Shown here: piece by piece, positions 1 through 64,000 of the stretch
How positions within the stretch are numbered: position 1 is the first letter of the stretch
Layout of the letters: every line of letters begins with the position of its first letter
Sequence record: NC_048047.1
DNA length: 64,000 nt
Reading direction: 5' to 3' (one strand)
Notes under the pieces: generated by a model
The model's database searches: none
Told to the model about the DNA's origin: nothing
What the model saw: only the letters and a program-made list of their open reading frames with translations
Translations under genes and position numbers: made by a program

Positions 1-2
1 TG

Positions 3-1880
3 GCCGTCGCGCAGCTTCAATCCACCGCCAAGCTGGAGGTCACGACAGACGCGAACCTGAGCGTCTTTCTGGCCAACCCGCCGGCTGGCGACAACGAACT
101 GCGCTGCAACACCTTCGACATGTGGTTGGAGGTCGAGGAGGACATCAATGTCCGCCACGCCCAGCCACTGGTCTTCGGCACCGCGCCCGAGCCTGAAGGG
201 CAGACGGCCGGCGTCCTGGACGCCTGCGATGTGGAGACCTTCTGTGGTCCCTGCGGCGAAGGCGGCTCGGGCAACGGCGGTGGGGGCGAGTTCGACGGTA
301 CCGGCTTTGACATCATCCTTGGCCCCGTCGCCCAGCAAGGCGATGGCTCCTGGGACGGCGCAGCGCCTCTCAACGATTCTACCCCGGTCTCCGAAGCGAT
401 CGACCGGCTGAACGAAATCCTGGGCCGGCTGGTGCCGAGCGCCCCTCCTGAGTTCCCTAACGGGAGCTTGTCGGTGGCCAACGGCTCGGGTTCTTCGCCG
501 CGACTGGCGTCGGGCGTGCCGGACAATTCCGGCGACACGCCCTACGCGGCCGGCGCGAGCGTGACGCGGATCACCGCCTCGGGCGTGACCAGCTTCACGT
601 TCAACGACGTGGGTCCAGGCAACAGCGGCGCCCTCCAGGTCCTGGTCAACGGCGCGATCGCCGCCACCCGGACGCTGACCGGCGCGGACGAAGGCAACTA
701 CGCCGGCTTGGTCATCGCCGATCAGAAGGACTACCCGCCTTCGACGCCGGGCTTCTACAAGTCGCTCGACGCCACGGCCTCCAACGTCGCCGCGCCCGTC
801 GGCGTCAACAAGTTCCAGATGAAGCACACCGGCGCTGGCCAGACCAACGTCGTCTACTTCGTCCGAGACGCCTTTACCGCCTCGCCTGCGGTCAGTGCTC
901 CGTCCCTGGCGCTTCAGAGCCTGGGCACGCTGGCCTACTCCTCGGGCGTGCCGCACTTCGGGACCGGCGGCCAGCTACTGGTCGGAGCCTCGACCAACAA
1001 CTTCGCGGGTGAGACCTACTACGGTGGGTCTGACCCGTTCAGCGTTTCGGGCTCGGGCGGCATCATGTCCACTCAGAGCTTCGGCTACGCGGCCCTGGGC
1101 CTGACGACGCCGTTCGCGCGCAACACCACCGCGACCGCCGCCCTCACGCCCCAGGTCGTCAGCATCAACGGCTCGGTCCACGGCTCTGGGCAGGTCTCGG
1201 GCACGGCGCGCAACGTCAACGGTTCGGGCTCGGCGCTGCTGTCGACGACCACGATCCTGGTCAAGAACGGCGGGGCCGGCGGACGCATCGACGAGAACGC
1301 CGTCACCGTCTCGGGCCTGGGGTCGAGCCCCAACGGCAATATGGCCGTCCGGGTCAAGCTCGGCGCGGGTGACACGCCCGGCGGCGCCTATCAGGCCTGG
1401 GTCTCGGCCGACCCACTCGACACCTGGGAAGCCGCCGTCGTCGCCGGCGTCCTGGCCCACAACCAGACGGACTATACGGCGGGGGTCCTGCCGCAAGGTC
1501 CAGACTACTCGATCGGGCGCAGTGGCGCCCAGTACGTCACCTTCCTGTTCCAGCGCGCGCCGCTGTCGCAGTTCAAGATCGCCGTCACAGGTGCCTATGC
1601 CGGCTGCTGGACCAAGCTGCCCGGCGTGTCCGACGCCACCCCCAACGCCCCGAACGGCTGGTGGAATGGCTTCAAGGCCTATGACGGCGCCGGCGTCCCC
1701 GGCGAAGCAGGCGACCCCGACGCCGGCTGCGCCACGGGCGCGGTCATGACCGGAGGGTCGGGGACCTTCACCATGACCTTCGGCACCCAGTCCTCCACCA
1801 ACGCGACCGGCAACACGATCCTGGTCCGCTTCAAGCTCAACCCAGGGCAGTCGATCACCGCCCTCTCGTTCACCGCCTAA
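3..1880 (+). CDS. Virion-type structural protein, 5' end outside window; paralogue of the C-terminal part of 1890..4070
   Basis: The frame of ORF 120..1880 is open back to the window edge, with strong GC3 codon bias. It shares long blocks (e.g. GPDYSIGRSGAQY, AGCWTKLPGVS, WWNGFKAYDGAGVPGEAGDP) with the next gene. Confidence 0.8.
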   Translation, partial: AVAQLQSTAKLEVTTDANLSVFLANPPAGDNELRCNTFDMWLEVEEDINVRHAQPLVFGTAPEPEGQTAGVLDACDVETFCGPCGEGGSGNGGGGEFDGTGFDIILGPVAQQGDGSWDGAAPLNDSTPVSEAIDRLNEILGRLVPSAPPEFPNGSLSVANGSGSSPRLASGVPDNSGDTPYAAGASVTRITASGVTSFTFNDVGPGNSGALQVLVNGAIAATRTLTGADEGNYAGLVIADQKDYPPSTPGFYKSLDATASNVAAPVGVNKFQMKHTGAGQTNVVYFVRDAFTASPAVSAPSLALQSLGTLAYSSGVPHFGTGGQLLVGASTNNFAGETYYGGSDPFSVSGSGGIMSTQSFGYAALGLTTPFARNTTATAALTPQVVSINGSVHGSGQVSGTARNVNGSGSALLSTTTILVKNGGAGGRIDENAVTVSGLGSSPNGNMAVRVKLGAGDTPGGAYQAWVSADPLDTWEAAVVAGVLAHNQTDYTAGVLPQGPDYSIGRSGAQYVTFLFQRAPLSQFKIAVTGAYAGCWTKLPGVSDATPNAPNGWWNGFKAYDGAGVPGEAGDPDAGCATGAVMTGGSGTFTMTFGTQSSTNATGNTILVRFKLNPGQSITALSFTA

Positions 1881-1889
1881 GGACAGCCA

Positions 1890-4070
1890 GTGGCCATCAG
1901 TGACAGCGAAAAGGTCGACTTCCTCTGGAAGAAGATCATCTACGGCGCCACCAAGACGGCGAGCCCGGCCAACAAGGCTGGCTCGAACGAAGCCATCCCC
2001 TCGCCGGTGGTGGCCTTCTCCGACTACGTCTGGACGCAGTCGAACTTGATCCCGCTGAGCCCGCCCACCGACAGCACGCCGATCGTGGAGGTCTGGACGG
2101 GTCCTGAGCGGATCAAGATGACCAACGACCCGACGTCGCCGGTCAACCAGTCCTGGCTGGCCACTATTCTGCCCCCGGACCTGACCAGCCGCATCGGTGA
2201 CTTCGTGCCGCCGGCCTTTGGCACCGGCTATGCTGTCAAGGTCTTCATCGGCGACCCTTCGACGGGACCCGCCGCGCGTATCTTCCCCGAGACGACCAAC
2301 GAAGAGTGGGTGTTCGACTACTCGGCCGGCGTCCTCAACTTCCCCAACGCGATTCCCGCGTCCAAGACCGCCACGATCGGGACGGGCACGGTGACCGTGG
2401 GCGCCAACGGCATCTACGTCGAAGGCTTCCAGTACATCGGCAAGACCGGCGGCGGGGCCGGCGAACTCGTCATCGAGAGTGGCTATGACCTGCCCCTGGG
2501 CGAGACGGCGACGGCCGGCGACGGCTCCTGGACCGACGGCGCCATCCCGCTGAGCGACGACACCAAGGTCTCCGAGGCCATCGACCAGTTGAACGAGGTC
2601 CTGGGCCTGCTGGTCCCAGCCCAGCCGCCGGCCTTCCCCAACGCGGCGCTGAGCGTCTCCAACGGCACGGGCAACACCCCGCGTCTGGCCACGGGCGTGA
2701 CCGACAACTCGGGCACCTCGACGATCACCGCCGGCTCGGCCGTCACCCGCATCACCGCCTCGGGCGTCTCGTCCAACACCTATAACGACGTCGGTCCCGG
2801 CAAGGGCGGCAACTTGGCGCTCCAGGTCAATGGCGCGATCGTGGGTCAGCGCGCCCTGGTGGGTACGGGCGACAACGGGACCTACAATGGCCTCGTCATC
2901 GCCGACCAGAAGGATTTCCCAGTCGCCACGCCCGGCTTCTGGAAGTCGATCGACATCTCGGTCAACCTCGCGACCGCTGTCGATGGCGTCAACAGCTTCC
3001 AGCTTCAGCACAGCGGCGCGGGCTCCACCGCCGTCGTCTACTTCGTCAAGGACAACCTGACCGCCGCGCCGGCGCTCTCGACGACCTCGGTCATTGAGCA
3101 GTCGGCCGGGTCGGTCGCCTATTCCTCCTCGGTGCCCCACTACAACACCGGCGCGGCCCTGACCGTCGCCGCCTCGATGAGCAATCTGGCGGGCGAGACC
3201 TACTACGGCGGGACCGACCCGCTGACCATCACCGGCACCAACAGCATCATCGCCGCCCAGACCTTCGACTACACTACCCTGGGCGTGACCACGCCGATCG
3301 CGCGTCAGACCACTACGCCTGTGGCTCTGACCCCGGTCACCGTCCAGATCAACGGCTCCAACGTCCACGCCTCGGGCACCATCCAGGGCTCGGGCAAGAA
3401 CGCGGCGGGTCAGTCGACGGCGGGCAACATGGCCGCCACCATCATCAACGTCAAGCGCGGCAGCGCCGGCGCGCGCATTGACGAGATGAGCATCCCGGTC
3501 TCGGGCCTGGGCTCGCTACCTAACGCCAACAACGCCGTGCGCGTCTCGGCCGGCGCGGGCGACACGCCCACCGGTTCGACCACCGCCTGGAACCCCGCCA
3601 ACGCCCTGGCCAGCCATGAGGCGGCTGTCGTGGGCGGCGCGCTCAAGCACGACCAGACCAACTACTCGATCAATGTGCTGCCGATCGGCCCTGACCTGTC
3701 GGTTGGCCGCAGCGGCGCCCAGTACGCCACCTTCAGCTTCAACCGCTCCGCGCGCTCGGGCTTCAAGATCGTCATCAACGGCGCCTATGCCGGCTGCTGG
3801 GTCAAGCTGCCGGGCGTGTCGACCGCACAACCCAACGCGCCGGGCGGCTGGTGGAACGCCTTCCAGGCCTATGACGGCGCCGGCATCCCCGGCGAAGCTG
3901 GCGACCCCAACGCAGGCTGCGCCACCGGCGCGGTCATGAACGGCGGCGCGGGCACCTTTGCGATCACCTTCGGGACCGAGTCGTCGACCAACGCCACGGG
4001 CAACGAAATCCTCGTCCGCCTCAAGCTGAACCCAGGCCAAACGGTCACGGCGCTCAGCTTCACCAACTAA
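1890..4070 (+). CDS. Virion-type structural protein (726 aa): N module like 4086..4778, C module like 3..1880
   Basis: ORF with GGA-type RBS, Thr/Gly/Ser/Ala-rich beta-type composition and internal paralogy. Confidence 0.85.
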   Translation: MAISDSEKVDFLWKKIIYGATKTASPANKAGSNEAIPSPVVAFSDYVWTQSNLIPLSPPTDSTPIVEVWTGPERIKMTNDPTSPVNQSWLATILPPDLTSRIGDFVPPAFGTGYAVKVFIGDPSTGPAARIFPETTNEEWVFDYSAGVLNFPNAIPASKTATIGTGTVTVGANGIYVEGFQYIGKTGGGAGELVIESGYDLPLGETATAGDGSWTDGAIPLSDDTKVSEAIDQLNEVLGLLVPAQPPAFPNAALSVSNGTGNTPRLATGVTDNSGTSTITAGSAVTRITASGVSSNTYNDVGPGKGGNLALQVNGAIVGQRALVGTGDNGTYNGLVIADQKDFPVATPGFWKSIDISVNLATAVDGVNSFQLQHSGAGSTAVVYFVKDNLTAAPALSTTSVIEQSAGSVAYSSSVPHYNTGAALTVAASMSNLAGETYYGGTDPLTITGTNSIIAAQTFDYTTLGVTTPIARQTTTPVALTPVTVQINGSNVHASGTIQGSGKNAAGQSTAGNMAATIINVKRGSAGARIDEMSIPVSGLGSLPNANNAVRVSAGAGDTPTGSTTAWNPANALASHEAAVVGGALKHDQTNYSINVLPIGPDLSVGRSGAQYATFSFNRSARSGFKIVINGAYAGCWVKLPGVSTAQPNAPGGWWNAFQAYDGAGIPGEAGDPNAGCATGAVMNGGAGTFAITFGTESSTNATGNEILVRLKLNPGQTVTALSFTN

Positions 4071-4085
4071 GAGAGGCCAGCGCCC

Positions 4086-4778
4086 ATGGCCATCTCGCTC
4101 GACCAGAAGGTCGACTTCCTCTGGAAGCGCTTGATCTACTCGGTCACCAAGACCGGGACGGCCGATGACAAGGCCGGCTCCAACGAGAGCATCGCGTCTC
4201 CGATCACGATCACGGTCTCCGACATCTGGAACGATGTCGACCTGATCACCGCAGCGCCCCCGGTCGCCGACACGACCGCGATCAAGGTCCTCACCGGCGC
4301 AAGCCGCCTCCGGGGCACCAGCGATCCCACGGCGCAGCCCAACTTCACCTGGATCGCCACCGCAACCTTTGGTGACGTCTCCTCCAGGCAGAAGGACTTC
4401 GTGCCGGCCAGCTTCGGCTCCGGCTACGCGGTCAAGGTCTACATCGGCGATCCGTCGACGGGACCCGCTGCCCGCATCTTCCCCGATACCACGGGTGAAG
4501 AGTGGGTCTTCGACTACGCCGCTGGCGTACTGAACTTCGCCGGAACAGTTCCGGCCAATAAAACCGCCACGATCGGAAGTGGAACGGTCTCGGTTGCCAG
4601 TAATGGCATCTACTTCGAGGCCTACCAGTACATCGGTGGAAAGGGCGGCAAGGCAGGCGTCAATCCCGAAGACCTCGGGACGATGGCCTACCAAGACTCC
4701 GACGACGTCAATATCACCGGTGGCACGATTTCCGATGCCACTTTCATCAACGTCACCATTGATGGTGGCACCTTCTAA
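4086..4778 (+). CDS. Virion-type structural protein (230 aa), paralogue of the N-terminus of 1890..4070
   Basis: MAISLDQKVDFLWK vs MAISDSEKVDFLWK; shared GYAVKV.IGDPSTGPAARIFP.T..EEWVFDY block. Confidence 0.85.
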   Translation: MAISLDQKVDFLWKRLIYSVTKTGTADDKAGSNESIASPITITVSDIWNDVDLITAAPPVADTTAIKVLTGASRLRGTSDPTAQPNFTWIATATFGDVSSRQKDFVPASFGSGYAVKVYIGDPSTGPAARIFPDTTGEEWVFDYAAGVLNFAGTVPANKTATIGSGTVSVASNGIYFEAYQYIGGKGGKAGVNPEDLGTMAYQDSDDVNITGGTISDATFINVTIDGGTF

Positions 4779-4793
4779 AGAGGAACTGCCGTA

Positions 4794-5210
4794 ATGGCTT
4801 CGCTCGTCTACAACTCGATGCTGGACGATCTCGTCAAGGGCGCGATCAACTTCAACAGCGACACCTTCAAGGTCATGCTGGTGACTTCGGCTTACACGCC
4901 GAACAAGGACACCCACACCCGCAAGAACCAAGTCACCAACGAAGTGACCGGCACCGGCTACACCGCCGGCGGGCAGGCTTCGGCTGTGACCATCACCTCC
5001 GACACCACCAACGACCGCGAAGACCTGTCCTTCGCCACCGTGACCTGGACGTCGGCGACGATCACCGCGCGCGCCGCCGTGATCTACAAGGACACCGGCA
5101 CGGCCTCGACGAGCCCGCTCGTCGCCTATGTCGACTTTGGTTCGGACGTCTCGTCCACGAACGCCAACTTCGCCGTGTCGTTCTCCAGCCCGCTGCGCTT
5201 CCAGAACTAA
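4794..5210 (+). CDS. Conserved phage structural hypothetical protein (138 aa)
   Basis: GAGGA RBS. The DTFKVMLVTSAYTP...EVTGTGYTAGG...TWTSATITARAAVIYK pattern is recognised from phage virion modules. Confidence 0.8.
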   Translation: MASLVYNSMLDDLVKGAINFNSDTFKVMLVTSAYTPNKDTHTRKNQVTNEVTGTGYTAGGQASAVTITSDTTNDREDLSFATVTWTSATITARAAVIYKDTGTASTSPLVAYVDFGSDVSSTNANFAVSFSSPLRFQN

Positions 5211-5275
5211 GCGCGACCTGATGGCGGCGCCTATGGGCGTCGCCACGGTCTCTTCCGCTCCTCCAGGACCCCTCC

Positions 5276-8200
5276 TTGGCCAACCTTGATCTCAACACGC
5301 CCGTCTCCGCCACCTACACAGGTGCGTCGGCGTCGTACGTCGCGACGTCGGATGGTCAGGTCACGCTCCACATGTGGGGCGGCGCGGGCGCGGGCGGTTA
5401 CTATTCGGCCGGCAATGGTGTCGCCAATCGCTATGGCGGCTCGGGCGGCTACGCCACCGTCCGCTTCATGGTCAAGGTCGGCGACGTCGTCGACGTCGAA
5501 GTCGGGCAAGGCGGGCAGGTCGCGGCAGGTTCGGCCACCACGGCGGCGAATGGCGGCGCTGGTGGCTGGCCTGATGGGGGTTACGGCGGCAAGTCGTCGT
5601 CCGTCAGCCCATCCTCGATCGGCTTTGGCGGCGGCGGCGGGTCGACCCGTGTCTACCTCAATAGTGAACTGGTCGCGGTGGCGGGCGGTGGTGGTGGCGC
5701 CACGGGTTTCTATTCCGGCGGCAACGGCGGCCACGTCAACGGCATGCAGTCGACCGACGCCTCTTCGGGCGCGGGCGGCACTCAATTTGCCGGGGGCGTC
5801 GCAGGCTCGGGCACCCTGGCCATCCAGAGCGGCTCCTATTTCAAGGGTGGCGCAGGCGGTGCATCGTCCTCGACGGCGCATGCGTTTGCTGGCGGCGGCG
5901 GTGGTGGCGGCTACTATGGTGGCGCCTCCAACGGCGGCGGCTCGGGCGCGCACGGCTCTGGTGGCGGCGGCTCGGGCTGGCTCAACCAGGACACCATCTA
6001 TACGGGCCGCCTGCGCTCTGGCCCGCAGGACAATGCTGGCACGCCGTACGATGTGCCGGGGATTCGACCCGCCGGTGTCGCGCAAGGCGGCACCAACGTT
6101 TTGGCGGCCGGGAACTGGGCCTCGATCACGCCCGGCGGCAATGGCTTTGTCTATCTGGCGCTGACCGATCCTTCCGACGGTGCTCCTGACCTTCCGACCG
6201 GCTCCACTCAGGTCGACTATAGCGGCGCCCGGCAGGTCTACAAGGTCGCCAACATCTGCTCGGTCGACTTCGAACTGTGGGGCGGCGGCGGCGGCGGCGG
6301 CTTCTATACCTCGGGTGGCAACGCCGCGCGCTGGGGCGGCGCGGCCGGCTACACCAAGCTTACGCGCGTCTTCTATCCTGGCGACCTTATCGAAATCGAG
6401 GTTGCCCAGGGTGGTCAATCGCCGTCTGGGGTTAGCCAGACGGGCGGCGCGGGCGGCTGGCCCAACGGCGGCGACGGCGGGCGGCCAACGGCAGGCACGC
6501 CAAACTTCGGCGGCGGCGGCGGCTCCACCAACATCTATGTCAACGGTCGCTTGCTGGCTGTCGCCGCTGGCGGCGGCGGCTCCACGGGCTTTTACTACGG
6601 CGGCAACGGTGGAGGCCGCTATGGTCTCCAGTCGACCGACGCCACCGCCGCCAACGGCACGGCGGGCACCTGGGGCGGGATCAACACCACCTCCAGCGCC
6701 AACCGTGGCTACTACATGTTCGGAGGCCACGGGTCTCCGTTGGAATCTTCGACGATCGCCACGGCCTTGGCAGGGGCAGGCGGCGGCGGCGGCTATTTTG
6801 GCGGCGGCGGCGCCAAGGGCGGCTCGGGCACGCACGGCTCGGGAGGCGGCGGCTGCGGCTATGTCTCCGGCGACAACACCTACAATCGCGACATGCAGCT
6901 TGGTGTGGCGGGCACGGGCCAGCCCTACACCGGCTCCAACAAGCCCGCTGGCGTCGGCGTAGGCGGCACGGGCGGCTCCTCGGCGGGCACGTCCTCGGCC
7001 GGCGGCAATGGCTGCTGCCTGATGACCATGTCGGTGATCACGCCCGCCACCTTGCCGACCACCAAGACCGCCACCGTCTTCACCGGCGCGGCCGAGCACT
7101 TCATCGCGGGTTCTGGCGGCGTCCTGGCTGTCAAGCTGTGGGGCGCGGGCGCGGCGGGCGGCGTGCGCGCCTCGGGCACCCTGCAACGCGGCGGTGGTGG
7201 CGGCTTCCTGCAAATCGACTTCATCAAGATCAAGACCGGCGATCTGGTCACCTTCGTCACCGGCGAGGGTGGTAAGGGCATGCCTGGAGGCACCCTGGGC
7301 GGTCGAGGCGGCTGGCCCAATGGTGAAGGCGGCAACGCCGCCGACGCCACGGGCGGTAGCGGTGGTGGTGGCGGGTCCTCGCACGTCTATGTGAACGGCG
7401 TGCTTGTCGGCGTGTCCGGCGGCGGCGGCGGCGGCTCGATCTCGTTCTCGGGCGCGACCGCTGGCCTTACGTCCTATCCGCCCAGCAGCGACAACTTCAA
7501 CGTCAACGGCTCCAGTCTGACGATCGGCGGCTGGTCGCCCCAGCGCGGCGCCGAGGGCAACAACCGTGGCGTCTTCATGCTGGGTGGCATGGGGCAGATC
7601 GACGGCAACCTCACGATCGACACGCCCAACAACCTCTGCGGCGGTGGCGGCGGCGGCGGATATTACGGCGGTCCAGGCGCGGTTCCCCTGAACTCGCGAT
7701 ACCAAGGCGGCGGTCCTGGCACGACCTATATCGCGCCGGGTTACAAGGGCACGGCGATTCAAGGCGCCGCAGCAGGCTCCAACATCTCCGACGCCGATTG
7801 GGGCAACAGCGCCAGCGTCGGCGGCCAAGGGGCGAACGCCAGTGGCAACTCCGTCTTGAATGGCGGCCACGGGCGGATCGTCTATGAGTTCACCGCCGCC
7901 CCCAATCTGGACGAAAGCATTGTCACCGCCGTGCCGGTGCAGAGCAACGTCCAGCACTATGTCGCGGCCAACGACGGCAACCTCGTGCTCAACGCCTGGG
8001 GGGCGGGCGGCGGCGGCTCGATGATCACCAATGGTGGTGGCGGTGAACGCGGCGGCGGCGGCGGCTACGCCGCAGGCACCATCGCCGTCAAGAAGGGCCA
8101 GATCATCAGCTTCTACAACGGTAGAGGCGGTGGCGGGGCCAACTACACCAGCGGCGCATCGGGCTCGTTCGTCGGCTCGGGCGGCGCGGGCGGCTGGCCA

Positions 8201-11200
8201 GACGGTGGCGTGGGCGGCTTCAACTCCGCCATGATCGCCGGCGGCGGCGGCGGCTCCTCGCGGGTCTATGTCGACAACGTCCTGATGATGGTCGCAGGCG
8301 CCGGCGGCGGCCTGGGCGATGGCACGACCACGCGCACGCCCGGCGGCGGCGGCGGTACGACCGGGGGCACTTCTGACGCGCCCTCTGGCCAAAACAACGG
8401 CGGCTTCCAGTATCGAGGGGGCTTTGCCACCGGGACTGCGGCCAAGATCATCGACGCGACCTCGTCGGGTAGCTGGTTCCGAGGCGGTTCGGGTTTCCCG
8501 GCGGGCGGCGCGGCCAACGTCTCCAATGCGGGGGCTGGCGGTGGAGGTGGCGGCGGCCTCTACGGCGGTGCGGGTTCGGGTAACGCCAGCGTCTTCATCG
8601 GCGGTGGCGGTGGCTCGGGCTTCATTGCCGACGGCTGGGGCGTCATCGATGCCGATCGCTACGCCGCCTATACCGGTGCTCAGTGGAGCTTCGAAACCGG
8701 CACGATGGCCGATGACGGCCGCTCGGTCGATACGATCCTGCTCGACACCGCGCCGACCACGACTTCCAGCGGACCTCGTTACGGCACGGCCTGTGGCAAC
8801 TTCCCTGGCACTGGGCACCTTACCGCGCCCTTGCCGCGTATTATTGGCACGCAGGACTTCACGATCGAGGGATGGTTCAGTCCGACCTCGATCGCGACGG
8901 GTGTGTTGTTCACGATCGGCGACCAGAGCATCAACGGCCTGTCGCTGCACTACTATCCCGAAACGACGACGCTTGGCCTGCGTTACAACAACAACGGCAC
9001 GGGCGCCAACGATCTCAAGTACACCGATTCGGCGCGTCAAGCGGCCGTTTGGGCGCACTATGCCGTGGTCCGCGATGTCAATGGCACGCGCGTTTACAAG
9101 AATGGCGTTCTAGTCTCCAATATTGGCGGCGCGCCCGTCGCCATGACGGCCACGACCGTCACGATCGGCAACTACAACGCTGTCGCGGGCGCGTCCACGC
9201 GCTTCAACGGCAAGGTTGACGAATTCCGCGTCACCATCGGCGTCGCGCGTTATCGTCAGAACTTCAAGCCGGTCCCGCTCCGCAACACCTTCTCGCAAAT
9301 CCCGACCCTGACGACCCTCACCCAGGGCACGAACGGCGTCACGGGCCAGCCGGCGGGCACGGCGGTCTCCGGCTATATCTCCGGCCGTGGCGTGGGCGCG
9401 CAGACGCGCCAGTCGGTCGGCAACGGCAATACGGGCGGCGACGGGCAGATCAACTACTTCGTGGCCACCTCGACGGTGGCCGCGTCGGGACCGATTGGCA
9501 CCGTCCTCGTCAACGGCTTTGATGCCGTCGCGGGCGCCTCCTACGACTTGCCGCCCGCGCCCGGCGTGGTGGTTGAGTCTTTCGCCTCGGTGCGCACCAG
9601 CTACATGGCGGTCACGCCAGGGCAGACGCGCGTTCGGGTCGAGATGTGGGGCGCGGGCGGCGGGGGCTGCTCTGGCAACAGCAGTCTGACGACCAACGGC
9701 GGCGGCGGCGGCGGTTACACCGTCTATGAAGTTGACCTCAATCAGTACGACCGCATCACGGTCCAGACGCCCTCGGGCGGCGGCGGCGCGGTCGACGCCA
9801 ACGGCACCGGTCCTGGGGGTTTTGGCGGTTACCCTAACGGTGGCAAGGGCTACCGGCCAGCGACGACAACCTTCAACGGCGGCGGCGGCGGCTCGGCGCA
9901 GCTTTGGGTGCAAGGCGCGCTCGCGGCCGTCGCGGGTGGGGGTGGTGGCGGTTCCTACGGGAGCGTGGCGTCCGATTATCGCGGTGGCGCGGGGGGTGGC
10001 GCCACGGGTGAGAACGGCTTCAATGACCTGAACGGCGGCGGCTCGCAGTCGACGGGTGGTTACGGCTCTGGCAATGGTCAGGCCGGCAGCTATCTGCAAG
10101 GTGGCCAAGGCGGCGTCAGCGAAGGCATCGCGGGTAACGGGTCTGGGGGCGGCGGCGGCTATTACGGCGGCGGTGGCGGCGGCCCTGGCTTTGGCGGGAG
10201 CGGCGCGGGCGCGGGCTCCGGCTTTGTAAATCTGACCATTCCGGGCTACCGCACCGGCTCGACGGTTGGCGGTTCGGGCAACCTGCCGGGCAACACGACC
10301 TCGCCTAACTACGTGGCGGGCATCGGCGTAGGCTCGAACGGCAAGGGCGGAGCGCGCCTGCACGGCGGCAACGGCCGGATCGTCATCTCGGTCATCACCC
10401 CGACGCCGGCTGCGGTTTCGGGTGACATCGGCACGGTCAATGTCATTGCACCGCCGACTGTCGGCTATATCACCGGCACGCCGCGCGGCAATATCGGCAC
10501 GATCCAGGTTGTGCCGCCGGTCGGCCAGTACGGCTTCCCGGCGAACATCAACGCGCCGCTGCCGACGGTCACGATCAATCCGATCGAGTCCAACCCGACG
10601 ACCAGCGCCCTGGTCATCGTCCCGATCAACGATAGCACCTCGATCACGATCACCGGCGTTGAGCCGGCGCCGTTCCACGTCGATGGTGAGGGCACGGGCG
10701 AGACGCCGCCGATCCTGGTGGTTTCGCCAGAACCGACGGTGCTCATTCCCGGCGGGGCCGCCGGTTCGTTGGTGGACATCACCATCGAACCGCCCTTGGC
10801 GGTCGTCAACGTCATCGAGCCGGTCTATGCCTTCGGTGACATTGGCACGATCACCATCGAGCCTCTACTGGGCGAGACCGACGTCAACAATGACGTCTTC
10901 CCGTCGGGCAACATCGGCACGATTCTGGCGATCGCGCCAGAAGGCGTCGCCGAGCCCGGCCCGCCCAATGTCATCGGCGACCTGAAGACGATCGCGGTCG
11001 TCGCGCCTGAAGGCGCGGCGCGCGCCGGCGCGTCCATCACTGGCGACTTTGTCGACGTTCTGGTCATTGCGCCCGAAGCGGGCGTGGATGGCAATGCGCT
11101 GGGCGACCTCGACTTCATGTCGGTTCAGGTCGTGCCGCCCCTGGTCTCGGTCAGCGTCTTCCAGGACGGCGAGACCAACATCTACGCCGATCCGGGCATC

Positions 11201-13522
11201 ATCTTCGTGTCGCCGGCGCGCGGCACGCTGCTGGTCATCAGCGACGACAACTACTTCCATGCCCTGCCCGACCCCATCGTCATCACGACGACGGCGCCGG
11301 CGGGCGCGGCCGTGGGCAATATCCGCGTCGACAATGCCCTACCGACCGTCACGGTGACGCCGCCTGAGGCTTCGATCTCGATCCCCGCGATCATCGAAGC
11401 CTACACCGGCGACTTCATCATCCTGGCGATCCCGCCGTTCCCGATCACCGAGCTTGCGGCCAACATCGCCATCGCGATGCCGCCGCAGATCGTCATCAAC
11501 GGCAATGACGCCGAGGCGTCCAACGACATCACCATCCCGCTGGTCGGCTATGACATTGTCGTCACGCCGCCGACCGCGACGCCCACGGGTGTGCATGCGG
11601 GCGACATTGGCACCATCGCGATCACGCCGCCCGAGGGCGGGCCTCAGATCGACGCCAATCCTTTGGCGAACCTGACCACGGTCAAGGTCGAGCCGCCGCG
11701 CTTCTACTACATCCCGCCGATTACCGTCATCCCGCCTGAAGGTCAGGCGCTGGACGCGATCTCGGTTGACCTGAACCTGCCGCTGCCCCCGGCCATCGTC
11801 CTGACGCCGTCGGATGCTGGTTTCCAAGTCGGCGTCAACATCTCCCTGCCGCTGCCGACGATCTTCGTCTCGCCGATCACGGCCATGGTGGTGATCGCCG
11901 CAGACGCCATCGGCGCGCTGCGCACGATCACGGTGGTCAACACGGTTGGCGTCGCACGCGTGCCGGCCAATATCAACCAAGCGATCGGGACGATCACGGT
12001 CCAGGCGCCAGAAGCCTATGCCGGCGTTCCTGGTGCGGCCAGCGGCGATCTGGTGGAGATCAACGTCGATCCGCCCTCGACGACGGTGACGGGCGCTGTC
12101 CTGGTCTCGCGCCCGCTGCTGACCATCAACATGGTCGCGCCCTTGGGCACGGGACGCGTTTCTGCGGCGACCAGCGGCGACATCGGCACGATCACCGTGG
12201 TCACGCCGACCGGCACGGGCACGACTGATCTGGTCAACGCCTATGGCGACATCGGCACAATCACGATCACGCCGCCCACGGGCTCGGCCATCGGTCATGC
12301 CCGAGGCCTGGGCCAGATCGGCACGATCCTCATCACCGCGCCGGCGCCGTCGGTTGTCGTCCCAGGCCAGCCCAGCGGTGAAATCGGCACGATCGTTGTC
12401 AGCGCGCCCGAGCCCCAGGCCGGCGTCGCGGTCGACCTCGCCGCCGACCTCGTCACGGTCACGGTCAATCCGCCTGAAGCGTCCGCCCTGATCATCCCGC
12501 CGGTCGAGACCTCGGGCGATATCGGCACGATCACGATCACCAACGCGCCGACCGCCTCGATCGTCCATGGCCACAATCTCGTCTTCCCGCTGCGGACGAT
12601 CAACGTCCTGCCGCCCGAGGCTCAAGCGTCGGGCGCTGTCGATCTGATCACCGAGCAGGAACTGACGGTGATTCTTGCACCGCCCGTTCCGTTGCTGTAT
12701 CAGGAAGCTCAGGTCATCGTTGGTTTCCCAACGATCTTCCTCTACGCCCCTGAAGCGACGGCCCTGGAGATCGCCGAGTTCGTCTCGGTCCTGGTTACGC
12801 CGCCGGATGGTTATGCCGAGGTCCCGGTTGCGCCGGGTGAGGCGCGTATCCGCTACCGCCGTTCGCAGATCAAGGGCACGGCGCCGGCCTCCCTGGAGCC
12901 TCGCGAAATCGCCCTCAACGAGTTTGATGGCGTGCTCTATACCCGTGATGGTTCGGGCAATGTCAAGCCGACGCCGCTCGGCAGCATCGTCGACCAGGGT
13001 GTGCCGCCTGATGGTGGGGATGAAGGTCAGGCGCTCAATGGCGCGCTGTCCTGGAGCGAGGTGACGCCGGTCTATACCGGTCCGATCCGCAACGCCCCGC
13101 CGGCCGGCGCCACCGTGCCCCTGGCTGACGGCGTGATCGGCTCCAACACCTTCACCCCGACGGTGGGCTTTACCTACACCCGTCCGTTCTTCGTGGCCAA
13201 GGCCATGGAGATTGCACACCTCGCCGTCGAGGTGATCGCCGCTGGTGCCGCCACGGCGACCTGCGAGATCATCAACTGGAGCCTGACGGGCACGCCGGGC
13301 GCGGCCATCGTGTCTGGCTCGGTCTCGGCGGCGACCACGGGCCTCAAGGCTGTGCCCAGCACGGCCGTGACCCTGGCTCCCGGCTGGTATGCGGCGACCT
13401 TCTCGGTCGCGGGCGCGGCCGGCACCAGCTACCGCGCCGCCATCACCCCCGCCACGGTGGGGCCGGACATGACGACGACCCAATCGACCCCGGCCTATGT
13501 CCTGGCTGCCCTGGAGACCTAA
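5276..13522 (+). CDS. Giant virion fibre-like protein (2748 aa): Gly-rich repeat domains, a LamG/ConA-like domain and a long Ile/Thr/Pro repeat stalk
   Basis: TTG start. Repeated WG.GGGGG / GGWP.GG / AVAGGGGG units; QDFTIEGWF...WAHYAVVRD...FNGKVDEFRVTIGVARY at approx. 8680-9270; many GDIGTI.V.PP repeats at approx. 10420-12830. Confidence 0.85.
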   Translation: MANLDLNTPVSATYTGASASYVATSDGQVTLHMWGGAGAGGYYSAGNGVANRYGGSGGYATVRFMVKVGDVVDVEVGQGGQVAAGSATTAANGGAGGWPDGGYGGKSSSVSPSSIGFGGGGGSTRVYLNSELVAVAGGGGGATGFYSGGNGGHVNGMQSTDASSGAGGTQFAGGVAGSGTLAIQSGSYFKGGAGGASSSTAHAFAGGGGGGGYYGGASNGGGSGAHGSGGGGSGWLNQDTIYTGRLRSGPQDNAGTPYDVPGIRPAGVAQGGTNVLAAGNWASITPGGNGFVYLALTDPSDGAPDLPTGSTQVDYSGARQVYKVANICSVDFELWGGGGGGGFYTSGGNAARWGGAAGYTKLTRVFYPGDLIEIEVAQGGQSPSGVSQTGGAGGWPNGGDGGRPTAGTPNFGGGGGSTNIYVNGRLLAVAAGGGGSTGFYYGGNGGGRYGLQSTDATAANGTAGTWGGINTTSSANRGYYMFGGHGSPLESSTIATALAGAGGGGGYFGGGGAKGGSGTHGSGGGGCGYVSGDNTYNRDMQLGVAGTGQPYTGSNKPAGVGVGGTGGSSAGTSSAGGNGCCLMTMSVITPATLPTTKTATVFTGAAEHFIAGSGGVLAVKLWGAGAAGGVRASGTLQRGGGGGFLQIDFIKIKTGDLVTFVTGEGGKGMPGGTLGGRGGWPNGEGGNAADATGGSGGGGGSSHVYVNGVLVGVSGGGGGGSISFSGATAGLTSYPPSSDNFNVNGSSLTIGGWSPQRGAEGNNRGVFMLGGMGQIDGNLTIDTPNNLCGGGGGGGYYGGPGAVPLNSRYQGGGPGTTYIAPGYKGTAIQGAAAGSNISDADWGNSASVGGQGANASGNSVLNGGHGRIVYEFTAAPNLDESIVTAVPVQSNVQHYVAANDGNLVLNAWGAGGGGSMITNGGGGERGGGGGYAAGTIAVKKGQIISFYNGRGGGGANYTSGASGSFVGSGGAGGWPDGGVGGFNSAMIAGGGGGSSRVYVDNVLMMVAGAGGGLGDGTTTRTPGGGGGTTGGTSDAPSGQNNGGFQYRGGFATGTAAKIIDATSSGSWFRGGSGFPAGGAANVSNAGAGGGGGGGLYGGAGSGNASVFIGGGGGSGFIADGWGVIDADRYAAYTGAQWSFETGTMADDGRSVDTILLDTAPTTTSSGPRYGTACGNFPGTGHLTAPLPRIIGTQDFTIEGWFSPTSIATGVLFTIGDQSINGLSLHYYPETTTLGLRYNNNGTGANDLKYTDSARQAAVWAHYAVVRDVNGTRVYKNGVLVSNIGGAPVAMTATTVTIGNYNAVAGASTRFNGKVDEFRVTIGVARYRQNFKPVPLRNTFSQIPTLTTLTQGTNGVTGQPAGTAVSGYISGRGVGAQTRQSVGNGNTGGDGQINYFVATSTVAASGPIGTVLVNGFDAVAGASYDLPPAPGVVVESFASVRTSYMAVTPGQTRVRVEMWGAGGGGCSGNSSLTTNGGGGGGYTVYEVDLNQYDRITVQTPSGGGGAVDANGTGPGGFGGYPNGGKGYRPATTTFNGGGGGSAQLWVQGALAAVAGGGGGGSYGSVASDYRGGAGGGATGENGFNDLNGGGSQSTGGYGSGNGQAGSYLQGGQGGVSEGIAGNGSGGGGGYYGGGGGGPGFGGSGAGAGSGFVNLTIPGYRTGSTVGGSGNLPGNTTSPNYVAGIGVGSNGKGGARLHGGNGRIVISVITPTPAAVSGDIGTVNVIAPPTVGYITGTPRGNIGTIQVVPPVGQYGFPANINAPLPTVTINPIESNPTTSALVIVPINDSTSITITGVEPAPFHVDGEGTGETPPILVVSPEPTVLIPGGAAGSLVDITIEPPLAVVNVIEPVYAFGDIGTITIEPLLGETDVNNDVFPSGNIGTILAIAPEGVAEPGPPNVIGDLKTIAVVAPEGAARAGASITGDFVDVLVIAPEAGVDGNALGDLDFMSVQVVPPLVSVSVFQDGETNIYADPGIIFVSPARGTLLVISDDNYFHALPDPIVITTTAPAGAAVGNIRVDNALPTVTVTPPEASISIPAIIEAYTGDFIILAIPPFPITELAANIAIAMPPQIVINGNDAEASNDITIPLVGYDIVVTPPTATPTGVHAGDIGTIAITPPEGGPQIDANPLANLTTVKVEPPRFYYIPPITVIPPEGQALDAISVDLNLPLPPAIVLTPSDAGFQVGVNISLPLPTIFVSPITAMVVIAADAIGALRTITVVNTVGVARVPANINQAIGTITVQAPEAYAGVPGAASGDLVEINVDPPSTTVTGAVLVSRPLLTINMVAPLGTGRVSAATSGDIGTITVVTPTGTGTTDLVNAYGDIGTITITPPTGSAIGHARGLGQIGTILITAPAPSVVVPGQPSGEIGTIVVSAPEPQAGVAVDLAADLVTVTVNPPEASALIIPPVETSGDIGTITITNAPTASIVHGHNLVFPLRTINVLPPEAQASGAVDLITEQELTVILAPPVPLLYQEAQVIVGFPTIFLYAPEATALEIAEFVSVLVTPPDGYAEVPVAPGEARIRYRRSQIKGTAPASLEPREIALNEFDGVLYTRDGSGNVKPTPLGSIVDQGVPPDGGDEGQALNGALSWSEVTPVYTGPIRNAPPAGATVPLADGVIGSNTFTPTVGFTYTRPFFVAKAMEIAHLAVEVIAAGAATATCEIINWSLTGTPGAAIVSGSVSAATTGLKAVPSTAVTLAPGWYAATFSVAGAAGTSYRAAITPATVGPDMTTTQSTPAYVLAALET

Positions 13523-14196
13523 TGACCGTCGTCACCTTCCCGTCGAGCGCTGTGATCTACCCCGAGGCTATCAAGCTTCGGGGTGGCTCGTTTCCGCCCG
13601 GCGCCCTGGCGCCGGGGGAGTTCTTCATCGACGAGGTCAACCGACTTCTCTACATGGAGACGTCGGCTGGCATCCTGGGCGTCCCGCTCGATGTCCTGGC
13701 CATCCCGCCGCTGATCGACCGCACCGCCAATGACAGTCTCGTCCTGGTGCGCACCGCCACCGGCGCGGCCTGGGACGAACTCGAAGCCGGCGGCGGCGGC
13801 ACGGTCTACGACAGCGGCGCCTATCGCGTGCCGGGCCTGACACCCACGGCCGTGGGTAGCCTCGTCCTGCCGGGCGGCTCTGGCGGGCAGGCCGTCTTCG
13901 AGATGCCGCAACCCGGCGTCCTGACGGCGATCGCCGCGCGCGCCAAGGCCGGAACGGGCTCGATCACCTTCACCCTGAAGAAGTGGGACGGCGCCCTGGG
14001 CGACACCTTGGTGACTCAGGGGCTGTCCTTCGCCACTGTCGAAGCCAAGGTCGCCAACTTCGCCGTACCGCTCGATGCGGGCTACTACGCCTGGACCTGG
14101 ACCTCGGCCGCCAACCTCACCCTGGAGACCGTTGAGGGCTTCCTGTCCTGGTCCTCCAGCCCCGAGGTCCATCCCGTTTTCATGCAGATCAGCTAA
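13522..14196 (+). CDS. Putative virion protein (224 aa)
   Basis: TAATG coupling with the upstream gene; the N-terminal motif resembles the C-terminal module of the 2748-aa protein. Confidence 0.8.
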   Translation: MTVVTFPSSAVIYPEAIKLRGGSFPPGALAPGEFFIDEVNRLLYMETSAGILGVPLDVLAIPPLIDRTANDSLVLVRTATGAAWDELEAGGGGTVYDSGAYRVPGLTPTAVGSLVLPGGSGGQAVFEMPQPGVLTAIAARAKAGTGSITFTLKKWDGALGDTLVTQGLSFATVEAKVANFAVPLDAGYYAWTWTSAANLTLETVEGFLSWSSSPEVHPVFMQIS

Positions 14197-14978
14197 TGGC
14201 GATCCAGAACCTCCGCTCCGAGATTTCCGACAGCTTGCCCAACCTGCTGCCGGGCATGATCGCGATCAACATCCCTGACGACATGCTCTGGGTCCGCAAG
14301 GAGGGCCGGCGCACGCGCGTCAAGCTCGCCGATGTACGTGATCGCGCGCCACCCGCCAATGGGCTCCCCGGCGCGCCCCTGGTGCGCGAGGGCGGCAAGG
14401 CCGTCTGGGATGACGCCCAGGCCCCGTCCAGTGTCGTCAATGGCGTCATCCGCGTGGACCTGCCACCCGCATCCGGCGTCTTCGCCATCCCTGGCGCGCA
14501 GATCACCGGCTTTGGCGCCGATCGCTTCCTGGGCATCAACGCCGTGGAGGTCGCCCCCTTCTATGTGCGCTCCGACAGCGTCACGATCACCCAGCTTTCG
14601 GTCGGCATCAAGTCCGCGTCCCCTGGAGCGATCCGCATCGGCATCTGTGATGCGCTGGGCATCATCATCACCGATCAGTTGATCTCAGCGCCCGTCCAGG
14701 GCGCCAACGTGGTCACCCTGGGCGCACCGCGCCTGCTGCCACGCGGCACCTATCGCACGATCCTGTGGGCCAGCGCCGCAACGACTTTTGGATCGGCCAA
14801 CGCCAGCGCACCGGAGCAGGGCTGGGGCTTGACCAATTCGAGCCTCCTCTTCACCCGCGCCTATCAGGGGCTCAAGGACATGAGCGCGGGCATCGGCAGT
14901 CTACCAACGCTTTCGGCCCGCAATACCAACGAGCCAGGGCAGGACAAGCTGGTCATGCTGCGCTGGACGACACCGTGA
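14196..14978 (+). CDS. Putative virion protein (260 aa)
   Basis: TAATG coupling; the same N-terminal motif, with a C-terminal beta-sandwich-like region similar to its neighbours. Confidence 0.8.
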   Translation: MAIQNLRSEISDSLPNLLPGMIAINIPDDMLWVRKEGRRTRVKLADVRDRAPPANGLPGAPLVREGGKAVWDDAQAPSSVVNGVIRVDLPPASGVFAIPGAQITGFGADRFLGINAVEVAPFYVRSDSVTITQLSVGIKSASPGAIRIGICDALGIIITDQLISAPVQGANVVTLGAPRLLPRGTYRTILWASAATTFGSANASAPEQGWGLTNSSLLFTRAYQGLKDMSAGIGSLPTLSARNTNEPGQDKLVMLRWTTP

Positions 14979-14985
14979 CAAGAAA

Positions 14986-15010
14986 AGGGCGGCCCACTAC
15001 AGGCCGCCCT
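14986..15010 (-). terminator. Intrinsic terminator hairpin between convergent genes
   Basis: AGGGCGGCC-cactaca-GGCCGCCCT; on the minus strand it is followed by TTTTCTTG. Confidence 0.7.
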
Positions 15011-15048
15011 CCCCTGGGATTTTGTTTGGGACAGACGTCGGCGCCGGA

Positions 15049-15405
15049 TCAGGTCTTGCCGGAGGTCGAGCGCTCATGCAGCCAGGACATGGTGTCCTGA
15101 CCCGAGAACCGGCCGCCCTGCTCCTTCAGGTCGCCCAACTGGTCGACCGGCACGCCCAGCGACTGGGCGACGGCGTCGCGGCTGTCGAAGGAGACGTCCA
15201 GGGCGTCCTGCTTGCCGAACGTGGAGGACGACAGTCCCCGCTGGAAGGCCTGGACGATCTCCGGCGTCGATTGGATCGTCTGGGTCTTGCCGTCCACCTC
15301 GATGGTGATGCGGGCGTCGCGGGCGCTCGGGCTGTTCAGCGCCTGGAGGGCGCCGTAGGCCTGGACGTATTGCGACTTGTCGTCCGACAGATTGAGATCA
15401 CGCAT
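15049..15405 (-). CDS. Hypothetical protein (118 aa)
   Basis: ATG with GAGGAG RBS on the minus strand, its own promoter and terminator, and good codon bias. Confidence 0.8.
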   Translation of the reverse strand: MRDLNLSDDKSQYVQAYGALQALNSPSARDARITIEVDGKTQTIQSTPEIVQAFQRGLSSSTFGKQDALDVSFDSRDAVAQSLGVPVDQLGDLKEQGGRFSGQDTMSWLHERSTSGKT

Positions 15406-15463
15406 AGAACTCTCCTCAGAAGGGGTTTGCGGGGCGGTGACGCCGGATGAGCGCCTGAAGTGG

Positions 15464-15492
15464 ACGCTATGCTGGGGTTATGGGGCCGTCAA
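15464..15492 (-). promoter_or_regulatory. Sigma70-type promoter for 15049..15405
   Basis: Minus strand TTGACG-17 nt-TAGCGT. Confidence 0.6.
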
Positions 15493-15530
15493 CGGGGTCT
15501 GAAAGAAAAATGACGTGTGTCATCAGGCGT

Positions 15531-15577
15531 GTCACCGTGACGTAATTCTTGACATGGTTAACGGCAGGCCCTATCGT
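15531..15577 (+). promoter_or_regulatory. Sigma70-type promoter with an upstream GTCACCGTGAC palindrome
   Basis: GTCACCGTGAC at 15531-15541; TTGACA at 15549, 17-nt spacer, TATCGT at 15572. Confidence 0.65.
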
Positions 15578-15602
15578 GCGCCCCTGACTGAGGAGTGCTG
15601 CA

Positions 15603-15911
15603 TTGACTGTCCGAATCTATGCCCCCGACGGTGAGCCGTTCGACGTTCCCGAGCACCGGGCCGGCGAACTGGTGCTGAACAAGGGCTTCAGCCGGCTGCC
15701 GCACGATCCCAACGCCGTTCCGCTCGTCCAGGAGACGCCGGGCTATCGCGAGACGATGGCCAAGGCCCAAGCTGAGTGGGACAATCTCCAGGCTGAACGT
15801 GACTACATCTCCGGCCAGGAAATCGACTTCGCCAACCTGCTGGCGGGCGAGGAGCCTCAGGAAGAGACCAAGCCGCGTCGCCGGCGCCGTCGCGCCCAGG
15901 CGGACGCGTGA
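15603..15911 (+). CDS. Hypothetical protein (102 aa)
   Basis: TTG start with GAGGAG RBS; GTGA overlap with the next gene. Confidence 0.75.
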   Translation: MTVRIYAPDGEPFDVPEHRAGELVLNKGFSRLPHDPNAVPLVQETPGYRETMAKAQAEWDNLQAERDYISGQEIDFANLLAGEEPQEETKPRRRRRRAQADA

Positions 15912-16414
15912 AGGTCGTAAACCTATACGGCGGACCGGGCGCGGGCAAGTCGACCACGCGGGCGGGCCTCTTCTATAAGATGAAGATGGCCCAACTGGTG
16001 GTCGAAGAGACGCCCGAATACGCCAAGGACCTGACCTACGAGAAGAACTGGACGGCGCTCACCAACCAGTGGCTGGTGATCGGCGAACAGAACCATCGGC
16101 TCAATCGCCTGCGCGGGCAGGTGGACTATGCCGTCACCGACAGTCCCCTTCCCCTGGGTCTGATGTTCGCCACCCCCGCGTTCCAGACCGAGTGGTTCAC
16201 CGACGCCGTCTGGGGTCTCTACGACACCTACGACAACGTCAACATCTTCATCGAGCGCGCCAAGCCCTACCAGAAGTTTGGCCGCAACCAGTCGGAAGAC
16301 GAGGCCCGCCTTATCGACCGCAAACTTCGTCACCTGATGCGCGATCGCATCGACCTCTATGTCCCTGGCGACGAGAACGCGTCCGATCGCATCATGGGTT
16401 TCTTGGGGCTTTAG
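15908..16414 (+). CDS. P-loop NTPase/kinase (NadR/AAA_28-like)
   Basis: VNLYGGPGAGKSTT Walker A motif, EYAKDL, and DYAVTDSPL. Confidence 0.8.
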   Translation: MKVVNLYGGPGAGKSTTRAGLFYKMKMAQLVVEETPEYAKDLTYEKNWTALTNQWLVIGEQNHRLNRLRGQVDYAVTDSPLPLGLMFATPAFQTEWFTDAVWGLYDTYDNVNIFIERAKPYQKFGRNQSEDEARLIDRKLRHLMRDRIDLYVPGDENASDRIMGFLGL

Positions 16415-16426
16415 GCCCTGACCGGC

Positions 16427-16501
16427 GCGGCTATAGCTCAGTGGTAGAGCGCCTGCTTGCCAAGCAGGAGGTCGAGGGTTCGAATCCCTCTAGCCGCTCC
16501 A
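16427..16501 (+). tRNA. tRNA-Gly(GCC)
   Basis: Full cloverleaf; anticodon arm cctgc-tt GCC aa-gcagg; CCA end. Confidence 0.95.
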
Positions 16502-16523
16502 TTCCCCCTTCCCGTGCAGACGG

Positions 16524-16599
16524 GCTGCCGTAGCTCTAGCGGTAGAGCGCACCCTTGGTAAGGGTGAGGTCGTGGGTTCGAATCCCACCGGTAGCACCA
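16524..16599 (+). tRNA. tRNA-Thr(GGT)
   Basis: caccc-tt GGT aa-gggtg; TTCGAAT T-loop; CCA end. Confidence 0.95.
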
Positions 16600-16622
16600 C
16601 TCCTAAGTCTAAGGCTAAGATT

Positions 16623-16877
16623 ATGAAAACCCACGAGTTCTGCTACTGGCTGCAAGGCCTCTTCGAGATCGCCGATCCCAAGACCTTGGATGAAAATCAG
16701 GTGAGGATCATTCGAGCCCATCTCGACATGGTGTTCCTCCACGACATCGATAAGCGCTATCCGGCCGAGCAGCAAAAGGCCCTGAACGCCATCCACAATG
16801 GCCTGAAGGTCGCGGGCAAGCCGCCCGTCTCCACGTCGGTCGTCCAAGATGACGACACCACGCTCTTTCGCTGCTAG
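16623..16877 (+). CDS. Conserved phage hypothetical protein (84 aa)
   Basis: MKTHEFCYWLQGLFE pattern; start placed at the ATG after the tRNA rather than at 16572. Confidence 0.75.
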   Translation: MKTHEFCYWLQGLFEIADPKTLDENQVRIIRAHLDMVFLHDIDKRYPAEQQKALNAIHNGLKVAGKPPVSTSVVQDDDTTLFRC

Positions 16878-16886
16878 GCGCTGAAC

Positions 16887-17186
16887 ATGCGCACCCGCCC
16901 AGGCGACCACTGGCACACGCGAGCCTACCGCTCGCAGCACGCCCCGATCGGCTACCTGTTCTTCCAGGACAATCCCCGCATCCACCAACAGCGCAGCACG
17001 GTCAATGCCTCGCCGCTCTGGGGTATCCGCAGCGGCACGGCCAAACACGGCGTCGGGCCTGGATCGCGCCTGTTCCGCGAGCGCGTCAAATGGCGCCGTC
17101 ACATGACCGGCTATCGCTTCAAGCACATGCTCCGCCAGCGCCGCAATCCCTACGTCTACTACGCCGGCCGCTACGCCAATGATTGA
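16887..17186 (+). CDS. Hypothetical basic protein (99 aa)
   Basis: ORF in an operon-like chain; ATGA overlap with the next gene. Confidence 0.6.
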   Translation: MRTRPGDHWHTRAYRSQHAPIGYLFFQDNPRIHQQRSTVNASPLWGIRSGTAKHGVGPGSRLFRERVKWRRHMTGYRFKHMLRQRRNPYVYYAGRYAND

Positions 17187-17451
17187 CGATGAGGACGAGT
17201 TTCTCTGCGACGTCTGGGGCGATTGTGAGCCCTACGATACGCAGGCCCACCTGACGATCGGCGACTGTCAACACTGTGGCGGCGTGCGCTATCACGTCAA
17301 CAGGCGCTGGATGACCTGGACGCCGGCGATCCAGGACTATCTCGATCACCACGACATCACCGGCTACAGCCAGGGCATGATCCTGGACGACCACCTGCCC
17401 GATAGGTTCGTTCCATGCAAGACGCCAATTTCGGCTACCACGTCCGCCTGA
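17179..17451 (+). CDS. Hypothetical protein with Cys pairs (90 aa)
   Basis: CDVWGDC and CQHC suggest metal binding; overlaps both neighbours. Confidence 0.55.
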   Translation: MIDDEDEFLCDVWGDCEPYDTQAHLTIGDCQHCGGVRYHVNRRWMTWTPAIQDYLDHHDITGYSQGMILDDHLPDRFVPCKTPISATTSA

Positions 17452-17675
17452 TCCCCAAGGGGGTTCTGGGCGAAGTCTCCAAGATCAAGGAGGAGTTCGC
17501 CGAGTTCGAGGACGCCATGGAGCAGGGCAGCCTGATCATGGCGCTCGTGGAGCTTTCCGACATGCAAGGCGCCATCAAGGCATGGCTGGCCAAGCACGCG
17601 CCGGGCGTCTCGCTCGACGATCTCAACACCATGAGCCTCATCACCGAAAGGGCCTTCCGCAATGGACGCCGGTAG
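17415..17675 (+). CDS. Small all-alpha MazG-like/NTP-pyrophosphatase-like phage protein
   Basis: GYH..IPKG.LGE.SKI.EE..E..DA......MALVELSD pattern, with the acidic EExxE...ExxD arrangement. Confidence 0.65.
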   Translation: MQDANFGYHVRLIPKGVLGEVSKIKEEFAEFEDAMEQGSLIMALVELSDMQGAIKAWLAKHAPGVSLDDLNTMSLITERAFRNGRR

Positions 17676-18240
17676 CTGGAAGCGCCTGCATCAGGCCGTC
17701 GAGTTCTATGTCGATCGCGGCTACACCTATGTCGACGCGCCCTGGGCCGTCGGCCGCCGAGTCATGGACATGACCTGTCCGCGCCCTGATCTGGCCAGTC
17801 CCCTGGAGGACAAGTTCTTGGTTGGCTCGGCCGAGCAATCGTTCCTGGAACTGGAGATCGACACCCTGGGCACGGGGCGTTTTGTGGCGCTCACGCCTTG
17901 CTTTCGTGTCGCCGACGCCGGCCGCTCGGTGAACCATTCGCCCTATTTCATGAAGGTGGAGCTTTACTCGAATTCCGCCCTGCGCCGCGAACGCGTCCTG
18001 CGTCGCATGATCGAAGACGCCAAGGCTTGCTTCACCATGCTGGGCGCCACCAACCTCGAACTCCACAACATTCAGGACGAGACCGCCAAGTTCGCCCAGG
18101 ACATCGTCTGGCGCGGACTGGAACTGGGCTCCTACGGCATCCGCAAGCGTCAACACCCCGTCTTGGAGGAGGAGCACATCTGGATTTACGGCACCGGTCT
18201 TGCCGAGCCCAGATTTTCCCAGGCGCTCCGCCGGTACTGA
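17662..18240 (+). CDS. Minimal class II aminoacyl-tRNA synthetase-like catalytic-core protein (192 aa)
   Basis: Motif-1-like YVDAPW, motif-2-like LTPCFR, LVGSAEQSF, ELGSYGIR and motif-3-like YGTGLAEPR; no anticodon-binding domain. Confidence 0.7.
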   Translation: MDAGSWKRLHQAVEFYVDRGYTYVDAPWAVGRRVMDMTCPRPDLASPLEDKFLVGSAEQSFLELEIDTLGTGRFVALTPCFRVADAGRSVNHSPYFMKVELYSNSALRRERVLRRMIEDAKACFTMLGATNLELHNIQDETAKFAQDIVWRGLELGSYGIRKRQHPVLEEEHIWIYGTGLAEPRFSQALRRY

Positions 18241-18286
18241 TTTCGTGTCACCGTTCAGCCATTCCTGATGTGAGATACGCCACCTC

Positions 18287-18352
18287 ATGACCTTCTCGAC
18301 CTTCCTTTTCCGAGAGATCGGCTCCGCGAGCCGAGATACCACCGCCTCCTAG
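18287..18352 (+). CDS. Putative 21-aa leader peptide MTFSTFLFREIGSASRDTTAS upstream of tRNA-Glu/Asp
   Basis: Same GCCACCTC-ATG start context as the leader at 26798; overlaps alternative hairpins. Confidence 0.4.
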   Translation: MTFSTFLFREIGSASRDTTAS

Positions 18353-18380
18353 GCTGCTGGTACGACGGCTCGCGTGATGT

Positions 18381-18457
18381 GGGCCTGTCTTCTAAATGGA
18401 CTAGGAATCTCGGCTTTCAATCGAGCAATGCGGGTTCGAGCCCCGTCAGGCCTACCA
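18381..18457 (+). tRNA. tRNA-Glu(TTC)
   Basis: gggcctg/caggcct acceptor stem; ctcgg-ct TTC aa-tcgag; CCA end. Confidence 0.9.
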
Positions 18458-18483
18458 ACAATTCACGATCGAAAGCCACCCTG

Positions 18484-18559
18484 GGCTCTAGGGTGTGAGG
18501 GTTAGCAACGTCGGCTTGTCAGGCCGGAGGAAGGGGTTCGAGTCCCCTTAGAGTCGCCA
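18484..18559 (+). tRNA. tRNA-Asp(GTC), atypical D-arm
   Basis: Acceptor stem, anticodon arm (tcggc-tt GTC ag-gccgg) and T-arm are good; G at positions 8-9 and a poorly paired D-stem. Confidence 0.8.
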
Positions 18560-18592
18560 TTTCGCCCGAACGGGCACAACCAATCGAAAGCA

Positions 18593-18760
18593 CCGGGCAA
18601 GAGCGCTTAGCGGCCTCCAAGCGCCTGGGTTACGCTGGAAACGCAGGGGTCGCCGGGTCGTGCGCAACGACAGCCCTGGTCAGTGACCGATGGTGGATAA
18701 GACATTGGTCCCAACCTGCTGTAGGTGGTTGGCGGCGCCGGGTCCGAGAACCCGGACGTA
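18593..18760 (+). ncRNA. Candidate structured small RNA (tRNA-sized multi-hairpin plus three further hairpins)
   Basis: GCGCTT/AAGCGC, GTCG/CGAC, GACCGATG/CATTGGTC, CCAACC/GGTTGG and CCGGGT/ACCCGG stems; no ORF. Confidence 0.4.
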
Positions 18761-18779
18761 ATCCCCTAGGAGCCTGATC

Positions 18780-18932
18780 ATGGCCGACCACGAGCACACC
18801 TCGCCCGAGATCGCGTCCCTGGCCGCCCGCGCCCTGCGCGACCCGGCCAGTTTGACCGAGGACGAGATCAAGAGCCTCGCGGCGTCCGCCCTGACCCAGG
18901 CGCCCGACAGACCACAGGCCGACGAGGCCTGA
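18780..18932 (+). CDS. Small phage hypothetical protein (50 aa, MADHEHTSPEIASLAARALRDP...AASALTQAPD)
   Basis: AGGAG RBS and good codon bias; not in the supplied ORF track because it is under 60 aa. Confidence 0.7.
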   Translation: MADHEHTSPEIASLAARALRDPASLTEDEIKSLAASALTQAPDRPQADEA

Positions 18933-19153
18933 ACCTCATACCCGCTGTGGCGCTAGTAGGATGCGCCAGTGGCCATGCCATCGAGGCTCACCGCATGGGG
19001 GGCCGGCGGAAGTAGCTCAGGTCCGCCTTGAGTGAAAACCCACATCACGTCGACCGGCCCCACTGCCTTGCATGCGCCGCTGACGCCCTTTGGAACCCTC
19101 GGTCAGGCCAGTCCTCACCGGGGGGTTTTCCTTTTATGTACGAAAAAATTCGC

Positions 19154-19200
19154 GTCACCGTGCATTTTTTCTTGACTTCTATTTCGGCCTGTGTCATAGG
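19154..19200 (+). promoter_or_regulatory. Promoter of tRNA array 2
   Basis: GTCACCGTG...TTCTTGACT (-35 at 19172), 17-nt spacer, CATAGG. Confidence 0.55.
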
Positions 19201-19306
19201 CCTAAATACGGCTTCACGAAGCTGCCGGAACGCAAGTTCCACCCGACGCTTCGGCGTCGGAAAATCTCAACCGCCCGATCGGGCAATCTCCGCCGGAACA
19301 AGGTCC

Positions 19307-19426
19307 ATGACCCGCATCCATACCACGCTGCCGACCGCCAAGCCCGCCTCCACCGGCGCGCTGACGCTCGCCTCGTGGCCGGCGTCGAGCAAGCCGCTAT
19401 TGCGGCACTCAGCGGTTCTCGCCTAA
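19307..19426 (+). CDS. 39-aa leader peptide MTRIHTTLPTAKPASTGALTLASWPASSKPLLRHSAVLA of tRNA array 2
   Basis: ATG at 19307, TAA at 19424; 33 of 39 residues are amino acids carried by the 12 downstream tRNAs. Confidence 0.7.
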   Translation: MTRIHTTLPTAKPASTGALTLASWPASSKPLLRHSAVLA

Positions 19427-19545
19427 CAGGCGACCGCTCCGGGTGCCGCTCCTAAGCCGCACCCGATCTCCCCACGACACCTCCCAACTGTCCAGGCGAA
19501 CCGGGTGCTCCTGATCTCTCAGGAGATCGCTCCTATTTGGTTCAT

Positions 19546-19621
19546 CTTGGCGTAGCGCAGTGGTAGCGCACTCGGTTTGGGACCGAGGGGTCGTGGGTTC
19601 GAATCCTCACCGCCGAGACCA
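19546..19621 (+). tRNA. tRNA-Pro(TGG)
   Basis: ctcgg-tt TGG ga-ccgag; CCA end. Confidence 0.95.
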
Positions 19622-19694
19622 TTTCACCCTCCGCCGGCATTGGCCGGGCGATCCGCGTGCGCCTGGGCGCCGGCGGGGGCGTGTTCTTTGTTGT

Positions 19695-19771
19695 GCCGGT
19701 GTAGCTCAGCCCGGTAGAGCGTCTGCCTCGTAAGCAGGGGGTCCCTGGTTCAAATCCAGGTGTCGGCACCA
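19695..19771 (+). tRNA. tRNA-Thr(CGT)
   Basis: tctgc-ct CGT aa-gcagg; CCA end. Confidence 0.9.
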
Positions 19772-19825
19772 CAAAGAACACGATCGCAAGATCATAGAGA
19801 AGGAACAGACAAGACACAGACTTTC

Positions 19826-19912
19826 GGGCGAGTAGCCGAGTGGTTAAAGGCACCTGACTCTTAATCAGGCGTGAGAAATCCTACGTGGGTTCGAATCCCA
19901 CCTCGCCCTCCA
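19826..19912 (+). tRNA. tRNA-Lys(CTT) with an unusual long variable arm
   Basis: cctga-ct CTT aa-tcagg; 15-nt variable region; T discriminator; CCA end. Confidence 0.85.
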
Positions 19913-19993
19913 TTGATACCCATATTCCCGAGCGGGAAGATGCTGGCCAGGACAGGGGTCCTGGGATGAGAATCTTCCCGCACGGGATCATGG

Positions 19994-20080
19994 GCGGGTG
20001 TGGCGTAGTTGGTAGCCGCGCGAGTTTCAGGTACTCGTGGTCGAAAGGCCGTGGAGGTTCGAATCCTCTCACCCGCACCA
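19994..20080 (+). tRNA. tRNA-Leu(CAG)
   Basis: cgagt-tt CAG gt-actcg; long variable arm; CCA end. Confidence 0.95.
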
Positions 20081-20091
20081 ATCTGACCTGG

Positions 20092-20178
20092 GCCGAGGTG
20101 GCGGAATGGTAGACGCGCCGGCTTCAAGTCCCGTGTGCTCGCAAGAGCGTCCGAGTTCGACTCTCGGCCTCGGCACCA
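20092..20178 (+). tRNA. tRNA-Leu(CAA), weak anticodon stem
   Basis: Leu-type body; ccggc-tt CAA gt-cccgt has only 3 central Watson-Crick pairs. Confidence 0.8.
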
Positions 20179-20220
20179 AGACAGATTGGCGATGGAAAGC
20201 GAAGGTCATGCAAGGACAGG

Positions 20221-20308
20221 GCGGAAGTGGCGTAACGGTAGCCGCGCCAGATTGAGTATCTGGTGATCTGAAAGGGTCGTGGAGGTTCGATTCCTCTCTT
20301 CCGCACCA
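20221..20308 (+). tRNA. tRNA-Leu(GAG)
   Basis: ccaga-tt GAG ta-tctgg; CCA end. Confidence 0.95.
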
Positions 20309-20348
20309 AGTTAAACGAGAAGGAGTATTGAAGAAGTATTTGGTTTGT

Positions 20349-20420
20349 GCTGGAATGGCCTAGCGGTTAAGGCGCTGCATTGTGGATGCAGACACAATGG
20401 TTCGAATCCATTTTCCAGTG
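20349..20420 (+). tRNA. tRNA-His(GTG), no encoded CCA
   Basis: ctgca-tt GTG ga-tgcag; separated from tRNA-Ala by a single C. Confidence 0.85.
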
Positions 20421-20421
20421 C

Positions 20422-20496
20422 GGGGACGTAGCTCAGGGGTAGAGCGCCTGCTTTGCAAGCAGGATGTCGTGGGTTCGAATCCCACCGTCTCCACCA
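20422..20496 (+). tRNA. tRNA-Ala(TGC)
   Basis: G3:U70 pair; cctgc-tt TGC aa-gcagg; CCA end. Confidence 0.95.
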
Positions 20497-20561
20497 GACC
20501 AGGGGACCCAGGTCGCGGCGCCGGATCGGCGACCACCTGGGTCCGTGACAACGAGACGACT

Positions 20562-20655
20562 GGAGGGCTGGCAGAGTCTGGCTGAACGCACCCGATTCGA
20601 AATCGGGCAGGGGCTGAAAGGTCCCTCGGGGGTTCAAATCCCTCGCCCTCCGCCA
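20562..20655 (+). tRNA. tRNA-Ser(CGA)
   Basis: cccga-tt CGA aa-tcggg; long variable arm; GCCA end. Confidence 0.95.
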
Positions 20656-20673
20656 ACACGAGCCGGCATCTAT

Positions 20674-20765
20674 GGAAGGATGGCTGAGTCCGGCTGAAAG
20701 CACCCACCTGGAACGTGGGTAGGCCTTCGCGGGCCTCGGGGGTTCAAATCCCTCTCCTTCCGCCA
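20674..20765 (+). tRNA. tRNA-Ser(GGA)
   Basis: cccac-ct GGA ac-gtggg; long variable arm; GCCA end. Confidence 0.95.
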
Positions 20766-20799
20766 ATACCGAGCCGGCGCGGATCGCCGGCCGAAGCAA

Positions 20800-20889
20800 G
20801 GTGGGTTGACCGAGTGGTAAGGTGCGCGGTTGCTAACCGCAGGTCAGCCTGGAAGGGCTGCGGGGGTTCGATCCCCTCACCCACCGCCA
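20800..20889 (+). tRNA. tRNA-Ser(GCT)
   Basis: gcgg-tt GCT aa-ccgc; long variable arm; GCCA end. Confidence 0.95.
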
Positions 20890-20903
20890 CGCTTCGACGA
20901 TGC

Positions 20904-20980
20904 AGGGGTATAGCTCAACTGGCTAGAGCGGCGGTCTCCAAAACCGCAGGTTGGGGGTTCGAGTCCCTCTGCCCCTGCCA
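20904..20980 (+). tRNA. tRNA-Trp(CCA)
   Basis: gcggt-ct CCA aa-accgc; GCCA end. Confidence 0.95.
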
Positions 20981-21024
20981 ACACCGTTTCATCGATCCAA
21001 GGACCAAAGGAAAGGAGGACACCG

Positions 21025-21255
21025 ATGAGAAACCCCACCATGACCCAATGCCGTATGACGCGAGGCGAGACCGGTGTCCTGATCTCGTGGATTCCGACCG
21101 AGTTCGCCCAGGTCGGCCGCAAGATCGACCTGAAGGAAAAGGACTTCTGGTCGCGTGGCTGGATCGTCGACAAGGTCTGGACCACGATGGACGCCAAGGC
21201 GGTCGCCGAGCGCGGTCATGACTACCGCATCCACCGTCGGGCCACTGACGTCTAA
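21025..21255 (+). CDS. Hypothetical protein (76 aa)
   Basis: AGGAGG RBS and good codon bias. Confidence 0.8.
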   Translation: MRNPTMTQCRMTRGETGVLISWIPTEFAQVGRKIDLKEKDFWSRGWIVDKVWTTMDAKAVAERGHDYRIHRRATDV

Positions 21256-21289
21256 GAGGTTGGCCCTGCCATGTGTAGGCGCCGCAGCG

Positions 21290-21317
21290 GGGCCGCCCAG
21301 GATCACCTGGGCGGCCC
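21290..21317. terminator. 12-bp hairpin between convergent genes
   Basis: GGGCCGCCCAGG-atca-CCTGGGCGGCCC followed by TTGTCGTTTCT. Confidence 0.65.
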
Positions 21318-21326
21318 TTGTCGTTT

Positions 21327-21839
21327 CTAGGCGTGGATCGGCTCGTTGTCGATCACCACGCCCGGAGACGTAGCGATGACGAGCCAATAGCTGCCCGTCC
21401 AGCGAAGTACGGCGACGGCCGGAACGGGCACGTTGGTGCCCAGGGCCTGATACTTGATGACGGATTCATCCAGCGAGATGACGTCTTGGATACCGTCGGC
21501 ATTGGCGTCGACGATCGTCAGCGCGGGGAAGATGAGGCACGGCTTGCCAAGGCCCGCGTCCGCCGAGACGAATGTCGGAGGTTGAATTTGACCAATGGGC
21601 AACGTCGTCACGATGATCGGGAACGAGAGGTTACTGGGATCGGCGTTAGGGTGCCGCTGAATTTGCAGTTCCTGGCCGATACGGTTGCCAGGGTTCAGGG
21701 CCGCGTAGTTCAGATTGAAGTCTGCGTAGCCGGGTTTGGAAAGGCCACTGTGCATCACGACCACCGTTTCCTCACCCGTGGGGTTCAGGATGTCTCCGTC
21801 AAATTGGAGGGTAGCGTTGACCTTCACATTGCGCTGCAT
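21327..21839 (-). CDS. Hypothetical protein (170 aa)
   Basis: AGGAG RBS on the minus strand; codon usage less GC3-biased than the core genes. Confidence 0.75.
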   Translation of the reverse strand: MQRNVKVNATLQFDGDILNPTGEETVVVMHSGLSKPGYADFNLNYAALNPGNRIGQELQIQRHPNADPSNLSFPIIVTTLPIGQIQPPTFVSADAGLGKPCLIFPALTIVDANADGIQDVISLDESVIKYQALGTNVPVPAVAVLRWTGSYWLVIATSPGVVIDNEPIHA

Positions 21840-21952
21840 CGTTTTCTCCTAGCCGGCCCAGCGCCGGCAGCCCCTCCTACCCGAACTGTGTGACAAGTCT
21901 ATCTAAGATCGAGATTTATCCACAACAGCTTTAGCGCGAGTATAGGCACACT

Positions 21953-21980
21953 AAAAAGGGCTCCCGGAGGAGCCCTTTTG
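21953..21980 (-). terminator. Intrinsic terminator ending the large non-coding transcript
   Basis: Minus strand AAAAGGGCTCC-tcc-GGGAGCCCTTTTT. Confidence 0.8.
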
Positions 21981-22818
21981 GGTTTCGAAAGGTTGAGACA
22001 CTAGGCCTTTCACGACGAGACCTCAGGGATTATCCTTATTCAGGTTCCCCTGGGAGTCCAGGAGCCTTTCGGCTTCTCTGTCCCGCCAACGACGGTCATT
22101 TAGGGTCCACCACAGACCGTCCTGTTAAACAACTCAGCCTCTCCGCTCCCATCAAAGGCTGGCCGGCCCTCAAAGGAAGTTTCCTGACACTCACCTCAAG
22201 ACCTTGCGGGGTCCTGCGATGCCCCTGCTAAGCCGAAGCCCAGGGGACGTAGTCGTCTATCGTTCAACAGCGGACCGACTTTCGCTTGTGCTTCGTCAGC
22301 CAATGATGATCGGGGTTGGTTTAAGCCCCGTGCTACCTTCCCTAGTGAAGACGTGCAGTACCTTGGGCTTCGTGGCTTTTGGCCACAAAATACCCTACGC
22401 CTCCGTGTTCCTCAGATCGGAACGGTCCTGGCCGAAAACCCCTCCAGGTGCTTTTCACACCCGACGTGGCTTCCAGATGGACTGGGTCTCGCCCTAAGCC
22501 GGTATCTCTCCGACCTCGAACTGTCGTAGTAGGCTGTCGCCCAGCTACCCCCTACACCTAAATCCTCGCCGACAAGGCCGCCTTGATGTGTCCTCCCGGC
22601 GGATATCACCCCGCACCAGAGCGCCGTTGGGCGCCTTTCGAGACAGAACACGGCCCCTTCGACTATCCTCCACCCCCAGTTTTTACCTGGGTATGAAAGA
22701 CGGGCTGGTTAGGCCCGGTCTTCGATGCCTGCTTGAGTGAGCCCGGTTTCCCAGGTGACGAAGGATAGGGCCTCCGCCTCGTTGCCGAGTTGCCCCGGCC
22801 GCGTCGCTCTCAAGCGAT
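21953..22818 (-). ncRNA. Candidate large (approx. 865 nt) highly structured non-coding RNA, GOLLD-like in size and context
   Basis: Has its own promoter and terminator, no credible ORF, and many tetraloop-capped hairpins; lies beside tRNA arrays. Confidence 0.65.
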
Positions 22819-22824
22819 GACTGG

Positions 22825-22853
22825 GTTGTAGACGGATGATTTTCCGGGGTCAA
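22825..22853 (-). promoter_or_regulatory. Sigma70-type promoter for the large ncRNA
   Basis: Minus strand TTGACC-17 nt-TACAAC. Confidence 0.75.
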
Positions 22854-23291
22854 CAGCCAAATCGAACTTTTTTCGAAAAAGTTTCGATCGGCGTCCCCGT
22901 GACGCGTTTCTTGACCCGCCTTCTTCCTTAGGGCAGAAGGGGTTCCGAGGGCGCCACGCGTAGTGGAAGAATCCGTGCTCCCGCCCAAGGCGAGGCCGTG
23001 CAGCGACACAGTCCTCCACATCAGGCCGACCCTAAGCCGCAGCGCGTCGACTACCCGCATGCCTCGGGCAATAGGCAAATCCCGGTCCGGCGGACATCCC
23101 TCGAAGCTGGAGGAGATAACCGGAGGTTACCGTCCCCGTGGGACGGATGGAATGAAGGGACTTTGTCGATCCCTGGTAGGCCGTCCAGATAGTAGCGCTG
23201 CTGCCTGGGTCCGGGACCGCTCAATCGGCGAAACGCGAAAAGAGCCCGGCTGGTTTCGCGGCTGGCCGGGCTCACTACCCTGGAAATCCCC

Positions 23292-23615
23292 ATGATCGAC
23301 AACACCTTCGTCCTCATCGACGGGCCGCTCTACCTGACGCTGGAAGCGGCTCTGGAGGCGCCCGGTGCGATCTACACCCACGTCAAGAAGGGCGGCATCT
23401 ATCGCCGCATGGGCGAAGCCAAGTACGCGGGCGATGCGGCGGCCGAGACGCTGGAAGGCGTCATGATGGCGGTCTACGAGCATCTCTACCCTCACGAGCA
23501 CTCCTTCTTTGTACGCCCTCAAAGTGAGTTCGTCGAGATTGTGCGGACCAAGCATGGCGAGCACCGCCGTTTCGTCTTCCACACCAACGACATACTCACC
23601 GTCCTCGACACCTGA
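23292..23615 (+). CDS. DUF1653-like hypothetical protein (107 aa)
   Basis: YTHVKKGGIY...AVYEHL...FFVRPQSEF pattern. Confidence 0.7.
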   Translation: MIDNTFVLIDGPLYLTLEAALEAPGAIYTHVKKGGIYRRMGEAKYAGDAAAETLEGVMMAVYEHLYPHEHSFFVRPQSEFVEIVRTKHGEHRRFVFHTNDILTVLDT

Positions 23616-23716
23616 CATGCGTCAAAGCCTTGTCATGCAAGGCGTCACGGTGTCGTCGATCTTGACTTGACACTCGATCTCCGGTAGAAGGCAGACCTGC
23701 TTTCAAGGAAATTGAG

Positions 23717-26077
23717 ATGGCCAAGCCGCTGATCGCGGCGACGAAGCGTCAACGCTTGTCGCCTGCGCATGTACCCCTGATTCCGACGGACATCCTTCTC
23801 GATCGCACCTCGATCCCGGCGGGCAGCCCGGCAGGCACCGTGATCGGCGTTTTGTCGGCCCTGCCCGAGGTGGGCGAGGTCGACTTCGTGCTGCTTGACG
23901 ATGCGGGCGGCAAGTTCGCGATCGCCGGCTCCAATCTGGTCGTGGGACCCACGCCATCCTCTGGCGACACGCTGCCCATCACGGTGCGCGCCATCGCCCG
24001 TTTCTCCAAGCTCTGGTTCGACAAGGTCTTTGGCATCGAGGTGCAGACCGTCGTCGCGCCGATCACGGTCACGCCGACCAATCCCACTATCCTCGAAAAC
24101 AGCGTCGCCGGCACCCAGGTCGCCGCGATTTCCTCGCCGGGCTCGACCCTGGCGCTGACGGACAGCGCCGGCAACCATTTTGCGCTGAACGGCAGCAACC
24201 TCCAGGCCGGCAGCGTTCCGACCGACTACGAGACGGCCACCAGCCACGACGTCGTCATTTCCGCGACCGCCAACGGCGACACCATCTCCAAGACGGTGAC
24301 CGTCCAGGTCATCAACGTCGTCGAGATCACCAACATCACCCTTTCGGCCAGCACCATCGCCGAGAACTCGGCGGCGGGGACCGTCGTGGGCGCTCTGGCC
24401 TCTGTCCCTGCCGGCGCGGCGCTGACCCTGATCAACAACGCCGGCAACCGCTTTGCCATCGACGGCAGCAACCGTCTGGTCGCAGGCAGCGTCGCCACCG
24501 ATTACGAGACCAACACCACCCATGACGTGACGGTGCGCGCCACCAAGGGTCCCGACGTCTACGACAAGACCTTCACGATCACCGTCACCAACGTCAACGA
24601 ATTGACCGACATCACCCTGTCGGCCAACACCATCGTCGAGAACTCGGCGGCCGGCACGGTCGTGGGCAATCTCGCAAGCGTGATCGCCGGCGCCTCGTTC
24701 ACCGTGACGAGCCAAACGCCGTCGGGGACCTACTTCACCGTCAACGGCTCCAACCAACTGGTCGCGGGGGCCACGGCGACCAACTATGAGGCCAACACCT
24801 CCCACTCCGTCACTGTCCAGGCGACGCGTGGGACCGACACCTTCTCCAAGGCCTTCACGATCAACGTCACCAACGTGACCGAGATCACTGACTTCACCTT
24901 GTCGGCCAACACCATCACCGAGGGCGCGGCCCAGACCACCCAGGTGGGCCTCTTCACTTCGACGCCCACGGGCGCGACCTACGCCTTGGCGCCGGGCAAC
25001 ACCGCCGGCACCCTATTCCAGGTTTCGGGCACGGCCCTCCAGGCTGGCGCGACCGCGACCAACTACGAGAACGCCACCAGCCACATCGTGAAGATTCGCG
25101 CCACCCGAGGCGGCGAAACCCTCGACAAGGACTTCACGATCAACGTCACCAACGTGGTCGAACTGAGCGACTTCACGCTGTCGGGCACGTCGATCGACGA
25201 GAACTCCGGCCAAGGCACGGGCGTGGGCACGCTGTCGTCGACCCCCACCGGCGCGACCTACAGCTTCGTGGCTCCCAACAGCAGCGCCGGCAGCCGCTTC
25301 CAGATCAGCGGCAATGCGCTCCAGGCCGGGCCGGTGTCGACCGACTACGAGTCCGCCACCAGCCACGCCATCACCATCCGCGCTTCTCGCGGCGGCGAGA
25401 CGATGGACAAGAACTTCACCATCAACGTCAACGACATCAACGAAGCGCCGCCGCCACCGGACCTGGATAGCTTCACGCTGACCGGCCGCACGATCGCCGA
25501 AAACTCGGGTGCGGGCACGGGTGTAGGCACCTTCTCGTCCAGCCCCTCGGGCGCCAGCTACACCCTGACCAACTCGGCTGGCGGGCGCTTTGCCATCTCT
25601 GGCACGTCCCTGGTCGCCGGCTCCACGCCGACCGACTACGAGACCGCGACTAGCCACACGATTTCCGTGAACGCGACGCGCGGCGCCACCACGCTCAGCG
25701 ACAGCTTCACGATCAACGTGACGGACGTCTCCGAAGGCGGTAGTCCAACCCTGAGCCCGGTGGCCGGTAGCTCCAACGCATCGGGCTTTGGTCTAGGCGC
25801 GGGCAATCAGGCCGTGACCTCTGGCGTGCAGGTCACGATTAACGGCAGCAACAACCCGTACTCGTTCGACTGGGAACTGGTCAGCGGTGATTCGCAAATC
25901 TTCAACGCCACGACCTCCTCGGGCACTACGAACCGAGCAGGCGACGTCGGTTACTGGTACATGGCCATGGGCGACCGCCCAGCCGACCGCAACGCGGTTT
26001 GGCGATGCAAGGTCACCGACTCGTTGGGCAACTACGGGTACACCAACAACGTCAGCGTCCACTGCCAGCAGACTTAA
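23717..26077 (+). CDS. Cadherin-like repeat protein (786 aa)
   Basis: About 6-7 approx. 97-aa repeats with ENS, TDYE/TNYE and NVNE/DINE cadherin Ca-binding-type motifs. Confidence 0.85.
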   Translation: MAKPLIAATKRQRLSPAHVPLIPTDILLDRTSIPAGSPAGTVIGVLSALPEVGEVDFVLLDDAGGKFAIAGSNLVVGPTPSSGDTLPITVRAIARFSKLWFDKVFGIEVQTVVAPITVTPTNPTILENSVAGTQVAAISSPGSTLALTDSAGNHFALNGSNLQAGSVPTDYETATSHDVVISATANGDTISKTVTVQVINVVEITNITLSASTIAENSAAGTVVGALASVPAGAALTLINNAGNRFAIDGSNRLVAGSVATDYETNTTHDVTVRATKGPDVYDKTFTITVTNVNELTDITLSANTIVENSAAGTVVGNLASVIAGASFTVTSQTPSGTYFTVNGSNQLVAGATATNYEANTSHSVTVQATRGTDTFSKAFTINVTNVTEITDFTLSANTITEGAAQTTQVGLFTSTPTGATYALAPGNTAGTLFQVSGTALQAGATATNYENATSHIVKIRATRGGETLDKDFTINVTNVVELSDFTLSGTSIDENSGQGTGVGTLSSTPTGATYSFVAPNSSAGSRFQISGNALQAGPVSTDYESATSHAITIRASRGGETMDKNFTINVNDINEAPPPPDLDSFTLTGRTIAENSGAGTGVGTFSSSPSGASYTLTNSAGGRFAISGTSLVAGSTPTDYETATSHTISVNATRGATTLSDSFTINVTDVSEGGSPTLSPVAGSSNASGFGLGAGNQAVTSGVQVTINGSNNPYSFDWELVSGDSQIFNATTSSGTTNRAGDVGYWYMAMGDRPADRNAVWRCKVTDSLGNYGYTNNVSVHCQQT

Positions 26078-26079
26078 GC

Positions 26080-26106
26080 AAAAAGCCCGGCTTCGGCCGG
26101 GCTTTT
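26080..26106 (+). terminator. Intrinsic terminator
   Basis: AAAAGCCCGGC-TTCG-GCCGGGCTTTT. Confidence 0.85.
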
Positions 26107-26182
26107 CATTTGACGGCGTCACCGCGCCGCGTATGGTGGCCTCACGGCGGAGAGATCGCGCCGTTCAGAAGGAGAAACCAAC

Positions 26183-26713
26183 ATGACCATGATCGTCAAG
26201 ATCATGACGGGCCATGACCTGCCCGACGATTCCCCCTACAAGAGCTTCACCCTGGTGTCGGACGTCAAGAGCCTGACGTTCCATACCCAGACCGACGGCG
26301 AAGGTCGACGCCATTCCTACATGCGCGCCTATATCGCTGATCCGGTGAAGACCGCCGAGGTCCAGGGCTTCAGCGAACACGAGGTCCTCTACGACATTCC
26401 GGCCCAGGCCAATGTCTACGTTATGAACGGCAACGGCAAGACCATCTCGTCCTGGACCCCGCCGCCTGCCGACAGCCAGGGCAAGGTCGACAACGTCACG
26501 CCCCTCCAATTCGTCGACGTCGGCAAAGAGACCATTTATGGTCGCCAAGAGCGCTACTGCGTCCTTCGCGCGGCCGACTTCTTGCCGAAGAAAGCGGCTG
26601 AGTTGGCGGGCTTTGAGCCCGTCGACGAGATCATCAAAGCGCTGGAATCCGATCCCCTGCTGGCGGATCAAATCAGGCAGTTGAAGGCCAAGGCCAAGCC
26701 GTCGTTCGAGTAG
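26183..26713 (+). CDS. Hypothetical protein (176 aa)
   Basis: AAGGAG RBS and good codon bias. Confidence 0.8.
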   Translation: MTMIVKIMTGHDLPDDSPYKSFTLVSDVKSLTFHTQTDGEGRRHSYMRAYIADPVKTAEVQGFSEHEVLYDIPAQANVYVMNGNGKTISSWTPPPADSQGKVDNVTPLQFVDVGKETIYGRQERYCVLRAADFLPKKAAELAGFEPVDEIIKALESDPLLADQIRQLKAKAKPSFE

Positions 26714-26721
26714 GCCCAGAG

Positions 26722-26790
26722 GGCCTGTCAAGAAAAATCACTGTCACCCCGACACGTTTCTTGACAGGCCCATATGGCCTGATGTATAAG
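26722..26790 (+). promoter_or_regulatory. Promoter of tRNA array 3 with a 14-bp inverted repeat over the -35 box
   Basis: GGCCTGTCAAGAAA (26722-35) and TTTCTTGACAGGCC (26757-70); TTGACA-18 nt-TATAAG. Confidence 0.7.
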
Positions 26791-26797
26791 CCACCTC

Positions 26798-26896
26798 ATG
26801 AGCAAGATGTATCGTCAATTTGTGCGCCAGATTCAGTCGGTCCGAGTTAATCGGACGGGCCTTTCGCGCATGGTTGACGGTGGGACCTTCATCTAG
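26798..26896 (+). CDS. 32-aa leader peptide MSKMYRQFVRQIQSVRVNRTGLSRMVDGGTFI of tRNA array 3 (probably leaderless mRNA)
   Basis: ATG lies 7 nt after the -10 box; at codons 5-19, 14 of 15 residues are amino acids of the 8 downstream tRNAs. Confidence 0.75.
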   Translation: MSKMYRQFVRQIQSVRVNRTGLSRMVDGGTFI

Positions 26897-26926
26897 GGTT
26901 CCAACCCCGCTCAAACCCATCCTGCG

Positions 26927-26963
26927 AAGGCCCGTCCGATCTCTCGGACGGGCCTTTTCTTTT
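26927..26963 (+). terminator. Attenuator terminator (3:4) upstream of tRNA array 3
   Basis: AAGGCCCGTCCGA-tctc-TCGGACGGGCCTT-TTCTTTT; the 3' arm is duplicated exactly at 26851-26863. Confidence 0.85.
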
Positions 26964-27010
26964 GTCTTCAAGCCAAGGAGTTTCGCCATGCAAGGCGATG
27001 CCTATCGCTC

Positions 27011-27096
27011 GGGCCGGCTGGGCACGAGCGAGCCCAAGGACCTGTAAAGTCCCCGTGTAAAAGCTGTGGTGGTGCAAATTCCACTCCGGCCCACCA
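27011..27096 (+). tRNA. tRNA-Tyr(GTA), atypical
   Basis: gggccgg/ccggccc acceptor stem; ggac-ct GTA aa-gtcc; non-canonical D- and T-loops; ACCA end. Confidence 0.75.
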
Positions 27097-27128
27097 AATT
27101 CCCGCAGAGTCCGAGTAATCGGCCCTGC

Positions 27129-27200
27129 GCTTCAGTAGCTCAGCGGTAGAGCGCCTCGGTGACATCGAGGAGGTCGTAGGTTCAAGCCCTACCTGAAGCA
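27129..27200 (+). tRNA. tRNA-Val(GAC), no encoded CCA
   Basis: cctcg-gt GAC at-cgagg; separated from tRNA-Ile by a single C. Confidence 0.9.
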
Positions 27201-27201
27201 C

Positions 27202-27277
27202 GCTAGGTTAGCTCAGTTGGTAGAGCACTCGATCGATAATCGAGATGTCACAGGTTCGAGCCCTGTACCTAGCACCA
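27202..27277 (+). tRNA. tRNA-Ile(GAT), C at position 33
   Basis: ctcga-tc GAT aa-tcgag; CCA end. Confidence 0.9.
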
Positions 27278-27284
27278 GACACTT

Positions 27285-27359
27285 TATACGGTTTAGCGTA
27301 TATTCGAGAAATATACGGTTTAGCGTATAATCCATTAGACAAATACGGAATTCCGTATA
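27285..27359. repeat. Three palindromic TATACG-N6-CGTATA boxes
   Basis: 27285-27302 and 27312-27329 are identical 18-mers; 27342-27359 is AATACG-GAATTC-CGTATA. Confidence 0.85.
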
Positions 27360-27393
27360 TTCGATGAGGTGAAGAACGAGAGGAACAAGATAC

Positions 27394-27468
27394 GGGCCGG
27401 TAGCTCAGTGGTAGAGCGCTGCTGTCACATAGCAGATGTCGAGTGTTCGAGACACTCCCGGCCCACCA
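27394..27468 (+). tRNA. tRNA-Val(CAC)
   Basis: ctgct-gt CAC at-agcag; CCA end. Confidence 0.9.
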
Positions 27469-27473
27469 GTTGT

Positions 27474-27547
27474 TGGGGCATGGTGTAATGGTAGCACATT
27501 GGAGTTTGGTTCCAGGAGTCCAGGTTCGAGTCCTGGTGCCCCAGCCA
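27474..27547 (+). tRNA. tRNA-Gln(TTG)
   Basis: ttgga-gt TTG gt-tccag; GCCA end. Confidence 0.9.
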
Positions 27548-27605
27548 ACTAATGAAGACAACGAGGACTGATGTGACCAGTCCAGTGGAGAAGAGACAGG
27601 TTTGT

Positions 27606-27680
27606 TCCCGAGTAGCTCAGTGGTAGAGCGGCTCGCTGTTAACGAGAAGGTCGCAGGTTCGATCCCTGCCTCGGGAGCCA
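27606..27680 (+). tRNA. tRNA-Asn(GTT)
   Basis: ctcg-ct GTT aa-cgag; GCCA end. Confidence 0.95.
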
Positions 27681-27694
27681 ATACTTTTCCCCAC

Positions 27695-27773
27695 GCCCGG
27701 TTAGCTCAGCGGAATTAAGAGCAACGCCCTACGAAGGCGGAGGTCGGGGGTTCGAATCCCTCACCGGGTGCCA
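27695..27773 (+). tRNA. tRNA-Arg(ACG)
   Basis: cgcc-ct ACG aa-ggcg; GCCA end. Confidence 0.95.
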
Positions 27774-27799
27774 TTTTTACTGATGCAGGTCAAACCTGC

Positions 27800-27876
27800 G
27801 GGGGAGTAGCTCAGCCCGGTAGAGCACGGGATTGAAAATCTCGGTGTCGGCGGTTCAAATCCGCCCTCCCCCACCA
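27800..27876 (+). tRNA. tRNA-Phe(GAA)
   Basis: cggga-tt GAA aa-tctcg; ACCA end. Confidence 0.95.
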
Positions 27877-27897
27877 GTTTCTCGGTGACCGCGAGGC

Positions 27898-27931
27898 GGC
27901 CGTCAGGATGTTCGATCCTGGCGGCCTTTTT
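27898..27931 (+). terminator. Terminator closing tRNA array 3
   Basis: GGCCGTCAGGAT-gttcg-ATCCTGGCGGCC-TTTTT. Confidence 0.8.
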
Positions 27932-28077
27932 CATGGATCAAGGGTCACGGAGTCGGGTTCTCGACTTACGCGGAAGTTCTGGATTAAGTAAAACGTCAGG
28001 ATGTATTTTGCAACGCAGCGCCGTGACGCGAATCTTGACACAGAGCACATCCTACCCTACCCTGCAACAAATTTTCA

Positions 28078-28272
28078 ATGGCTCAAGTCGGGGACGCGAG
28101 CATGGCCCATGCCACAGACCGTCCTCCTGAAGCGGCTTCGGAGGAAACCGAACAAACGCCGCGCAGGATGCACGCCATGAAGACGCTCATCGAGCATCTG
28201 CGTCAAGCCCAGATCGAGGCTGAAGCAGAGCACAACGCCCACACCGCGACGCCTCTGTCGAAGGAGGCCTAA
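28078..28272 (+). CDS. Hypothetical protein (64 aa; true start may be a later ATG)
   Basis: Downstream of a TTGACA promoter (28035); its end carries the AGGAGG RBS of the next gene. Confidence 0.5.
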   Translation: MAQVGDASMAHATDRPPEAASEETEQTPRRMHAMKTLIEHLRQAQIEAEAEHNAHTATPLSKEA

Positions 28273-28275
28273 GTC

Positions 28276-28617
28276 ATGTCCTCGGCCAACACCACCGCCC
28301 AGTCGCGCGAGCGTCACCTGCAAATCCAACTCTTCGAGTCGATCAACGACAAGCTCGACAAGGTCGACGTGCGCTTCGACAAGGTCGAGGATCGTTTCGA
28401 CAAGCTGTCGGACTCGATCACCGATGTCTCGACTCGCCTGACCCGCATCGAAGCCTCGGACGTCGCCTCGCGCGTCCAAAAGCTCGAAGACACCATCCAC
28501 CAGACCGACACCCGCATCACCAAGCTGGAGACGATCCTGCTGCCGGTCACGGGCCTGGGCTCGGCCCTCGCCGGCGCCCTGGTGACCTGGGCCTTCAACC
28601 TTTTGCCTCACACCTAA
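28276..28617 (+). CDS. Coiled-coil protein with a C-terminal transmembrane helix (XhlA/holin-like architecture)
   Basis: DKLDKVDVRFDKVEDRFDKL heptads and a hydrophobic ILLPVTGLGSALAGALVTWAF tail. Confidence 0.75.
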   Translation: MSSANTTAQSRERHLQIQLFESINDKLDKVDVRFDKVEDRFDKLSDSITDVSTRLTRIEASDVASRVQKLEDTIHQTDTRITKLETILLPVTGLGSALAGALVTWAFNLLPHT

Positions 28618-28764
28618 GGTTTAGCTTAAGCATAAGCTAGACCATAAAGTGCGACAACCTACCTCAGGTTAAAATTTCCTAAACACGCCTCCGCGCCTCT
28701 TGTTCCCGAAAAAACTCCCTGTACGGTCATCGTCAACAGCGACCCAGGGCGTAGAGGAGAGAAC

Positions 28765-28986
28765 ATGCTGGCCGCCGCAACCGCTTACAGCCAACAGGAG
28801 AGCAATCACCTGGAGGCCGTAGAAGAGGCCCACGAGGGCCTGATCCTGTCGACCACCACCCTTACCGAACTGTGCTCGGAGCCCCTGTCTGACATGGGCA
28901 TCGCGCGGATGTCGAAGCTGATCGCCCAGGTTAACCAGGACGTGATGCTGACCATCGAAGCTTGGAAGGCCAGTAAAACCGTGTAG
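28765..28986 (+). CDS. Hypothetical protein (73 aa)
   Basis: GAGGAG RBS. Confidence 0.7.
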   Translation: MLAAATAYSQQESNHLEAVEEAHEGLILSTTTLTELCSEPLSDMGIARMSKLIAQVNQDVMLTIEAWKASKTV

Positions 28987-29019
28987 CCCCTCGGTCCGAG
29001 GGGCCTGAAGGGAGTCCCT

Positions 29020-29898
29020 TTGACTGACCTGCTTCCCGAAGACATGTTCGAGGCTCGTCCTCTGAACAAGGCCGCTGTTCGAGCCCAACGTCGCGCCGCC
29101 GCCAAGAATCAACCTGCTTCGGACCGCCGTCAACGTGCTGGGGACCAACCCGGCGCCAAGCCCCTAGAAGCCAAGACGGCGAAGCAAGCCGAGTACATCG
29201 CCCATCTCCAGGCCGGCAAGTCTGTGGCTGCCACAGGCGGCGCCGGTACGGGCAAGACCTACGTCGCCGCCCGCGTTGGAGCGCGGGGCCTGATCGAGGG
29301 TCGATTCGAAAAGATCGTCCTCTGCCGCGTCGCCGTCTCCAAGCCTAAGCATGCGATGGGCTTTCTGCCCGGCAAGATCGAAGACAAGCTCAAGCCCTGG
29401 CTGGTTCCCGTGATCGACGGCCTCCGCGCCGAGGTCTCGGCCGGTACGCTCGATGAGTGGAAGGCCAAGGGCATGTTCGAAGTCGTCGCCTTCGAGCACA
29501 TGCGGGGCCGCACCTTCAGCAACGCCTTCGTCATCCTCGACGAGGCCCAGAACGCCGACTTCGGCGATCTAAAGCTGTTCCTGACCCGCACCGGCGCCAA
29601 CAGCCAGATCGTGCTGACCGGCGACATGGACCAGATCGACATCCCCAACTCGGGCCTCTCTGAGGTCATCGACATGATCCTGGACTACGATGTCCCGGTC
29701 GAGGTCGTGCAGTTCACGTCGGCCGACGTCGTGCGCTCGGCCCTGGCCAAGGCCTTCGTCCAGGCGTTCGAGCGTCATGCCGCGACCAAGAAGGCCCTGG
29801 CCGACGGACAGCGCCACGATCCACCGAATGGCGCGTTTCTTGACCGCGCCCCCGCTTTCCTCAACAATGGTGTGTCGGCGCAGAGACTCGCCGCCTAG
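29020..29898 (+). CDS. phoH: PhoH-family ATPase
   Basis: GGAGTGKT Walker A, MGFLPG, EHMRGRTF, ILDEAQN, GDMDQID and VVRS motifs. Confidence 0.95.
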   Translation: MTDLLPEDMFEARPLNKAAVRAQRRAAAKNQPASDRRQRAGDQPGAKPLEAKTAKQAEYIAHLQAGKSVAATGGAGTGKTYVAARVGARGLIEGRFEKIVLCRVAVSKPKHAMGFLPGKIEDKLKPWLVPVIDGLRAEVSAGTLDEWKAKGMFEVVAFEHMRGRTFSNAFVILDEAQNADFGDLKLFLTRTGANSQIVLTGDMDQIDIPNSGLSEVIDMILDYDVPVEVVQFTSADVVRSALAKAFVQAFERHAATKKALADGQRHDPPNGAFLDRAPAFLNNGVSAQRLAA

Positions 29899-29990
29899 CC
29901 TCATAGACTAGCCGCCGTAATGGCAGGGCTCCGGGACAGGTGCAGGAGTGCGCCCGGCTCGGAGCCCACCCACATCCCTGGAATCCCTCA

Positions 29991-30533
29991 ATGTCCTTCA
30001 CCTTCGTCGTGGAGACGGGTCAGGCCCTGCCGGACGCCAACTCCTACAGCAACATCGAGTTCGCCGACGACTACGTCGAGATGGACATCCACCGTTCGGG
30101 AGAATGGCTGGGACTTGACGAGGATGTCAAGGAGAGATTGCTGGCGCGCGCCAGCAAGATGCTCGACAGCCGCGTGAAGTGGAAGGGCAAGAAGTACGAC
30201 CGCGATAGCGGCCTGCAATGGCCCCGCATCGACGTCCTCGACGAGGACGGCTACCCGATTTCCGACGATGAGGTCCCGCAGATCGTTCGCGAGGCCACCG
30301 TCGAGTACGCCAAGTATTTCATGGATGAGGACGTGGTCGCCGGCTCGACCATCTCCAACTACCGCGAAATCCAGGTCGACGTGATCGAACTGAAGATCAA
30401 CAACGAAACCAATCCGGCTCTGGTGCCCGACGTCGTCAAGACGATGATCGAGAACTCGGGCCTGGGCACCGTTGATGACGGCACCTCCACCACCAATGGT
30501 CGGATGGGCTTCAAGAAGATTCGCCGCACCTAA
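29991..30533 (+). CDS. Head-tail adaptor (DnaT-like phage connector family)
   Basis: FVVETG...DANSY...AD.Y...L.RAS..LD....W.G......LQWPR pattern; position in the morphogenesis module. Confidence 0.75.
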   Translation: MSFTFVVETGQALPDANSYSNIEFADDYVEMDIHRSGEWLGLDEDVKERLLARASKMLDSRVKWKGKKYDRDSGLQWPRIDVLDEDGYPISDDEVPQIVREATVEYAKYFMDEDVVAGSTISNYREIQVDVIELKINNETNPALVPDVVKTMIENSGLGTVDDGTSTTNGRMGFKKIRRT

Positions 30534-30913
30534 TGGCGTCGCTCTCCAAGGTCATCCAGCGCGGCGTCGATACCGCCTTCAAGGCGATCGGTGACATCGC
30601 CAAGCCCGGCATGTGGCGTCAAATCCGCACGACGGGCACCAACGCCATCGACATCAATGGCGGCGTGCCGATCCAGCCCTACACCGACTATCCGCTCCCG
30701 CGCGTGGTCTTCGCCCGCTTCAAGCAGGAAGAGACCGACCACACCACCATCACCCTGAATGACCAGAAGGTCCTCTTCCCGCGCCAGGACCTGCCGGTCG
30801 AGCCGGCCGACAGCGACGCGGTGATCGATAGCAAGGGCCGCCTGTGGCAGGTGGTGCGGGTGATGAGCCCGCCGGCTGACGCCGTGGTGATCTGCCAAGT
30901 CCGAGCCTCCTAA
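30533..30913 (+). CDS. Head-closure/stopper-like protein
   Basis: Synteny and TAATG coupling. Confidence 0.6.
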   Translation: MASLSKVIQRGVDTAFKAIGDIAKPGMWRQIRTTGTNAIDINGGVPIQPYTDYPLPRVVFARFKQEETDHTTITLNDQKVLFPRQDLPVEPADSDAVIDSKGRLWQVVRVMSPPADAVVICQVRAS

Positions 30914-31419
30914 TGGCGCGCGGCGGCGGCCACATGTTTTCGGCGCAGGCCGGTGGCAACTGGCGCAAGGCGCTTCAGCAGTACGCCGCCGACGTCAACC
31001 GCGCCTATATCCGCTACGTCGACCGTTTCGCCGTGGCCCTAAATGAGAATCTGCTGGGCAACACCCCGGTCTGGGAAGGCACCACGATCCGAAATTGGAA
31101 CTGGTCGATCGGTGTCGCCGACCGCAGCGGCTATTCGCCGGCCGAAGGTGACCTGCCGCCCGGCCCGACCAACAAGATGCCCCTGGGCGCCGAACCGCGT
31201 CGCCCCGCCAACGAGGCGACCGAGATCGGCGACTTCGAGAATTTCCGCCGGCAATTGGCCGCCCAGACCAAGCCGGTCAACATCTACGTGACCAACACCG
31301 CCCCCAACGCCGTCTCCCTCGAATACGGCATGCTGCCCACCCCGGCCACCTCGCGTCGCAAGAAGGGCATGCTGCTGCTGTCCCTCGTGGAGACCCTGGC
31401 GGCCATGGGTGTGCGCTAG
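30913..31419 (+). CDS. Tail-completion (HK97 gp10-like) neck protein
   Basis: TPVWEG....NW.WS ... IYVTNTAPNAVSLEYG pattern; synteny. Confidence 0.7.
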   Translation: MARGGGHMFSAQAGGNWRKALQQYAADVNRAYIRYVDRFAVALNENLLGNTPVWEGTTIRNWNWSIGVADRSGYSPAEGDLPPGPTNKMPLGAEPRRPANEATEIGDFENFRRQLAAQTKPVNIYVTNTAPNAVSLEYGMLPTPATSRRKKGMLLLSLVETLAAMGVR

Positions 31420-31444
31420 GCCCGTTTCTTGCTAGGAGAGCCAG

Positions 31445-31894
31445 ATGGCTGACGAAACCTTCGCCTTCGAGGAACTGCGCAAGCGCTTTCTCACCGAAGC
31501 TATCCAGGCCGCCAACACGGCGGGCCTAGGCGACGTCTTCAAGACGCCGGGTTTTCCGTTCGTCCAGCCCCAGGCCCAGCCGTGGGTCGAGTTCTCCTAT
31601 GAGGTTGGCAAGACCTTCCCCGCCAGCCTGGGCGCCGGCGAGGACCTGGACGCACCCGACTACACCGTCGGCATCTTCCAGTTCGACGTCTATGTGCCCG
31701 AAGACAGCGGCACGGGGCCGGGCACGATCCTGGGTGAGAAGCTGCGCAAGCAGGTCAATCGCAAGGAGTGGCTGGTCGGAGATGTGGGCCACGTCAAGCT
31801 CGGGGCGTTCTCCACCCAGCCGGTGAACACCACCATGAAGGGCTGGAACTGCATCTGCGTGCGCGGAAGCTACGGCTTCTGGCATCGAGGCTAA
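31445..31894 (+). CDS. Tail terminator-like protein
   Basis: GIFQFDVYVPEDSGTG pattern; directly before the tail tube gene. Confidence 0.7.
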   Translation: MADETFAFEELRKRFLTEAIQAANTAGLGDVFKTPGFPFVQPQAQPWVEFSYEVGKTFPASLGAGEDLDAPDYTVGIFQFDVYVPEDSGTGPGTILGEKLRKQVNRKEWLVGDVGHVKLGAFSTQPVNTTMKGWNCICVRGSYGFWHRG

Positions 31895-32055
31895 GACCTC
31901 CTGATCTGACTGTCAAGCCGGCTCGTGACGCCAACCGCGTCACGATGCGGTGTTTCTTGACATTAGGAATATTTTCCTATACGGTCCGACCCAGCCTTTG
32001 ATGCGCCACCGGGGCGGTGCGCCATCCGCAACCCCACAACTTTAGGTGACGCCTG

Positions 32056-33888
32056 ATGGTCGCAATTTTCGCCGACTCCAACCGCGCTCGTATGCGCTAC
32101 ATCAAGTCCGTGGACGGCTGGGGCACGACCCCCGCCACGGGCCGCACCCGCGAGCTTCGCTACACCGGTTCGTCCGTGACCGCCTCCAAGGAGACGACGG
32201 TCTCGGAAGAAATCCGTGCCGACCGCATGGTGTCCGACATCATCGAGACGTCCGCCAAGTCGGCGGGCGAGATCAACATCGAATTCTCGGCCGGCAGCCA
32301 CGACGACTTCCTGGAGTCGTTCATGATGGGCGCCTGGACGCGTCCGATGACCTTCGACAGCGCCCAGGGCAAGTCGCTGGTGTTCGCTGACGCCGACACG
32401 ATCTACATCAAGGGCAAGGACGTCACGGACTACTTCTTCGCGGGCCGCCGTATCCGTACGAACGGCTTCGTGAACCCGGCCAACAACAACTACTGGCAGA
32501 TCGCCACGATCGTCTTCAACGCCGGCGCCAACCGCACCGAGATCGGCCTGACGACCGCCACGGCCGTCGCCGAAAACGGTACCGCCAACACCTTCATGTA
32601 TGACGCCAACGACGTCATCGTCCTGAAGAACACCAACATCCGCGCCGGCACCGGCGGCCTGCCGACCTTCGATTCGAACGGCACCAACGCCTTCGCCGCC
32701 GCGATCGCCGCTGGCCAGATCGTTCCGGGCCAGAAGGTCTTCATCGACGGCCTGGGCTTTGCCACCGGCACCGTGACCCTGACGGGTCAACCGGCGGCTG
32801 GTTCGCGCGTCCGACTGTCGGACGGCAAGAAGGCCGTGACCTTCCAGTTCGGGGGCGTCTTCGGTCAGACCGTCGAGCCCGTCGACCTGGGCACCGACTT
32901 CAACCAGACGGCCGAGAACCTCGCCCTGGCCCTGAACGAAGCCCGCGCCGTGGGCAAGATCGCCGCCTCGGCGACCTTCGCCGGTGGCGTGGTCACGATC
33001 AAGCTCCAGACCGAAACCGGCACGCTGACGGAAGTTTCCGACACCGGCAACGTCATCGCCGTGGCCAACTTCGCGGGCGGCGACGCCAGCCTGCACGGCA
33101 TCTTCACGATCCTGTCGGCCACCGACGACGTGCTGGAAGTCTCGCCGGCGCCGAGCACCAACGCCAACGCCGGCGCGCGTGCGATCACCATCAAGGGCTC
33201 GATGCTGCGCAACCCGCATCTCGTCGAGGACATCACGCCGCAGGACTACGTCCTGGAGACGGGCTTCGAAGACGTCGGCCAATACTTCATCGCCGACGGC
33301 CAGCGCGTGGGCGGCTTCAGCTACGACATCTCGTCGAACGCCATCCTGACCGGCTCGTTCACCTTCTCGGGCCGCGCCATGACCCGTTCGGACGTCACCA
33401 TCCTGGGTGACGATGGCGTCTACACCGTGCTGGGCACCACCGCCACGGAAGTCGCCAACTCGACCGTCAACGTCGGCAACGTCAACGTTAACGGCGAGGT
33501 CCTGTCGACCGCGCTCCAGTCGATCCAACTGACCGGCGACAACAACCTGCGTGACCAGAACGCGGTGTCCTACAAGTTCCCGGCCGGCATCGGCTCGGGC
33601 CGCATGGACATCACCGGTTCGGTCAACGCCTACTTCGCCGACGGCGCGCTGTGGGACAAGTTCCTGAACCACGAGACCGTGTCGCTGTCGTACTCGATCT
33701 CGGACGTGGCGGGCCACACCTACCACTTCACGATCCCGTCGTGCAAGTTCTCGTCGGACCAAGTCAACCCGGCCGGCGGCAACCAGGACGTCATGGAGGC
33801 GATGGAATTCACCGCCAAGCGTGACCCGGAAACCGAGTGCCAAATCCAGATCGACCGGTTCTCCTCGAACCTGCCGATCACCGCCTAA
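32056..33888 (+). CDS. Major tail tube protein (610 aa, with an inserted central domain)
   Basis: LRYTGSS...SEEIRADR, GEINIEFS and ITGSVNAYF...LW.KF.N tube-family motifs. Confidence 0.9.
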   Translation: MVAIFADSNRARMRYIKSVDGWGTTPATGRTRELRYTGSSVTASKETTVSEEIRADRMVSDIIETSAKSAGEINIEFSAGSHDDFLESFMMGAWTRPMTFDSAQGKSLVFADADTIYIKGKDVTDYFFAGRRIRTNGFVNPANNNYWQIATIVFNAGANRTEIGLTTATAVAENGTANTFMYDANDVIVLKNTNIRAGTGGLPTFDSNGTNAFAAAIAAGQIVPGQKVFIDGLGFATGTVTLTGQPAAGSRVRLSDGKKAVTFQFGGVFGQTVEPVDLGTDFNQTAENLALALNEARAVGKIAASATFAGGVVTIKLQTETGTLTEVSDTGNVIAVANFAGGDASLHGIFTILSATDDVLEVSPAPSTNANAGARAITIKGSMLRNPHLVEDITPQDYVLETGFEDVGQYFIADGQRVGGFSYDISSNAILTGSFTFSGRAMTRSDVTILGDDGVYTVLGTTATEVANSTVNVGNVNVNGEVLSTALQSIQLTGDNNLRDQNAVSYKFPAGIGSGRMDITGSVNAYFADGALWDKFLNHETVSLSYSISDVAGHTYHFTIPSCKFSSDQVNPAGGNQDVMEAMEFTAKRDPETECQIQIDRFSSNLPITA

Positions 33889-34216
33889 CCAGGGAGCCGG
33901 CGCAAGCCGGCCACCCAGTCTTCCTCGCCTAGGATTTATCCCAGGCCCTCGGTGCTTCGGCATCGAGCCCCATTCGCCCGAACGGGCACCCTAACCAGCG
34001 TCCCCAGTAAGGTGGGTCAACGCCCTGGTCCTCATCCAAGACCAGCCCGGCCGCCAAGGCGCCGGGGCAACCAACACCCCGACAGAGAACAGAGCTTTCG
34101 ACCCCAGCGGTCACTCCCAAAGCTCACCGGTGAGCCGGGCGGGAGAGTTCTGTCGGGGTCCTCTCCCGCCCACCCCTCCGACAACTGAAACCCCGACAAT
34201 TTAGGATTCCAAGACC

Positions 34217-34639
34217 ATGAGCACCCTGCTCGACGACCTGTTTGCCACCGACACCTCGGCCGAAGAAGACGGCGTCTGGGTGGACGTCACCCCGACCCTG
34301 AAGTTCAAGATTCGCGCCTATAGCGCCAAGGCCGTCGGCGACCTGCGCGAGAAGCTGATCAAGCCGTTCCAGTCGATGATCCGCGCCGGCGTGCCGATCC
34401 CCAACGACCAGAACGAAGACATCGCGCTGAAGGTCATCGCCGGCGCCGTCCTGGCCAACTGGAAGGGCCTGACCGCCAAGAACGAGGACGGCGATGAAGT
34501 GGAGGTTCCCTACACCTCGGCGACCGCCCTGGAGTACCTCAAGCGCCTGCCCAAGCTGGCCAACTTCATCGTCGGCATCGCCACCGACACGACCTTCTAC
34601 AAGGCCGAAGAACTGCGCGAGGACGGCGCAAAAAACTAG
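34217..34639 (+). CDS. Tail assembly chaperone (G-like, 140 aa)
   Basis: EEDGVW...IR...LANWKGL...YTS..ALEYL; lies between the tube and tape measure genes. Confidence 0.85.
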   Translation: MSTLLDDLFATDTSAEEDGVWVDVTPTLKFKIRAYSAKAVGDLREKLIKPFQSMIRAGVPIPNDQNEDIALKVIAGAVLANWKGLTAKNEDGDEVEVPYTSATALEYLKRLPKLANFIVGIATDTTFYKAEELREDGAKN

Positions 34640-35040
34640 TCGCGGCGCTAGACGCCGCCTTGACCAAGAAGGCGGACAAGGTCTCGGCGTTCCTGGATGC
34701 TCTGAGGGCCGAGGGGGTCATTGACTCCCCGGCCTCGGAGGCTCCCCAACAGATCAGCATCTACGATGACCTGATCTGGGCCTGGAACGCCTTCTGGCGT
34801 CTATCCGCCGCACGTGACATCGGGTTCGACCGGCCCAACCGCATCAAGGTCTCTGAAGTCAAGGCCTACGCCGACCTCAAGCGCCTCAATCCGTACAAGG
34901 CCTCCGATCTCCTCTTCTACGTAGACGCCCTCGACGAACGCTGGATGGAGCACGCTGAGGACGCCCGGCTCAAGGCCGAGGAGGAGCGGAAGAAGAAGCA
35001 GAAAGACATCACACCAACAAGGCCGCAGCAAAAGCGGTAA
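34217..35040 (+). CDS. Tail assembly chaperone GT-like -1 frameshift product
   Basis: Slippery A-AAA-AAC at 34630-34636 just before TAG; the -1 frame is open (LVAALDAALTKK...) through 35040. Confidence 0.8.
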
Positions 35041-35046
35041 GGGACA

Positions 35047-38000
35047 ATGCAAGCCGAGGCTCTCCAGCTTACAGTCGACTCGAAGGGCGCCGTTGCCAAC
35101 CTCGGCGCCCTTTCGCGTGCCTTGGACGGTGCTGGTCGCGCCTTCGATGGTTTCGAGCGCTCGGTCTCGGCGGACGCCAACAAGATCGACGCCGCCCTCC
35201 AGAAGTCGATGCGCTCGGCCGAAAAGGCCGCCAAGGTCGCCCAGCTTCTGGGCCAGACCAAGATCAACGGCGGCTCGGCGAACGCCCTCAAGGACTTTGC
35301 CTCGGCGCTCGACAGCCTGGGCCGCGCCCGCACCTTCACCGACGCCAAGCTCAAGAGCCTTCAGGACTTCATCCGCCTGCTGCCGCAAATCCGCGCGCCG
35401 GGCGGTGTCGCTCAGCTTCAGCAGTTCATGACGGCGCTCAGCAGCGCCAAGGCGCCGTCGCAGGCGCAAATCCGCAACCTCTCGGAGTTTCTGAAGGTCT
35501 TGTCTTCGTACAAGGGCTCCTCGGCGACGCGCGGCTCCAACCAGATCACCACCTTTCTCCAGGCGCTCGCCGGCGCCCAGGCCCCCAGCGCCGCGACCAT
35601 CAAGCGCCTGGGCGACTTCCTGAACACGCTGTCGAACGCGCGTGGCATCCCCAACGCTTCCAAGATCGCCAATGATCTGATGATGGTGGCCAACGCCGCC
35701 CAGCGCGCCTCGGCTTCCTTCGCCTCCTTGCCGGCCAACATGCGTGGCTTCGCCGCCCCTGCGACGGGCGCGAGCACCGCTGCGAGCAACCTTGCGCGCA
35801 ATGCCGCCGCCGCTGGCAAGACGGTCGCGGGCGCGGGTACGCAGATCGCCGGCGCACGCTCCCACGTCAAGGGCCTGGGTGTCGACCTGGGCGGCCTGGG
35901 CGATCGCTTCAAGCTGTCCTACCAAGCCGGCACGGTTTTCTCGGCGCTGTTCTCGTCGTTCACGATCGGTCAGTTCGTTAAGGGCATCTACGACGCCGGC
36001 ATCGAGATGGCCAAGCTGCAAAAGGCCATGCTGTTCACCACCGGCTCGTTCGAAGGCGCCCAGAAGGCGACCGGCGAGTTCATGGGCATGGCTCAGGAAC
36101 TGGGCCTGTCGATCGATAAGACCGCCGAGTCGTTCGGTCGCTTCTCGATCACCGCCAAGACCGCTGGCCTGTCGGCGGATTCGTCCAAGAAGATTTTCTC
36201 TTCGGTAAGTAAGGCTCTGCAAGTCGTTGGTGCGTCCAATGAACAGACGCAGTATGCTTTCTACGGCCTGACGCAGATGATGCAAAAGGGCAAGGTTTCG
36301 TCCGAAGAATTCAACCGCCAGATCGGCGAACAACTTCCTGGTAACGCAGAAGCTGGTCGTCGTGCTTTGTCTAAGCTTGAAGGTCGTGCCATTTCTATGG
36401 GCGAATTCTTCAAGAAGATGTCGCTAGGCTCGATCATGTCGGCTGACTTCGTCCCCGCCTGGGCCGAAGAGATCAACAAGATGTTCGATCCGCTGAACGC
36501 GATCGCCCAAAAGCGCCCCGACGTGGCGCTGAACCGCCTGGGCAACGCCTTCAAGCTGTTCTCGGCGACCGCCGCCAACGCCGGCTTCATGGGCGCGGCG
36601 GGCAAGTCGTTCGACGAACTAGCCAAGAAGATGGTCGTCACCAAGAACGGCGCGCTCGAACTGACGCCGGAGTTCCAAGCCTTGGCCGACCGCATCGGCA
36701 CGAACCTGGGCAAGGCGGTCAAGACCGCCGGTGACTTCCTGAAGTTCCTGGCCGAGAACATCGACGGCGTCGTCAATGCGGCCAAGATTCTCCTCGCCAT
36801 CAAGATCGGCTCGACCCTGGTGGGCTGGGGCCGCGACGCGGCGGATGCGGCGGGGGCCTTCAAGCTGCTCGCCGAAAAGATCGGGCTGGCGACGACCGCC
36901 GCCGCCGCTCAGCAGGAAGTCAAGATCGGCACGGGCGTGGCCGCCACCACCGCCGACATCATCGCCTCGCGCGGACACGGAGCCGGTCGTGGTGCGACGG
37001 GCCGTCCGATGGGCTCGGGCATGATGCAGAGCGCGGGCTTTGCCGTCGACGTGGCTACCAGCTTTGGCAAGCGCGCGCCCAAGGCCGTGGTCAACACGGG
37101 CCGGGTGGTGCAAGGCGCCGAAGGCCTCGCGGGCGTGACCGCGCGCATGGGAGCCAATGCTGCTGCTGGCGCGGCGGGTCAAGGTCTGCTGGGCGCCGGC
37201 GCCACGCGGGGCCTTTCCGCCCTGGCTGGTCCGCTGCGCACGGTCCTGGGCCTGCTGTCCAACGCCCACCCGCTGCTGAAGGCCGTCTATGTCGCGGTTC
37301 TGGCCGCCGGCGCAGCCTGGGCGGTCTTCGGCAACCGCATGACCGAGGTCCAGGGCAAGCAGGTCAAGGTCAACGACATCCTGGGCGCCAGCTTCAAGAT
37401 TCTCGGCAACAACCTCAAGCAAGGTTGGATGGACGGGATCGGCAAGAACTTCCAGAACTTCAACAAGTGGCTCGACGAGGCCGCCAAGGGTAGTGGCAGC
37501 TTCGTCACTCAGATCGCCACCGGCCTTGTCTGGCTGGGTGAGTTTGTCGGCAAGCTGGGCCAGCAGATGGCCTACGATCTGGTCAAGCCGTTCAAGCAGG
37601 TCATGGCCGCCATCGAGGCCTGGAAGAAGACCGGCAAGGTCAGCGACGCCATCGCCGCCGCCGACAAGTACAATAAGCCCGGCGCGCAGCCGCTGGGCCA
37701 GATGCGCTCGTGGAAGGACATCCAGGCCGAGGTCGAGAAGACCGCGATCAAGACCGCCGAGGACCGCAAGAACGGTAGCGTCAACACCGCCAAGAGCCCG
37801 GCCGAACTCGCCGCCGAAGCCGCCCTGCAACGCCAGAACGCCCAGAACGCGGCTGCGGAAGCGCAAGGCCGCGCTGATCAACTGCGCGACATCCTCTCGC
37901 CGGTCAAGACCCCCACGATCGAGGAACTCCAGAAGTCCTTCGTCGATCTGGCGGCTGCCGCCAACAAGGCCACCGACAACGTCGCGGCCATGGGCTCGGG

Positions 38001-41000
38001 CGTGGCGACGGCTTCGCTGATGGGCGGCGACGCCAAGGATCAGTCCTACAATCTGATCAAGCAGTTCGAAGGCTACAAGGAAAAGGCCTATTGGGACGTC
38101 AACCACTATCGGGCCGGCTTCGGCTCCGATACCTGGACCGACACCAAGGGCGGCGTCCACAACGTCACCAAGGACACCAAGGTCGGCGGCACGGAAGCTG
38201 CGCTCGATCTGAAGCGCCGCATCGGCATCTTCCAAGGTAACGCTGCCAAGACGGCGGGACAGGCCAACTGGGACAAGCTGGCTGATTCCACCAAGGCTGC
38301 CCTGACCTCGATCACCTACAACTACGGTCACCTGCCAAGCCGACTGCTTGCCGCCGTCAAGACCGGCGACAACGGCAAGATCGCGACTGCCGTTGAGGGG
38401 CTGGCGGGCGACAACAATGGCGTCAACCGTAAGCGCCGCATGCAGGAAGCCGCGCTGATCCGCAATGGCAAGGTCCAGGCGGTTTCGGCGACCGACGTCG
38501 AGGACCTCGCCGAGAAGTACAACAACGCGCGCGGCACCTGGGAAGGTCTCGCCGCGTCGCTGAACCCTGGCGCGGCGGCCGTCTCCGACCTCAACAAGTT
38601 CATTCTGACCCTGGAGGACCTGCGCAAGAAGCAGGAGGACTTCAACAAGGTCAAGCCGGGCGCGCCGCAGATCGTCGACACGTCGGTGCTTGACGCGTTG
38701 ATCGCGCGCAAGAAGCAGGAAGTCGAGGACCTGACCAACCCGCTGGGCAAGGACAATCGCGACGCTCAAAAGGCGCTCGAAATCGATCGTCTGCGCGCCA
38801 ACGGCATGGAAGACATGGCCACGTGGCAGGAGAAGCTGAACAAGCTCCAGGAGCAAGGCTACCCCCTGGCGTCCATGAACCTGGACGCCGAGAAGGAACG
38901 CTTCCTCCAGCTTCAGAACTCCAACCGCGTCCTGGAAGCCCAGGTCTCGCTGGCTGGCAAGCTGCGCGACATCGAAGCCCAACGCATCGCCCGCACCGGT
39001 AACGGCTTCCAAGCCGCTGAGGCCAACGCCGTCGCAGGCCTGGGCATCGGCAAGGAAACGCTCGACCAGACGCGTAACCGTCTCAAGCAGCAAGGCACCT
39101 ACGATCCGCTGGTCCAGGGCATCCAGGCCCAGGAAGGCGAGCGTCGGTCGGCCGCGATGCAGAGCGCCCGCGACCAGTTCTCGGAAATGAGCGCCACGGC
39201 GGGCCTGTCGGACAAGGACAAGCGCTATCGTGAGGCTTACAAGTCCTACCTGAAGGACCTGACCGGCTCGCAGGCCGACGCCCTCTCCACCATCGAGCAG
39301 GCGGCGACCGACGCCGAGCGCAAGATGGCCAAGGGCTACACCGATCTGCTGCGCCAACTGGAAAACCCGCCGGGCTTCCAGCGCTGGGCTGCGGCGCTGC
39401 AACCGTTCGCCGATCGTCTCCAGGACATCAAGGCCAACTTCATGGACGGCCTGTCGGACGGCATCACCGCCGCCCTGACCGGCGACAAGTTCGACTGGCG
39501 CTCGATGCTGCACGGCATCTCCCAGCAACTGGTCAAGGCTCAGGTCGACTCGATGCTGGGCAGCGTCGTCACGGCGATCACCGGCAAGCCGGCCGCGCTC
39601 AAGCCCGAGCAGCAGGCCATGCTGGCGGCCCAGACCCAGACCGACGCCGCCCTGACCCAAGGGCAGGCCGCGCAACTGCAATACCAAGCCGCCCAGACGA
39701 TCGCCCAGGCAGCGGCGGGCGGTGGCATGGGTGCAACGGCGGGCGCCGCTCCCGGTGGCGCGATCGGCGTCCTGGCCAGCGCCCAACGTCAGGCCGCCAG
39801 CCAAGTCGCCGGCGCGATCGGTCAGGCCTCGGCCAACGGTCAGCAAGCCCTGGCCTCGGTCGGCACGATCCTGAATGGCGCCCTGGCGCCGACGCCGTCC
39901 TACGGCGCGGCCAACGACAACATCTCCACGACCGGCGCCATGGACGTGACCAACGCCGCCATGCAGGTGGCCCAGTCGCAGATGACCGTCTCGGCGACCT
40001 CGGTGTCTCTGAACGCAGCACAGGTCAATGGCCTGGGCGGCGCGGGTGGCGGCCTTGCGGGTAGCGTGCTCAACACGGGCCTGGGCAGCATCAGCGGCGC
40101 AACGGCTGGCGGGGTTGCCGGCGGCGGCCTGGGCGGTCTCTTCAGCGGTATTGCGCAAGGCGCGGGCAGCATCTTCAGCAGCCTGACCGGCGGCGCCAAC
40201 GCCCTGTCGAACATCACGAACAACGCCGTGTCGGTCGCCGACAACGTCCTCAAGCCCCTGATCGTCGACAGCACCGGCGGCCCCGGCTTCCAGGCGGCAG
40301 GCTCGTTCATGTCCTCGCTGGGCAAGATCACGCCGCCCGGCGGCGCGGGTGGCCTGGGTGGCTTCTTCTCCAACCTGGGTAGCGGCATGGGCGGCCTGTT
40401 GCAGGGCGCGGGCAGCATCTTCAGCATGTTCGCCGGCCCGCTGCTGGGCCAGTTGACCAAGCCCAAGAACAAGGCTCAGAAGTTCAACACCGACAAGCCG
40501 CTCAACGGCATCATCGGTGAACGACGCGCGGTGAACCTCGAAGGCCGTGCGGTCGGTCCCAAGCAGAACGTGATCGGCACGATCCTCAGCATCGCCACCG
40601 ACCTGTTCAACCCCTTCGGCGGCCTCATGGGCGCAGCCGGCGCGGCCGGAGGTGCTGCTGGCGGCGCCGGTGGTCTGGGCGGCCTGATGAGCATGTTCGG
40701 TGGTGGTGGCGGCGCAGGCGGCATGGGCGGCCTGATGAGCATGTTCGGCGGTATGGGTGGCGCTGGCGGCGGTATGGGTGGCATGGGCGGCCTCATGGGC
40801 ATGCTCGGCGGCGGAGGCGGTGGCATGGGCGGTCTCTTCGGCGGCATGGCTGGCCAAGGCGGCGGCCTGGGTGGTCTTTTCGGCGGCCTGTCGGGTTCGG
40901 CGGGCGGTGGCGGTGGCCTCTTTGGCATGCTCGGCGGCCTCTTCGGCGGCTTCGAGGAAGGCGGCATCGTCGGCGCCCCGGTGACCTCGGTCATGGGCGC

Positions 41001-41289
41001 GGTCGATTTCCGCAACGCGCCACACTATAAGGAAGGCACCGCCAACACCTCTGGCGGCATCCCCTCGATCCTGCACCCGAACGAAGCGGTCATCCCGCTG
41101 AGCCGTGGCCGCGCGGTCCCGGTCGAGATGAACGACAACGGTCGCGTCCAGCCGATCAATGTCAGTTCCAACTTCACGATCGTGACGCCGGACCCCAATG
41201 GCTTCCGCCAGTCGGCCGGCTCGATGATCCGCGAGCAGAACAAGGCGCAAAAGCGCGCCGCGCGCCGCAACTTGACCCCCGGCGGCTAA
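35047..41289 (+). CDS. Tape measure protein (2080 aa) with an internal lysozyme-like domain
   Basis: Tape-measure motif EEFNRQIGEQLPG; Ala/Gly-rich helical sequence; GH24-like LIKQFEG...GFG...SITYNYG...RR.QEA at approx. 38040-38460. Confidence 0.95.
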   Translation: MQAEALQLTVDSKGAVANLGALSRALDGAGRAFDGFERSVSADANKIDAALQKSMRSAEKAAKVAQLLGQTKINGGSANALKDFASALDSLGRARTFTDAKLKSLQDFIRLLPQIRAPGGVAQLQQFMTALSSAKAPSQAQIRNLSEFLKVLSSYKGSSATRGSNQITTFLQALAGAQAPSAATIKRLGDFLNTLSNARGIPNASKIANDLMMVANAAQRASASFASLPANMRGFAAPATGASTAASNLARNAAAAGKTVAGAGTQIAGARSHVKGLGVDLGGLGDRFKLSYQAGTVFSALFSSFTIGQFVKGIYDAGIEMAKLQKAMLFTTGSFEGAQKATGEFMGMAQELGLSIDKTAESFGRFSITAKTAGLSADSSKKIFSSVSKALQVVGASNEQTQYAFYGLTQMMQKGKVSSEEFNRQIGEQLPGNAEAGRRALSKLEGRAISMGEFFKKMSLGSIMSADFVPAWAEEINKMFDPLNAIAQKRPDVALNRLGNAFKLFSATAANAGFMGAAGKSFDELAKKMVVTKNGALELTPEFQALADRIGTNLGKAVKTAGDFLKFLAENIDGVVNAAKILLAIKIGSTLVGWGRDAADAAGAFKLLAEKIGLATTAAAAQQEVKIGTGVAATTADIIASRGHGAGRGATGRPMGSGMMQSAGFAVDVATSFGKRAPKAVVNTGRVVQGAEGLAGVTARMGANAAAGAAGQGLLGAGATRGLSALAGPLRTVLGLLSNAHPLLKAVYVAVLAAGAAWAVFGNRMTEVQGKQVKVNDILGASFKILGNNLKQGWMDGIGKNFQNFNKWLDEAAKGSGSFVTQIATGLVWLGEFVGKLGQQMAYDLVKPFKQVMAAIEAWKKTGKVSDAIAAADKYNKPGAQPLGQMRSWKDIQAEVEKTAIKTAEDRKNGSVNTAKSPAELAAEAALQRQNAQNAAAEAQGRADQLRDILSPVKTPTIEELQKSFVDLAAAANKATDNVAAMGSGVATASLMGGDAKDQSYNLIKQFEGYKEKAYWDVNHYRAGFGSDTWTDTKGGVHNVTKDTKVGGTEAALDLKRRIGIFQGNAAKTAGQANWDKLADSTKAALTSITYNYGHLPSRLLAAVKTGDNGKIATAVEGLAGDNNGVNRKRRMQEAALIRNGKVQAVSATDVEDLAEKYNNARGTWEGLAASLNPGAAAVSDLNKFILTLEDLRKKQEDFNKVKPGAPQIVDTSVLDALIARKKQEVEDLTNPLGKDNRDAQKALEIDRLRANGMEDMATWQEKLNKLQEQGYPLASMNLDAEKERFLQLQNSNRVLEAQVSLAGKLRDIEAQRIARTGNGFQAAEANAVAGLGIGKETLDQTRNRLKQQGTYDPLVQGIQAQEGERRSAAMQSARDQFSEMSATAGLSDKDKRYREAYKSYLKDLTGSQADALSTIEQAATDAERKMAKGYTDLLRQLENPPGFQRWAAALQPFADRLQDIKANFMDGLSDGITAALTGDKFDWRSMLHGISQQLVKAQVDSMLGSVVTAITGKPAALKPEQQAMLAAQTQTDAALTQGQAAQLQYQAAQTIAQAAAGGGMGATAGAAPGGAIGVLASAQRQAASQVAGAIGQASANGQQALASVGTILNGALAPTPSYGAANDNISTTGAMDVTNAAMQVAQSQMTVSATSVSLNAAQVNGLGGAGGGLAGSVLNTGLGSISGATAGGVAGGGLGGLFSGIAQGAGSIFSSLTGGANALSNITNNAVSVADNVLKPLIVDSTGGPGFQAAGSFMSSLGKITPPGGAGGLGGFFSNLGSGMGGLLQGAGSIFSMFAGPLLGQLTKPKNKAQKFNTDKPLNGIIGERRAVNLEGRAVGPKQNVIGTILSIATDLFNPFGGLMGAAGAAGGAAGGAGGLGGLMSMFGGGGGAGGMGGLMSMFGGMGGAGGGMGGMGGLMGMLGGGGGGMGGLFGGMAGQGGGLGGLFGGLSGSAGGGGGLFGMLGGLFGGFEEGGIVGAPVTSVMGAVDFRNAPHYKEGTANTSGGIPSILHPNEAVIPLSRGRAVPVEMNDNGRVQPINVSSNFTIVTPDPNGFRQSAGSMIREQNKAQKRAARRNLTPGG

Positions 41290-41411
41290 GGCCGTCGGGC
41301 GTCACGCCCACTTTCCTGTGACGCAATTCTTGACCCATGTCGCGATCCGTGACAGTGAGGTCGCCTGCGCCATTAACCATGGCGCCCAAACCCCCTGAAG
41401 CACATCCCCAC

Positions 41412-42062
41412 ATGCCTGTCTTCCATGAAGTCCTCTTTCCCGAGGACATTTCCTATACGAGCGGCGGCGGTCCCAAGTTCAAGACCACCGTCTTCATGTC
41501 CGATTCCGGCTACGAGCAGCGCAACATCGACTGGTCCAATTCGCGCGCCGAGTACGACGTCAGCCAGGGCATCAAGAACCAGGATCAGATGGATATCCTG
41601 ACGGCCTTCTTCTACGCCCGGCGCGGCAAGGCCTATGGCTTCCGGTTCAAGGACTTCAACGACTACCGGATCAAGCAGCAGGTGCTCGGCGTCGGCGACG
41701 GCGTCAAGACCAAGTTCCAACTGATCAAGACCTATGTCGATGGTCAGGCTGAATCGGGCGAAACCTACACCTACACCCGCAAGATCACCAAGCCGGTCTG
41801 GGGCACGGTGGCCGGCGTGACCGTCGGGGTCGCCGTCAAGGTCTCGCCCGACGACTACGAGGTCGATTACTCGACCGGCATCATCACCTTCTTTGATCCG
41901 CCGGGCGTGGGCGCCGTGGTCAAGGTGGGCGCGGCGCAGTTCCACGTCCCGGTGCGCTTCGACACCGACCAACTCGACGCCACTCACGAATTTTGGAACC
42001 ACCAGACCTGGGGCTCCATCCCCCTGGTCGAAGTCCGCGACTGGACGGATGTCTTCGCATGA
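41412..42062 (+). CDS. Distal tail protein, DUF2460/GTA-type
   Basis: FHEVLFP.DISY...GGP.F.T......GYEQRN..W...R..YD...FFYARRGKAYGFRFKD.NDY...FHVPVRFDTD. The start could alternatively be 41379. Confidence 0.9.
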   Translation: MPVFHEVLFPEDISYTSGGGPKFKTTVFMSDSGYEQRNIDWSNSRAEYDVSQGIKNQDQMDILTAFFYARRGKAYGFRFKDFNDYRIKQQVLGVGDGVKTKFQLIKTYVDGQAESGETYTYTRKITKPVWGTVAGVTVGVAVKVSPDDYEVDYSTGIITFFDPPGVGAVVKVGAAQFHVPVRFDTDQLDATHEFWNHQTWGSIPLVEVRDWTDVFA

Positions 42063-43708
42063 AGGACCTGACCGACGCTCTGCGCGCCCACCTTCGGGGT
42101 GGCGTCACGACGATCTGCACCTGCATCGAGATCGTGCGCAAGGACAAGCAGTCCTACCGCTTCACCGATCACGATGAGCCACTGACGGTGGCCAACGCCA
42201 TCTACGTGCCCTACGCCTCCTATGCTCGCACCTCCATCTCGACCTCGATCGAGAACGAGGTCGACGAGATGGAAATCCGGGGCATCCTGAACTCCAACTA
42301 CATCTCGCGCGACGACGTGGCCGGCGGCCTGTTCGATCACGCCGACGTGCGCATCTTCGTGGTCAACTACGAAGACCCCGACTCCGGCACCTGCGTCCTG
42401 CGCACTGGCTGGATCGGCGAAGTGACCATGAACGAGGACAACACCTACGTCGCCGAAATCCGAGGCCTGTCCCAGGTCCTGACCTACCGCATCGGCGAGG
42501 CCTACTCGCCGGAGTGCCGCGCCGATCTGGGCGACACGCGCTGCAAGCTGGCGCTCAAGCCGCCGCGTTGGCAGAAGAACTACCGGTACGCCCAGGGCAC
42601 CTCGGTTCTGGGCTTGATCAATCCTGCCTCGCTCTACCTGAACCTGAACTTCGTCAACCCGTCGTTCGATCAGGAAGGCTACGTCGAACTCACCCGCGAC
42701 GTCGAAGGCTGGACGACCTATGGCGATCCGAACGGCCGCTGGTCGATCCGCCAGGACCCGTTCTACAACACCCCCGGCAAGGAGGGCCACGCCCTCTTTG
42801 GCACCGATGACGGCAAGGACCGCGATCCGGTCAAGCACACGGTCGCCGACATCGGCATCTACCAGGACCTCGATCTGGTCGAGCAGGGCGTCGACGAATA
42901 CGACCTCGACAGCGGCGAGTGCCGCCTTTACGCCACGCTCTATAGCGCCTGCGTGAACGGCACCGAGGCCGGCACGCGCTTCCGCATCTTCGCGCTCAAC
43001 GAGTATGGCGGACAAATCTCGCCCGCTGCCCTGTACGACACGGGCCAGCGCAAGACCGCCGAGGACAAGTGGTTCCAAACCATCGTCCAGGACCTGCTGA
43101 TCCCGCCGGGCACGCGCAAGCTGCGCTTCGATCTCTTCGCCCACAAGCGCCCGCGCTACGAAGAAGGCGCCGCCTTCGACACGATCACCGCCGCCATCAA
43201 CATGCCCGGCGGCAACTACGGATCGGCCGACCAGTTCGGCGACGTGGCGTTCCTGGCGCTGAGCGATGGCGTGAGCGGCGAGACCGAGCCGGCCTGGGGC
43301 AACCTGATCAACACCACCTACACCGACGGCACCATCACCTGGAAGGCCGTCAAGTCCTGGAAGCGCACGACCTATGTCGACAGCGCCTCCAACGGTGGCC
43401 GCAACATCATTCCCACCTACGTGCCCGAGGGCAACGGCTACTATGATGGCGGCCTGATCACCTGGGAGACCGGCAAGAACGCGGGCAAGTCCCAGGAGAT
43501 CAAGTCGTGGAAGGATGGCGTTCTGACCACCTTCCAGCGGCCGTTCTACATGCCCCAGGAGGGAGATCGCATGGTCATCCATCCAGGCTGCGACAAGCGC
43601 CGGGTGACCTGCAAGGAGAAGTTCGCCAACATCCTGAACTTCCGGGGCGAACCCGACGTGCCCGGCCAGGACAGCTACTACTCCACGCCTGACGCGCCGG
43701 TGGCCTAA
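42059..43708 (+). CDS. Tail hub/baseplate protein, DUF2163/GTA-type, with a large internal insertion
   Basis: FTDHD..L, CRADLGD.RC and GCDKR..TC..KF.NILNFRGEP.VPG. Confidence 0.9.
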   Translation: MKDLTDALRAHLRGGVTTICTCIEIVRKDKQSYRFTDHDEPLTVANAIYVPYASYARTSISTSIENEVDEMEIRGILNSNYISRDDVAGGLFDHADVRIFVVNYEDPDSGTCVLRTGWIGEVTMNEDNTYVAEIRGLSQVLTYRIGEAYSPECRADLGDTRCKLALKPPRWQKNYRYAQGTSVLGLINPASLYLNLNFVNPSFDQEGYVELTRDVEGWTTYGDPNGRWSIRQDPFYNTPGKEGHALFGTDDGKDRDPVKHTVADIGIYQDLDLVEQGVDEYDLDSGECRLYATLYSACVNGTEAGTRFRIFALNEYGGQISPAALYDTGQRKTAEDKWFQTIVQDLLIPPGTRKLRFDLFAHKRPRYEEGAAFDTITAAINMPGGNYGSADQFGDVAFLALSDGVSGETEPAWGNLINTTYTDGTITWKAVKSWKRTTYVDSASNGGRNIIPTYVPEGNGYYDGGLITWETGKNAGKSQEIKSWKDGVLTTFQRPFYMPQEGDRMVIHPGCDKRRVTCKEKFANILNFRGEPDVPGQDSYYSTPDAPVA

Positions 43709-44130
43709 TGCGGCGCCAGGAGATCATCGACGAGGCGCGCCGGTACGTGACCGCCGGCGCGCGCTGGCGCCCGCGAGGCCGCTCGATCAAGGCCGTCGAC
43801 TGCATCGGCCTGATCTGCTGCGTGGGCAACCACTTTGGCGTGCCCTACGAGGACATCGACGGCTATTCGCAAAACCCCGACGGGCGCTTTGTCGAGCACA
43901 TCCGCAAGTTCATGGTCTACCGCGAGCCACAGACGGTCCTGCCCGGCTGCGCGGTGATCTTCAACGATAACCACCAAGCCTGCCACATCGGCATCATCGG
44001 CGAGCGTTACGGCCAGCGCTCGCTCATCCACGCCTCCCTCGCCCACCGTCAGGTCGTCGAGGAGGAATATGACGGCCACTGGACGAGCCGCTTCCGCTGC
44101 GCGCTCGATTTCCCCGGAGTTGAAGACTAA
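43708..44130 (+). CDS. NlpC/P60 family tail-associated peptidase
   Basis: DCIGL catalytic Cys, CHIGI and LIHA. Confidence 0.9.
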   Translation: MRRQEIIDEARRYVTAGARWRPRGRSIKAVDCIGLICCVGNHFGVPYEDIDGYSQNPDGRFVEHIRKFMVYREPQTVLPGCAVIFNDNHQACHIGIIGERYGQRSLIHASLAHRQVVEEEYDGHWTSRFRCALDFPGVED

Positions 44131-47100
44131 ATGGCGCAAGCTGCCGCGTTCGCCGCGACCCAGGCCCTGAAGATCGGGATCAGCTACCTGTTCCCGAGCG
44201 ATGGCCCGCGCCTGAAGGACCTCAAGCTCACCGCCTCGACCTATGGCGCGGCCATCCCCTGGGTGTTTGGCATGATGCGCGTGCCGGGCAACATGATCTG
44301 GGCCAAGCCCATCCGCGAGAAGAAGAAGAAGAAGTTCGCCGGCAAGGGTGGTTTCTATAACCAGTACACCTACTTCGGCACCTTCGCCATGGCGCTCTGC
44401 AAGGGGCCGGTCAAGTCGATCCTGCGCATCTGGGCCGACAACAAGATCATCTACGACGCCACCGCCGGCACCCCTCGCAAGGAAGGCACCCTGCCGTCGG
44501 GGACGCTCAAGCAGTACATCCGCACCCTGGCGCTGGAGGCGGGCGCCCAGATCACCTCGTCCAAGTACAAGATGCGCTTCTACACCGGTTCGGAGACCCA
44601 GGTCCCCGACTCGACCATGGACGCCCACCTTGGCGTGGGCAACGCGCCCGCGTTCCGGGGCACCGCCTACATCCTGTTCGACGACATCCCGCTGGCCGAC
44701 TTTGGCAACCGCATCCCGCAGATCACCGCCGAGGTCTTCATCGGGGAACTGAACGAGACGGTGATCGTCGAGAACCTCTACGAGGCCGATGGCGACACGC
44801 CCCTGGCCACGGACTATTCGGTGACCGACGCGGCGTTTGACTGGACGCGCAACTACGGCTACCTGCGCTATGGGACCTCGGTGACCCAGGTCAATCTGCG
44901 CACCTATCATGCGGTCAAGGCCTTCTCGACCAGCGAGTTCCTGTTCCCCGGCGGCGCCGAGATCGCCAAGCTGCATGCCTGCGGTCAGGACAGCTTCGTC
45001 TATGCGACCTACGGCCCGGACGGTCCCACCATGCCGCTAGCGCGGCTGGACCCGTACTCGTTGCAGATGGTCGCCAGTCACACGGTCGACAAGCCCCTGG
45101 AGGTGTCCACCGCCACCGACAGCACCGCGATCGAGCATGTGATCGCCATCTCCGAGGCCGGCGCCTACACCGTCATGAAGGCCACGGACCTGTCGGTCGA
45201 AGGCACGGGGCAGATTGGTCCAGGACCTCATGCTGGCAATTTCAAGGTGTGCGCCCGTGACCCGGACGTCACCACCAAGTCGACCTTCTATGTCTTCCAC
45301 AAGGAGGATGACGCCACCCTCAAGCTCGTGCGCATCAATGGCGCGGGCCAAAATGTCGTCGACACCCTGGTCGGGACCGGCATGGAAGTCGGCGGGGCGT
45401 TCTGGGACACCGTGATCCCCGGCGTGGTCCTGTTCTGGAAGTCCGGCGGGCAGGCCTATATCTCCAAGTGGGGCGAGGATCGCGGCGCCGAAGTCTGGCG
45501 CGCCTCCATCCCCGGCTATCCCGAGCGCTTCGACGCCCAGACGCGGATCAACGGCCAGCTTTTCTGCTGGGAGTACGGCAGCGCCCTCTTTGGCGTCGAC
45601 ACGTCCGACGGGCAGTTCAAGGACCAGATCGTCGATCCCGCGACCGGTGAGGAAAACGCCAACGTCGGCAAAGTCGACTGGAACGACTACATGGTCCGCT
45701 ACCCTGACGTCGAAGCCGCGTGGCTTTCGTCGGGAACCTCGGTGGCAGGCTCGCGCGAGGGCTTTGCCCAATGGCACTACGAGAACTACGGCAAGAACGA
45801 AGGCCGCACTCTGACCTACATTGGCCAGGGCCAGGGACAGGGTTTTCCCCTGCCAGAAGCCTTCGAGGGTGAGCACGCCGTGCTCCAGGCCTTCAGCCCC
45901 CAGCAGGGCCTCCTGGTCGCCCTGGGCGGCATCGACGGCATCGTGCGCGTCAACACCATCTCCTCGGGCGTCAGCGTCGCCACGGTCCTTGAGAGGCTGT
46001 TCCTCGAAGCGGGACTGACGTCGGCTCAGATGGACCTCAACACCCTCTATCAAATCCCGATCCGGGGTTATGGCTGGGCCAACGGCACCGACATCAAGTC
46101 GATCGTCGACGAGTTGGGGCGTCTCTATCTCTTCGACATCTCCGAGCGCCAGGGGGTGATGACCGCCATTCCGCGCTCGCCTGACAACGAGTTTGGCCCC
46201 TCCACCCAGACCATCCCGCAAAACGCCCTGGGCTCGTCGAGCCCTGACGCGGTCGATTTCTGGCAGGAGACGCGCCTTCAGGAAGTTGACCTGCCGGCCC
46301 AGGTCTCGCTGACCTACATGAACTGGGACCAGGACTATGAGACCGGCGTGGTGCGTTCCAAGCGCATCACCAACCCCACGCCGACCATGTTCTCGCGTCA
46401 GCAGGTCAATCTTGAGATGAACATGGTCATGTCGCCCACCGAGGCGAAGATCGTGGTCAACAAGATTCTCTACTCGCAGTGGGGCGAGCGCACCAAGCAC
46501 ACCTCCACCCTGCCCTGGGCGTTGCTCGACCTGGACCCCTCCGACATCGTCACGGTCGAGTTCAACGACGGCCGCTCCTACATCGAGCGCGTCCACCGCC
46601 TGGAGTTCGGCGCCGACTATCACATGGCCTTCGAGTCCTATGGCCAAGACAGCGGCGCCTACGAGAACTGGGAAGAGATCACCACCGCAGATGGCGGCGA
46701 CGGCAAGACGCCAGCCGTGCTGGACGATGCGCCGCGCACGGCCATCCCGTTCATCCTCAACACGCCGCTGCTGCGCGACGGCGACGACACCAATGGCGCG
46801 ATGTCACGCTACTATGTTGGGGTCGGCAATGGCTATCCCGGCGCATATCAAGGCGCGGGCCTGTTCAAGTCGAGCAACTTGCTGGACTACACCCAGATCG
46901 ATGGCGGCGACAACGACGTCGAATGGGCCACGGTCGTGGGCAAACTGCCGGTCCCCCATGCTGGCCCATTCTCGATGGACTGGCAGACTCGCCTTCGCTT
47001 GGTGCCGGCCGTGCCCTGGTTCGAGCTTGAATCGATCACCGACTCCGAGCTTTGGCAGGGCCTCAACCCTGTCATCATCGGTGACGAGGTCATTCAGTTC

Positions 47101-47736
47101 CGCGACGCCATCGAAAACGACGACGGCACCTGGACGATCTGGAATCTGCTGCGGGGGCGCCGGGGCACACAATACGCCTGCGACAACCACGTCAATGGCG
47201 AGCGGTTCATCTTCCTGAACGACGCCACCATCTCCCAGCAGGCCGAAGTCCTCAACGCCCGAGGCCAAGCCCGCTATTTCAAGGCCGTGGCGCAGGATCG
47301 CACGCTTCAAGAGACCACGGCCACCACCATCCTCTACGAGCCGCGCGACCTGATGCCGTACGCGCCGACCGACATCCGGCGAGAGTTCGCCACCGACAAC
47401 AGTCTCGACATCACCTGGGCGCGACGCACACGCTACGGCGGCGGTATGATCGACGGCACGGGCGAGGTGCCCCTGGGCGAGCGCTACGAGCGCTACGAGG
47501 TCTACGTGCTGCCGGCGCCTTTCTCGGGAGACCTGTCGCGTGGCGCCGAGCCGGTGGGCTATACCCGCAAGTTCGAGACCATCTACCCAAATGTCAGCTA
47601 CACGCCAGAGATGCAGACAGTCGATGGCTTCAACCGAAGCACCGACACGCTGCATCTGGTGGTCTACCAGCTTTCCGACGCTGTCGGCCGGGGCTTTCCT
47701 GGTGTTCGTTCCATCCTCCCAACCAATCCGTTCTAA
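44131..47736 (+). CDS. Central tail/host-specificity protein (GTA-like), copy 1
   Basis: GPRL.DLK..ASTYG..IP..FG..RV.GN.IW, PAFRG.AY..F.D..L.DFGNRIP and WNLLRGRRGT. Confidence 0.9.
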   Translation: MAQAAAFAATQALKIGISYLFPSDGPRLKDLKLTASTYGAAIPWVFGMMRVPGNMIWAKPIREKKKKKFAGKGGFYNQYTYFGTFAMALCKGPVKSILRIWADNKIIYDATAGTPRKEGTLPSGTLKQYIRTLALEAGAQITSSKYKMRFYTGSETQVPDSTMDAHLGVGNAPAFRGTAYILFDDIPLADFGNRIPQITAEVFIGELNETVIVENLYEADGDTPLATDYSVTDAAFDWTRNYGYLRYGTSVTQVNLRTYHAVKAFSTSEFLFPGGAEIAKLHACGQDSFVYATYGPDGPTMPLARLDPYSLQMVASHTVDKPLEVSTATDSTAIEHVIAISEAGAYTVMKATDLSVEGTGQIGPGPHAGNFKVCARDPDVTTKSTFYVFHKEDDATLKLVRINGAGQNVVDTLVGTGMEVGGAFWDTVIPGVVLFWKSGGQAYISKWGEDRGAEVWRASIPGYPERFDAQTRINGQLFCWEYGSALFGVDTSDGQFKDQIVDPATGEENANVGKVDWNDYMVRYPDVEAAWLSSGTSVAGSREGFAQWHYENYGKNEGRTLTYIGQGQGQGFPLPEAFEGEHAVLQAFSPQQGLLVALGGIDGIVRVNTISSGVSVATVLERLFLEAGLTSAQMDLNTLYQIPIRGYGWANGTDIKSIVDELGRLYLFDISERQGVMTAIPRSPDNEFGPSTQTIPQNALGSSSPDAVDFWQETRLQEVDLPAQVSLTYMNWDQDYETGVVRSKRITNPTPTMFSRQQVNLEMNMVMSPTEAKIVVNKILYSQWGERTKHTSTLPWALLDLDPSDIVTVEFNDGRSYIERVHRLEFGADYHMAFESYGQDSGAYENWEEITTADGGDGKTPAVLDDAPRTAIPFILNTPLLRDGDDTNGAMSRYYVGVGNGYPGAYQGAGLFKSSNLLDYTQIDGGDNDVEWATVVGKLPVPHAGPFSMDWQTRLRLVPAVPWFELESITDSELWQGLNPVIIGDEVIQFRDAIENDDGTWTIWNLLRGRRGTQYACDNHVNGERFIFLNDATISQQAEVLNARGQARYFKAVAQDRTLQETTATTILYEPRDLMPYAPTDIRREFATDNSLDITWARRTRYGGGMIDGTGEVPLGERYERYEVYVLPAPFSGDLSRGAEPVGYTRKFETIYPNVSYTPEMQTVDGFNRSTDTLHLVVYQLSDAVGRGFPGVRSILPTNPF

Positions 47737-50700
47737 TGGCTGATCAGCTTTTCTCCTTCGCCACCGACAACGCCGCCATGATCGGGGTCAGCTACCTGTT
47801 CCCGAGCAAGGGACCGCGTCTGAAGGACCTGAAGATGAGCGCCTCGACCTATGGGGCGGCCATCCCGATCGTCTTTGGCGTGACGCGCGTGCCGGGCAAC
47901 ATGATCTGGGGCACAAAGATCAAGGAGCACAAGCGCAAGAAGCTCTCGATCGCCGGCAAGGGCGGCTTCTACATCAAGTACACCTATACCGCCTCGGTCG
48001 CCTTCGCCTTCTGCAAGGGCACGATCTCCCAGTTTCGCCGCATCTGGGCGGACGGCAAGATCATCTATGACGTGACGGGCACGGGCAAAAAGACCAACAA
48101 CGACAAGTACAAGATTCGCTTCTACCTGGGCAGCGAGGACCAAAATCCAAACTCGACGATCGAGGCAGACTTGGGGGTAGGCAACACGCCGGCCTTTCGA
48201 GGATTGGCCTATATGGTCATTGAAGACATGCCGCTGGAGGATTTCGGGAACCACATCCCGCAGATCACCGCCGAAGTCTACAACATGGAGAAGTTCTTCG
48301 ACACGCCCCAAGTGCCGGTGACTACTTATGTTGAGGACGGCACGCCGCGTCCGCTGCACTACTACGGCAACGCGCTGACGGTCGACGTCACCCGAGGCTA
48401 CTTCTACCTGACCGACCCGGAGTTCAACTCGTCCGGCAGGACCCACCTTCGCCGCTTCAGTTTGACGACCGGCAAGGAGGACATGGCCTTTGAGCCGCAA
48501 TTCCCCAACACCGCCCAGGGCGTGGGCATCTACGACAACCAGACGCTGCTCTACCTGCATGCCGTCAAGCGCGACGGCACCCTGTTCGTGGCGAACGGCG
48601 GTCTCAACAACTATGTCGCCGCCTCCCTGATCGAGCCGCAAGGCTACAACACCGTCGCCACGCAAGGCGTGTCTGACGCGTTCGGGCGCGACAATCCATA
48701 CATGGGCCTGGAGGCCGGCTATCCGCCGACCGATGGTTCAGCGCGCACGTGCGCCTATTCGCTCAGCAGTGGCGGACGCGAGATGGCCTTGTGGTGGGGG
48801 CTGTTTGGGGACGTCACGACGTTCGACATCACCGACGTGAATCTTTTCAGGCGGGATGGGGGCACGACGTGGCCAACCCGTATCGGTTCGGTCTATCATG
48901 GCGTCGTGGTCTGTGGTTCGATCGGCCTGAAGACCAACCAGTTCTATGGCGCGATCACGTCCGAAGAGGACGCCAACGCCCAATTCATCGACCTCTACGA
49001 TATCAATCAAGGAGGTGGCGGGCGTCTCTATGGCCGGCTCCAGCGCAAGTTCGCCGGCATCGCCCTCCAGCCCTACTGGATCATGTACGACGAAAGCGAT
49101 CCAGGCATCCTGATGGCCTATACCGAGGGCGACTCCTCGGTCTGGATGGCCAAGTTCTCCCTTGAGACCATGACCTGGAAGTGGCGCAAGCCGGTGGCGT
49201 ATGACGCCATCAGCCTGGACCCGCGCCTGGGCCGGATCGTCAATGGCCAATATGCCTGGATTCAGAACACGCCCTTCGGCCCGACCGCCGTGGCCATCTA
49301 CATCATCGACACGCGCACGGGCTCCTATGTGCTGCCCAACAACACCGCCGACGCACCGCCGGAACTCTACGCGCCCGAGGACATCCAGAGCCCCTATGTC
49401 AGCGACGCGGACTACCACGGCATCCCGGTCGACAAGCCAGGACTGACCGCCACCGGATCGCAGTTCCTCAACTGGTCCAACTACAGCATCGTCTCGATCC
49501 AGACCTTCGCGGGCATCGGCGACAATCGCATCACCTTCCTGGGCGGAAAGATCGGCTATTGCAGCCTGGGCTTCATCTGCGATCGTCTCCTGCGGATGGC
49601 GGGCCTGACCTCCTCGCAGATCGACATGTCGCGCTTGATGGACACCGAGGTCCTGGGATACGGCTGGGCGCAGTCCACCGACTTGAAGTCGGTGCTCGAC
49701 CAGTTGAAGATGATCTATCTCTTCGACATCGTCGAGAGCGACGGCAAGCTGACGGGGTTCCTGCGCACCGAGGGCACCAATGAAGGCGCGCCCGTCGCCT
49801 CGATCAAGAAGGCGGCCCTGGGCTCGACCGGTCCCGATGCGGTGGACTACTGGACCGAGACGCGCCTGCAAGAGGCCGAAATCCCCCAGAAGGTCTCGCT
49901 CACCTACATGAACTACGAGCGCGACTTCCAGGAGTCGGTCGCTCAATCCAAGCGGATCAGCAGTCCGACCCGCACGATGCAGTCCGATCAGTTGGTCGCC
50001 ATCGAGGCCAATCTGGTTCTCAAGCCGGCGGAGGCCAAGGAGCGTGTCAACCACATGCTCTACGACCAGTGGAACGAGCGCACCCGTCACACCACTCATC
50101 TGCCGTGGGCCTATCTCGATCTGGACCCATCGGATTGGGTCGAGGTGCGCCTGGACGATGACCGCACCTACGCCGACCGTATCCAACGCACCGAAGTCGG
50201 CGCGGACTTTTCGATCTCTGTCGAGGCCTATGGCCGCGACGGCGGCGCCTACGCGCCGTTGGAGCAGGAAGCCGATGGTGGGACGAGCCCGTCCCAGACG
50301 ATCTACGATCCGGGCCAATCGGTCCCGTACGTCATCAACACGCCGTTGCTGCGCGACAGCGACGACAGTGGCGGCAACATGAGCGTCTTCTATTACGGGG
50401 TTGGCAACAATACCGATAAGGAATTCGACGGCGCCACTCTCTTCCGGTCGATCAACGACATCGACTATGACGAACTCGACAGCTTCGACAAGGAGGTCGA
50501 ATGGGGCGTGACCACCATCGCCCTGCCGGCGCCGCCCACCGGGGACTTCTCGCTGGACTGGAAGACGCGCCTGATCATCCAACCCTACACCAAGTCGTTC
50601 GAGCTTGAATCGATCACTGACGATGAGCTTTGGGCGGGCCAGAACGCCGCCCTGCTGGGCGATGAGGTGATCCAGTTCCGTGACGCCGTCGAAAACCCCG

Positions 50701-51335
50701 ATGGCACCTGGACGATCTGGAACCTCCTGCGAGGCCGCCGAGGCACCGAATATGCCGCCGGCGCGCACAAGAAGGGTGACCGCTTCATCGTCCTCCAGAA
50801 CGAAGGCACGCTGGAGAAGGCGGGCGAGACGATCGACGTCATCGGCCAAATCCGCTATTACCGGGCCGTCGCCAAGCGGCAGAAGCTCGAAGACGGCCTC
50901 AACCAGAAGCTCCTCTACTATCCCCGTGATCTCATGCCCTATGCCCCCAAGGACATTCGGCGCACGATCAATGGCGACGGAACCATGACCTTCTCGTGGA
51001 AGCGGCGCACCCGGATGGGCGGCGGCATGCAGGACTTCACCGGCTCTGTGCCCCTGCATGAGACCACCGAGCGCTACGAGGCCTATGTCTATGTCCGGGC
51101 CGCGCCGGTGTTCGACCCCTCGACCGGCGGTGTCGACCCCTCCTATGTCACCCGCGTCGAAACCTCTGCCGACAGCTTCGTTTGGGACTACACCAACCTG
51201 AAAGACTGGATGTCACTGCCCGTGACATTTGACGTCAATCTTGACACCGTGATGATCATGGTCTATCAAGTTTCATCCGCTGTTGGACGCGGATTCCCCG
51301 GTTGGCGTGTGATCGAGCCGTGGCGGACCTTTTAG
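47736..51335 (+). CDS. Central tail/host-specificity protein (GTA-like), copy 2
   Basis: Same N- and C-terminal motifs as copy 1, with a divergent centre. Confidence 0.9.
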   Translation: MADQLFSFATDNAAMIGVSYLFPSKGPRLKDLKMSASTYGAAIPIVFGVTRVPGNMIWGTKIKEHKRKKLSIAGKGGFYIKYTYTASVAFAFCKGTISQFRRIWADGKIIYDVTGTGKKTNNDKYKIRFYLGSEDQNPNSTIEADLGVGNTPAFRGLAYMVIEDMPLEDFGNHIPQITAEVYNMEKFFDTPQVPVTTYVEDGTPRPLHYYGNALTVDVTRGYFYLTDPEFNSSGRTHLRRFSLTTGKEDMAFEPQFPNTAQGVGIYDNQTLLYLHAVKRDGTLFVANGGLNNYVAASLIEPQGYNTVATQGVSDAFGRDNPYMGLEAGYPPTDGSARTCAYSLSSGGREMALWWGLFGDVTTFDITDVNLFRRDGGTTWPTRIGSVYHGVVVCGSIGLKTNQFYGAITSEEDANAQFIDLYDINQGGGGRLYGRLQRKFAGIALQPYWIMYDESDPGILMAYTEGDSSVWMAKFSLETMTWKWRKPVAYDAISLDPRLGRIVNGQYAWIQNTPFGPTAVAIYIIDTRTGSYVLPNNTADAPPELYAPEDIQSPYVSDADYHGIPVDKPGLTATGSQFLNWSNYSIVSIQTFAGIGDNRITFLGGKIGYCSLGFICDRLLRMAGLTSSQIDMSRLMDTEVLGYGWAQSTDLKSVLDQLKMIYLFDIVESDGKLTGFLRTEGTNEGAPVASIKKAALGSTGPDAVDYWTETRLQEAEIPQKVSLTYMNYERDFQESVAQSKRISSPTRTMQSDQLVAIEANLVLKPAEAKERVNHMLYDQWNERTRHTTHLPWAYLDLDPSDWVEVRLDDDRTYADRIQRTEVGADFSISVEAYGRDGGAYAPLEQEADGGTSPSQTIYDPGQSVPYVINTPLLRDSDDSGGNMSVFYYGVGNNTDKEFDGATLFRSINDIDYDELDSFDKEVEWGVTTIALPAPPTGDFSLDWKTRLIIQPYTKSFELESITDDELWAGQNAALLGDEVIQFRDAVENPDGTWTIWNLLRGRRGTEYAAGAHKKGDRFIVLQNEGTLEKAGETIDVIGQIRYYRAVAKRQKLEDGLNQKLLYYPRDLMPYAPKDIRRTINGDGTMTFSWKRRTRMGGGMQDFTGSVPLHETTERYEAYVYVRAAPVFDPSTGGVDPSYVTRVETSADSFVWDYTNLKDWMSLPVTFDVNLDTVMIMVYQVSSAVGRGFPGWRVIEPWRTF

Positions 51336-51383
51336 GTCCCGCCCACGGACCCACGCTGGCGCGCGCTTTTCTCCCTGGAAAAC

Positions 51384-52214
51384 ATGGCCAATTCGCCCAT
51401 CCTCAACCTGCCTCAGGTTGCGCCCAATCAGAATCAAAAAGAGACCACGATCAACACCGCCCAGGGCATCCTGGAAGCGGCGATGAACGATGGGATCAAT
51501 CTCGCGGTCGCGGCGAACCGCACCCTGACCTCGGACGAGTACACCAGGGCCTTCATGCTGACGCTGACGGGCCTGACCAGCGAGTTCACCGTCTCCACCC
51601 CCAACACCAAGCGCTTCTTCGCCGTCAACAATGCGGGCGCCTCCAACGCCACCATTAAGGTTAGCGGCTCCTCGGGCTCTATCGTCATCGTCGAGCCGGG
51701 CAAGCGCACCCTGATCTACAGCAATGGCGTCGACATGGTCGCCATTAGTTCGGGCAACAGCAATCTTGCGGGCATGGGCGACACGGCGGGCGTGGGCGAC
51801 GCCAGCGACGGACAAGCGCTGGTTTGGGACGCCACCGCCGGGCGCTGGACGCCAGCGGACATCCCGGCCGATCACGCGATCACCAGCATCGTCAAGCCGA
51901 CGAACGGCCAGACCCTCTACAAGTACGTCTTCACCCGCTCGGTCCGCTTCTACAGCAACTATTCCGGCTCGCAAGGCCACGCCGACACCACCGCAACGGC
52001 TTCGGCCGTCTTCAACGTCTACAAGAACGCCACCTTGGTGGGTCACGTCACCTTCGCCGCTGGGACGGCGACCCCGACCTTCAGCACTGATCTGGGCTCC
52101 GGCTCGGTTTCGGTGACCTACGCGCCCGGCGACCGCCTCACCGTCACCGCCCCCGCCACCGCCGACGCCACCCTGGCGCTTCTGTCCTTCACCCTCAAGG
52201 GCGTCTACCTCTAA
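51384..52214 (+). CDS. Tail fibre-associated protein with a DUF2793-like N-terminus (276 aa)
   Basis: PILNLPQVAPNQ.QKETTINTA..ILEA is shared with the next gene. Confidence 0.8.
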   Translation: MANSPILNLPQVAPNQNQKETTINTAQGILEAAMNDGINLAVAANRTLTSDEYTRAFMLTLTGLTSEFTVSTPNTKRFFAVNNAGASNATIKVSGSSGSIVIVEPGKRTLIYSNGVDMVAISSGNSNLAGMGDTAGVGDASDGQALVWDATAGRWTPADIPADHAITSIVKPTNGQTLYKYVFTRSVRFYSNYSGSQGHADTTATASAVFNVYKNATLVGHVTFAAGTATPTFSTDLGSGSVSVTYAPGDRLTVTAPATADATLALLSFTLKGVYL

Positions 52215-55200
52215 ATGGCCGAATATACGCCCATCCTCCATCTGCCTCAGGTTGCACCCAACCAGGACCAGAAGGAAACCACGATCAACACCGCCCTGGC
52301 CATCCTGGAGGCGGCGTCCAACGACACGCTTGAGGTGTCGTTGACGGCGGGTGACGTCACGCTGAACACTGACGAGTACACCAAGTATTTCCATCACCAG
52401 TTCTACGGGCACACCTCGCTCCGCACGGTTACCTTGCCTGCGACCAAGCGTTGGTTCAGTGTCGAGAACCAGGGCACGGCGACGATTACCTTTCAAATCC
52501 TGGGCTCGTCGGGTCTTTCGGCCGAATTGGCTTCAGGCAAGATCGGTCTGGTGGTTTCCGACGGCACGGACCTGCGCTTTGTCGTCCCCGACCCGACCAG
52601 TGGCTTGGGCCTGCTGACTGATCTCTCCGACGTCGACGGCGGCCAGACCGATGGCCAGCTTCTGCGTTGGTCGAACGCGTTCAGCGCCTGGAAGCCGTGG
52701 ACGTTGGACTTCTCGTTCCTGAACCTGAACGACACGCCCACCACCTATGTCGGTAACGTCGGCAAGCTGGTCGCGGTCAAGGGCGACGGCACGGGCCTGG
52801 AGTTTGTCTCCTCGGCAGCCAATGTCAATTCGTTCGTTGATCTGGACGACACGCCGGGCAGCTACAGCGGGGCGCCCAATCGTACGGTCAAGGTCAACGG
52901 TGCGGCCTCGGCGCTGGTGTTCGACTGGCCCAAGCTGACCGAAGCCTCCGATTTCGTCTCGTCCTACGCCGGCGCGGCCAACAAGTTCCTGCGCGTCAAG
53001 ACCGACATGACGGGCGTGGAACTGCATGCGCCCGTCGTGGCCGACCTGACCGATGGTCCTGGCGCCCCGACGGGCAACGCCTTGAAGTACCTGCGTGTCA
53101 AGGCCGACGGCACGGGCGTCGAATACGCCACGGGCACGGGCGGCCCGGACGACTTCCTCGAACTGCTCGACACCCCTGACAGCTATGCCGGCAAGGGCCT
53201 CTACTTCGTTCGCGTCAAGGCTGATCTGACGGGCCTGGACTTCCTGCGCGCATCCTTCACCGACCTGATCGACGTTCCCAGCAGCTACACCGGCCAGGGC
53301 GGCAAGTATGTGAAGGTCAATGGCGGCGGCACGGGTCTGAGCTTTTCGGCGCCCACGGTCCAGGAACTCGCCAACGGTCCGGGCACCCCGGCGGCTCAGA
53401 ATGGCAAGGTGGTCCGCGTCAAGCTGGACGGCACGGCGCTGGAATACGCCATCCTGCCGATCACCACGCTCTCGGGTTTTCCGTCGAGCTTCAATGGCCA
53501 GGGCGGCAAGTACCTCCAGGTCAAGGGCGACGAAACCGGTGTCCAGTTCGTCACCTCCTCCTACACCACCAATTTTCTGGCCCTGACCGATACGCCTGAC
53601 AGCTATGCGGGACAGGCAGGCAAGGCGATCGTTGTTGATCCGACGGGCTCGGGCCTGATCTTCGCCTCGCCTTCCGGCGGCGCCTCCAAGCTTGATGACC
53701 TCGACGATGTGGAGTTCCCTACGGGTACGCCGGCCGATGGCATGGTCCTGACCTTCCGGGGCGGCATGTGGTCGCCGGAAGTGTCGGCCGGTGGCTCCGA
53801 CGGCACCTTGGCGAGCTTGACCGATGTTGACCTGACCTCGCCGACCGACGGACAGACGCTGGTCTATCGCGGTGGCGACTGGGTCAACGAAGACACGGCC
53901 GGCATGGGCGTGCCTTCGTTTGGTGAGCACACCTACTGGCGCCTCCTGCTGCACACCACCGACGGCTCGACCGCGCAGTACGGCATCCAGGAAATCCAGT
54001 TCAAGCACACCAAGACTGGCCCGGACATGGCCAACGGCGGCACCGCCTCGGCCAGCAGCGATGAGTTCGGCACCGTCAGCGGCGCCTTCGACAACGTGAT
54101 CAGCGGGGCGTGGTTCTCGGCAACGGCCGCCAACGGCGAGTGGATCAAGTACCAGTTCACCACCCCTGTCGACGTCCGTTACATGACGATCCAGGGCTCG
54201 CAGTCCCAGCCCAACACCTCGCCGGCCTCGTTCTCCGTCCAGTTCAGTGATGATGATTCGGCCTGGACGACGGCCTGGGAAGTGACCGGCCAGACTGGGT
54301 GGGCTCCGGGCCAGACGCGCGAATTCCACGCTCCGGTCGACTTCAACTTCACCGATTTGGCCGACGTGCCTCAGTCCTATATCGGGCAAGGCTTGAAGGC
54401 GCTGCGTGTCAACACCGCCGGCACGGCCCTTGAGTTCTTCACCCTGCCCTTCGTCCCGACGCAGATCGGCGATCTGGCCGATGTCGAGATGGGCACGGGC
54501 ACGCCGGCCGAAGGCTCGGTCCTGACCTGGAAGGATGGCGTCTGGCAGGCCGAACCCTCCTCGGGTGGCTCGGGCGGCGGGGCAAGTTCGTTCCTGGGCC
54601 TCAACGATACGCCAAACAGCTACGAGGGCCAAGGCGGCAACGCCGTGCGGGTCAAGGTCAACGAGAGCGGCCTGGAATTCTACACCCCCACCGGCGGTGG
54701 CGGAGGCGGAAGCTATCGCGGCATTTGGGCGTCCGGTGGCGAACAGGTGATCATCGACTTCGAGGACAGCGACCTCGGAGATGAACTGACCTACGACGCG
54801 TCAGGCTACACCGTCGTGAGCCAACCCGACGGTACGGCCGGCACGACGAAGGCTCTGAAGTTCCGCCCCATCCCCGGCAGCGGCCTCTGCTACGCCGAAC
54901 TCTCCGCCGCCTTCCTGAATGTTCAGCCTGTGAAGGTCCGCTACAAGGTCTCGTCCGAGGGCGGCTTTGACTTCTTCAGGATCATCCTGGACGGCACCAC
55001 GCAGATTCTGATCGATTCGGGAGCGACCGGACTCTATGAGGAGTTCACCTATCCTCTGGTGGGCAACCACACTCTCCGTTTCCAATATAGCAAGGACGGT
55101 GGGGGAACGGCCGGTGACGACACCGTCTACATTTCCCAGATCACTTACTACACCACCCAGTCCAATCCTTACCTCTATGGCGACACGGTCTCCTACCAGG

Positions 55201-57065
55201 ATCGGATGTGGTTTTGCCGCGTGCCCAATACCACCCAGGAGCCGGGCGCGGGAGACGAATGGATCGAGTGGAAGGAAGCCCTGAGCGACCTGAGCGACGT
55301 TGACCTGACGTCGACGCCAGCGGACGGGCAGGCGCTGGTCTATGACGTCGTCTCGGGCAAGTTCAAGCCGGGTACGGTGAGTGGCGGAGGCGGGGGCGGC
55401 AGCTACAACGCCGGCATTGGTCCGCGCACCCGCGTTCGCCGCGCGGCGACTCAGTCGGTCGCTACCGCGACCTGGACGGCAGTCCAGTGGGATACCGAAT
55501 CCGAGGACGCCGTCGGCGCTTTCGCCAGCGGCGCCAGCACCCGTATCACTGTACCGGCGGGCGTCAGCGCCGCGCGCGCGACGGGCTATGTTAACTGGAA
55601 CGCCAGCGTGTCAGCCGCCCTCATCGGCGCGGCCCTGCGCCGCAACGGCGTGGAAATCGGTTCGACCGGCGGCTCCAGCATCGTGGCCTCGCGCGAGGGC
55701 CTCAACCAGTCGCCGCTCAATTTCACGACTGAGTGGTTCCCTGTCACGGCCGGCGATTATTACGAACTCTTCGTCCTGCAAAACAGTGGGGCTAACGCCA
55801 ACCTGAACGGCCCTGTCACGGCCTTTGGCGAAGGCACCTACCTCCAGTTTGAGTGGGACGACGGCACCTCGCCTGGGGACGCCGAAGCTGGTGATTTCCA
55901 CGCGCCACACCAAGGCTGGCGCATCCTGGTGACGGCCAGCCAGACCGACACCTACGCCACGATCTCGGAACTGAAATTCTACAACCGCAGTGGGACACAG
56001 ATCGCCACCACGGGCGGCAAGGTCGTCGACACCAATTCGCACGCGACCTATCCGGCGTCGCAGGCCTTCGACGGCAACACCAGCACCTATTGGTCGTCGA
56101 TCCAGCAGACCTCGACGGGGCTCTTTGGCGGGCCGGGGTACCTCTTCGCGACCGCCGTCGATGTCGGATCGATCAAGATCACTTCGACGGGCACGGACTT
56201 CAACACCACCAATTCGCCCAAGACCTTCGTCGTCCAGTACACCGATGATGGCGGCGCCTCGTGGACCACCTATGCCACCTACAGCGGACAGACCGCCTGG
56301 GGCGACAAGGAAGAACGCACCTTCGTCCTGCCGCTCGCGGGCGTCGCCCGCGTAGGCGGCGCGCGCACCTTGGACGAACTTCAAGATGTCGCGATCGTGG
56401 GCACGCCCAAGCATGGGGACATCCTGCGCTATGACGGCGCAAGCCAGACTTGGAACCGCAAGACCCCGTGGGGGTATGCTCCGCCCAAAGCGGCGGATTT
56501 TCCGACCCTCCTGGGCACGGTTTCGCTCACCCTGGCCGATGATGACGACGTCGGACTGATGGTGGACTGCGGTCAGAGCACGTTCGGGGATATCCAACGC
56601 ATCGCCGTCAAGGCCCTGCCCGGAGGCGGGGTCGACTGGACGGTGACGGCTAAGATCGTCGATCATCTGTTGCCGTACAACTACAACGGCGTCGGCCTCA
56701 TCATGCGGGAATCCTCGACGGGCAAGATTGCCATGTTCGGGGTGGAAAACACTACGAACGTCAGCACCTCGCAATCCTTGCGCAAGCTGCGCTATAGCCG
56801 GCTGCCGGGATTGTCGGGGTTCACGTCCAATCCCTATTCGGACTTCTCGCCGTCTGGGGCTCAGTGGTACCGTCTCAAGAACACCGGTGGTCTTCTGACG
56901 GCCTGGGTTTCGACCGATGGAAAGATGTGGCGCCAAATCTATCTGGAATCCAGTGGCGGTTCTTTCACCTCGGGGCCGGACCAGATTGGGATCGGCTGCT
57001 CGCTGAACGCCAGCTACTCCCTCAATCCCACCTTCTCGGTCCCGTACTGGGCTCAGAGTTTCTAA
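52215..57065 (+). CDS. Long tail fibre (1616 aa) with a repeat shaft and carbohydrate-binding-type domains
   Basis: DUF2793-like N-terminus; repeated L.D.P.SY.G...K..V...GTGLEF units; two discoidin/F5-8-like modules (YWRL...I.EI.F; approx. 53925-54330 and 55910-56330); ConA-like C-terminus. Confidence 0.9.
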   Translation: MAEYTPILHLPQVAPNQDQKETTINTALAILEAASNDTLEVSLTAGDVTLNTDEYTKYFHHQFYGHTSLRTVTLPATKRWFSVENQGTATITFQILGSSGLSAELASGKIGLVVSDGTDLRFVVPDPTSGLGLLTDLSDVDGGQTDGQLLRWSNAFSAWKPWTLDFSFLNLNDTPTTYVGNVGKLVAVKGDGTGLEFVSSAANVNSFVDLDDTPGSYSGAPNRTVKVNGAASALVFDWPKLTEASDFVSSYAGAANKFLRVKTDMTGVELHAPVVADLTDGPGAPTGNALKYLRVKADGTGVEYATGTGGPDDFLELLDTPDSYAGKGLYFVRVKADLTGLDFLRASFTDLIDVPSSYTGQGGKYVKVNGGGTGLSFSAPTVQELANGPGTPAAQNGKVVRVKLDGTALEYAILPITTLSGFPSSFNGQGGKYLQVKGDETGVQFVTSSYTTNFLALTDTPDSYAGQAGKAIVVDPTGSGLIFASPSGGASKLDDLDDVEFPTGTPADGMVLTFRGGMWSPEVSAGGSDGTLASLTDVDLTSPTDGQTLVYRGGDWVNEDTAGMGVPSFGEHTYWRLLLHTTDGSTAQYGIQEIQFKHTKTGPDMANGGTASASSDEFGTVSGAFDNVISGAWFSATAANGEWIKYQFTTPVDVRYMTIQGSQSQPNTSPASFSVQFSDDDSAWTTAWEVTGQTGWAPGQTREFHAPVDFNFTDLADVPQSYIGQGLKALRVNTAGTALEFFTLPFVPTQIGDLADVEMGTGTPAEGSVLTWKDGVWQAEPSSGGSGGGASSFLGLNDTPNSYEGQGGNAVRVKVNESGLEFYTPTGGGGGGSYRGIWASGGEQVIIDFEDSDLGDELTYDASGYTVVSQPDGTAGTTKALKFRPIPGSGLCYAELSAAFLNVQPVKVRYKVSSEGGFDFFRIILDGTTQILIDSGATGLYEEFTYPLVGNHTLRFQYSKDGGGTAGDDTVYISQITYYTTQSNPYLYGDTVSYQDRMWFCRVPNTTQEPGAGDEWIEWKEALSDLSDVDLTSTPADGQALVYDVVSGKFKPGTVSGGGGGGSYNAGIGPRTRVRRAATQSVATATWTAVQWDTESEDAVGAFASGASTRITVPAGVSAARATGYVNWNASVSAALIGAALRRNGVEIGSTGGSSIVASREGLNQSPLNFTTEWFPVTAGDYYELFVLQNSGANANLNGPVTAFGEGTYLQFEWDDGTSPGDAEAGDFHAPHQGWRILVTASQTDTYATISELKFYNRSGTQIATTGGKVVDTNSHATYPASQAFDGNTSTYWSSIQQTSTGLFGGPGYLFATAVDVGSIKITSTGTDFNTTNSPKTFVVQYTDDGGASWTTYATYSGQTAWGDKEERTFVLPLAGVARVGGARTLDELQDVAIVGTPKHGDILRYDGASQTWNRKTPWGYAPPKAADFPTLLGTVSLTLADDDDVGLMVDCGQSTFGDIQRIAVKALPGGGVDWTVTAKIVDHLLPYNYNGVGLIMRESSTGKIAMFGVENTTNVSTSQSLRKLRYSRLPGLSGFTSNPYSDFSPSGAQWYRLKNTGGLLTAWVSTDGKMWRQIYLESSGGSFTSGPDQIGIGCSLNASYSLNPTFSVPYWAQSF

Positions 57066-57084
57066 ACCTCTTCGAGTAGTAATA

Positions 57085-57732
57085 ATGCGTCATTACTGGA
57101 AGGTCCCCCGACTTTGGGTTGGGGAGACCGCTGTGCTCATTGGTGGCGGCCCGACTGTCCGCGACGTTGATCTTTCGAAGATTGAAGGCCGAGCCCGCGT
57201 CATCACCTTGAACAATTCATGGGAATTGGCGCCGTTCAACGATATCCACTTCTTCGCCGACACCCGCTGGTGGCGCTGGCATGGACAGAAGTTTCCCGCC
57301 GACTATCCGGCCAGGATTGTCACCGTGTCCAAGGGCGACCTAGGCCCTGGAGGCGAGCGCGTTTTCCGCATGCGGAAGGAACACGCCGGCGGGCTCTGCA
57401 CGGACCCGCAAGGCGTCTACGGCCGTGACAGCGGCATGATGGCCATGAACCTCGCCTTCAACCTGGGTGTCAGCCGTATCGTGCTGATCGGCTACGACAT
57501 GCGCTTCACGGCCGGCGAAGGCCATTGGCACGAAGATCATCCGATCGAGGCCAAGGAAAGCTACTACACCGACGAGTTCGCGCCGGAATATCCGCCCGTC
57601 GTCGCCCAGATCGAAGCGGCCGGCGTCGAGGTCCTTCGGATCACGCCTTCGGCCCTTGACTTCATCCCCCAGGTCACGTTGGAAGATGCGCTAAGCCGCC
57701 CACCGCGCCATCGAAACGACATCTATGTCTAG
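57085..57732 (+). CDS. Maf/DUF115-like (sialyltransferase-fold) putative glycosyltransferase
   Basis: LIGGGPT, ITLNNS, DSG..A.NLA..LG..RI.LIGYD. Confidence 0.65.
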   Translation: MRHYWKVPRLWVGETAVLIGGGPTVRDVDLSKIEGRARVITLNNSWELAPFNDIHFFADTRWWRWHGQKFPADYPARIVTVSKGDLGPGGERVFRMRKEHAGGLCTDPQGVYGRDSGMMAMNLAFNLGVSRIVLIGYDMRFTAGEGHWHEDHPIEAKESYYTDEFAPEYPPVVAQIEAAGVEVLRITPSALDFIPQVTLEDALSRPPRHRNDIYV

Positions 57733-58549
57733 GGCCTATGTCGACCTGAAGGACAATCCGCACTATCGGATGTCCAGCTTCATTAACGGCTTGGCGCGCT
57801 TGGGCTACACGGTACGGCGCGGCCTGCCGGATCATCCAGTCGAACCCGGCGATGTCGCCCTGATCTGGAACCGGCTGGGCCGTTCGGTCCAGGCCGAGAA
57901 GATGGTCAAGGCCGGCGGCGGCGCCTTGATCGTCGCCGAGAACGGCTACCACGGGCAAGACGCCGACGGCAATCAGGCCTACGCTCTGGCGCTCGACGGG
58001 CATAACGGCTCGGGACGCTGGTTCGTCGGAGACCAGAGCCGCCTGGACGCCTTGAAGATCGACTTCAAGCCCTGGCGAACCCAGCTTAGCGGGCGGTTCT
58101 TGGTCGCGGACCAGCGCGGCATCGGTTCACCGATCATGCGATCGCCCGCCATGTTCGCCGAACGCATGACCGCCCTCGTTGAAGCCCAGGGCAAGAAGGC
58201 CTATGTCCGGCCCCATCCCGGCCGAAACAAGCCCATCCGCAGCTTGATGCAGGACCTGGAGGACAAGGAGGGCCTGATCGTTTGGTCCTCCAACGCGGCC
58301 ACCGAGGCGCTGATCGCTGGTGTGCCTGTGCATTACGCGGCGCCAGCAATCGTGACACGAGGCGCGGCCAAGCGCTTGACAACTCCTTTCTTGTGGAATA
58401 GCGATGTCGATGCCCGCCCGGACGCTTTCAAGCGACTGGCCTGGGCGCAGTGGTTCCTCCACGAGATCGCCTCTGGCGAGGCCTTGAGGACCCTGCTCGA
58501 CGTCCATCAGGGGAAACTCCCCGCCGTGCAGGAAGGGTTTGGCATTTGA
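57725..58549 (+). CDS. KpsC/KpsS-like GT-B putative glycosyltransferase
   Basis: YVRPHPG...VWSSNAATEALIAGVPV...LAWAQW...EIASG. Confidence 0.7.
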   Translation: MSRAYVDLKDNPHYRMSSFINGLARLGYTVRRGLPDHPVEPGDVALIWNRLGRSVQAEKMVKAGGGALIVAENGYHGQDADGNQAYALALDGHNGSGRWFVGDQSRLDALKIDFKPWRTQLSGRFLVADQRGIGSPIMRSPAMFAERMTALVEAQGKKAYVRPHPGRNKPIRSLMQDLEDKEGLIVWSSNAATEALIAGVPVHYAAPAIVTRGAAKRLTTPFLWNSDVDARPDAFKRLAWAQWFLHEIASGEALRTLLDVHQGKLPAVQEGFGI

Positions 58550-59406
58550 GCAATCACGGGGTCTTCAAGCCGCCGTTTGTGGTGATCCAGCGCGGCAAGG
58601 AGAAATCCGAGATGCTCGCCAAGGCCGTCGTCAAAGGCTTTGGCCTGGACGTGGGCCGCATCGGCTATGAAACGCCCCTCGCCGACATCCCTGACACGTT
58701 CATGCCGGTTTATGTCGGCGTCCATCCAACGACCGTTCAGTCCTTGCGCGACTGCCATGCCGCCCGCCGCCCGTTCGTCACCGTCGATAACGGTTACTTC
58801 CGAGGCTACAAGCGCGGCGGCTACTTCCGCCTGACGACCAACGCCATGCAGTGGGCGCAGCGTAGCCACGAGGCCACCGCCGAGGATATCGCGCGCTTTC
58901 AGGCGCTGGACATGCCCGTTCAGCCGCTTCGGCTGAGCCAGGGCGAGCATATCCTGATCGCCTGCCAATCGCCGGCGTGGTACCAGATGATGGGCCTGGG
59001 CAGCGTCGAGGCCTGGGTCAATCCGCTGGTCGATCGGCTGCGCCTGATCACTGACCGGCCCATCCGCGTGCGTCAAAAGCCGCTCAAGGGCGTCAAGGAG
59101 CCTCCGATCGAGGAGGACTTGAACAAGGCCTGGGCCGTCGTGGCCTTCTCGTCCAACACTCTGATCGAGGCGTCCTTGATGGGCATCCCGATCTTCCCGA
59201 TGGCGTTCAGCGCTGCCACGCCCTTGGGTAGCGACGACCTCTCGACCATCGAGAGCGCGCCGTTCCGCAACCAGCGTACCGTCATCCGTCCCGAGGTGTT
59301 CGCCCAACTGGCCGGCGCCCAGTGGACGGTCCCTGAAATCGAATCGGGCAAGGCATGGCTGGACCTCAGCCGCCGGTACGACCCCGATTTCAAACCCCTG
59401 GCCTAA
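58546..59406 (+). CDS. Second KpsC/KpsS-like GT-B putative glycosyltransferase
   Basis: TTGA overlap start; IRVRQKP...VVAFSSNTLIEASLMGIP...LAGAQWT..EIESG. Confidence 0.7.
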   Translation: MSNHGVFKPPFVVIQRGKEKSEMLAKAVVKGFGLDVGRIGYETPLADIPDTFMPVYVGVHPTTVQSLRDCHAARRPFVTVDNGYFRGYKRGGYFRLTTNAMQWAQRSHEATAEDIARFQALDMPVQPLRLSQGEHILIACQSPAWYQMMGLGSVEAWVNPLVDRLRLITDRPIRVRQKPLKGVKEPPIEEDLNKAWAVVAFSSNTLIEASLMGIPIFPMAFSAATPLGSDDLSTIESAPFRNQRTVIRPEVFAQLAGAQWTVPEIESGKAWLDLSRRYDPDFKPLA

Positions 59407-59415
59407 GGAGCCCAC

Positions 59416-60234
59416 ATGCCCTTCCATGTCTTCGTGGGCTACGATAGCCGCGAACAAGCCGCCTATGACGTCTGCGTGAGCAGCCTGACCGAGCACAACG
59501 TCGGCGATGATCGCGACGTCGTCGTTCATAAGCTGGAGCACCGCGACCTGCGTCGGCGCGGCCTCTTCGATCGTCCTTGGCGGATCGATGAGAAGGGCCA
59601 GTATTGGGACGTCCGCGACACGCGGCCGTTCTCCACCGAATTCAGTCACAGCCGTTTCCTGGTGCCGTCAATCGCGCGGAACATGGGCATCAAGGCGCCG
59701 GTCATGTTCGTCGACTGCGACTTCCTGTTCCTGGAGCCGGTGCAGAGCCTGTTCGATCAGGTTCTGGCCACCGTGCCCAAGAAGGACGGGAGTCACCCAC
59801 TCTGGGTCGTCAAGCACCAGTTCAGCAAGGCCGATGAAGGCGTCAAGATGGACGGCATGGTCCAGCAGGCCTACTTCCGTAAGCTATGGTCCAGCCTGAT
59901 GATCTACGATTTGAGATTCTCCAATCGCTACGGTTGGTTCCCCACCCAGAGCGACGCCAATCACATGTCGGGCAGCGCGCTCCACAGCTTCGGCCACTCG
60001 ACAGCGCAGCCCCTTGACGAGGACCTGATTGGCGCCCTCGACATGGGCTGGAACTGGATTCCGGGCCACTCCGAACCCCTTGACAAGCCCCAGGCCGTCC
60101 ATTGGTCGCTCGGCGGCCCGTGGATGGAGGGCTATGAGGACGTGGCCTACGCCACCGCATGGCGCCAGTATCACCGCGCCGCCCTCCTACAGCAAACGGG
60201 CCTCTTGCCCCGCACCCAGATCAAGGCCGCCTGA
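59416..60234 (+). CDS. GT-A (GT8-like) glycosyltransferase
   Basis: VFVGYDSRE, STEFSHSRFLVP, DCD (DxD motif), RKLWSS.M and HWSLGGPW. Confidence 0.8.
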   Translation: MPFHVFVGYDSREQAAYDVCVSSLTEHNVGDDRDVVVHKLEHRDLRRRGLFDRPWRIDEKGQYWDVRDTRPFSTEFSHSRFLVPSIARNMGIKAPVMFVDCDFLFLEPVQSLFDQVLATVPKKDGSHPLWVVKHQFSKADEGVKMDGMVQQAYFRKLWSSLMIYDLRFSNRYGWFPTQSDANHMSGSALHSFGHSTAQPLDEDLIGALDMGWNWIPGHSEPLDKPQAVHWSLGGPWMEGYEDVAYATAWRQYHRAALLQQTGLLPRTQIKAA

Positions 60235-60761
60235 TGTCCGACACGATCTCCGAAGCCTACCGCTCGCTCAACGCGGCCCTGCACGGCGAAAATCCTTCCT
60301 ATGGCGCCAACGGCTGGCAATGGATCGGCCCGGTCCTGCATTTCGCCCAGGCCCACGACGCCCGCTCGATCCTAGACTACGGCTGTGGCAAGGACAGCTT
60401 CGCGCGCTGGGCGCCGCAGACCGCGCCCAACATCCGCTACGAGAGCTACGACCCGGCCATTCCCGAGCACGCCGCGCCGCCGCCGATCTGCGATTTCGTC
60501 GCGTGCCTGGACGTGCTGGAGCACATCGAGCCGGACCATCTCGACGCGGTCCTGGCCGACATCCGCGATCACATGCGTCTGGGTGGATTCTTCGTGATCT
60601 GCCTGCGCGCGGCCAAGAAGGAGCTTCCCGATGGTCGCAATGCCCATCTGATCATCGAGAGCGATGGCTGGTGGATCGACCGTCTGAAGACCATCTTCGG
60701 TGCCGTCCACAAGATCAAGGGCCTGTCCAAGGACAGCCTCGTCGTCCACGTGGAGCGCTGA
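60234..60761 (+). CDS. Class I SAM-dependent methyltransferase
   Basis: ILDYGCGK, YDP and DVLEHIEP; TGATG coupling. Confidence 0.85.
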   Translation: MSDTISEAYRSLNAALHGENPSYGANGWQWIGPVLHFAQAHDARSILDYGCGKDSFARWAPQTAPNIRYESYDPAIPEHAAPPPICDFVACLDVLEHIEPDHLDAVLADIRDHMRLGGFFVICLRAAKKELPDGRNAHLIIESDGWWIDRLKTIFGAVHKIKGLSKDSLVVHVER

Positions 60762-60764
60762 TCC

Positions 60765-61622
60765 ATGGGCATCGGCGACAAGATGATGGCGATCGGTGAC
60801 GCCTGGAAATTACACCAGGAAGACCCGCTCAAGCGCAAGGTCGCGATCGGCGATGGCCAGATCGTCGACCCGACCGACAACGACCTGCTCTGGGGCCTGG
60901 ACTTCGTGGCGCGCGCCGGTCAGACCAACAAGGACACGCCCTGGGTGATCAGTCACCCCGGTACACGTCCCTATATCGACTACCGCGCCATGCGCCGAGA
61001 ACTGATCCGCCAGGGACGCCGGCCCTTCAAGCACAAGAAGCTGGCGGCCATGCTGGGCAAGTTCATCTGGAACATGGACTATCGCCCGACGCCGGCGCCC
61101 ATCCGACTGACGACCGACGAGGAGATGATCGTCGCCCGTTGGGCCAAGGAGCCCTTCGTGGCGATCGAGCCCTATATCAAGGCCTCCGCGCCAGTCGCCA
61201 AGCAGTGGCCGATCGAGTACATGACCGAGACGGTCAAGCGCCTGCGTAAGGAGGGGATCAAGGTCGTCCAGATCAGCGCCGGCGGTCAGCCGATCATCCC
61301 CGGCGCGGTGATGGCCGCTACACGGTCCTATCGCGAGGCCCTGGCCGTCCTCAAGGCCGCCAGCCTCTATGTTGGCCCCGAAGGCGGACTCCACCACGGC
61401 TCGGCCGCCATGGGCACCAAGGCCGTCGTCATGTTCGGCGGCTACATCAGCCCGCTGACCACCGGCTATGACTTCCACGTCAATCTGACGGGCGGTGCCT
61501 ATGAACCTTGTGGTCACCGCGACGGGGTCTGTCCGCACTGCGTCGAGGCCATGGCGCAGATCACGCCCGATCTCGTGATCGACCATTCGCTGCGGCTGCT
61601 GCGCGAGACCGTGACGGCCTGA
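60765..61622 (+). CDS. GT9 (heptosyltransferase-like) glycosyltransferase
   Basis: GIGD at the N-terminus; LYVGPEGGLHHGSAAMGTKAVVMFG. Confidence 0.8.
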   Translation: MGIGDKMMAIGDAWKLHQEDPLKRKVAIGDGQIVDPTDNDLLWGLDFVARAGQTNKDTPWVISHPGTRPYIDYRAMRRELIRQGRRPFKHKKLAAMLGKFIWNMDYRPTPAPIRLTTDEEMIVARWAKEPFVAIEPYIKASAPVAKQWPIEYMTETVKRLRKEGIKVVQISAGGQPIIPGAVMAATRSYREALAVLKAASLYVGPEGGLHHGSAAMGTKAVVMFGGYISPLTTGYDFHVNLTGGAYEPCGHRDGVCPHCVEAMAQITPDLVIDHSLRLLRETVTA

Positions 61623-61627
61623 AAACA

Positions 61628-61661
61628 GAGGCTTGACGGATCGTCAAGCCTCTGTTACATG
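61628..61661 (+). promoter_or_regulatory. Lysis-cassette promoter with a palindrome over the -35 box
   Basis: GAGGCTTGAC-ggatc-GTCAAGCCTC; TTGACG-17 nt-TACATG. Confidence 0.55.
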
Positions 61662-61729
61662 CTATGATTCTTGACACGAGACGTTAACCATGACACGAAA
61701 GGGGACTTCTCCCCTTTCGTGAGCATCTC

Positions 61730-62365
61730 ATGCGCGTCTCTCCCGCAGGTCTGGCCCTGATCCAGGCCTGGGAAGGCATCGAAGACGGCGATCCGTCGAC
61801 GGTCCTTCTCGACCCCTATATCGACATGGTCGGCATCTACACCATCGGCTGGGGCCACGTGCTGCTCACGCCCGCTGGCCAGCAGATCAACATCAACGTC
61901 TTCGGCCGCGCCAAGGCCAAGACCCTGGCCACCCAGGCGATGATCCGTATGTTTGGCGTTCCAGCGATCACGCGCGAGAAGGCCGAGGAACTGCTTCGCG
62001 CCGACATCGTCTCGTTCGAGAACGCCGTGGCCGGCATGGTCGCCAAGGACACCACGCAAAACCAGTTCGACGCCATGGTCGCCTTTGCGTTCAACGTGGG
62101 CAAGACGGGCCTGTCCAAGTCGTCGCTGCTGCGGCTCCACAACGCCGGCAAGCGCGCCGTGGGCACGCTCGACGTCGCCAACCTGATCGCCACCTCCAAG
62201 GCTCAGAAGGCGCCGACCAACATCCCGCAAGGCTTCACCTCCTGGTCGTATGCGGCCAAGAAGTGGACCCGTGGCCTGTTCCGTCGCCGCTGCTCCGAAG
62301 CCCTGGTCTATGGCGGCATGCCCGGCGCCCAGGCCTTCAAGCAGGTCCAGGCCTATGCCGCCTAA
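61730..62365 (+). CDS. Endolysin, GH24 phage lysozyme
   Basis: GLALIQAWEG...YIDMVGIYTIGWGH, QFDAMV.F.FNVG and GLFRRR. Confidence 0.95.
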   Translation: MRVSPAGLALIQAWEGIEDGDPSTVLLDPYIDMVGIYTIGWGHVLLTPAGQQININVFGRAKAKTLATQAMIRMFGVPAITREKAEELLRADIVSFENAVAGMVAKDTTQNQFDAMVAFAFNVGKTGLSKSSLLRLHNAGKRAVGTLDVANLIATSKAQKAPTNIPQGFTSWSYAAKKWTRGLFRRRCSEALVYGGMPGAQAFKQVQAYAA

Positions 62366-62666
62366 CCGCCGCCTGAGCGAGAATTCGGTCAGCCGTGTTC
62401 GCCGGGCGATCTTCGCCTTCTTCCTGACGCTGCTCTGCTGGGCCAGCATCATGACTCTGGCGCGCTTCCCGGTCCCGGTCAACCAGGAGATCGTCAACAA
62501 GGCGATCGACACCCTGGGCTTCTTCGCCACCGCCATCGGTCTGGGCTACATTGGTGGCTCTGTCGTCGACTTCTCGGGAATGTTCAGCGCGATCGGCGGC
62601 AAGTTCGGCATCAGCATCCCGCAGGCCCAGCCCCAACCCCGCAACGACGAGATCGGAGGCGTCTAA
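62355..62666 (+). CDS. Putative holin (103 aa, 2 hydrophobic helices)
   Basis: Overlaps the endolysin end; AIFAFFLTLLCWASIM and FFATAIGLGYIGGSVV hydrophobic segments. Confidence 0.7.
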   Translation: MPPNRRLSENSVSRVRRAIFAFFLTLLCWASIMTLARFPVPVNQEIVNKAIDTLGFFATAIGLGYIGGSVVDFSGMFSAIGGKFGISIPQAQPQPRNDEIGGV

Positions 62667-63196
62667 TGCTTGGCTTCCTCTTTGGACACTTCGATCTCCT
62701 GGGATTCATCTTCGGGCATCCGAAGGTGATCCTAGGCGTCATCGTCCTGGCCTTGGCCGCCGGCCTGATCATCTTCAAGGGCGCGTTTCTGAAGTTCATC
62801 ACCAACGCCCGCGTGCTGTTGGTGATCGCCGTCGCCGTCGGCGTCCTGTCGGTGGCGAGCGTCAGGCGGGACATGGCCACGCTTGAAGCCAAGAACGCCC
62901 ATTTGACCGAGCAGGTCCAGGCCGTCACCGACGGCGCCAAGGCCGTCACCCATAAATCCGAGGCGCAGCGCGTGAACGCCCAAAACACCGCGCGCCTGCA
63001 CGAGGTAATTTCCCATGCAAAGCCCGACCAAGCCCTCGACGACGTCCTCGACGAGATCGCCCTTCAGCAAGGCCAGAACGTCCCTGGCGGCGCTGGCGGT
63101 GATCCTGTCGCTCAGCCTGTCGGCGTGCGCAACGACGTCCCAGCCGCCCATCAGCCCGGAAGCATTGATCCCAACGACATTGACCGTCTGCGCTGA
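62666..63196 (+). CDS. Inner-membrane spanin (Rz-like)
   Basis: N-terminal transmembrane segments followed by a coiled coil; position in the lysis cassette. Confidence 0.75.
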   Translation: MLGFLFGHFDLLGFIFGHPKVILGVIVLALAAGLIIFKGAFLKFITNARVLLVIAVAVGVLSVASVRRDMATLEAKNAHLTEQVQAVTDGAKAVTHKSEAQRVNAQNTARLHEVISHAKPDQALDDVLDEIALQQGQNVPGGAGGDPVAQPVGVRNDVPAAHQPGSIDPNDIDRLR

Positions 63197-63401
63197 CGCG
63201 CCGAAGGTCCCTGAACGGATCAGCCCCGGTGAACCGCGTTCCGACGCGGCCCAGGCCAACTACGTCGTGGGCCTCTATGACGCCTACAAGGACTGCAAGT
63301 CCACCGTTGAGGCCGTCAAGGTCCGACGCCAGTCCCTGGATCAGCGCGAGTTCGAGGCCAAGCCCTGGTACCAACGCCTGTTCAAGAAGGCGCCCAAATG
63401 A
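63015..63401 (+). CDS. Outer-membrane spanin lipoprotein (Rz1-like)
   Basis: Overlaps the i-spanin in another frame; lipobox LSLSA-C; Pro-rich. Confidence 0.8.
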   Translation: MQSPTKPSTTSSTRSPFSKARTSLAALAVILSLSLSACATTSQPPISPEALIPTTLTVCADAPKVPERISPGEPRSDAAQANYVVGLYDAYKDCKSTVEAVKVRRQSLDQREFEAKPWYQRLFKKAPK

Positions 63402-63730
63402 TCCCGCATCTCCGACAAGACCCTGACGATCTCCTGGCGCGCATCGCTGCACTGGAGGCCGAGGTCGAGAAGCTGAAGAACGCCCTGTTCCTCCGCCATC
63501 CCGACCCCGTGATCCCGCTGCCGGCCCGGCCGATCCCCTCGCCCATGGTGCCATACACGCCCCAACCGTTCGATTATCCGACGGTCGTGCCGATGACGCC
63601 CATGGTGCCGCTACAGCCGGGCTTCCCCAACTACCCGTCGTATCCGAGTCTGGACCCGACGACGCCTTACGCGCCCTGGCTCACGCCCATCACCATCTGC
63701 GCGGCCACCAGCGCCTCGGACGCGGCGTAG
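63398..63730 (+). CDS. Pro-rich hypothetical protein (110 aa)
   Basis: ATGA overlap with the o-spanin; short coiled coil followed by low-complexity Pro sequence. Confidence 0.55.
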   Translation: MIPHLRQDPDDLLARIAALEAEVEKLKNALFLRHPDPVIPLPARPIPSPMVPYTPQPFDYPTVVPMTPMVPLQPGFPNYPSYPSLDPTTPYAPWLTPITICAATSASDAA

Positions 63731-64000
63731 GCCGCGCCCCGCGCTTCGATCGCCTTCAGATAGTCCTCGCCGGTCAGGAAGACTTCGACGTTTTCCTGGT
63801 CGTCGCCCTTTTTGATGTCCTTCATGTTGGACTTCAGGACCGACGCGTGTTTGGTCAGCATATCCATCTCGCCGGAGCCGTCGCGCTTGATGACCTCCGT
63901 GCGGACGGCGCCGGCGGTCTTGCGGACGTCTTCGATCGGGCGGTCGATCAGGACGTAGGCCACCTTGACGCCCTTGGGCGCCAATTTGGCGAGCGCCACG
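63667..64000 (-). CDS. C-terminal part of a minus-strand gene starting beyond the window
   Basis: Good codon bias on the minus strand; open at the window edge. Confidence 0.7.
   Translation of the reverse strand, partial: VALAKLAPKGVKVAYVLIDRPIEDVRKTAGAVRTEVIKRDGSGEMDMLTKHASVLKSNMKDIKKGDDQENVEVFLTGEDYLKAIEARGAAYAASEALVAAQMVMGVSQGA

Follow-up and report, generated by a model that had tools for sequence, protein, structure and literature searches.

A candidate codon-sampling attenuator ahead of a tRNA array in the giant Caulobacter phage CcrBL9

Amino-acid operon attenuators are exemplified by trpL, hisL, leuL, pheL and thrL, and by the multivalent leaders of ilvGMEDA and thr, which combine codons for several amino acids. 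In the pheM leader of pheST, expression of a synthetase is tied to the state of its cognate tRNA by ribosome stalling, while T-box riboswitches bind uncharged tRNA directly and make translation unnecessary. TnaC stalls at its own stop codon on free tryptophan and masks a rut site. As for tRNA genes carried by phages, the roles proposed are compensation of codon usage, replacement of host tRNAs degraded in infection and evasion of anticodon nucleases. No prior description of leader-peptide control of tRNA genes was found in the literature searched.

A short ORF at 19307-19426 in a 64-kb stretch of DNA from the giant Caulobacter phage CcrBL9 (NC_048047.1; the whole stretch analysed is called the window) lies between a conserved promoter-like block and the tRNA-Pro gene at 19546, which opens an array of 12 tRNA genes (Table 1). 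On comparative sequence evidence, this ORF is probably the translated leader of a ribosome-mediated attenuator controlling the downstream array. Like the amino-acid operon attenuators, it is a short ORF after a promoter-like site, rich in codons reporting on the regulated product, with its stop codon in a 1:2 loop and a chain of mutually exclusive helices, and its homologues and a sister element of the same phage (leader 3) have a hairpin–U-tract terminator that depends on ribosome position in models. It differs from them in that the regulated genes would be tRNAs instead of biosynthetic enzymes, and therefore the loop would sense the product itself; up to eight amino acids and 12 isoacceptors are sampled here, in contrast to runs of one to three, and the element is phage-encoded, with no U-tract in CcrBL9's own copy. 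As with pheM and the T-box, the state of cognate tRNA would govern how strongly a part of the translation machinery is expressed, whereas those systems control synthetases, one amino acid each. The CcrBL9 copy resembles tnaC in its leader peptide, its lack of an intrinsic terminator and the C-rich, G-poor tract directly 3' of the stop codon, but no arrest motif or boxA is seen in it, and its homologues use intrinsic terminators.

Codon content and upstream signals of the ORF

The translation of the ORF is MTRIHTTLPTAKPASTGALTLASWPASSKPLLRHSAVLA, and the anticodons of the array are Pro-UGG, Thr-CGU, Lys-CUU, Leu-CAG/CAA/GAG, His-GUG, Ala-UGC, Ser-CGA/GGA/GCU and Trp-CCA. A sequence-only reading of this DNA had noted that 33 of 39 residues belong to the eight amino acids of the array (P/T/K/L/H/A/S/W; in-set fraction 0.87) and that every isoacceptor has a cognate codon, and direct reading confirms both points, all 12 anticodons having at least one strictly cognate codon. 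It had also proposed a test of composition, for which random 38-codon stretches drawn from the window were scored on anticodon coverage and in-set fraction. None of 60000 draws from long ORFs reached 12/12 coverage, and among short six-frame open stretches it occurred at a frequency of 3.8e-4; an in-set fraction of at least 0.87 occurred at about 1e-3, and an iid model based on the codon usage of the phage itself gave 3.1e-4. When both strands of the window were scanned for ATG/GTG ORFs of 30-50 codons, this ORF ranked first of all 521 in in-set fraction and was the sole one with 12/12 coverage. The match is thus beyond chance, as had been suspected, at about 3e-4 or less. On the other hand, 16 of 38 codons lack a strictly cognate tRNA in the array, and the synonymous choice in the CcrBL9 ORF alone, with the peptide fixed, is without significant bias (P=0.17), so that codon-level selection in this leader alone was dropped as a claim. 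The attenuator reading is weakened because four ACC, four GCC, CTA and TCA, all among these 16 codons, lie outside the reading of the array's tRNAs and because synonymous choice is non-significant. Low-complexity peptides from GC-rich DNA are most often of the P/T/A/S-rich type, which also counts against it. The four ACC codons are decoded by Thr-GGU from a different array, at 16524.

Upstream of the ORF, the block of the terminator that closes the preceding unit is kept in the related phages CcrSC, C1 and RB23. The promoter that had been placed at 19172 holds as a conserved block, since GTTTCTTGAC and CCTGTGTCATAGGC are unchanged across four phages while the spacer differs, and the sister leaders have the same TTGACA-N17-TAAAGG/TATAAG arrangement upstream; its -10 element is weak, however, and a sigma-70 consensus scan did not call the site. 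The ribosome-binding signal of the ORF is also weak and follows a 5' UTR of about 100 nt, which counts against the attenuator reading.

Table 1. Features of the candidate leader region and of related elements in the window
Feature	Position	Strand	Details
Terminator-like hairpin and U-tract closing upstream unit	19110..19135	+	AGTCCTCACCGGGGGGTT + TTCCTTTTAT
Promoter-like site (putative function)	19172..19200	+	-35 TTGACT 19172-77; -10-like CATAGG 19195-200
CcrBL9-specific 60-nt insertion, 5' UTR	19207..19266	+	hairpin CCGACGC-ttcg-GCGTCGG; missing from CcrSC, C1 and RB23 (alignment)
Invariant 5'-UTR block CTCCGCCGGAACAAGGTCC	19282..19306	+	weak Shine-Dalgarno-like AAGG, 3 nt 5' of ATG
Candidate leader ORF	19307..19426	+	39 codons + TAA; annotated CcrBL9_gp149, hypothetical
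Hairpin 1:2	19398..19449	+	inner stem AGCGG..TCGCCT / AGGCGA-CCGCT (19411-38); outer GCGGCAC 19402-08 / GTGCCGC 19443-49
Hairpin 2:3	19440..19465	+	CGGGTGCCGCT / AGCCGCACCCG; mutually exclusive with outer 1:2 and with 3:4
Helix 3:4	19459..19508	+	GCACCCG / CGGGTGC around C-rich, G-poor loop 19466-19501 with CCUCCCAAC
Extended final hairpin	19498..19543	+	core CTCCTGA-tctc-TCAGGAG 19508-25; ends 2 nt 5' of tRNA-Pro
12-tRNA array	19546..20980	+	Pro, Thr, Lys, Leu x3, His, Ala, Ser x3, Trp
Candidate internal terminator or processing signal	19628..19690	+	GC-rich hairpin CCCTCCGCCGGC...GCCGGCGGGGG + U-rich tail, tRNA-Pro/tRNA-Thr gap
Strong intrinsic terminator, end of unit	21289..21328	+	3' of small gene gp150 (21025-21255)
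Sister element, 21-codon ORF MTFSTFLFREIGSASRDTTAS	18287..18352	+	5' of tRNA-Glu and tRNA-Asp
Sister element, leader 3 MSKMYRQFVRQIQSVRVNRTGLSRMVDGGTFI	26798..26957	+	leaderless promoter; antiterminator 26851-63; terminator 26926-57

Leaders and arrays in other phages

Syntenic arrays in five further lineages of related phages are preceded by homologous ORFs of 39-45 codons, and the homologues are distributed among Bertelyvirus, Colossusvirus, phiCbK-like phages, three Brevundimonas phage groups and one metagenomic contig. Anticodons of their own arrays are covered by the homologous leaders at 10/10, 12/12, 13/13, 10/10, 11/11, 12/13 and 8/8. Every leader contains TTG, the rare codon read by Leu-CAA that makes up 8% of Leu codons, and its location varies among four or more positions. 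The six leader lineages share only about 50% nucleotide identity, and frame, length, start and the stop codon in a loop are retained despite divergence of the peptide. Between lineages, the three codon positions have changed equally, with nonsynonymous substitutions far in excess of synonymous ones; within the genus, peptide identity is 97-100% and synonymous changes are almost absent, so that conservation is at the nucleotide level. These substitution patterns indicate that the leader ORFs evolve without protein-like purifying selection. Strict covariation of Trp and Thr codons with the array is weakened by Marchewka, whose leader has one Trp codon although tRNA-Trp belongs to another array, and by Kikimora, whose leader has 10 Thr codons although its array yielded no Thr tRNA. 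Searches by tblastn with the 39-aa leader, in a protein database and for related loci with the leader alignment recovered only the known Bertelyvirus and Colossusvirus copies, such queries being too short or too variable, and an IMG/VR search anchored on the neighbouring NadR-like gene recovered relatives without tRNA arrays.

Two further leader families of CcrBL9 also match their own arrays. Leader 3, of textbook switch design, precedes tRNAs for Val, Ile, Val, Gln, Asn, Arg and Phe and covers 7/7 anticodons, and the 21-codon ORF is kept in other genera as MTY..S..EREA..GRDTTAA. Coverage by a leader is 100% for its own array and 0-45% for the other arrays. On the metagenomic contig L044, where the array is split, there are two leaders, one rich in T/K/P/M and one in H/A/S. 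Sphingobium phage Lacusarx has MFTQTTLLTQCHYWQLLSSSSL 5' of tRNAs for Ser, Leu, Thr, His, Gln, Cys and Trp, and a second leader, ..FTRFGKRDRREGERGFSL, 5' of those for Lys, Gly, Asp, Glu, Arg and Phe. K-rich, R/S-rich and K/F/S/W-rich leaders precede matching arrays in unrelated AT-rich jumbo phages. The leader-array match gave P=6e-5 in a selection-blind rank test of 39 arrays, some of which are without any leader, which counts against the attenuator reading, and was reached in 0 of 200000 permutations of 11 pairs. By these comparisons, leader composition tracks array content, and the cross-phage comparison that the sequence-only reading had suggested came out in its favour, with leaders in six lineages whose composition co-varies with the array.

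Alternative helices between the ORF and tRNA-Pro

The pairing elements listed earlier for this region are all present, namely the stop-codon hairpin at 19411-38, CGGGTGC at 19440 and 19502, GCACCCG at 19459-65, CAGGCGA at 19427 and 19493, and CTCCTGA/TCAGGAG at 19508-25. The absence of a U-tract had also been rightly noted: none follows 19525 or 19543, and CcrBL9's own copy has no canonical intrinsic terminator there. The stop codon (19424-26) lies in the loop of the inner stem of hairpin 1:2, and a stop codon is likewise in a hairpin loop in Kikimora, Bajun, L038, Lacusarx and leader 3. The CGGGTGC/GCACCCG pair of hairpin 2:3 is also found in the phiCbK-like L038. Helices 1:2, 2:3 and 3:4 and the extended final hairpin use shared segments, the first overlapping the end of the ORF, and the extended hairpin competes with helix 3:4 and with a pairing of 19464-71 to 19522-29. 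By position, the extended hairpin is homologous to the intrinsic terminators found in sister phages; its outer arms are different in C1, where compensatory changes on both arms retain the pairing. The loop 19466-19501 differs in sequence between BL9 and C1 with a YCCCAA motif retained across genera, and the C-rich tract after the stop codon has a GC skew of -0.43 at 19430-89 and is not conserved in sequence. A block of 190 nt is nearly invariant while its flanks diverge, and in phages with 15-25% divergence elsewhere, the ORF together with its alternative helices and final hairpin belongs to the best-conserved 250 nt of the region. Folding of the leader region is much stronger than that of shuffled sequences (z=-4.7). 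Rfam gave only chance-level matches for 18560-19560 (E >= 0.5, far under gathering scores) and, at the gathering threshold, only tRNAs for the whole window, with no T-box or other family. A tmRNA was considered for the ...AVLA ending and dropped, as ARAGORN and Rfam find none.

In most lineages, terminators are present between the leader and the first tRNA. A hairpin with a direct U-tract is found in Kikimora, Gurke, Bajun, Marchewka, Domovoi, L038, L049, phiCbK, L044 and leader 3, and in phiCbK the terminator after the gp083 leader was annotated by the depositors themselves; in Colossus and PW there is only a weak CCCC/GGGG hairpin. Most leaders have the intrinsic terminator 3' of the ORF and an antiterminator within it. 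RNAalifold on a MAFFT alignment of 11 attenuators was uninformative because the helices are lineage-specific in sequence, and folds were compared per lineage instead. Constraint folding gave the classical ribosome-position-dependent logic for L038, Colossus and leader 3, and the opposite logic for the geometry of L044b, which counts against the attenuator reading. In the equilibrium model of CcrBL9, the core hairpin 19508-25 is formed in nearly every state and is insensitive to ribosome position, the extended hairpin and helix 3:4 switch only at some stall positions, and the ribosome-free RNA is in the same state as that with a ribosome at the stop codon. The core hairpin was rejected as a ribosome-controlled terminator because of this presence throughout the modelled states. 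The earlier reading is sustained in part. Its suggestion of a translated stalling sensor is strongly backed by full anticodon coverage, non-protein-like substitutions, covariation with the array and the terminator/antiterminator designs of homologues and leader 3, although the insensitive core hairpin of CcrBL9 argues against; the output through Rho or processing that it had proposed gains no specific support.

Proposed control of the array and rival explanations

In the proposed mechanism, the ORF would act as a codon sampler, on which a translating ribosome must use each tRNA species of the array. When any of these is scarce, either rare in the host or depleted by infection, the ribosome would stall within the first ~28 codons. 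Hairpin 1:2 would then stay closed and segment 3 would pair with 4 (19459-65 with 19502-08), weakening the final hairpin, so that the polymerase might enter the array and more tRNA be made. With fast decoding, the ribosome would reach the last codons or the stop codon and melt 1:2; segment 2 would pair with 3, segment 4 would be left free, and the extended hairpin would form and presumably lower the output of the array. Without a U-tract, this output step in CcrBL9 might be weak termination or pausing, recruitment of Rho by the C-rich tract, or a block to tRNA-Pro maturation at its 5' end.

The missing U-tract 3' of 19525 or 19543, together with the weak hairpin of Colossus and PW and the modelled insensitivity of the core hairpin, would fit a decayed attenuator, derived from a working ancestor like those of phiCbK-like and Brevundimonas phages, which lost its U-tract in the CcrBL9 and Colossus groups and left the array constitutive from the promoter. 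A dead element is expected to drift, however, and because the ORF, helices and final hairpin are so well conserved, the outer arms of the latter have altered on both sides with pairing intact, and full anticodon coverage is upheld with the new Trp codon included, decay is considered unlikely. The ORF might instead be incidental to a non-coding 5' leader whose structure serves the processing or stability of the pre-tRNA transcript or its control by Rho or antitermination. Nucleotide-level conservation within the genus, strong predicted structure, the weak Shine-Dalgarno signal and a final hairpin adjoining the RNase P site of tRNA-Pro are in keeping with this, but it has no Rfam family match, frame, start and stop-in-loop persist over six lineages at the low identity given above, and composition and anticodon coverage follow the array; since an untranslated RNA would have no reason to do so, this explanation seems less probable still. 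Very unlikely is a small functional protein that neighbours the array by chance. All Bertelyvirus records, and those of phiCbK, RBC63 and Bajun, list the gp149-type ORF as a CDS, and its peptide hardly varies within the genus; against this, nonsynonymous changes dominate between lineages with the three codon positions changing equally, the peptide is of low complexity, the protein-database search gave no homologues outside these loci, and the three unrelated leader families as well as the leaders of unrelated phages each match their own array.

Returning to the codon-sampling attenuator, we lean on balance, from the comparative data, towards its being more widespread: several unrelated groups of large phages may have such leaders and attenuators 5' of their arrays, which would give each array a private feedback on its limiting tRNAs, so that a lack of host tRNAs or an attack by tRNA-cleaving defence would be sensed and replacement tRNAs switched on, with three such loops in CcrBL9 (starting at 18287, 19307 and 26798). 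If true, this would be the first known regulatory link from tRNA demand to transcription of tRNA genes, and would carry a classic bacterial mechanism over to a new class of target, stable RNA genes acting back on the sensor that controls them. The leaders would then predict which tRNAs are limiting in each host and offer compact, programmable sensors of tRNA availability, and dozens of 'hypothetical proteins' beside phage tRNA clusters would be re-annotated as regulatory leaders. Within the array, the hairpin in the tRNA-Pro/tRNA-Thr gap is kept in SC, C1 and RB23.

The leader 2 ORF and its tRNA array

The source record is that of Caulobacter phage CcrBL9 (MH588546.1, 322 kb, Bertelyvirus), where a record position is the window position plus 62000. 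The 120-nt ORF ahead of the 12-tRNA array, called here leader 2, is also annotated in CcrSC (gp144), C1 (gp135) and RB23 (gp135). Its translation bears out the sequence-only reading: the eight amino acids of the array (P, T, K, L, H, A, S and W) make up 33 of the 39 residues. ARAGORN and Rfam agree on twelve tRNAs at 19546-20980 with the anticodons claimed. The further claim of a cognate codon for every isoacceptor holds when wobble pairing is strictly limited (G34 to C/U, C34 to G, U34 to A/G), all 12 of the 12 anticodons having at least one codon in leader 2. Sixteen codons of the leader fall outside the strict reading range of the array tRNAs (ACC x4, GCC x4, CTA, TCA and others); ACC is read by the phage Thr-GGU tRNA, which is located in a separate array at 16524.

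In a comparison with background ORFs, proposed at the outset, the composition of leader 2 departs from chance expectation. Complete (12/12) coverage was obtained in 0 of 60000 random 38-codon draws from long ORFs of the window and at a frequency of 3.8e-4 in draws from its short open stretches in six frames, and the chance estimate was 3.1e-4 with codons sampled from the phage's own gene usage. The in-set fraction is 0.87 against a background of 0.42-0.50 (sd about 0.12), a value reached at about 1e-3. The window holds 521 ORFs that start with ATG or GTG and are 30-50 codons long; leader 2 ranks first among them by composition and is the only one with full coverage. On synonymous-codon resampling of the same peptide, 12/12 coverage still appeared in 17% of trials; the match lies chiefly in the amino acids.

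The four Bertelyvirus lineages hardly differ over 19282 to about 19470 and over 19497-19530, with two substitutions in the ORF (CCG to ACG and CTG to CTT). Identity is only 50-90% in the spacer of the promoter, the C-rich tract (19466-96), the regions flanking the tRNAs and the neighbouring genes. Taken alone, this within-genus conservation could fit either a structured RNA or a doubly constrained leader. Conservation across phages, named beforehand as a check, extends to other genera, where ORFs of 39-45 codons occupy the same place upstream of syntenic Pro...Ser arrays and cover all anticodons of their own arrays (10/10, 12/12, 13/13, 10/10, 10/10 and 11/11). These homologues retain frame, length and start, and keep their stop codon within a hairpin loop. 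In codon-by-codon alignment, changes are equally spread over codon positions 1, 2 and 3, with nonsynonymous to synonymous counts of 6 to 1 between CcrRogue and Karma, 2 to 0 between Kikimora and Gurke, and 17 to 3 between CcrBL9 and Colossus. Judged from these alignments, the pattern is the opposite of that of a protein under purifying selection, and is the one expected where it is the frame and the codon set, rather than the peptide, that count. The rare Leu codon TTG, decoded by Leu-CAA and accounting for 8% of Leu codons in phage genes, is present in every leader, at at least four different positions. A 60-nt insertion in the leader 2 5' UTR (19207-19266) is peculiar to CcrBL9, and segment 2 of RB23 has undergone a 15-nt tandem duplication (ACCGCTCCGGGTGCC; L004, about 5110-5125).

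Table. Leader ORFs and RNA elements (window positions unless another genome or contig is named)
Feature	Position	Sequence	Remarks
Leader 2 ORF	19307-19426	MTRIHTTLPTAKPASTGALTLASWPASSKPLLRHSAVLA	annotated CcrBL9_gp149, hypothetical protein
Hairpin 1:2	19398-19449		stop codon inside loop
Hairpin 2:3	19440-65	CGGGTGC/GCACCCG	pair identical to that of CcrRogue
Helix 3:4	19459-65 with 19502-08		encloses C-rich loop bearing conserved YCCCAA
Loops homologous to 19466-19501	L006, L007, L008, L051, L052	YCCCAA(A)	
Final hairpin core	19508-25		positional homologue of relatives' terminators
GC-rich hairpin	19628-19690		strong, U-rich tail; between tRNA-Pro and tRNA-Thr; conserved in four phages
21-codon ORF	18287-18352	MTFSTFLFREIGSASRDTTAS	just before tRNA-Glu and tRNA-Asp; 2/2 covered
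Leader 3	26798-26896	MSKMYRQFVRQIQSVRVNRTGLSRMVDGGTFI	before Val, Ile, Val, Gln, Asn, Arg, Phe; 7/7 covered
Leader 3 promoter		TTGACA-N18-TATAAG-N7-ATG	leaderless; drives 32-codon ORF rich in Y/R/Q/F/V/I/N
Leader 3 antiterminator segment	26851-63		duplicates terminator 3' arm
Leader 3 terminator	26926-57		strong; followed by the tRNAs of its array
Homologue, CcrColossus and CcrPW		MTF[SL]THKPSTLKPATGAASLAHASLLTPATSKPSLSRSL	
Homologue, Brevundimonas phages Kikimora and Gurke		MTKLSHKLSLHSTAA.ALSTLA.APATLSPKSPTTGGVTSATETI	
Homologues, Bajun, Marchewka, Domovoi			
Homologue, phiCbK-like phages		MFALSH.SLSTKAASPATLSLAL.ATA.KPSTKPTTSASHST...	CcrRogue (L038), Karma (L049), RBC63, phiCbK gp083
L044 leader, T/K/P/M-rich	6434-6529	MITKTTTPMTMKPTKP...	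before Pro x3, Met, Thr x3, Lys...
L044 leader, LLLL run	8093-8179		before five Leu tRNAs
L044 leader, H/S/A-rich	10383-10487	MIKTATHSSAHSSAASAASSTAARAVSASASSLS	before His, Ala x3, Ser x4
Lacusarx leader, K/G/D/E/R/F	18665-18769	...FTRFGKRDRREGERGFSL	before Lys, Lys, Gly, Asp, Glu, Glu, Gly, Arg, Phe
Lacusarx leader, S/L/T/H/Q/C/W	20037-20105	MFTQTTLLTQCHYWQLLSSSSL	before Ser, Leu, Leu, Thr, His, Gln, Ser, Cys, Trp
Jumbo-phage leader		MTKIKIKNMKSKRKYKR	before four Lys tRNAs
Jumbo-phage leader		MKTTIKNTSSRSRSSKSSEVRLYS	before Arg, Ser, Ser
Jumbo-phage leader		MRNVSKHSKSFKSFWSH...	before Lys, Lys, Phe, Ser, Trp
Jumbo-contig leaders	L036 minus strand 1983-2036, 3874-3948; L026 5388-5447; L046 minus strand 6188-6283; L045 minus strand 3089-3190		matched arrays: Lys x4, Arg-Ser-Ser, Arg-Ser-Arg, Lys-Lys-Phe-Ser-Trp, Arg/Leu/Ile/Lys

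Matched leaders at other arrays

CcrBL9 holds two further leader-array pairs, both with homologues in other genera. The cross-phage comparison of leader with array content, also proposed beforehand, indicates that leader composition follows array content. Coverage by a leader is 100% for its own array and only 0-45% for the others. In a 279-kb metagenomic relative (L044, IMGVR_UViG_3300001199_000001), the array is split among protein genes and the parts have separate leaders. Sphingobium phage Lacusarx (L055, KY629563), of a different genus, has differently composed arrays and two leaders mirroring them. Matched leaders are also found in unrelated, AT-rich jumbo-phage contigs, most of them with an ORF-internal antiterminator and a terminator made of a hairpin plus U-tract. 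Because some of the matches were first spotted by eye, a selection-blind test was run on 39 arrays, in which the best-scoring upstream ORF of each was ranked against the best upstream ORF of every other array. It ranked first for 7 of the 39 (one expected) and among the top three for 12, with a mean rank of 13.0 against 20 (P=6e-5); the test is conservative, since sister leaders were scored as mismatches. A leader is absent from some arrays. The 21-codon ORF, kept as MTY..S..EREA..GRDTTAA in Colossusvirus and Brevundimonas phages, has only 2-3 Glu/Asp codons. The promoter of Lacusarx ORF 20037-20105 is leaderless, and a hairpin loop holds the stop codon of this ORF (CCCTC-TAA-GGGAG).

Terminators and predicted switches

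Most lineages carry a GC-rich hairpin and U-tract between the leader stop codon and the first tRNA (Kikimora, Gurke, Bajun, Marchewka, Domovoi, CcrRogue, Karma, L044a/b and the jumbo-phage contigs L036, L026 and L046), and in phiCbK the hairpin after the leader was annotated as a terminator by the depositors of the record. An ORF-internal copy of the terminator 3' arm forms the antiterminator in L036, L026, L046 and CcrBL9 leader 3. In constraint folding with the ribosome as a 30-nt footprint, an A site at codons 3-13 of leader 3 (region UAU CGU CAA UUU GUG CGC CAG AUU CAG) gives an antiterminator probability of about 0.95 and a terminator probability of about 0, and other ribosome positions give a terminator probability of 0.8-0.97; leader 3 is thus predicted to be a textbook attenuator with a clean switch. 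Terminator probabilities likewise depend on ribosome position in CcrRogue (0.0-0.3 against 0.9-0.98) and Colossus (0.05-0.33 against about 0.8). The start codon lies 7 nt after the -10 element in leader 3, L044a/b and Lacusarx B, and these would therefore be leaderless mRNAs.

Around the end of leader 2, direct sequence check located all hairpins and repeats listed by the sequence-only reading at the coordinates it gave, and alignments indicate that the homologous modules 1:2, 2:3, 3:4 and the final hairpin are kept. The region folds far better than shuffled sequences (z=-4.7). The final hairpin core, present in all modelled states, is without a U-tract, and no U run follows 19525, as had been claimed. 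A longer hairpin (19498-19543) contains this core and has GGGUG in common with helix 3:4; C1 retains it with other outer arms (GAACC/GGUUC in BL9 versus AGCUGAA/UUCAGUU in C1). Positions 19464-71 are perfectly complementary to 19522-29. The modelled RNA alternates between two states. State A combines 2:3 with the extended hairpin, and is seen without a ribosome or when one has reached the final codons or the stop codon. State B, found for ribosome positions near codons 10 and 25-28, combines 1:2 with 3:4 and weakens the final hairpin. On this modelling, a ribosome-controlled switch is plausible. Its output might be a pause or weak termination at 19543, recruitment of Rho to the C-rich tract, whose GC skew is -0.43, or masking of the site where the 5' end of tRNA-Pro is processed, this tRNA beginning 2 nt past the extended hairpin, and the hairpin between tRNA-Pro and tRNA-Thr would be a further candidate stop point. 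Long hairpins are found in other inter-tRNA spacers as well (e.g., 19925-19990 and 20505-20550). In the 3:4 loop (19466-19501), YCCCAA(A) is retained across three genera and the surrounding sequence varies.

The stalling-sensor reading and neighbouring sites

The reading of leader 2 as a putative codon-matched stalling sensor, the role first proposed for it, is well supported by comparative genomics. The computations establish the ORF and its array match, the homologues with their mode of evolution, the covariation of composition with content, the terminators and alternative helices, and how the folding model behaves; beyond these, we infer that the leader ORFs are translated and that ribosomes would stall at hungry codons. 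The sign of regulation in leader-array units is similarly deduced, and the benefit to the phage would presumably be tRNA-supply homeostasis or a response to host tRNA depletion. Several observations stand against a sensor. The Shine-Dalgarno signal is weak. The Kikimora leader is Thr-rich, yet a Thr tRNA was not detected; in Colossus, ARAGORN overlooked a degenerate tRNA-Thr(GGU) (L006, 2214-2283). The Marchewka leader has a Trp codon with tRNA-Trp in another array, and the geometry of L044b would invert the switch logic in constraint folding.

An Rfam search gave no family match for the leader region, by which a T-box or any other Rfam family is ruled out as its identity. In parts and working, the leader 2 system would resemble the attenuators of amino-acid operons that act through a leader peptide, and most closely the multivalent leaders of ilv and thr. 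Unlike them, it is phage-encoded, lacks their defining U-tract, targets tRNA genes rather than enzymes and is broader (8 amino acids, 12 isoacceptors). The full-text literature searched yielded no account of tRNA genes or phage tRNA arrays being controlled by a leader peptide.

Within the leader 2 array, the 'tRNA-Lys(CUU)' at 19826-19912 is a class II tRNA of 87 nt with a long variable arm, U73 and a Ser-like D arm (GCCGAGTGGTTAAAGGC), a form conserved in CcrPW, Colossus, Kikimora, Gurke and RBC63. The tRNA-Glu/Asp pair, missing from the C1 and RB23 records, was found by ARAGORN (L003, 4398-4574). In tRNA array 3, between tRNA-Ile and tRNA-Val, three 21-nt copies of an imperfect palindrome, TATACGGTTTAGCGTATA(T/A)TC, with promoter-like hexamers (27285-27362), look like operator sites.

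What the first reader, a model, noticed from the sequence alone, without database searches (positions are those of the whole stretch)
21953..22853. Independently transcribed approx. 865-nt highly structured non-coding RNA between tRNA arrays (GOLLD-like candidate)
Seen in the sequence: a minus-strand promoter TTGACC-17-TACAAC (22853-22825) and a terminator at 21953-21980 bound a region with no credible ORF and atypical codon statistics. It is packed with stems: AGCC-GAAA-GGCT (22063-74), GACGGTC/GACCGTC (22091-22121), CCCCTG..GC-TTCG-GC..CAGGGG (22222-46), CGGGG/CCCCG (22311-30), GTGGC-CAAAA-GCCAC (22372-86), GAC(C)GGGC/GCCCGTC (22699-22720), plus several GAAA/GCAA loops. Established: giant ornate RNAs such as GOLLD (about 800 nt) and ROOL occur in phages next to tRNA clusters and have unknown function. 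Inference: this is such an RNA or a new family. I cannot assign the family from memory of the consensus.
Basis: partly seen in the sequence, partly recalled or inferred. Interest (0 to 1): 0.85.

Follow-up and report, generated by a model that had tools for sequence, protein, structure and literature searches.

The report
GOLLD RNA of a Caulobacter phage
The stretch is a real, separately transcribed, roughly 866-base GOLLD RNA (a giant cage-forming phage RNA of unknown function) in Caulobacter jumbo phage CcrBL9; this copy is already listed in the supplement of a 2025 paper, so it is a correct call but not a discovery.

Summary
The window is Caulobacter phage CcrBL9. The Rfam GOLLD model (RF02032) matches 21990-22405 on the minus strand over its full length, at E=4.4e-32 and 119 bits. 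That is below Rfam's 150-bit cut-off, which explains why the default scan and the GenBank record show nothing. Of 98 model pairs, 92 are present and 81 are canonical.

Compensatory changes support both the 3' domain and a roughly 415-nt 5' domain. A model built only from Bertelyvirus sequences finds classic GOLLDs at their annotated 3' ends. The promoter (GTTGAC-N17-CTAnAAC) is conserved in CcrBL9, phiCbK and Brevundimonas phage Bajun. An intrinsic terminator follows the 3' domain.

So this is a divergent GOLLD, not a new family. Kretsch et al. 2025 (Supplementary File S3) already lists this exact interval.

New details:
- the full boundaries of the RNA;
- a clade-specific 5' domain;
- a remodelled P20-P21 region in which the two self-kissing loops cannot both be recognised;
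- a conserved, unidentified 430-nt non-coding element where sister phages carry a permuted tmRNA.

Function remains inferred: an RNA cage linked to the translation machinery.

The parts
22848..22853 (-). -35 hexamer TTGACC of the GOLLD promoter
   Evidence: Sequence. GTTGAC is invariant in CcrBL9, RB23, phiCbK and Bajun while the spacer varies.
   Evidence: Sequence. Aligned with GCTAGAAC in phiCbK and GCTAAACC in Bajun. It matches the Caulobacter housekeeping -10 consensus GCTANAWC (my recollection of Malakooti et al. 1995, not checked here).
22406..22822 (-). 5' domain of the GOLLD RNA (about 415 nt; start inferred a few bases after the -10, near 22818-22822)
   Evidence: RNAalifold on four Bertelyviruses gives 22 helices, 16 pairs with compensatory double changes and all helices at least 96% paired. 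Model R1 of the first 155 nt (22818-22664) hits Bajun at the expected place with 48 bits, E=1.6e-11, and phiCbK weakly. 26 of 48 pairs change on both sides.
21990..22405 (-). 3' domain: full-length match to Rfam GOLLD RF02032
   Evidence: 119.1 bits, E=4.4e-32, model positions 1-416 of 416. 92 of 98 pairs present, 81 canonical, 95 of 131 highly conserved consensus positions identical. Reciprocal model R2 finds seven classic GOLLDs.
22272..22345 (-). Linker after the first hairpin domain. It contains the small hairpin CGGGG/CCCCG (22330-22311) and the conserved AAGCGAAAGTC (22287-22277)
   Evidence: Aligned to the unpaired A-rich stretch of the Rfam model. phiCbK has tRNA-Gly(UCC) inserted at this place. 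The hairpin shows C:G to U:A between lineages.
22121..22271 (-). Long-range helix GCUGUUGAAC (22271-22262) with GUUUAACAGG (22130-22121), enclosing the central hairpins
   Evidence: 9 of 10 pairs canonical. Two pairs change on both sides and two on one side between CcrBL9 and RB23 (helix 25).
22140..22190 (-). Remodelled P20-P21 region. One hairpin (22169-22156, loop CGGCCA with palindrome GGCC at 22164-22161) aligns to the first of the two hairpins of the model, and the second is deleted
   Evidence: 15 model positions deleted and low posterior probabilities. Helices 30-31 are only 56-60% canonical. RNAalifold prefers two adjacent hairpins here. There is no covariation to decide between the two foldings.
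21953..21980 (-). Intrinsic terminator: 7-bp G+C stem GGGCUCC/GGAGCCC, loop UCCG, then UUUUU
   Evidence: Sequence. The hairpin is kept with changes in CcrSC, RB23 and BL47. Similarity between lineages falls to 29-38% just downstream (helix 38).

Best explanation
Window 21953 to about 22820, minus strand, encodes a GOLLD-family RNA of about 866 nt belonging to Caulobacter jumbo phage CcrBL9. It is a divergent, G+C-rich representative of the family.

Shown or strongly supported: it is non-coding. It has the conserved GOLLD 3' domain. It has a structured 5' domain shared with the GOLLDs of Brevundimonas phage Bajun and, more weakly, phiCbK. It is flanked by a conserved Caulobacter-type promoter and an intrinsic terminator, on the strand opposite to the two tRNA arrays. 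It therefore looks like a separate transcription unit made by the host RNA polymerase.

Inferred from the solved GOLLD env-38 structure: copies of the RNA associate through loop-loop and A-minor contacts into a hollow multimeric cage, with 5' domains as caps, 3' domains as rings and the linker pointing inwards.

Inferred from context: its role is tied to the phage's translation kit. It sits among tRNA arrays, sister phages have a tmRNA next to it, and phiCbK has a tRNA inside its linker. It may hold, protect or present tRNAs or ribosomes during lytic growth. My probabilities: GOLLD identity about 0.95, some homo-oligomeric assembly about 0.55, translation-linked role about 0.35.
For: - Rfam GOLLD match at E=4.4e-32 over the full model.
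- 92 of 98 pairs present, 81 canonical.
- Eight pairs of the independently derived Rfam structure change on both sides within Bertelyviruses; overall 24 such pairs against 0-4 in slid controls.
- Model R2, built from Bertelyvirus sequences only, finds Bajun and seven classic GOLLDs exactly at the 3' ends of their Rfam-annotated intervals and nothing in GOLLD-less loci. 22 of 29 pairs covary.
- 5' domain homology and covariation.
- Promoter conserved in three clades, terminator present, fold z-score -3.73.
- The same interval is listed as GOLLD in Kretsch et al. 2025, Supplementary File S3.
- Cage structure, rise in expression during lysis, tRNAs in linkers and ribosome pull-down are taken from PMC12286853.
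Against: - The score is below Rfam's gathering cut-off (119 against 150 bits; classic GOLLDs score 270-327).
- 11 of 92 pairs are non-canonical.
- The P20-P21 region, which in env-38 carries the two self-kissing loops that join the half-shells, is remodelled: one hairpin is missing and an alternative fold exists. A closed 14-mer therefore cannot be assumed.
- The 5' domain model finds nothing in classic GOLLD loci.
- No expression data were examined.
- The function of GOLLD is unknown in any system.
- The alignments used for searches are fitted to the model and lean towards it.
Confidence: 0.85

Rival explanations
1. It is a GOLLD homologue that does not build the closed 14-mer cage. Because the equatorial kissing-loop region is remodelled, it assembles with another stoichiometry, forms only half-shells, or works as a monomer or with proteins.
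For: One of the two hairpins of the P21 region is deleted and the rest fits the consensus poorly. RNAalifold prefers two different hairpins there, and all four variable columns are unpaired in that version. The 5' cap domain is clade-specific.
Against: The rest of the 3' domain, including the loops aligned to L14, L20, L22, L26 and L27, is well conserved. The retained hairpin loop carries a GGCC palindrome that could still self-pair. This is untested.
Confidence: 0.3
2. It is a decaying, functionless remnant of a GOLLD gene.
For: Low score relative to classic GOLLDs. GOLLD is absent from the corresponding tRNA-Cys/tmRNA locus in related phages (Poindextervirus, CcrColossus, Brevundimonas jumbo phages), so loss occurs.
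Against: Pairing is maintained by compensatory changes in both domains, the promoter hexamers are invariant while the spacer drifts, and similarity collapses to 29-38% right after the terminator.
Confidence: 0.04
3. It is a long structured leader or regulatory RNA of the co-oriented downstream gene gp550 (21839-21327).
For: Same strand, 114 nt apart.
Against: A strong terminator lies between them. The downstream gene and spacer are not conserved between Bertelyvirus lineages, while the RNA is. In phiCbK and Bajun the downstream neighbour is tRNA-Cys instead.
Confidence: 0.03
4. It is a new RNA family unrelated to GOLLD, or unannotated protein-coding sequence.
For: No hit at Rfam gathering thresholds. 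Single-sequence nhmmer does not link it to classic GOLLDs. Several ORFs of 58-131 aa overlap it.
Against: Full-length covariance-model match at E=4.4e-32 and a reciprocal model search. Nine frame-breaking indels between lineages and compensatory pair changes.
Confidence: 0.01

Closest known systems
GOLLD RNA (Rfam RF02032; env-38 cryo-EM structure, Kretsch et al. 2025)
   Same: Full-length 3' domain match, long-range helix, conserved loop motifs (CAAAAG, CGCAA, CCUAA, GGGGAA...AUAAUCC, UCUCA), variable linker, about 420-nt 5' domain, more than 800 nt in total, phage-encoded beside tRNA arrays.
   Different: 59% G+C and only 119 bits against 270-327 for classic members. The second hairpin of the P21 region is deleted and the region is possibly refolded. 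The 5' domain is not detectable in classic GOLLD loci with a clade model. It lies on the strand opposite to the tRNAs.
GOLLD of Caulobacter phage phiCbK and of Brevundimonas phage vB_BgoS-Bajun (same subfamily, Dolichocephalovirinae)
   Same: Same promoter, same 5' start TCATCGCUU, homologous first 155 nt of the 5' domain, same 3' domain.
   Different: phiCbK carries tRNA-Gly(UCC) inside the linker and passes the Rfam cut-off (165 bits). Both have a permuted tmRNA divergently upstream and tRNA-Cys downstream. CcrBL9 has a short hairpin in the linker, an unidentified conserved element instead of the tmRNA, and its own terminator.
ROOL RNA (Rfam RF03087)
   Same: Large ornate phage RNA near tRNA islands that forms an RNA-only cage.
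   Different: No match to any family other than GOLLD at E up to 10 in 21000-24000. Sequence and secondary structure are unrelated.

Membership tests
GOLLD RNA (RF02032) | Statistically significant, full-length match to the family covariance model | tested here: met
   E=4.4e-32, model 1-416 of 416, minus strand 22405-21990.
GOLLD RNA (RF02032) | Score at or above Rfam's curated gathering cut-off of 150 bits (an operational threshold, not a structural feature) | tested here: not met
   119.1 bits, so there is no hit in the default scan. Sister phiCbK scores 165.3, Bajun 104, classic members 270-327.
GOLLD RNA (RF02032) | Conserved helices of the 3' domain, kept by compensatory changes | tested here: met
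   92 of 98 pairs present, 81 canonical. Eight Rfam-defined pairs change on both sides within Bertelyviruses. 22 of 29 pairs of the last 131 nt covary across 11 sequences, with 91.6% paired against 31-51% when slid (that alignment is fitted to the model).
GOLLD RNA (RF02032) | Long-range helix closing the central multi-hairpin region | tested here: met
   22271-22262 with 22130-22121. 9 of 10 pairs, with two double and two single compensatory changes.
GOLLD RNA (RF02032) | Highly conserved sequence motifs of the 3' domain | tested here: met
   95 of 131 upper-case consensus positions identical.
GOLLD RNA (RF02032) | Two-domain RNA of more than 800 nt with a less conserved, structured 5' half and a variable linker | tested here: met
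   866 nt from promoter to terminator. 5' domain with covariation. 74-nt linker. The literature definition is in PMC12286853.
GOLLD RNA (RF02032) | Encoded by phages or prophages, often beside tRNA islands | tested here: met
   CcrBL9 genome. tRNA arrays at 19546-20980 and 27129-27876.
GOLLD RNA (RF02032) | Two self-complementary kissing loops (L21a, L21b) that join the half-shells in env-38 | tested here: inconclusive
   One hairpin aligns to the L21a position with loop CGGCCA, and the L21b hairpin is deleted. An alternative fold is preferred by RNAalifold and no covariation decides. My mapping of paper names to model positions is inferred from the residue numbers in the text.
GOLLD RNA (RF02032) | Self-assembly into a 14-mer cage; expression rising in lytic growth | not testable with these tools
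   Needs transcript biophysics and infection RNA-seq.
ROOL RNA (RF03087) | Match to the ROOL covariance model | tested here: not met
   Not among matches up to E=10.
Permuted (two-piece) tmRNA, considered for the neighbouring element 22856-23290 | tRNA-like acceptor and T-arm pieces plus a tag reading frame; match to the tmRNA models | tested here: not met
   ARAGORN finds nothing at default, reduced or 80% thresholds. No Rfam tmRNA match at E up to 10. blastn with the phiCbK tmRNA finds no Bertelyvirus. The same tools find the tmRNA of phiCbK and Bajun.

The most novel reading that the evidence does not exclude
The Bertelyvirus RNA may represent a structurally distinct GOLLD subclass. It has a clade-specific cap domain and a rebuilt equatorial region without the usual pair of self-kissing loops, so it may assemble into a cage of different geometry or stoichiometry. 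It may also work together with the adjacent, equally conserved 430-nt non-coding element that occupies the place of the permuted tmRNA of sister phages. That element could be a new phage RNA, or a tmRNA derivative beyond recognition.
Probability: 0.25. Interest if true: 0.55.

Novelty: already known. Interest (0 to 1): 0.3.

Why it matters
GOLLD is one of the largest bacterial and phage RNAs still lacking a known function. Its cage structure was solved only in 2025, on a metagenomic sequence with no host.

Copies in phages of Caulobacter crescentus, a leading genetic model, offer a tractable system. They also come as a natural series:
- with a tRNA in the linker (phiCbK);
- without one (Bertelyviruses);
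- absent from the corresponding locus (CcrRogue, CcrBL10, CcrColossus).

The full boundaries, promoter and 5' domain given here are what one needs to delete, express or fold the RNA. As a discovery it is modest. The family is known, and this interval is already in a published supplementary alignment, although the GenBank and RefSeq records still show an empty gap.

Tried and rejected
- The Rfam gathering scan of the whole window gave only 23 tRNAs. The hit appears only in E-value mode.
- The generic sigma-70 and terminator scanner missed both signals.
- My first DNA pattern for homologues was too narrow and found only CcrBL9 and CcrSC. The second pattern returned 117 IMG/VR loci, a mix of classic GOLLDs and chance matches.
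- Single-sequence nhmmer with either domain, or with the upstream element, found only Bertelyviruses, so sequence alone does not link this RNA to classic GOLLDs.
- A MAFFT alignment of the 5' domains of three clades was too poor beyond the first ~100 nt: only 17-22 of 36 pairs were kept. It was replaced by a covariance-model alignment.
- The 5' domain model found nothing in 100 IMG/VR loci.
- I tested whether the upstream conserved element is a tmRNA and rejected it. I tested it as coding and rejected it: no codon periodicity and frame-breaking indels. Its structure is only weakly supported on either strand.
- Morgado et al. 2020 on Mycobacterium GOLLD could not be read.
- Pfam on the neighbouring genes gave only DUF1653 for gp549.

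Full report
**Source and context.** The 921 bases around the finding are 100% identical to Caulobacter phage CcrBL9 (NC_048047, 322 kb, genus Bertelyvirus). Record coordinate equals window coordinate plus 62000. In the record, the 1.45 kb between gp549 (window 23292-23615, plus strand) and gp550 (21327-21839, minus strand) carries no annotation. ARAGORN and Rfam find 23 tRNA genes, all on the plus strand. They include arrays at 19546-20980 and 27129-27876 on either side of the finding.

**Observation.**
- TTGACC at 22853-22848, a 17-nt spacer, and TACAAC at 22830-22825.
- A terminator with a 7-bp G+C stem, a UCCG loop and five U at 21980-21953.
- The six stems.

The 866-nt minus-strand sequence folds with z = -3.73 (none of 20 shuffles as stable). 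Its complement reaches only -1.47. ORFs of 58-131 aa overlap the region. However, the two Bertelyvirus lineages differ within the RNA by nine indels of 1 or 2 nt, so none can be a conserved gene.

**Identity.** At gathering thresholds Rfam reports nothing here. In E-value mode the GOLLD model RF02032 matches 22405-21990 on the minus strand over all 416 model positions, with 119.1 bits and E=4.4e-32. The next best hit in the 3 kb has E=0.44. Mapping the model's structure onto the sequence gives 92 of 98 pairs present, 81 of them canonical, and 95 of 131 highly conserved consensus positions identical. One hairpin of the model is deleted. Classic GOLLDs from IMG/VR score 270-327 bits, so this is a distant member. 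Single-sequence nhmmer does not connect it to them at all.

As a reciprocal test I built a model (R2) from the last 131 nt of three Bertelyvirus sequences with the Rfam-derived structure.
- It finds Bajun and seven classic GOLLDs, each exactly at the 3' end of its Rfam-annotated interval.
- It finds nothing in two GOLLD-less control loci.
- On that alignment 22 of 29 pairs change on both sides, and 91.6% of cells are paired against 31-51% when partners are slid.
- The alignment is fitted to the model, which inflates such numbers.

**Covariation within the genus.** blastn finds the RNA in all 11 Bertelyvirus records: CcrSC at 96%, and the RB23/C1/C2/J4/BL47 group at 83%. I tested a combined structure on an alignment of four of them: Rfam for the 3' domain, RNAalifold for the 5' domain and the terminator.
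- 94.5% of cells are paired.
- 24 pairs change on both sides, against 0-4 in slid controls.
- Eight of those pairs lie in the Rfam-defined 3' domain, whose structure was not derived from these sequences.
- They include two pairs in the long-range helix 22271-22262 / 22130-22121.
- The 5' domain structure was derived from the same alignment, so its numbers are less independent.

[quoted passage not shown] Here 415 nt lie between the promoter and the 3' domain.

Kretsch et al. list GOLLD hits in phiCbK-like phages and in Brevundimonas phage Bajun. I fetched both. phiCbK scores 165.3 bits and Bajun 104. Aligning the upstream parts shows GTTGAC, a spacer of the same length but variable sequence, CTAnAAC, and then the RNA start TCATCGCTT, conserved in all three clades. 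The -10 (GCTAGAAC in phiCbK, TCTACAAC here) fits the Caulobacter housekeeping consensus GCTANAWC as I recall it from Malakooti et al. 1995. I did not check that here.

A model (R1) of the first 155 nt, built from Bertelyviruses only, hits Bajun at the expected position (48.1 bits, E=1.6e-11) and phiCbK weakly (14.3 bits, E about 0.01, right position). In the resulting alignment 26 of 48 pairs change on both sides. R1 finds nothing in 100 IMG/VR loci that include verified classic GOLLDs. So this 5' domain is specific to the clade at this sensitivity.

Downstream of the terminator, similarity between the lineages falls to 29-38%, which marks the 3' end of the conserved unit.

**What differs from the solved GOLLD.** In env-38 the two half-shells are joined by two self-interacting kissing loops (L21a, L21b) and an A-minor contact. 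From the residue numbers in that text I place L21a at model positions about 237-241 and L21b at about 254-258. This is my inference.

In CcrBL9 the second hairpin is deleted. The first aligns to a hairpin whose loop CGGCCA contains the palindrome GGCC (22164-22161). The enclosing helices are only 56-60% canonical. RNAalifold prefers two different adjacent hairpins there, and all four variable columns fall in its unpaired positions. I cannot decide between the two foldings. Either way, the contacts that close the cage in env-38 are not both recognisable.

The linker (22345-22272), disordered and pointing into the cage in env-38, holds only a small hairpin here. phiCbK has tRNA-Gly(UCC) inserted at that place, as the paper notes for some GOLLDs.

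**Mechanism.**
- Shown: a conserved, structured, non-coding GOLLD homologue with its own promoter-like and terminator signals.
- Inferred by homology: self-assembly into a hollow multimer, with 5' domains as caps and 3' domains as rings.
- Inferred from context: a role linked to translation. The RNA lies between tRNA arrays. In phiCbK and Bajun a permuted tmRNA is its divergent neighbour and tRNA-Cys follows it. Two unrelated classic GOLLD loci also hold a tmRNA within 1-2 kb. The literature reports ribosome pull-down and a rise during lysis.
- No function has been shown for GOLLD in any system.

**Novelty.** No paper in the library combines GOLLD with Caulobacter phages in its text. However, Supplementary File S3 of Kretsch et al. 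2025 lists NC_048047.1:c84405-83990, which is exactly window 22405-21990. It also lists the other Bertelyviruses, phiCbK-like phages and Bajun. The instance is therefore already on record as a GOLLD hit. New here are the full transcript boundaries, the 5' domain, the remodelled P20-P21 region, and the locus comparison.

**Locus comparison.** CcrRogue and CcrBL10 keep tRNA-Cys, tmRNA and tRNA-Met but leave only about 280 nt between tRNA-Cys and the tmRNA, too little for a GOLLD there. CcrColossus and the Brevundimonas jumbo phages have the three genes on one strand, and no GOLLD was detected in those loci. In Bertelyviruses, the spot where phiCbK and Bajun have the tmRNA is occupied by a 430-nt element (22856-23290).
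- It is 86% identical between lineages.
- It is non-coding by indels and by lack of codon periodicity.
- It is confined to Bertelyviruses by blastn.
- No tmRNA tool or Rfam family recognises it.

Noticed in passing
window 22856-23290: A conserved non-coding element of about 430 nt lies directly upstream of the GOLLD promoter, at the position where phiCbK and Bajun carry a divergently transcribed permuted tmRNA. It is 86% identical between Bertelyvirus lineages, has frame-breaking indels and no codon periodicity. It is not a tmRNA by ARAGORN (even at 80% thresholds) or Rfam, and blastn finds it only in Bertelyviruses. Covariation support is weak on both strands. A plus-strand promoter-like TTGACC lies at 22911, with conserved hexamers and a variable spacer.
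   Followed up: partly
window 19826-19912 (+): The gene annotated tRNA-Lys(CUU) is 87 nt, with a 16-nt variable arm, a tRNA-Ser-like D-arm and discriminator U73. It is a class II body with a lysine anticodon. It is 100% identical in all 11 Bertelyvirus records although the nearby GOLLD region is only about 83% identical between the lineages. The nearest relatives outside are annotated tRNA-Ser in Rhizobium phages (85%). Which amino acid it carries is open.
   Followed up: partly
window 23242-23273: A 9-bp G+C hairpin followed by CUUUU on the minus strand looks like a terminator. It ends about 20 nt before the start codon of plus-strand gp549 (DUF1653). No minus-strand gene upstream is annotated that it would terminate.
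   Followed up: no
window 22861-22890: An A+T-rich near-palindrome ATCGAAACTTTTTCGAAAAAAGTTCGAT lies between the GOLLD -35 and the upstream element and is nearly invariant in the genus. It could be an UP-element-like tract or a protein binding site shared by two divergent promoters.
   Followed up: no
window 22485-22493 and 22014-22022: Nine-nucleotide complementarity between GGCGAGACC in the 5' domain and GGUCUCGUC, the 3' strand of a conserved 3'-domain helix. RNAalifold pairs them instead of the Rfam partner. They are invariant in four phages, so this is untested. It could be chance or an inter-domain or inter-molecular contact.
   Followed up: no
L125 (phiCbK JX163858) 1125-2848; L126 (Bajun ON529858) 1570-3339: A conserved module in sister phages: permuted tmRNA, then a divergent GOLLD, then tRNA-Cys. 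phiCbK has tRNA-Gly(UCC) embedded in the GOLLD linker. The tmRNA and GOLLD are unannotated in the phiCbK record.
   Followed up: yes
L098 535-1861; L047 2717-4887 (IMG/VR contigs): Two classic low-G+C GOLLD loci also have a standard tmRNA gene within 1-2 kb. This suggests a recurrent GOLLD-tmRNA-tRNA neighbourhood in unrelated phages.
   Followed up: no

Follow-up and report, generated by a model that had tools for sequence, protein, structure and literature searches.

A conserved leader ORF upstream of a phage tRNA array has the anatomy of a ribosome-mediated transcription attenuator

A tRNA array of Caulobacter phage CcrBL9 is preceded by a short open reading frame (ORF), termed here leader C, and by RNA segments that can adopt mutually exclusive structures. 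We interpret this element as a trp/his-type transcription attenuator that is mediated by the ribosome and controls a tRNA operon. No experimental data are available, and the computational evidence tips the balance toward this interpretation without securing it. The window, which is the whole stretch of DNA analyzed, comprises 64,000 nucleotides of record NC_048047.1 from this phage. The element opens with the following features.

26761..26790, plus strand: promoter with a −35 box TTGACA (26761-66), a −10 box TATAAG (26785-90) and an 18-nt spacer carrying the palindrome AGGCCcatatGGCCT.
26798..26896, plus strand: leader C ORF of 32 codons, with the product MSKMYRQFVRQIQSVRVNRTGLSRMVDGGTFI followed by a stop.
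26810..26851, plus strand: run of 14 codons, Y R Q F V R Q I Q S V R V N (codons 5-18), of which 13 are read by eight tRNAs of the array.

Within the subfamily Dolichocephalovirinae, leader C is shared by 17 distinct phages, which represent at least four genera and have Caulobacter and Brevundimonas hosts. Both promoter boxes are kept in all 17 phages; the promoter is absent from the list produced by a sigma-70 scan because its −10 box has a terminal G. The ATG is invariant and lies 7 nucleotides 3′ of the −10 box (9 nucleotides in two of the 17 phages), and no Shine-Dalgarno sequence is found at the ORF. Given this spacing, the mRNA is likely to be leaderless, although its transcription start is inferred and none has been mapped. 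Leaderless mRNAs are common in Caulobacter and are translated efficiently (PMC4117421).

Translation of leader C is likewise inferred, in the absence of ribosome footprints, from the invariant ATG and from the changes seen among the 17 phages. Indels within the ORF involve only multiples of three nucleotides (3n), and non-3n indels start directly past the stop. The position of the stop is fixed while its codon is interchanged (TAG in 12 phages, TAA in four and TGA in one), and synonymous changes are evident as well. Some genomes annotate this ORF, or a longer version of it, as a hypothetical protein. A protein encoded antisense to the leader or in its +1 frame was considered and rejected, as these frames are open in several phages, which is expected at 64% GC, are interrupted in other phages, and are put out of register by non-3n indels past the leader C stop.

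The statistical evidence resides in codons 5-18, which an earlier, sequence-only reading had quoted exactly and had claimed to be, apart from one Ser, the codons read by eight downstream tRNAs. This claim held, with 13 of the 14 codons belonging to the set and all eight tRNAs represented. Among 127,918 fourteen-codon windows drawn from all six frames of the whole stretch, the run at 26810 is the best and the only one to reach 13 set codons; none of the other windows with at least 11 set codons has all eight tRNAs. The binomial test of leader composition that had been proposed was favorable, yielding P(≥13/14) = 1.9e-6 for a set frequency of 0.305 taken from the long ORFs of CcrBL9. In phages CcrSC and RB23, the match is 14/14.

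Of 236 run codons across the family, 235 specify one of the residues Y, R, Q, N, F, V and I. Variation is seen at ten of the 14 run positions, and 13 of 14 alternative states remain within this seven-residue alphabet, including changes that require three-base swaps (e.g. TTT to AAC). The order of the seven residues is shuffled among relatives, and many of the codons are minor synonyms read by wobble. Positions Y5, R6, V9, I12 and R16 are invariant, for which RNA pairing or a function of the peptide is a possible cause. The codons are matched to an array composed as follows.

26975..27047, plus strand: Shine-Dalgarno sequence AAGGAG (26975-80) and a second small ORF (ATG 26988) that overlaps the 5′ half of tRNA-Tyr.
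27011..27096, plus strand: unannotated tRNA-Tyr (GTA); its variable arm is long, its T-loop (UGCAAAU) is unusual, and CCA is encoded.
27129..27201 and 27202..27277, plus strand: tRNA-Val (GAC) and tRNA-Ile (GAT), respectively (ARAGORN, Rfam, GenBank).
27286..27358, plus strand: spacer with three palindromes (ATACGGTTTAGCGTAT twice and ATACGGAATTCCGTAT) and a promoter-like sequence TCGAGA-N16-TATAAT (27304-27331).
27394..27876, plus strand: tRNA-Val (CAC), tRNA-Gln (TTG), tRNA-Asn (GTT), tRNA-Arg (ACG) and tRNA-Phe (GAA) (ARAGORN, Rfam, GenBank).
27898..27926, plus strand: intrinsic terminator closing the array (consensus scan).

Seven of the eight tRNAs are detected by both ARAGORN and Rfam. 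The eighth, tRNA-Tyr, scores too low for Rfam and for ARAGORN at default settings and has no GenBank annotation, and a genome paper on phiCbK-like phages states that there is no Tyr tRNA (PMC3556154). When its threshold is relaxed, ARAGORN calls Tyr-GTA at exactly 27011-27096. The RNAalifold cloverleaf carries compensatory changes in 9 of 22 pairs among six relatives, and Brevundimonas phages have an annotated tRNA-Tyr at the homologous position. The cloverleaf criterion is met, and we are confident that this is a real tRNA-Tyr, such that all eight downstream tRNAs named in the earlier claim are upheld. Its T-loop carries a G where U55 is expected.

We also examined whether leader codons track array content among relatives, as had been predicted. 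An apparent failure at the isotype level, in which Phe, Arg and Asn seemed to be missing from some arrays, was dismissed when relaxed ARAGORN and Rfam searches found these tRNAs in non-canonical form. Several tRNAs of these phages (Tyr, Phe, Asn and Arg) escape standard tools, and their recovery is a gain for annotation. Once weak tRNAs are counted, the run alphabet equals the array isotypes in every lineage, but the isotype content is itself invariant. Therefore, the isotype test is uninformative and tracking can be tested only at the level of anticodons, where the outcome is mixed. The run contains CGG solely in phages whose array carries Arg-CCG, and the run Arg codons of CcrBL9-type phages, which have Arg-ACG only, are CGT, CGC and CGA. 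For a second leader, named B, the correspondence of TGG with Trp holds, whereas that of AAA with Lys-TTT holds in nine phages and fails in Kikimora.

Leader B and a third candidate, leader D, are located at other arrays of the same phage.

19307..19426, plus strand: leader B ORF of 39 codons, upstream of a 12-tRNA array (19546-20980).
18287..18352, plus strand: leader D ORF of 21 codons, MTFSTFLFREIGSASRDTTAS followed by a stop, upstream of tRNA-Glu and tRNA-Asp (18381-18559).

In CcrBL9, leader B carries at least one cognate codon for each of the 12 tRNAs, and in 10 of 10 phages examined it has a codon for every tRNA of its array. The codon sets of leaders B and C hardly overlap, and each fits its own array (Fisher p = 8.6e-7). 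Leader B serves as an independent replicate of the design. A canonical terminator is found downstream of leader B in five lineages. None with a canonical U-tract is present for this leader in CcrBL9, RB23 and CcrPW, where there are alternative pairings (CCGGGTGC / GCACCCG / CCGGGTGC) and a C-rich, G-poor stretch. Leader D is conserved in eight phages, and its codon match alone is not significant. It has only a small hairpin that encloses the stop codon, ~25 nucleotides before tRNA-Glu. The stop codon resides in a hairpin loop for leaders B and D, and in a stem adjoining the loop for leader C.

Within its ORF, and between the ORF and the tRNA genes, leader C carries the RNA segments expected of an attenuator.

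26811..26831, plus strand: segment 1′, inside the run, which pairs with 26864-26881 in the minimum-free-energy fold and extends the 1:2 domain.
26840..26845, plus strand: segment 1, GTCCGA, which forms the 1:2 helix.
26851..26867, plus strand: segment 2, TCGGACGGGCCTT(TCGC), whose first 13 nucleotides (26851-63) are identical to segment 4.
26882..26902, plus strand: hairpin at the apex of the antiterminator; the stop UAG (26894-96) lies in its 3′ arm, adjoining the loop.
26925..26939, plus strand: segment 3, (CG)AAGGCCCGTCCGA (core 26927-39), common to the 2:3 antiterminator and the 3:4 terminator.
26944..26963, plus strand: segment 4, TCGGACGGGCCTT (26944-56), and the U-tract TTCTTTT, which form the intrinsic terminator with segment 3.

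The promoter, the 32-codon ORF, segments 1 to 4 and the U-tract had all been proposed previously, and each held at these coordinates. The terminator (26926-26963) consists of a 14-bp stem followed by TTCTTTT, and is listed by a consensus scan (14 pairs). Leader C and all four segments are kept in 17 of 17 relatives that retain the array. Loss of the leader from such relatives would have refuted the proposal, and was looked for in these 17 phages and not seen. The expectation that the helices covary was also borne out. Over the 17 phages, 95% of cells are paired in the core 1:2 helix, which has two covarying pairs, and 98.5% in the 3:4 terminator helix, which has three. The 2:3 antiterminator, which has 13 contiguous base pairs in CcrBL9, is paired in 91% of cells with four pairs changed on both sides. 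Slid controls for these three helices yield at most 64% pairing. The extended 1′:2′ helix receives moderate support, with 76% of cells paired versus 19-43% in slid controls. The anatomy, conservation and covariation of leader C, like its codon statistics, are thus properties shown by the data.

Segments 2 and 4 are not copies of a dispersed repeat, as evident by the fact that their exact 9-mer core, GGACGGGCC, is found at only three sites in the 64 kb, all within this element. A degenerate tRNA within the leader, where GGTTCCAACCCC resembles a T-arm, was set aside without Rfam or ARAGORN support. When folded in full, leader C forms the 1:2 helix and the terminator (−77.4 kcal/mol, z = −5.9), and when folded without segment 4 it forms the 2:3 antiterminator.

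These structures could instead belong to a non-coding RNA, either an sRNA with its 3′ end at the terminator or a T-box-like riboregulator that binds tRNA, in which case the ORF would be incidental. Consistent with this explanation, nucleotide conservation of the leader exceeds that of its flanks, the z-score of the fold is strong, and further frames are open in this GC-rich sequence. However, no match to a T-box or other Rfam family is obtained at E ≤ 1 (26500-28100) or at the gathering score (whole window), and thus the element does not qualify as a T-box riboswitch. In addition, the 3n indels, the fixed stop, the fixed distance between the ATG and the −10 box and the frame-specific alphabet are signatures of translation, whereas the other frames are broken by non-3n indels past the stop. 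We regard this explanation as very unlikely.

A slightly less remote alternative, still very unlikely, is that leader C is the gene of a conserved micro-protein, with a promoter and terminator dedicated to it. The codon match would then be a by-product, for example because a small gene that is expressed early and at a high level is tuned to the phage tRNAs, and the tRNAs would arise by leak-through or be driven by promoters elsewhere. At the amino-acid level, conservation extends to five run positions and to the motif R(A/T)G(R)S..DGG, and the hypothetical-protein annotations in some genomes also fit this idea. In opposition, the variable positions exchange unlike residues (F/N, V/N/F, N/I/F/Y) and never depart from the seven-letter alphabet, while the R(A/T)GRS motif corresponds to segment 2, whose changes are matched in segments 1 and 3. 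General codon tuning fails to explain the disjoint, array-matched sets of leaders B and C, and no promoter is evident between the leader C terminator and tRNA-Tyr. The peptide also has no PHROG or Pfam family; the searches returned no match for any of the three leader peptides or for the antisense ORF.

The attenuation hypothesis makes the choice of fold depend on the ribosome, and we therefore employed mask-folding, in which the ribosome footprint is masked in RNA folding, codon by codon. For CcrBL9 this reproduces the classical logic: the terminator forms without a ribosome, the antiterminator forms upon stalling at codons 2-14, and the terminator is restored with the ribosome at codon 15 or later. 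A thermodynamic switch is therefore shown for this RNA. Across the family, 12 of 17 phages show a window for the antiterminator in equilibrium mask-folding, at codons ~10-14. In the other five (CcrPW, Colossus, Karma, Magneto and BL57) the antiterminator never wins at equilibrium, and kinetics would therefore have to decide. Because it works in only 12 of the 17 phages, we do not offer equilibrium mask-folding as proof of the switch.

Judged by the definition of a leader-peptide attenuator (PMC1183508), leader C is a short ORF with a credible start between a promoter and the regulated genes, and it is enriched in codons cognate to the product of those genes. An intrinsic terminator lies between the leader and the tRNA genes. 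The antiterminator uses the 5′ arm of this terminator and a segment within reach of the translating ribosome. The 1:2 anti-antiterminator overlaps the regulatory codons, and the fold switches at codon 14/15 in CcrBL9. Each of these criteria is met.

A stronger rival holds that the leader is translated and its codons matter, but that the read-out is Rho-dependent termination, RNase processing or pre-tRNA stability. In a variant, the polarity is reversed, such that read-through requires efficient translation (feed-forward rather than feedback). Several observations are compatible with these schemes: the alternative pairings and missing canonical U-tract terminator of leader B in CcrBL9, RB23 and CcrPW; the solitary stop-enclosing hairpin of leader D; the placement of the stop codons of leaders B, C and D in a hairpin loop or beside one; the lack of an equilibrium antiterminator in 5 of 17 phages; and a conserved Shine-Dalgarno sequence and mini-ORF 3′ of the leader C terminator, which in relatives is only 4-5 codons long (MNNGG, MTGGD and MTGN, each followed by a stop). 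On the other hand, the intrinsic terminator of leader C is textbook in 17 of 17 phages and is exclusive with the covarying 2:3 helix, and the order of mask-folds (terminator, antiterminator, terminator) fits the classical polarity. Taken together, we judge this rival and its variant to be unlikely.

The attenuation mechanism that we favor would proceed as follows, with the direction of regulation, the physiological signal and the dependence of read-through on translation and charged tRNA all being inferred. Host RNA polymerase would initiate on the A of the ATG (26798) or on an adjoining nucleotide to produce a leaderless mRNA, and a 70S ribosome would translate the 32-codon leader behind the polymerase. 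If charged cognate tRNAs are plentiful and decoding is fast, the ribosome would reach and melt segment 2 while segments 3 and 4 have yet to emerge, the 3:4 helix would form, and transcription would end at 26963. Without a ribosome, the 1:2 domain would sequester segment 2 and the terminator would again form. If decoding is slow, a ribosome in the early run would cover segments 1 and 1′ and leave segment 2 free to pair with segment 3, no terminator would form, and transcription would read through into Tyr-Val-Ile-(Val-Gln-Asn-Arg-Phe). In this way, a long summed decoding time for the codons of the array would cause the phage to top up its tRNAs by negative feedback.

This mechanism is narrower than the one first proposed. 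The trp/his attenuation reading is supported in silico, with each computational test that had been suggested for it turning out favorable. The statement that stalling for any of the tRNAs frees segment 2 is too broad, as evident by the fact that stalls at codons 15-18 (GTC CGA GTT AAT), which include the sole Val-GAC and Asn codons of the CcrBL9 run, favor the terminator in the fold model. There is no evidence for the suggestion that cleavage by a host anticodon nuclease is the trigger. It is also uncertain that the whole array would be switched on, because the promoter-like site and three palindromes at 27286-27358 lie inside it. This spacer might represent an internal promoter with operators, or RNA hairpins, and the promoter-like sequence could conceivably free the distal five tRNAs from attenuator control.

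As an observation against an attenuator, most of the tRNAs have only one or two codons in the run, whereas classical leaders use runs of 2-7. Sensitivity would depend on a joint rise and fall of all array tRNAs. Moreover, host tRNAs decode the same codons, and thus the sensor cannot be specific for phage tRNAs.

Well-studied attenuators include the leaders trpL, hisL, leuL and pheL and the multivalent thrL and ilvL of enterobacterial amino-acid operons. Like these, leader C is a promoter-proximal short ORF rich in regulatory codons, has four segments with exclusive 1:2, 2:3 and 3:4 pairings and an intrinsic terminator, and requires no trans-acting protein. It uses rare synonymous codons, as does leuL, and would sense several amino acids, as do ilvL and thrL. 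Unlike the enterobacterial examples, it would regulate tRNAs rather than biosynthetic enzymes, represents seven amino acids and eight tRNAs, in most cases by one or two codons, probably has a leaderless mRNA, and resides in a phage. Because the product would be the sensed molecule, the feedback would be direct. Unlike in trp, the ORF crosses segment 2 and its stop lies 31 nucleotides past that segment, at the tip of the antiterminator.

The pheST attenuator of E. coli controls phenylalanyl-tRNA synthetase via the charging of tRNA-Phe. Leader C similarly applies leader-peptide attenuation to a component of the translation apparatus, although pheST is cellular and targets a synthetase through one amino acid, whereas the targets here are tRNA genes of a phage. 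As with T-box riboswitches, a choice between terminator and antiterminator would report the state of tRNA and control translation-related genes. However, T-box RNAs involve no ribosome and make direct contact with uncharged tRNA by means of a specifier codon and the T-box sequence, and leader C has no T-box motif. Ribosome-mediated attenuation is known to operate in Alphaproteobacteria, the class of the hosts, at trpL of Sinorhizobium meliloti (PMC6614838). That system is cellular, controls Trp biosynthesis and has a leadered mRNA, and leader C differs in the first two respects and probably in the third. The released S. meliloti attenuator RNA, rnTrpL, can act later as an sRNA (PMC6614838), and by analogy the ~166-nt terminated leader C RNA may do likewise.

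Why phages carry tRNAs and in what way they dose them remains an open question, and the regulation of their arrays is essentially undescribed. The full-text literature searched yielded no account of tRNA genes, phage or cellular, under leader-peptide control, in agreement with the sequence-only reading, which knew of no described phage tRNA array so regulated. To our knowledge, there is also no tRNA operon with a loop in which the sensed molecule is the product. If our interpretation is correct, the phage gauges decoding speed on the codons that its array serves and adjusts tRNA synthesis, and leader C would be a natural, compact sensor of tRNA supply. The question is testable with simple reporter fusions in a standard system, C. 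crescentus CB15/NA1000 and phiCbK-type phages. Leader C is shown for Karma and Magneto, close relatives of the laboratory phage phiCbK, which by this evidence has it too.

A bolder reading, which could as readily prove wrong as right, is that each major array in Dolichocephalovirinae sits behind its own self-test ORF, which the tRNAs encoded downstream must themselves decode and whose transit time sets read-through. This design would be modular, with at least two independent leader families that use disjoint codon alphabets in one genome, and would provide the first tRNA genes autoregulated via a translated leader of cognate codons. The ORFs of leaders C and D may be leaderless, and other tRNA-rich phages might harbor the design. 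We can also imagine an additional role in which depletion or cleavage of host tRNAs triggers increased production of their replacements. A scan of IMG/VR with a structure-aware DNA pattern returned only sequenced isolates and false positives with collagen-like GGX repeats.

One further feature is located at the leader C promoter.

26721..26771, plus strand: 15-bp inverted repeat, GGGCCTGTCAAGAAA (26721-35) and TTTCTTGACAGGCCC (26757-71), that spans the −35 box (from sequence).

This repeat is partially conserved in CcrSC and RB23. It presents TTCTTGAC on both strands, a sequence that occurs 12 times in the window versus 1.1 expected.

The element upstream of the eight-tRNA array in Caulobacter phage CcrBL9 (MH588546.1, 322 kb, a member of Dolichocephalovirinae; genome position minus 62000 gives the window position) is best read as a classical ribosome-mediated attenuator whose output is tRNA genes. 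We consider this reading likely, on evidence that is computational only. Its anatomy is established and comprises the following features.

Features of the leader C element, read from the sequence (window positions)
26761-66 and 26785-90, plus strand: promoter, TTGACA and TATAAG
26798-26896, plus strand: leader C ORF, 32 codons, peptide MSKMYRQFVRQIQSVRVNRTGLSRMVDGGTFI then stop
26840-45, plus strand: segment 1, GTCCGA
26851-63, plus strand: segment 2, TCGGACGGGCCTT
26927-39, plus strand: segment 3, AAGGCCCGTCCGA, complement of segment 2
26944-56, plus strand: segment 4, second copy of TCGGACGGGCCTT, then TTCTTTT

Segments 3 and 4 are called as a 14-pair terminator by a consensus scan. An earlier, sequence-only reading had proposed this promoter, ORF, set of segments and terminator, and every feature was found where it had been placed. 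The exact core GGACGGGCC occurs three times in 64 kb, always within this element, and therefore the duplication is local; a dispersed repeat is ruled out by the absence of the core elsewhere.

Under standard wobble rules, the eight anticodons of the array decode 16 codons. A scan of every fourteen-codon window in all six frames (127,918) against this set gave a single one with 13 hits, at 26810 (the run, codons 5-18 of leader C, 26810-26851), the next best loci reaching 11. The run represents all eight tRNAs, which none of the other windows with 11 or more hits does. The array-read set accounts for 30.5% of the codons in the long ORFs of the phage, giving P(≥13/14) = 1.9e-6. Thus, the earlier claim that the run consists of array-read codons except for one Ser held (13/14, all eight tRNAs), and the test of composition against phage coding sequence that it had proposed came out in favour. 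The sole exception, TCG (Ser), corresponds to TTC (Phe) in CcrSC and the RB23 group, so that the run is 14/14 in those phages. For eight of the 14 run codons, the genes of the phage itself mostly use other synonyms (ATT 0.09, GTT 0.09, CGA 0.11, TTT 0.14, CGT 0.16, AAT 0.19).

Seven of the array tRNAs (Val-GAC, Ile-GAT, Val-CAC, Gln-TTG, Asn-GTT, Arg-ACG and Phe-GAA, 27129-27876) are detected by ARAGORN and Rfam and are the same seven annotated in GenBank. The eighth, Tyr-GTA (27011-27096), is missing from GenBank and undetected by either tool at default settings. We nevertheless judge it, by inference from sequence, to be a genuine gene because ARAGORN calls it once the threshold is relaxed, because six homologues share a cloverleaf in which 9 of 22 pairs show compensatory changes, and because Brevundimonas phages carry an annotated Tyr-GTA tRNA at the corresponding place. 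The proposed count of eight therefore held. The T-loop of Tyr-GTA is atypical (UGCAAAU, with G in place of the expected U55), and Tyr-GTA is found in every lineage. Tyr, Phe, Asn and Arg tRNA genes whose T-loops are odd (G at position 55) or whose extra arms are long also occur in relatives. In the genome paper on phiCbK-like phages, no Tyr tRNA and no RNA elements besides tRNAs were reported (PMC3556154).

Unannotated or tool-missed tRNAs (L numbers are loci of related phages)
Window: 27011-27096
L007: 15311-15472
L016: 2883-3156
L010 (Kikimora): 17004-17189
L014: 2231-2390 and 2879-3074

A blastn search with a relative's leader matched 39 phage records, every one in Dolichocephalovirinae, and an IMG/VR pattern scan yielded no new members of the family. 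The comparison set holds 17 distinct sequences (Bertelyvirus, Colossusvirus, Poindextervirus, Shapirovirus and unclassified Brevundimonas phages); these represent one subfamily, and sequence counts are not counts of independent events. Loss of the leader in relatives that keep the array would have refuted the proposal, and this was not seen: the leader is conserved in all 17. Each has the TTGAC(A) −35 box, the −10 box and an invariant ATG 7 nt past the latter (9 nt in CcrPW and Colossus), and none has a Shine-Dalgarno sequence for this ATG. With this spacing, the start codon would lie at or adjoining the transcription start, which is itself inferred, and the mRNA is likely leaderless. Leaderless mRNAs are frequent in C. 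crescentus (375) and translated normally (PMC4117421).

Translation of leader C is likewise inferred. The ORF spans 31-32 codons in all 17 phages, indels within it are exclusively multiples of three while others start immediately past the stop, and the stop keeps its position as the codon is interchanged (TAG in 12, TAA in 4, TGA in 1). We regard the rival view that the region is a non-coding RNA as very unlikely. Across the 14 run columns, 235 of 236 codons specify one of seven amino acids (Y, R, Q, N, F, V, I). In the ten variable columns, 13 of 14 alternative amino-acid states remain inside this alphabet, even though the swaps join chemically unlike residues and some need three base changes (TTT to AAC). 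Many other residues occur in the peptide beyond the run. Selection on which tRNAs decode the run, and not on the peptide, would be expected to leave such a pattern.

With default tools, some relatives' arrays apparently lack Phe, Arg, Asn or Tyr, and these were recovered as non-canonical copies when Rfam was run with an E-value threshold and that of ARAGORN was relaxed. Once they are counted, the array of each lineage comprises Tyr, Phe, Val, Ile, Gln, Asn and Arg, exactly the run alphabet. Because isotype content is constant, the prediction that leader codons track array content is informative solely at the anticodon level, where Arg agrees: CGG is restricted to runs of phages with Arg-CCG, and phages with only Arg-ACG (CcrBL9-type) use CGT, CGC and CGA. 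A 'tRNA-Ile (AAT)' call in phiCbK-like phages was reread by eye as Asn-GTT (anticodon loop CUGUUAA).

Folded in full, the leader (26798-26966) adopts three elements: the 1:2 domain, a hairpin in the middle and the 3:4 terminator (−77.4 kcal/mol, z = −5.9). Truncation before segment 4 yields a long 2:3 helix instead, capped by a hairpin with the stop codon in its 3′ arm, adjoining the loop. In the 17-sequence alignment, all three helices carry compensatory pairs: 91% of cells are paired in the 2:3 core (4 two-sided changes), 98.5% in 3:4 (3) and 95% in 1:2 (2), against at most 64% when partners are slid by one to three columns. For example, RB23, BL10 and Kikimora have G/C/G where segments 2/3/4 of CcrBL9 have A/U/A. 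The 1:2 domain can be extended by pairing between the run and the nucleotides past segment 2, and this extension is moderately conserved (76%). Thus, the folding and covariation checks suggested earlier both favoured the proposal.

To probe the switch, we refolded the CcrBL9 transcript, segment 4 included, while masking the 28 nt covered by a ribosome whose A-site was set to each codon in turn. The terminator forms without a ribosome, a 13-bp antiterminator with A-site codons 2-14, and the terminator again with codons 15-33, which is the classical attenuation order as predicted by this model. Twelve of the 17 phages show an antiterminator window, at about codons 10-14. For the other five (CcrPW, Colossus, Karma, Magneto and BL57), every mask-fold ends in the terminator at equilibrium, and kinetics would therefore have to decide there. 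In CcrBL9, the run has Val-GAC and Asn codons only at positions 15, 17 and 18, where the terminator is favoured, so the earlier claim that the switch opens when any one of the eight tRNAs is scarce is unsupported as stated. A translated leader with a read-out other than classical termination control seems unlikely to us.

Under the attenuator reading, slow decoding of the run would free segment 2 to pair with segment 3, and polymerase would enter the array; fast decoding, or none, would let 3:4 form and end transcription at 26963. This polarity is inferred, as is the physiological signal, and the net outcome would be negative feedback on array tRNAs. Because these are co-transcribed, their levels would rise and fall jointly, and the run would integrate supply at one or two codons each. 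Cleavage by a host anticodon nuclease, the scenario first offered, remains a possible use without any evidence.

The same genome carries two further candidate leader ORFs upstream of tRNA genes, of which leader B independently replicates the codon match.

Leader B and leader D ORFs (window positions)
19307-19426: leader B, 39 codons, MTRIHTTLPTAKPASTGALTLASWPASSKPLLRHSAVLA then stop, upstream of a 12-tRNA array (19546-20980)
18287-18352: leader D, MTFSTFLFREIGSASRDTTAS then stop, upstream of tRNA-Glu and tRNA-Asp (18381-18559)

Each of the 12 array tRNAs has one or more cognate codons in leader B, coverage reached by only 6 of 127,852 twenty-five-codon windows, all inside leader B. The CcrSC copy is identical, and that of RB23 differs by two substitutions alone (CCG to ACG, CTG to CTT), both within the array-decoded set, as the flanks diverge with indels. 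In ten phages with differing arrays, leader B has a codon for every array tRNA; TGG is confined to phages with tRNA-Trp in the array, and AAA accompanies Lys-TTT with the single exception of Kikimora. Leaders B and C use nearly disjoint codon sets, each fitting its own array (13/1 versus 3/22; Fisher p = 8.6e-7), which excludes general codon bias as the cause of the match and argues against general tuning and against leader C being a micro-protein gene, a very unlikely alternative. A canonical intrinsic terminator follows leader B in BL10, Magneto, BL57, Bajun and Kikimora and is absent in CcrBL9, RB23 and CcrPW. Alternative pairings (CCGGGTGC / GCACCCG / CCGGGTGC) lie past leader B, which is annotated as a hypothetical protein in CcrSC and RB23.

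Leader D is kept in 8 phages as ..(Y)ERE..GRDTTAA then stop, with one or two Glu codons and one Asp codon, a match not significant by itself. In relatives it lies 7-9 nt past a −10 box and is therefore probably leaderless, and a small hairpin carries its stop codon in the loop in most of the 8 phages.

The layout of leader C satisfies five sequence-level criteria of leader-peptide attenuators, and a T-box is ruled out by the lack of any T-box match in Rfam, either at E ≤ 1 over 26500-28100 or at gathering score in the window. Unlike trp-, his- and ilv-type leaders, its product is tRNA, it is seven-valent, its mRNA is probably leaderless and its stop codon is placed past segment 2. The full-text literature searched yielded no description of tRNA genes under the control of a leader peptide, and to that extent the initial statement that no phage tRNA array is described as so regulated held; what is new, as far as we searched, is a known attenuator layout with tRNA genes as output.

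Several other observations concern these regions. No counterpart of the following two Rfam matches reaches gathering score in the CcrBL9 window: a 'skipping-rope' RNA above gathering score directly past the CcrBL10 Trp-Gly-Gly array (locus L009, 6076-6172), and a partial tmRNA-like match below it within the Kikimora Ser tRNA cluster (L010, 11898-12029). A 15-bp inverted repeat (GGGCCTGTCAAGAAA / TTTCTTGACAGGCCC) within 26721-26781 gives the opposite strand a mirror copy of the −35 box, and a second palindrome, AGGCCcatatGGCCT, occupies the promoter spacer; possible roles are as operator sites or as a divergent promoter. The sequence TTCTTGAC occurs 12 times in a scan of the window versus 1.1 expected (1260, 8087, 15546, 19169, 22908, 23382, 26727, 26758, 29837, 31954, 41327 and 61668), preceded at 15546, 19169 and 26758 by an A-tract and GTCACC, and probably marks a common family of phage promoters. 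Directly past the leader C terminator (26975-27047), AAGGAG, a strong Shine-Dalgarno sequence, and an ATG open an ORF that extends 19 codons into tRNA-Tyr in CcrBL9. In relatives it is a mini-ORF of 4-5 codons (MNNGG, MTGGD or MTGN, then stop), missing from Karma/Magneto and from Bajun. Finally, the 116-nt spacer between tRNA-Ile and tRNA-Val(CAC) holds three palindromes (ATACGGTTTAGCGTAT twice, ATACGGAATTCCGTAT; 27286-27358) with no other such sites in the window. They are overlapped by a promoter-like TCGAGA-N16-TATAAT, their half-sites are kept, with a symmetric compensatory change in RB23, and other genera have a second tRNA-Ile in place of this spacer.
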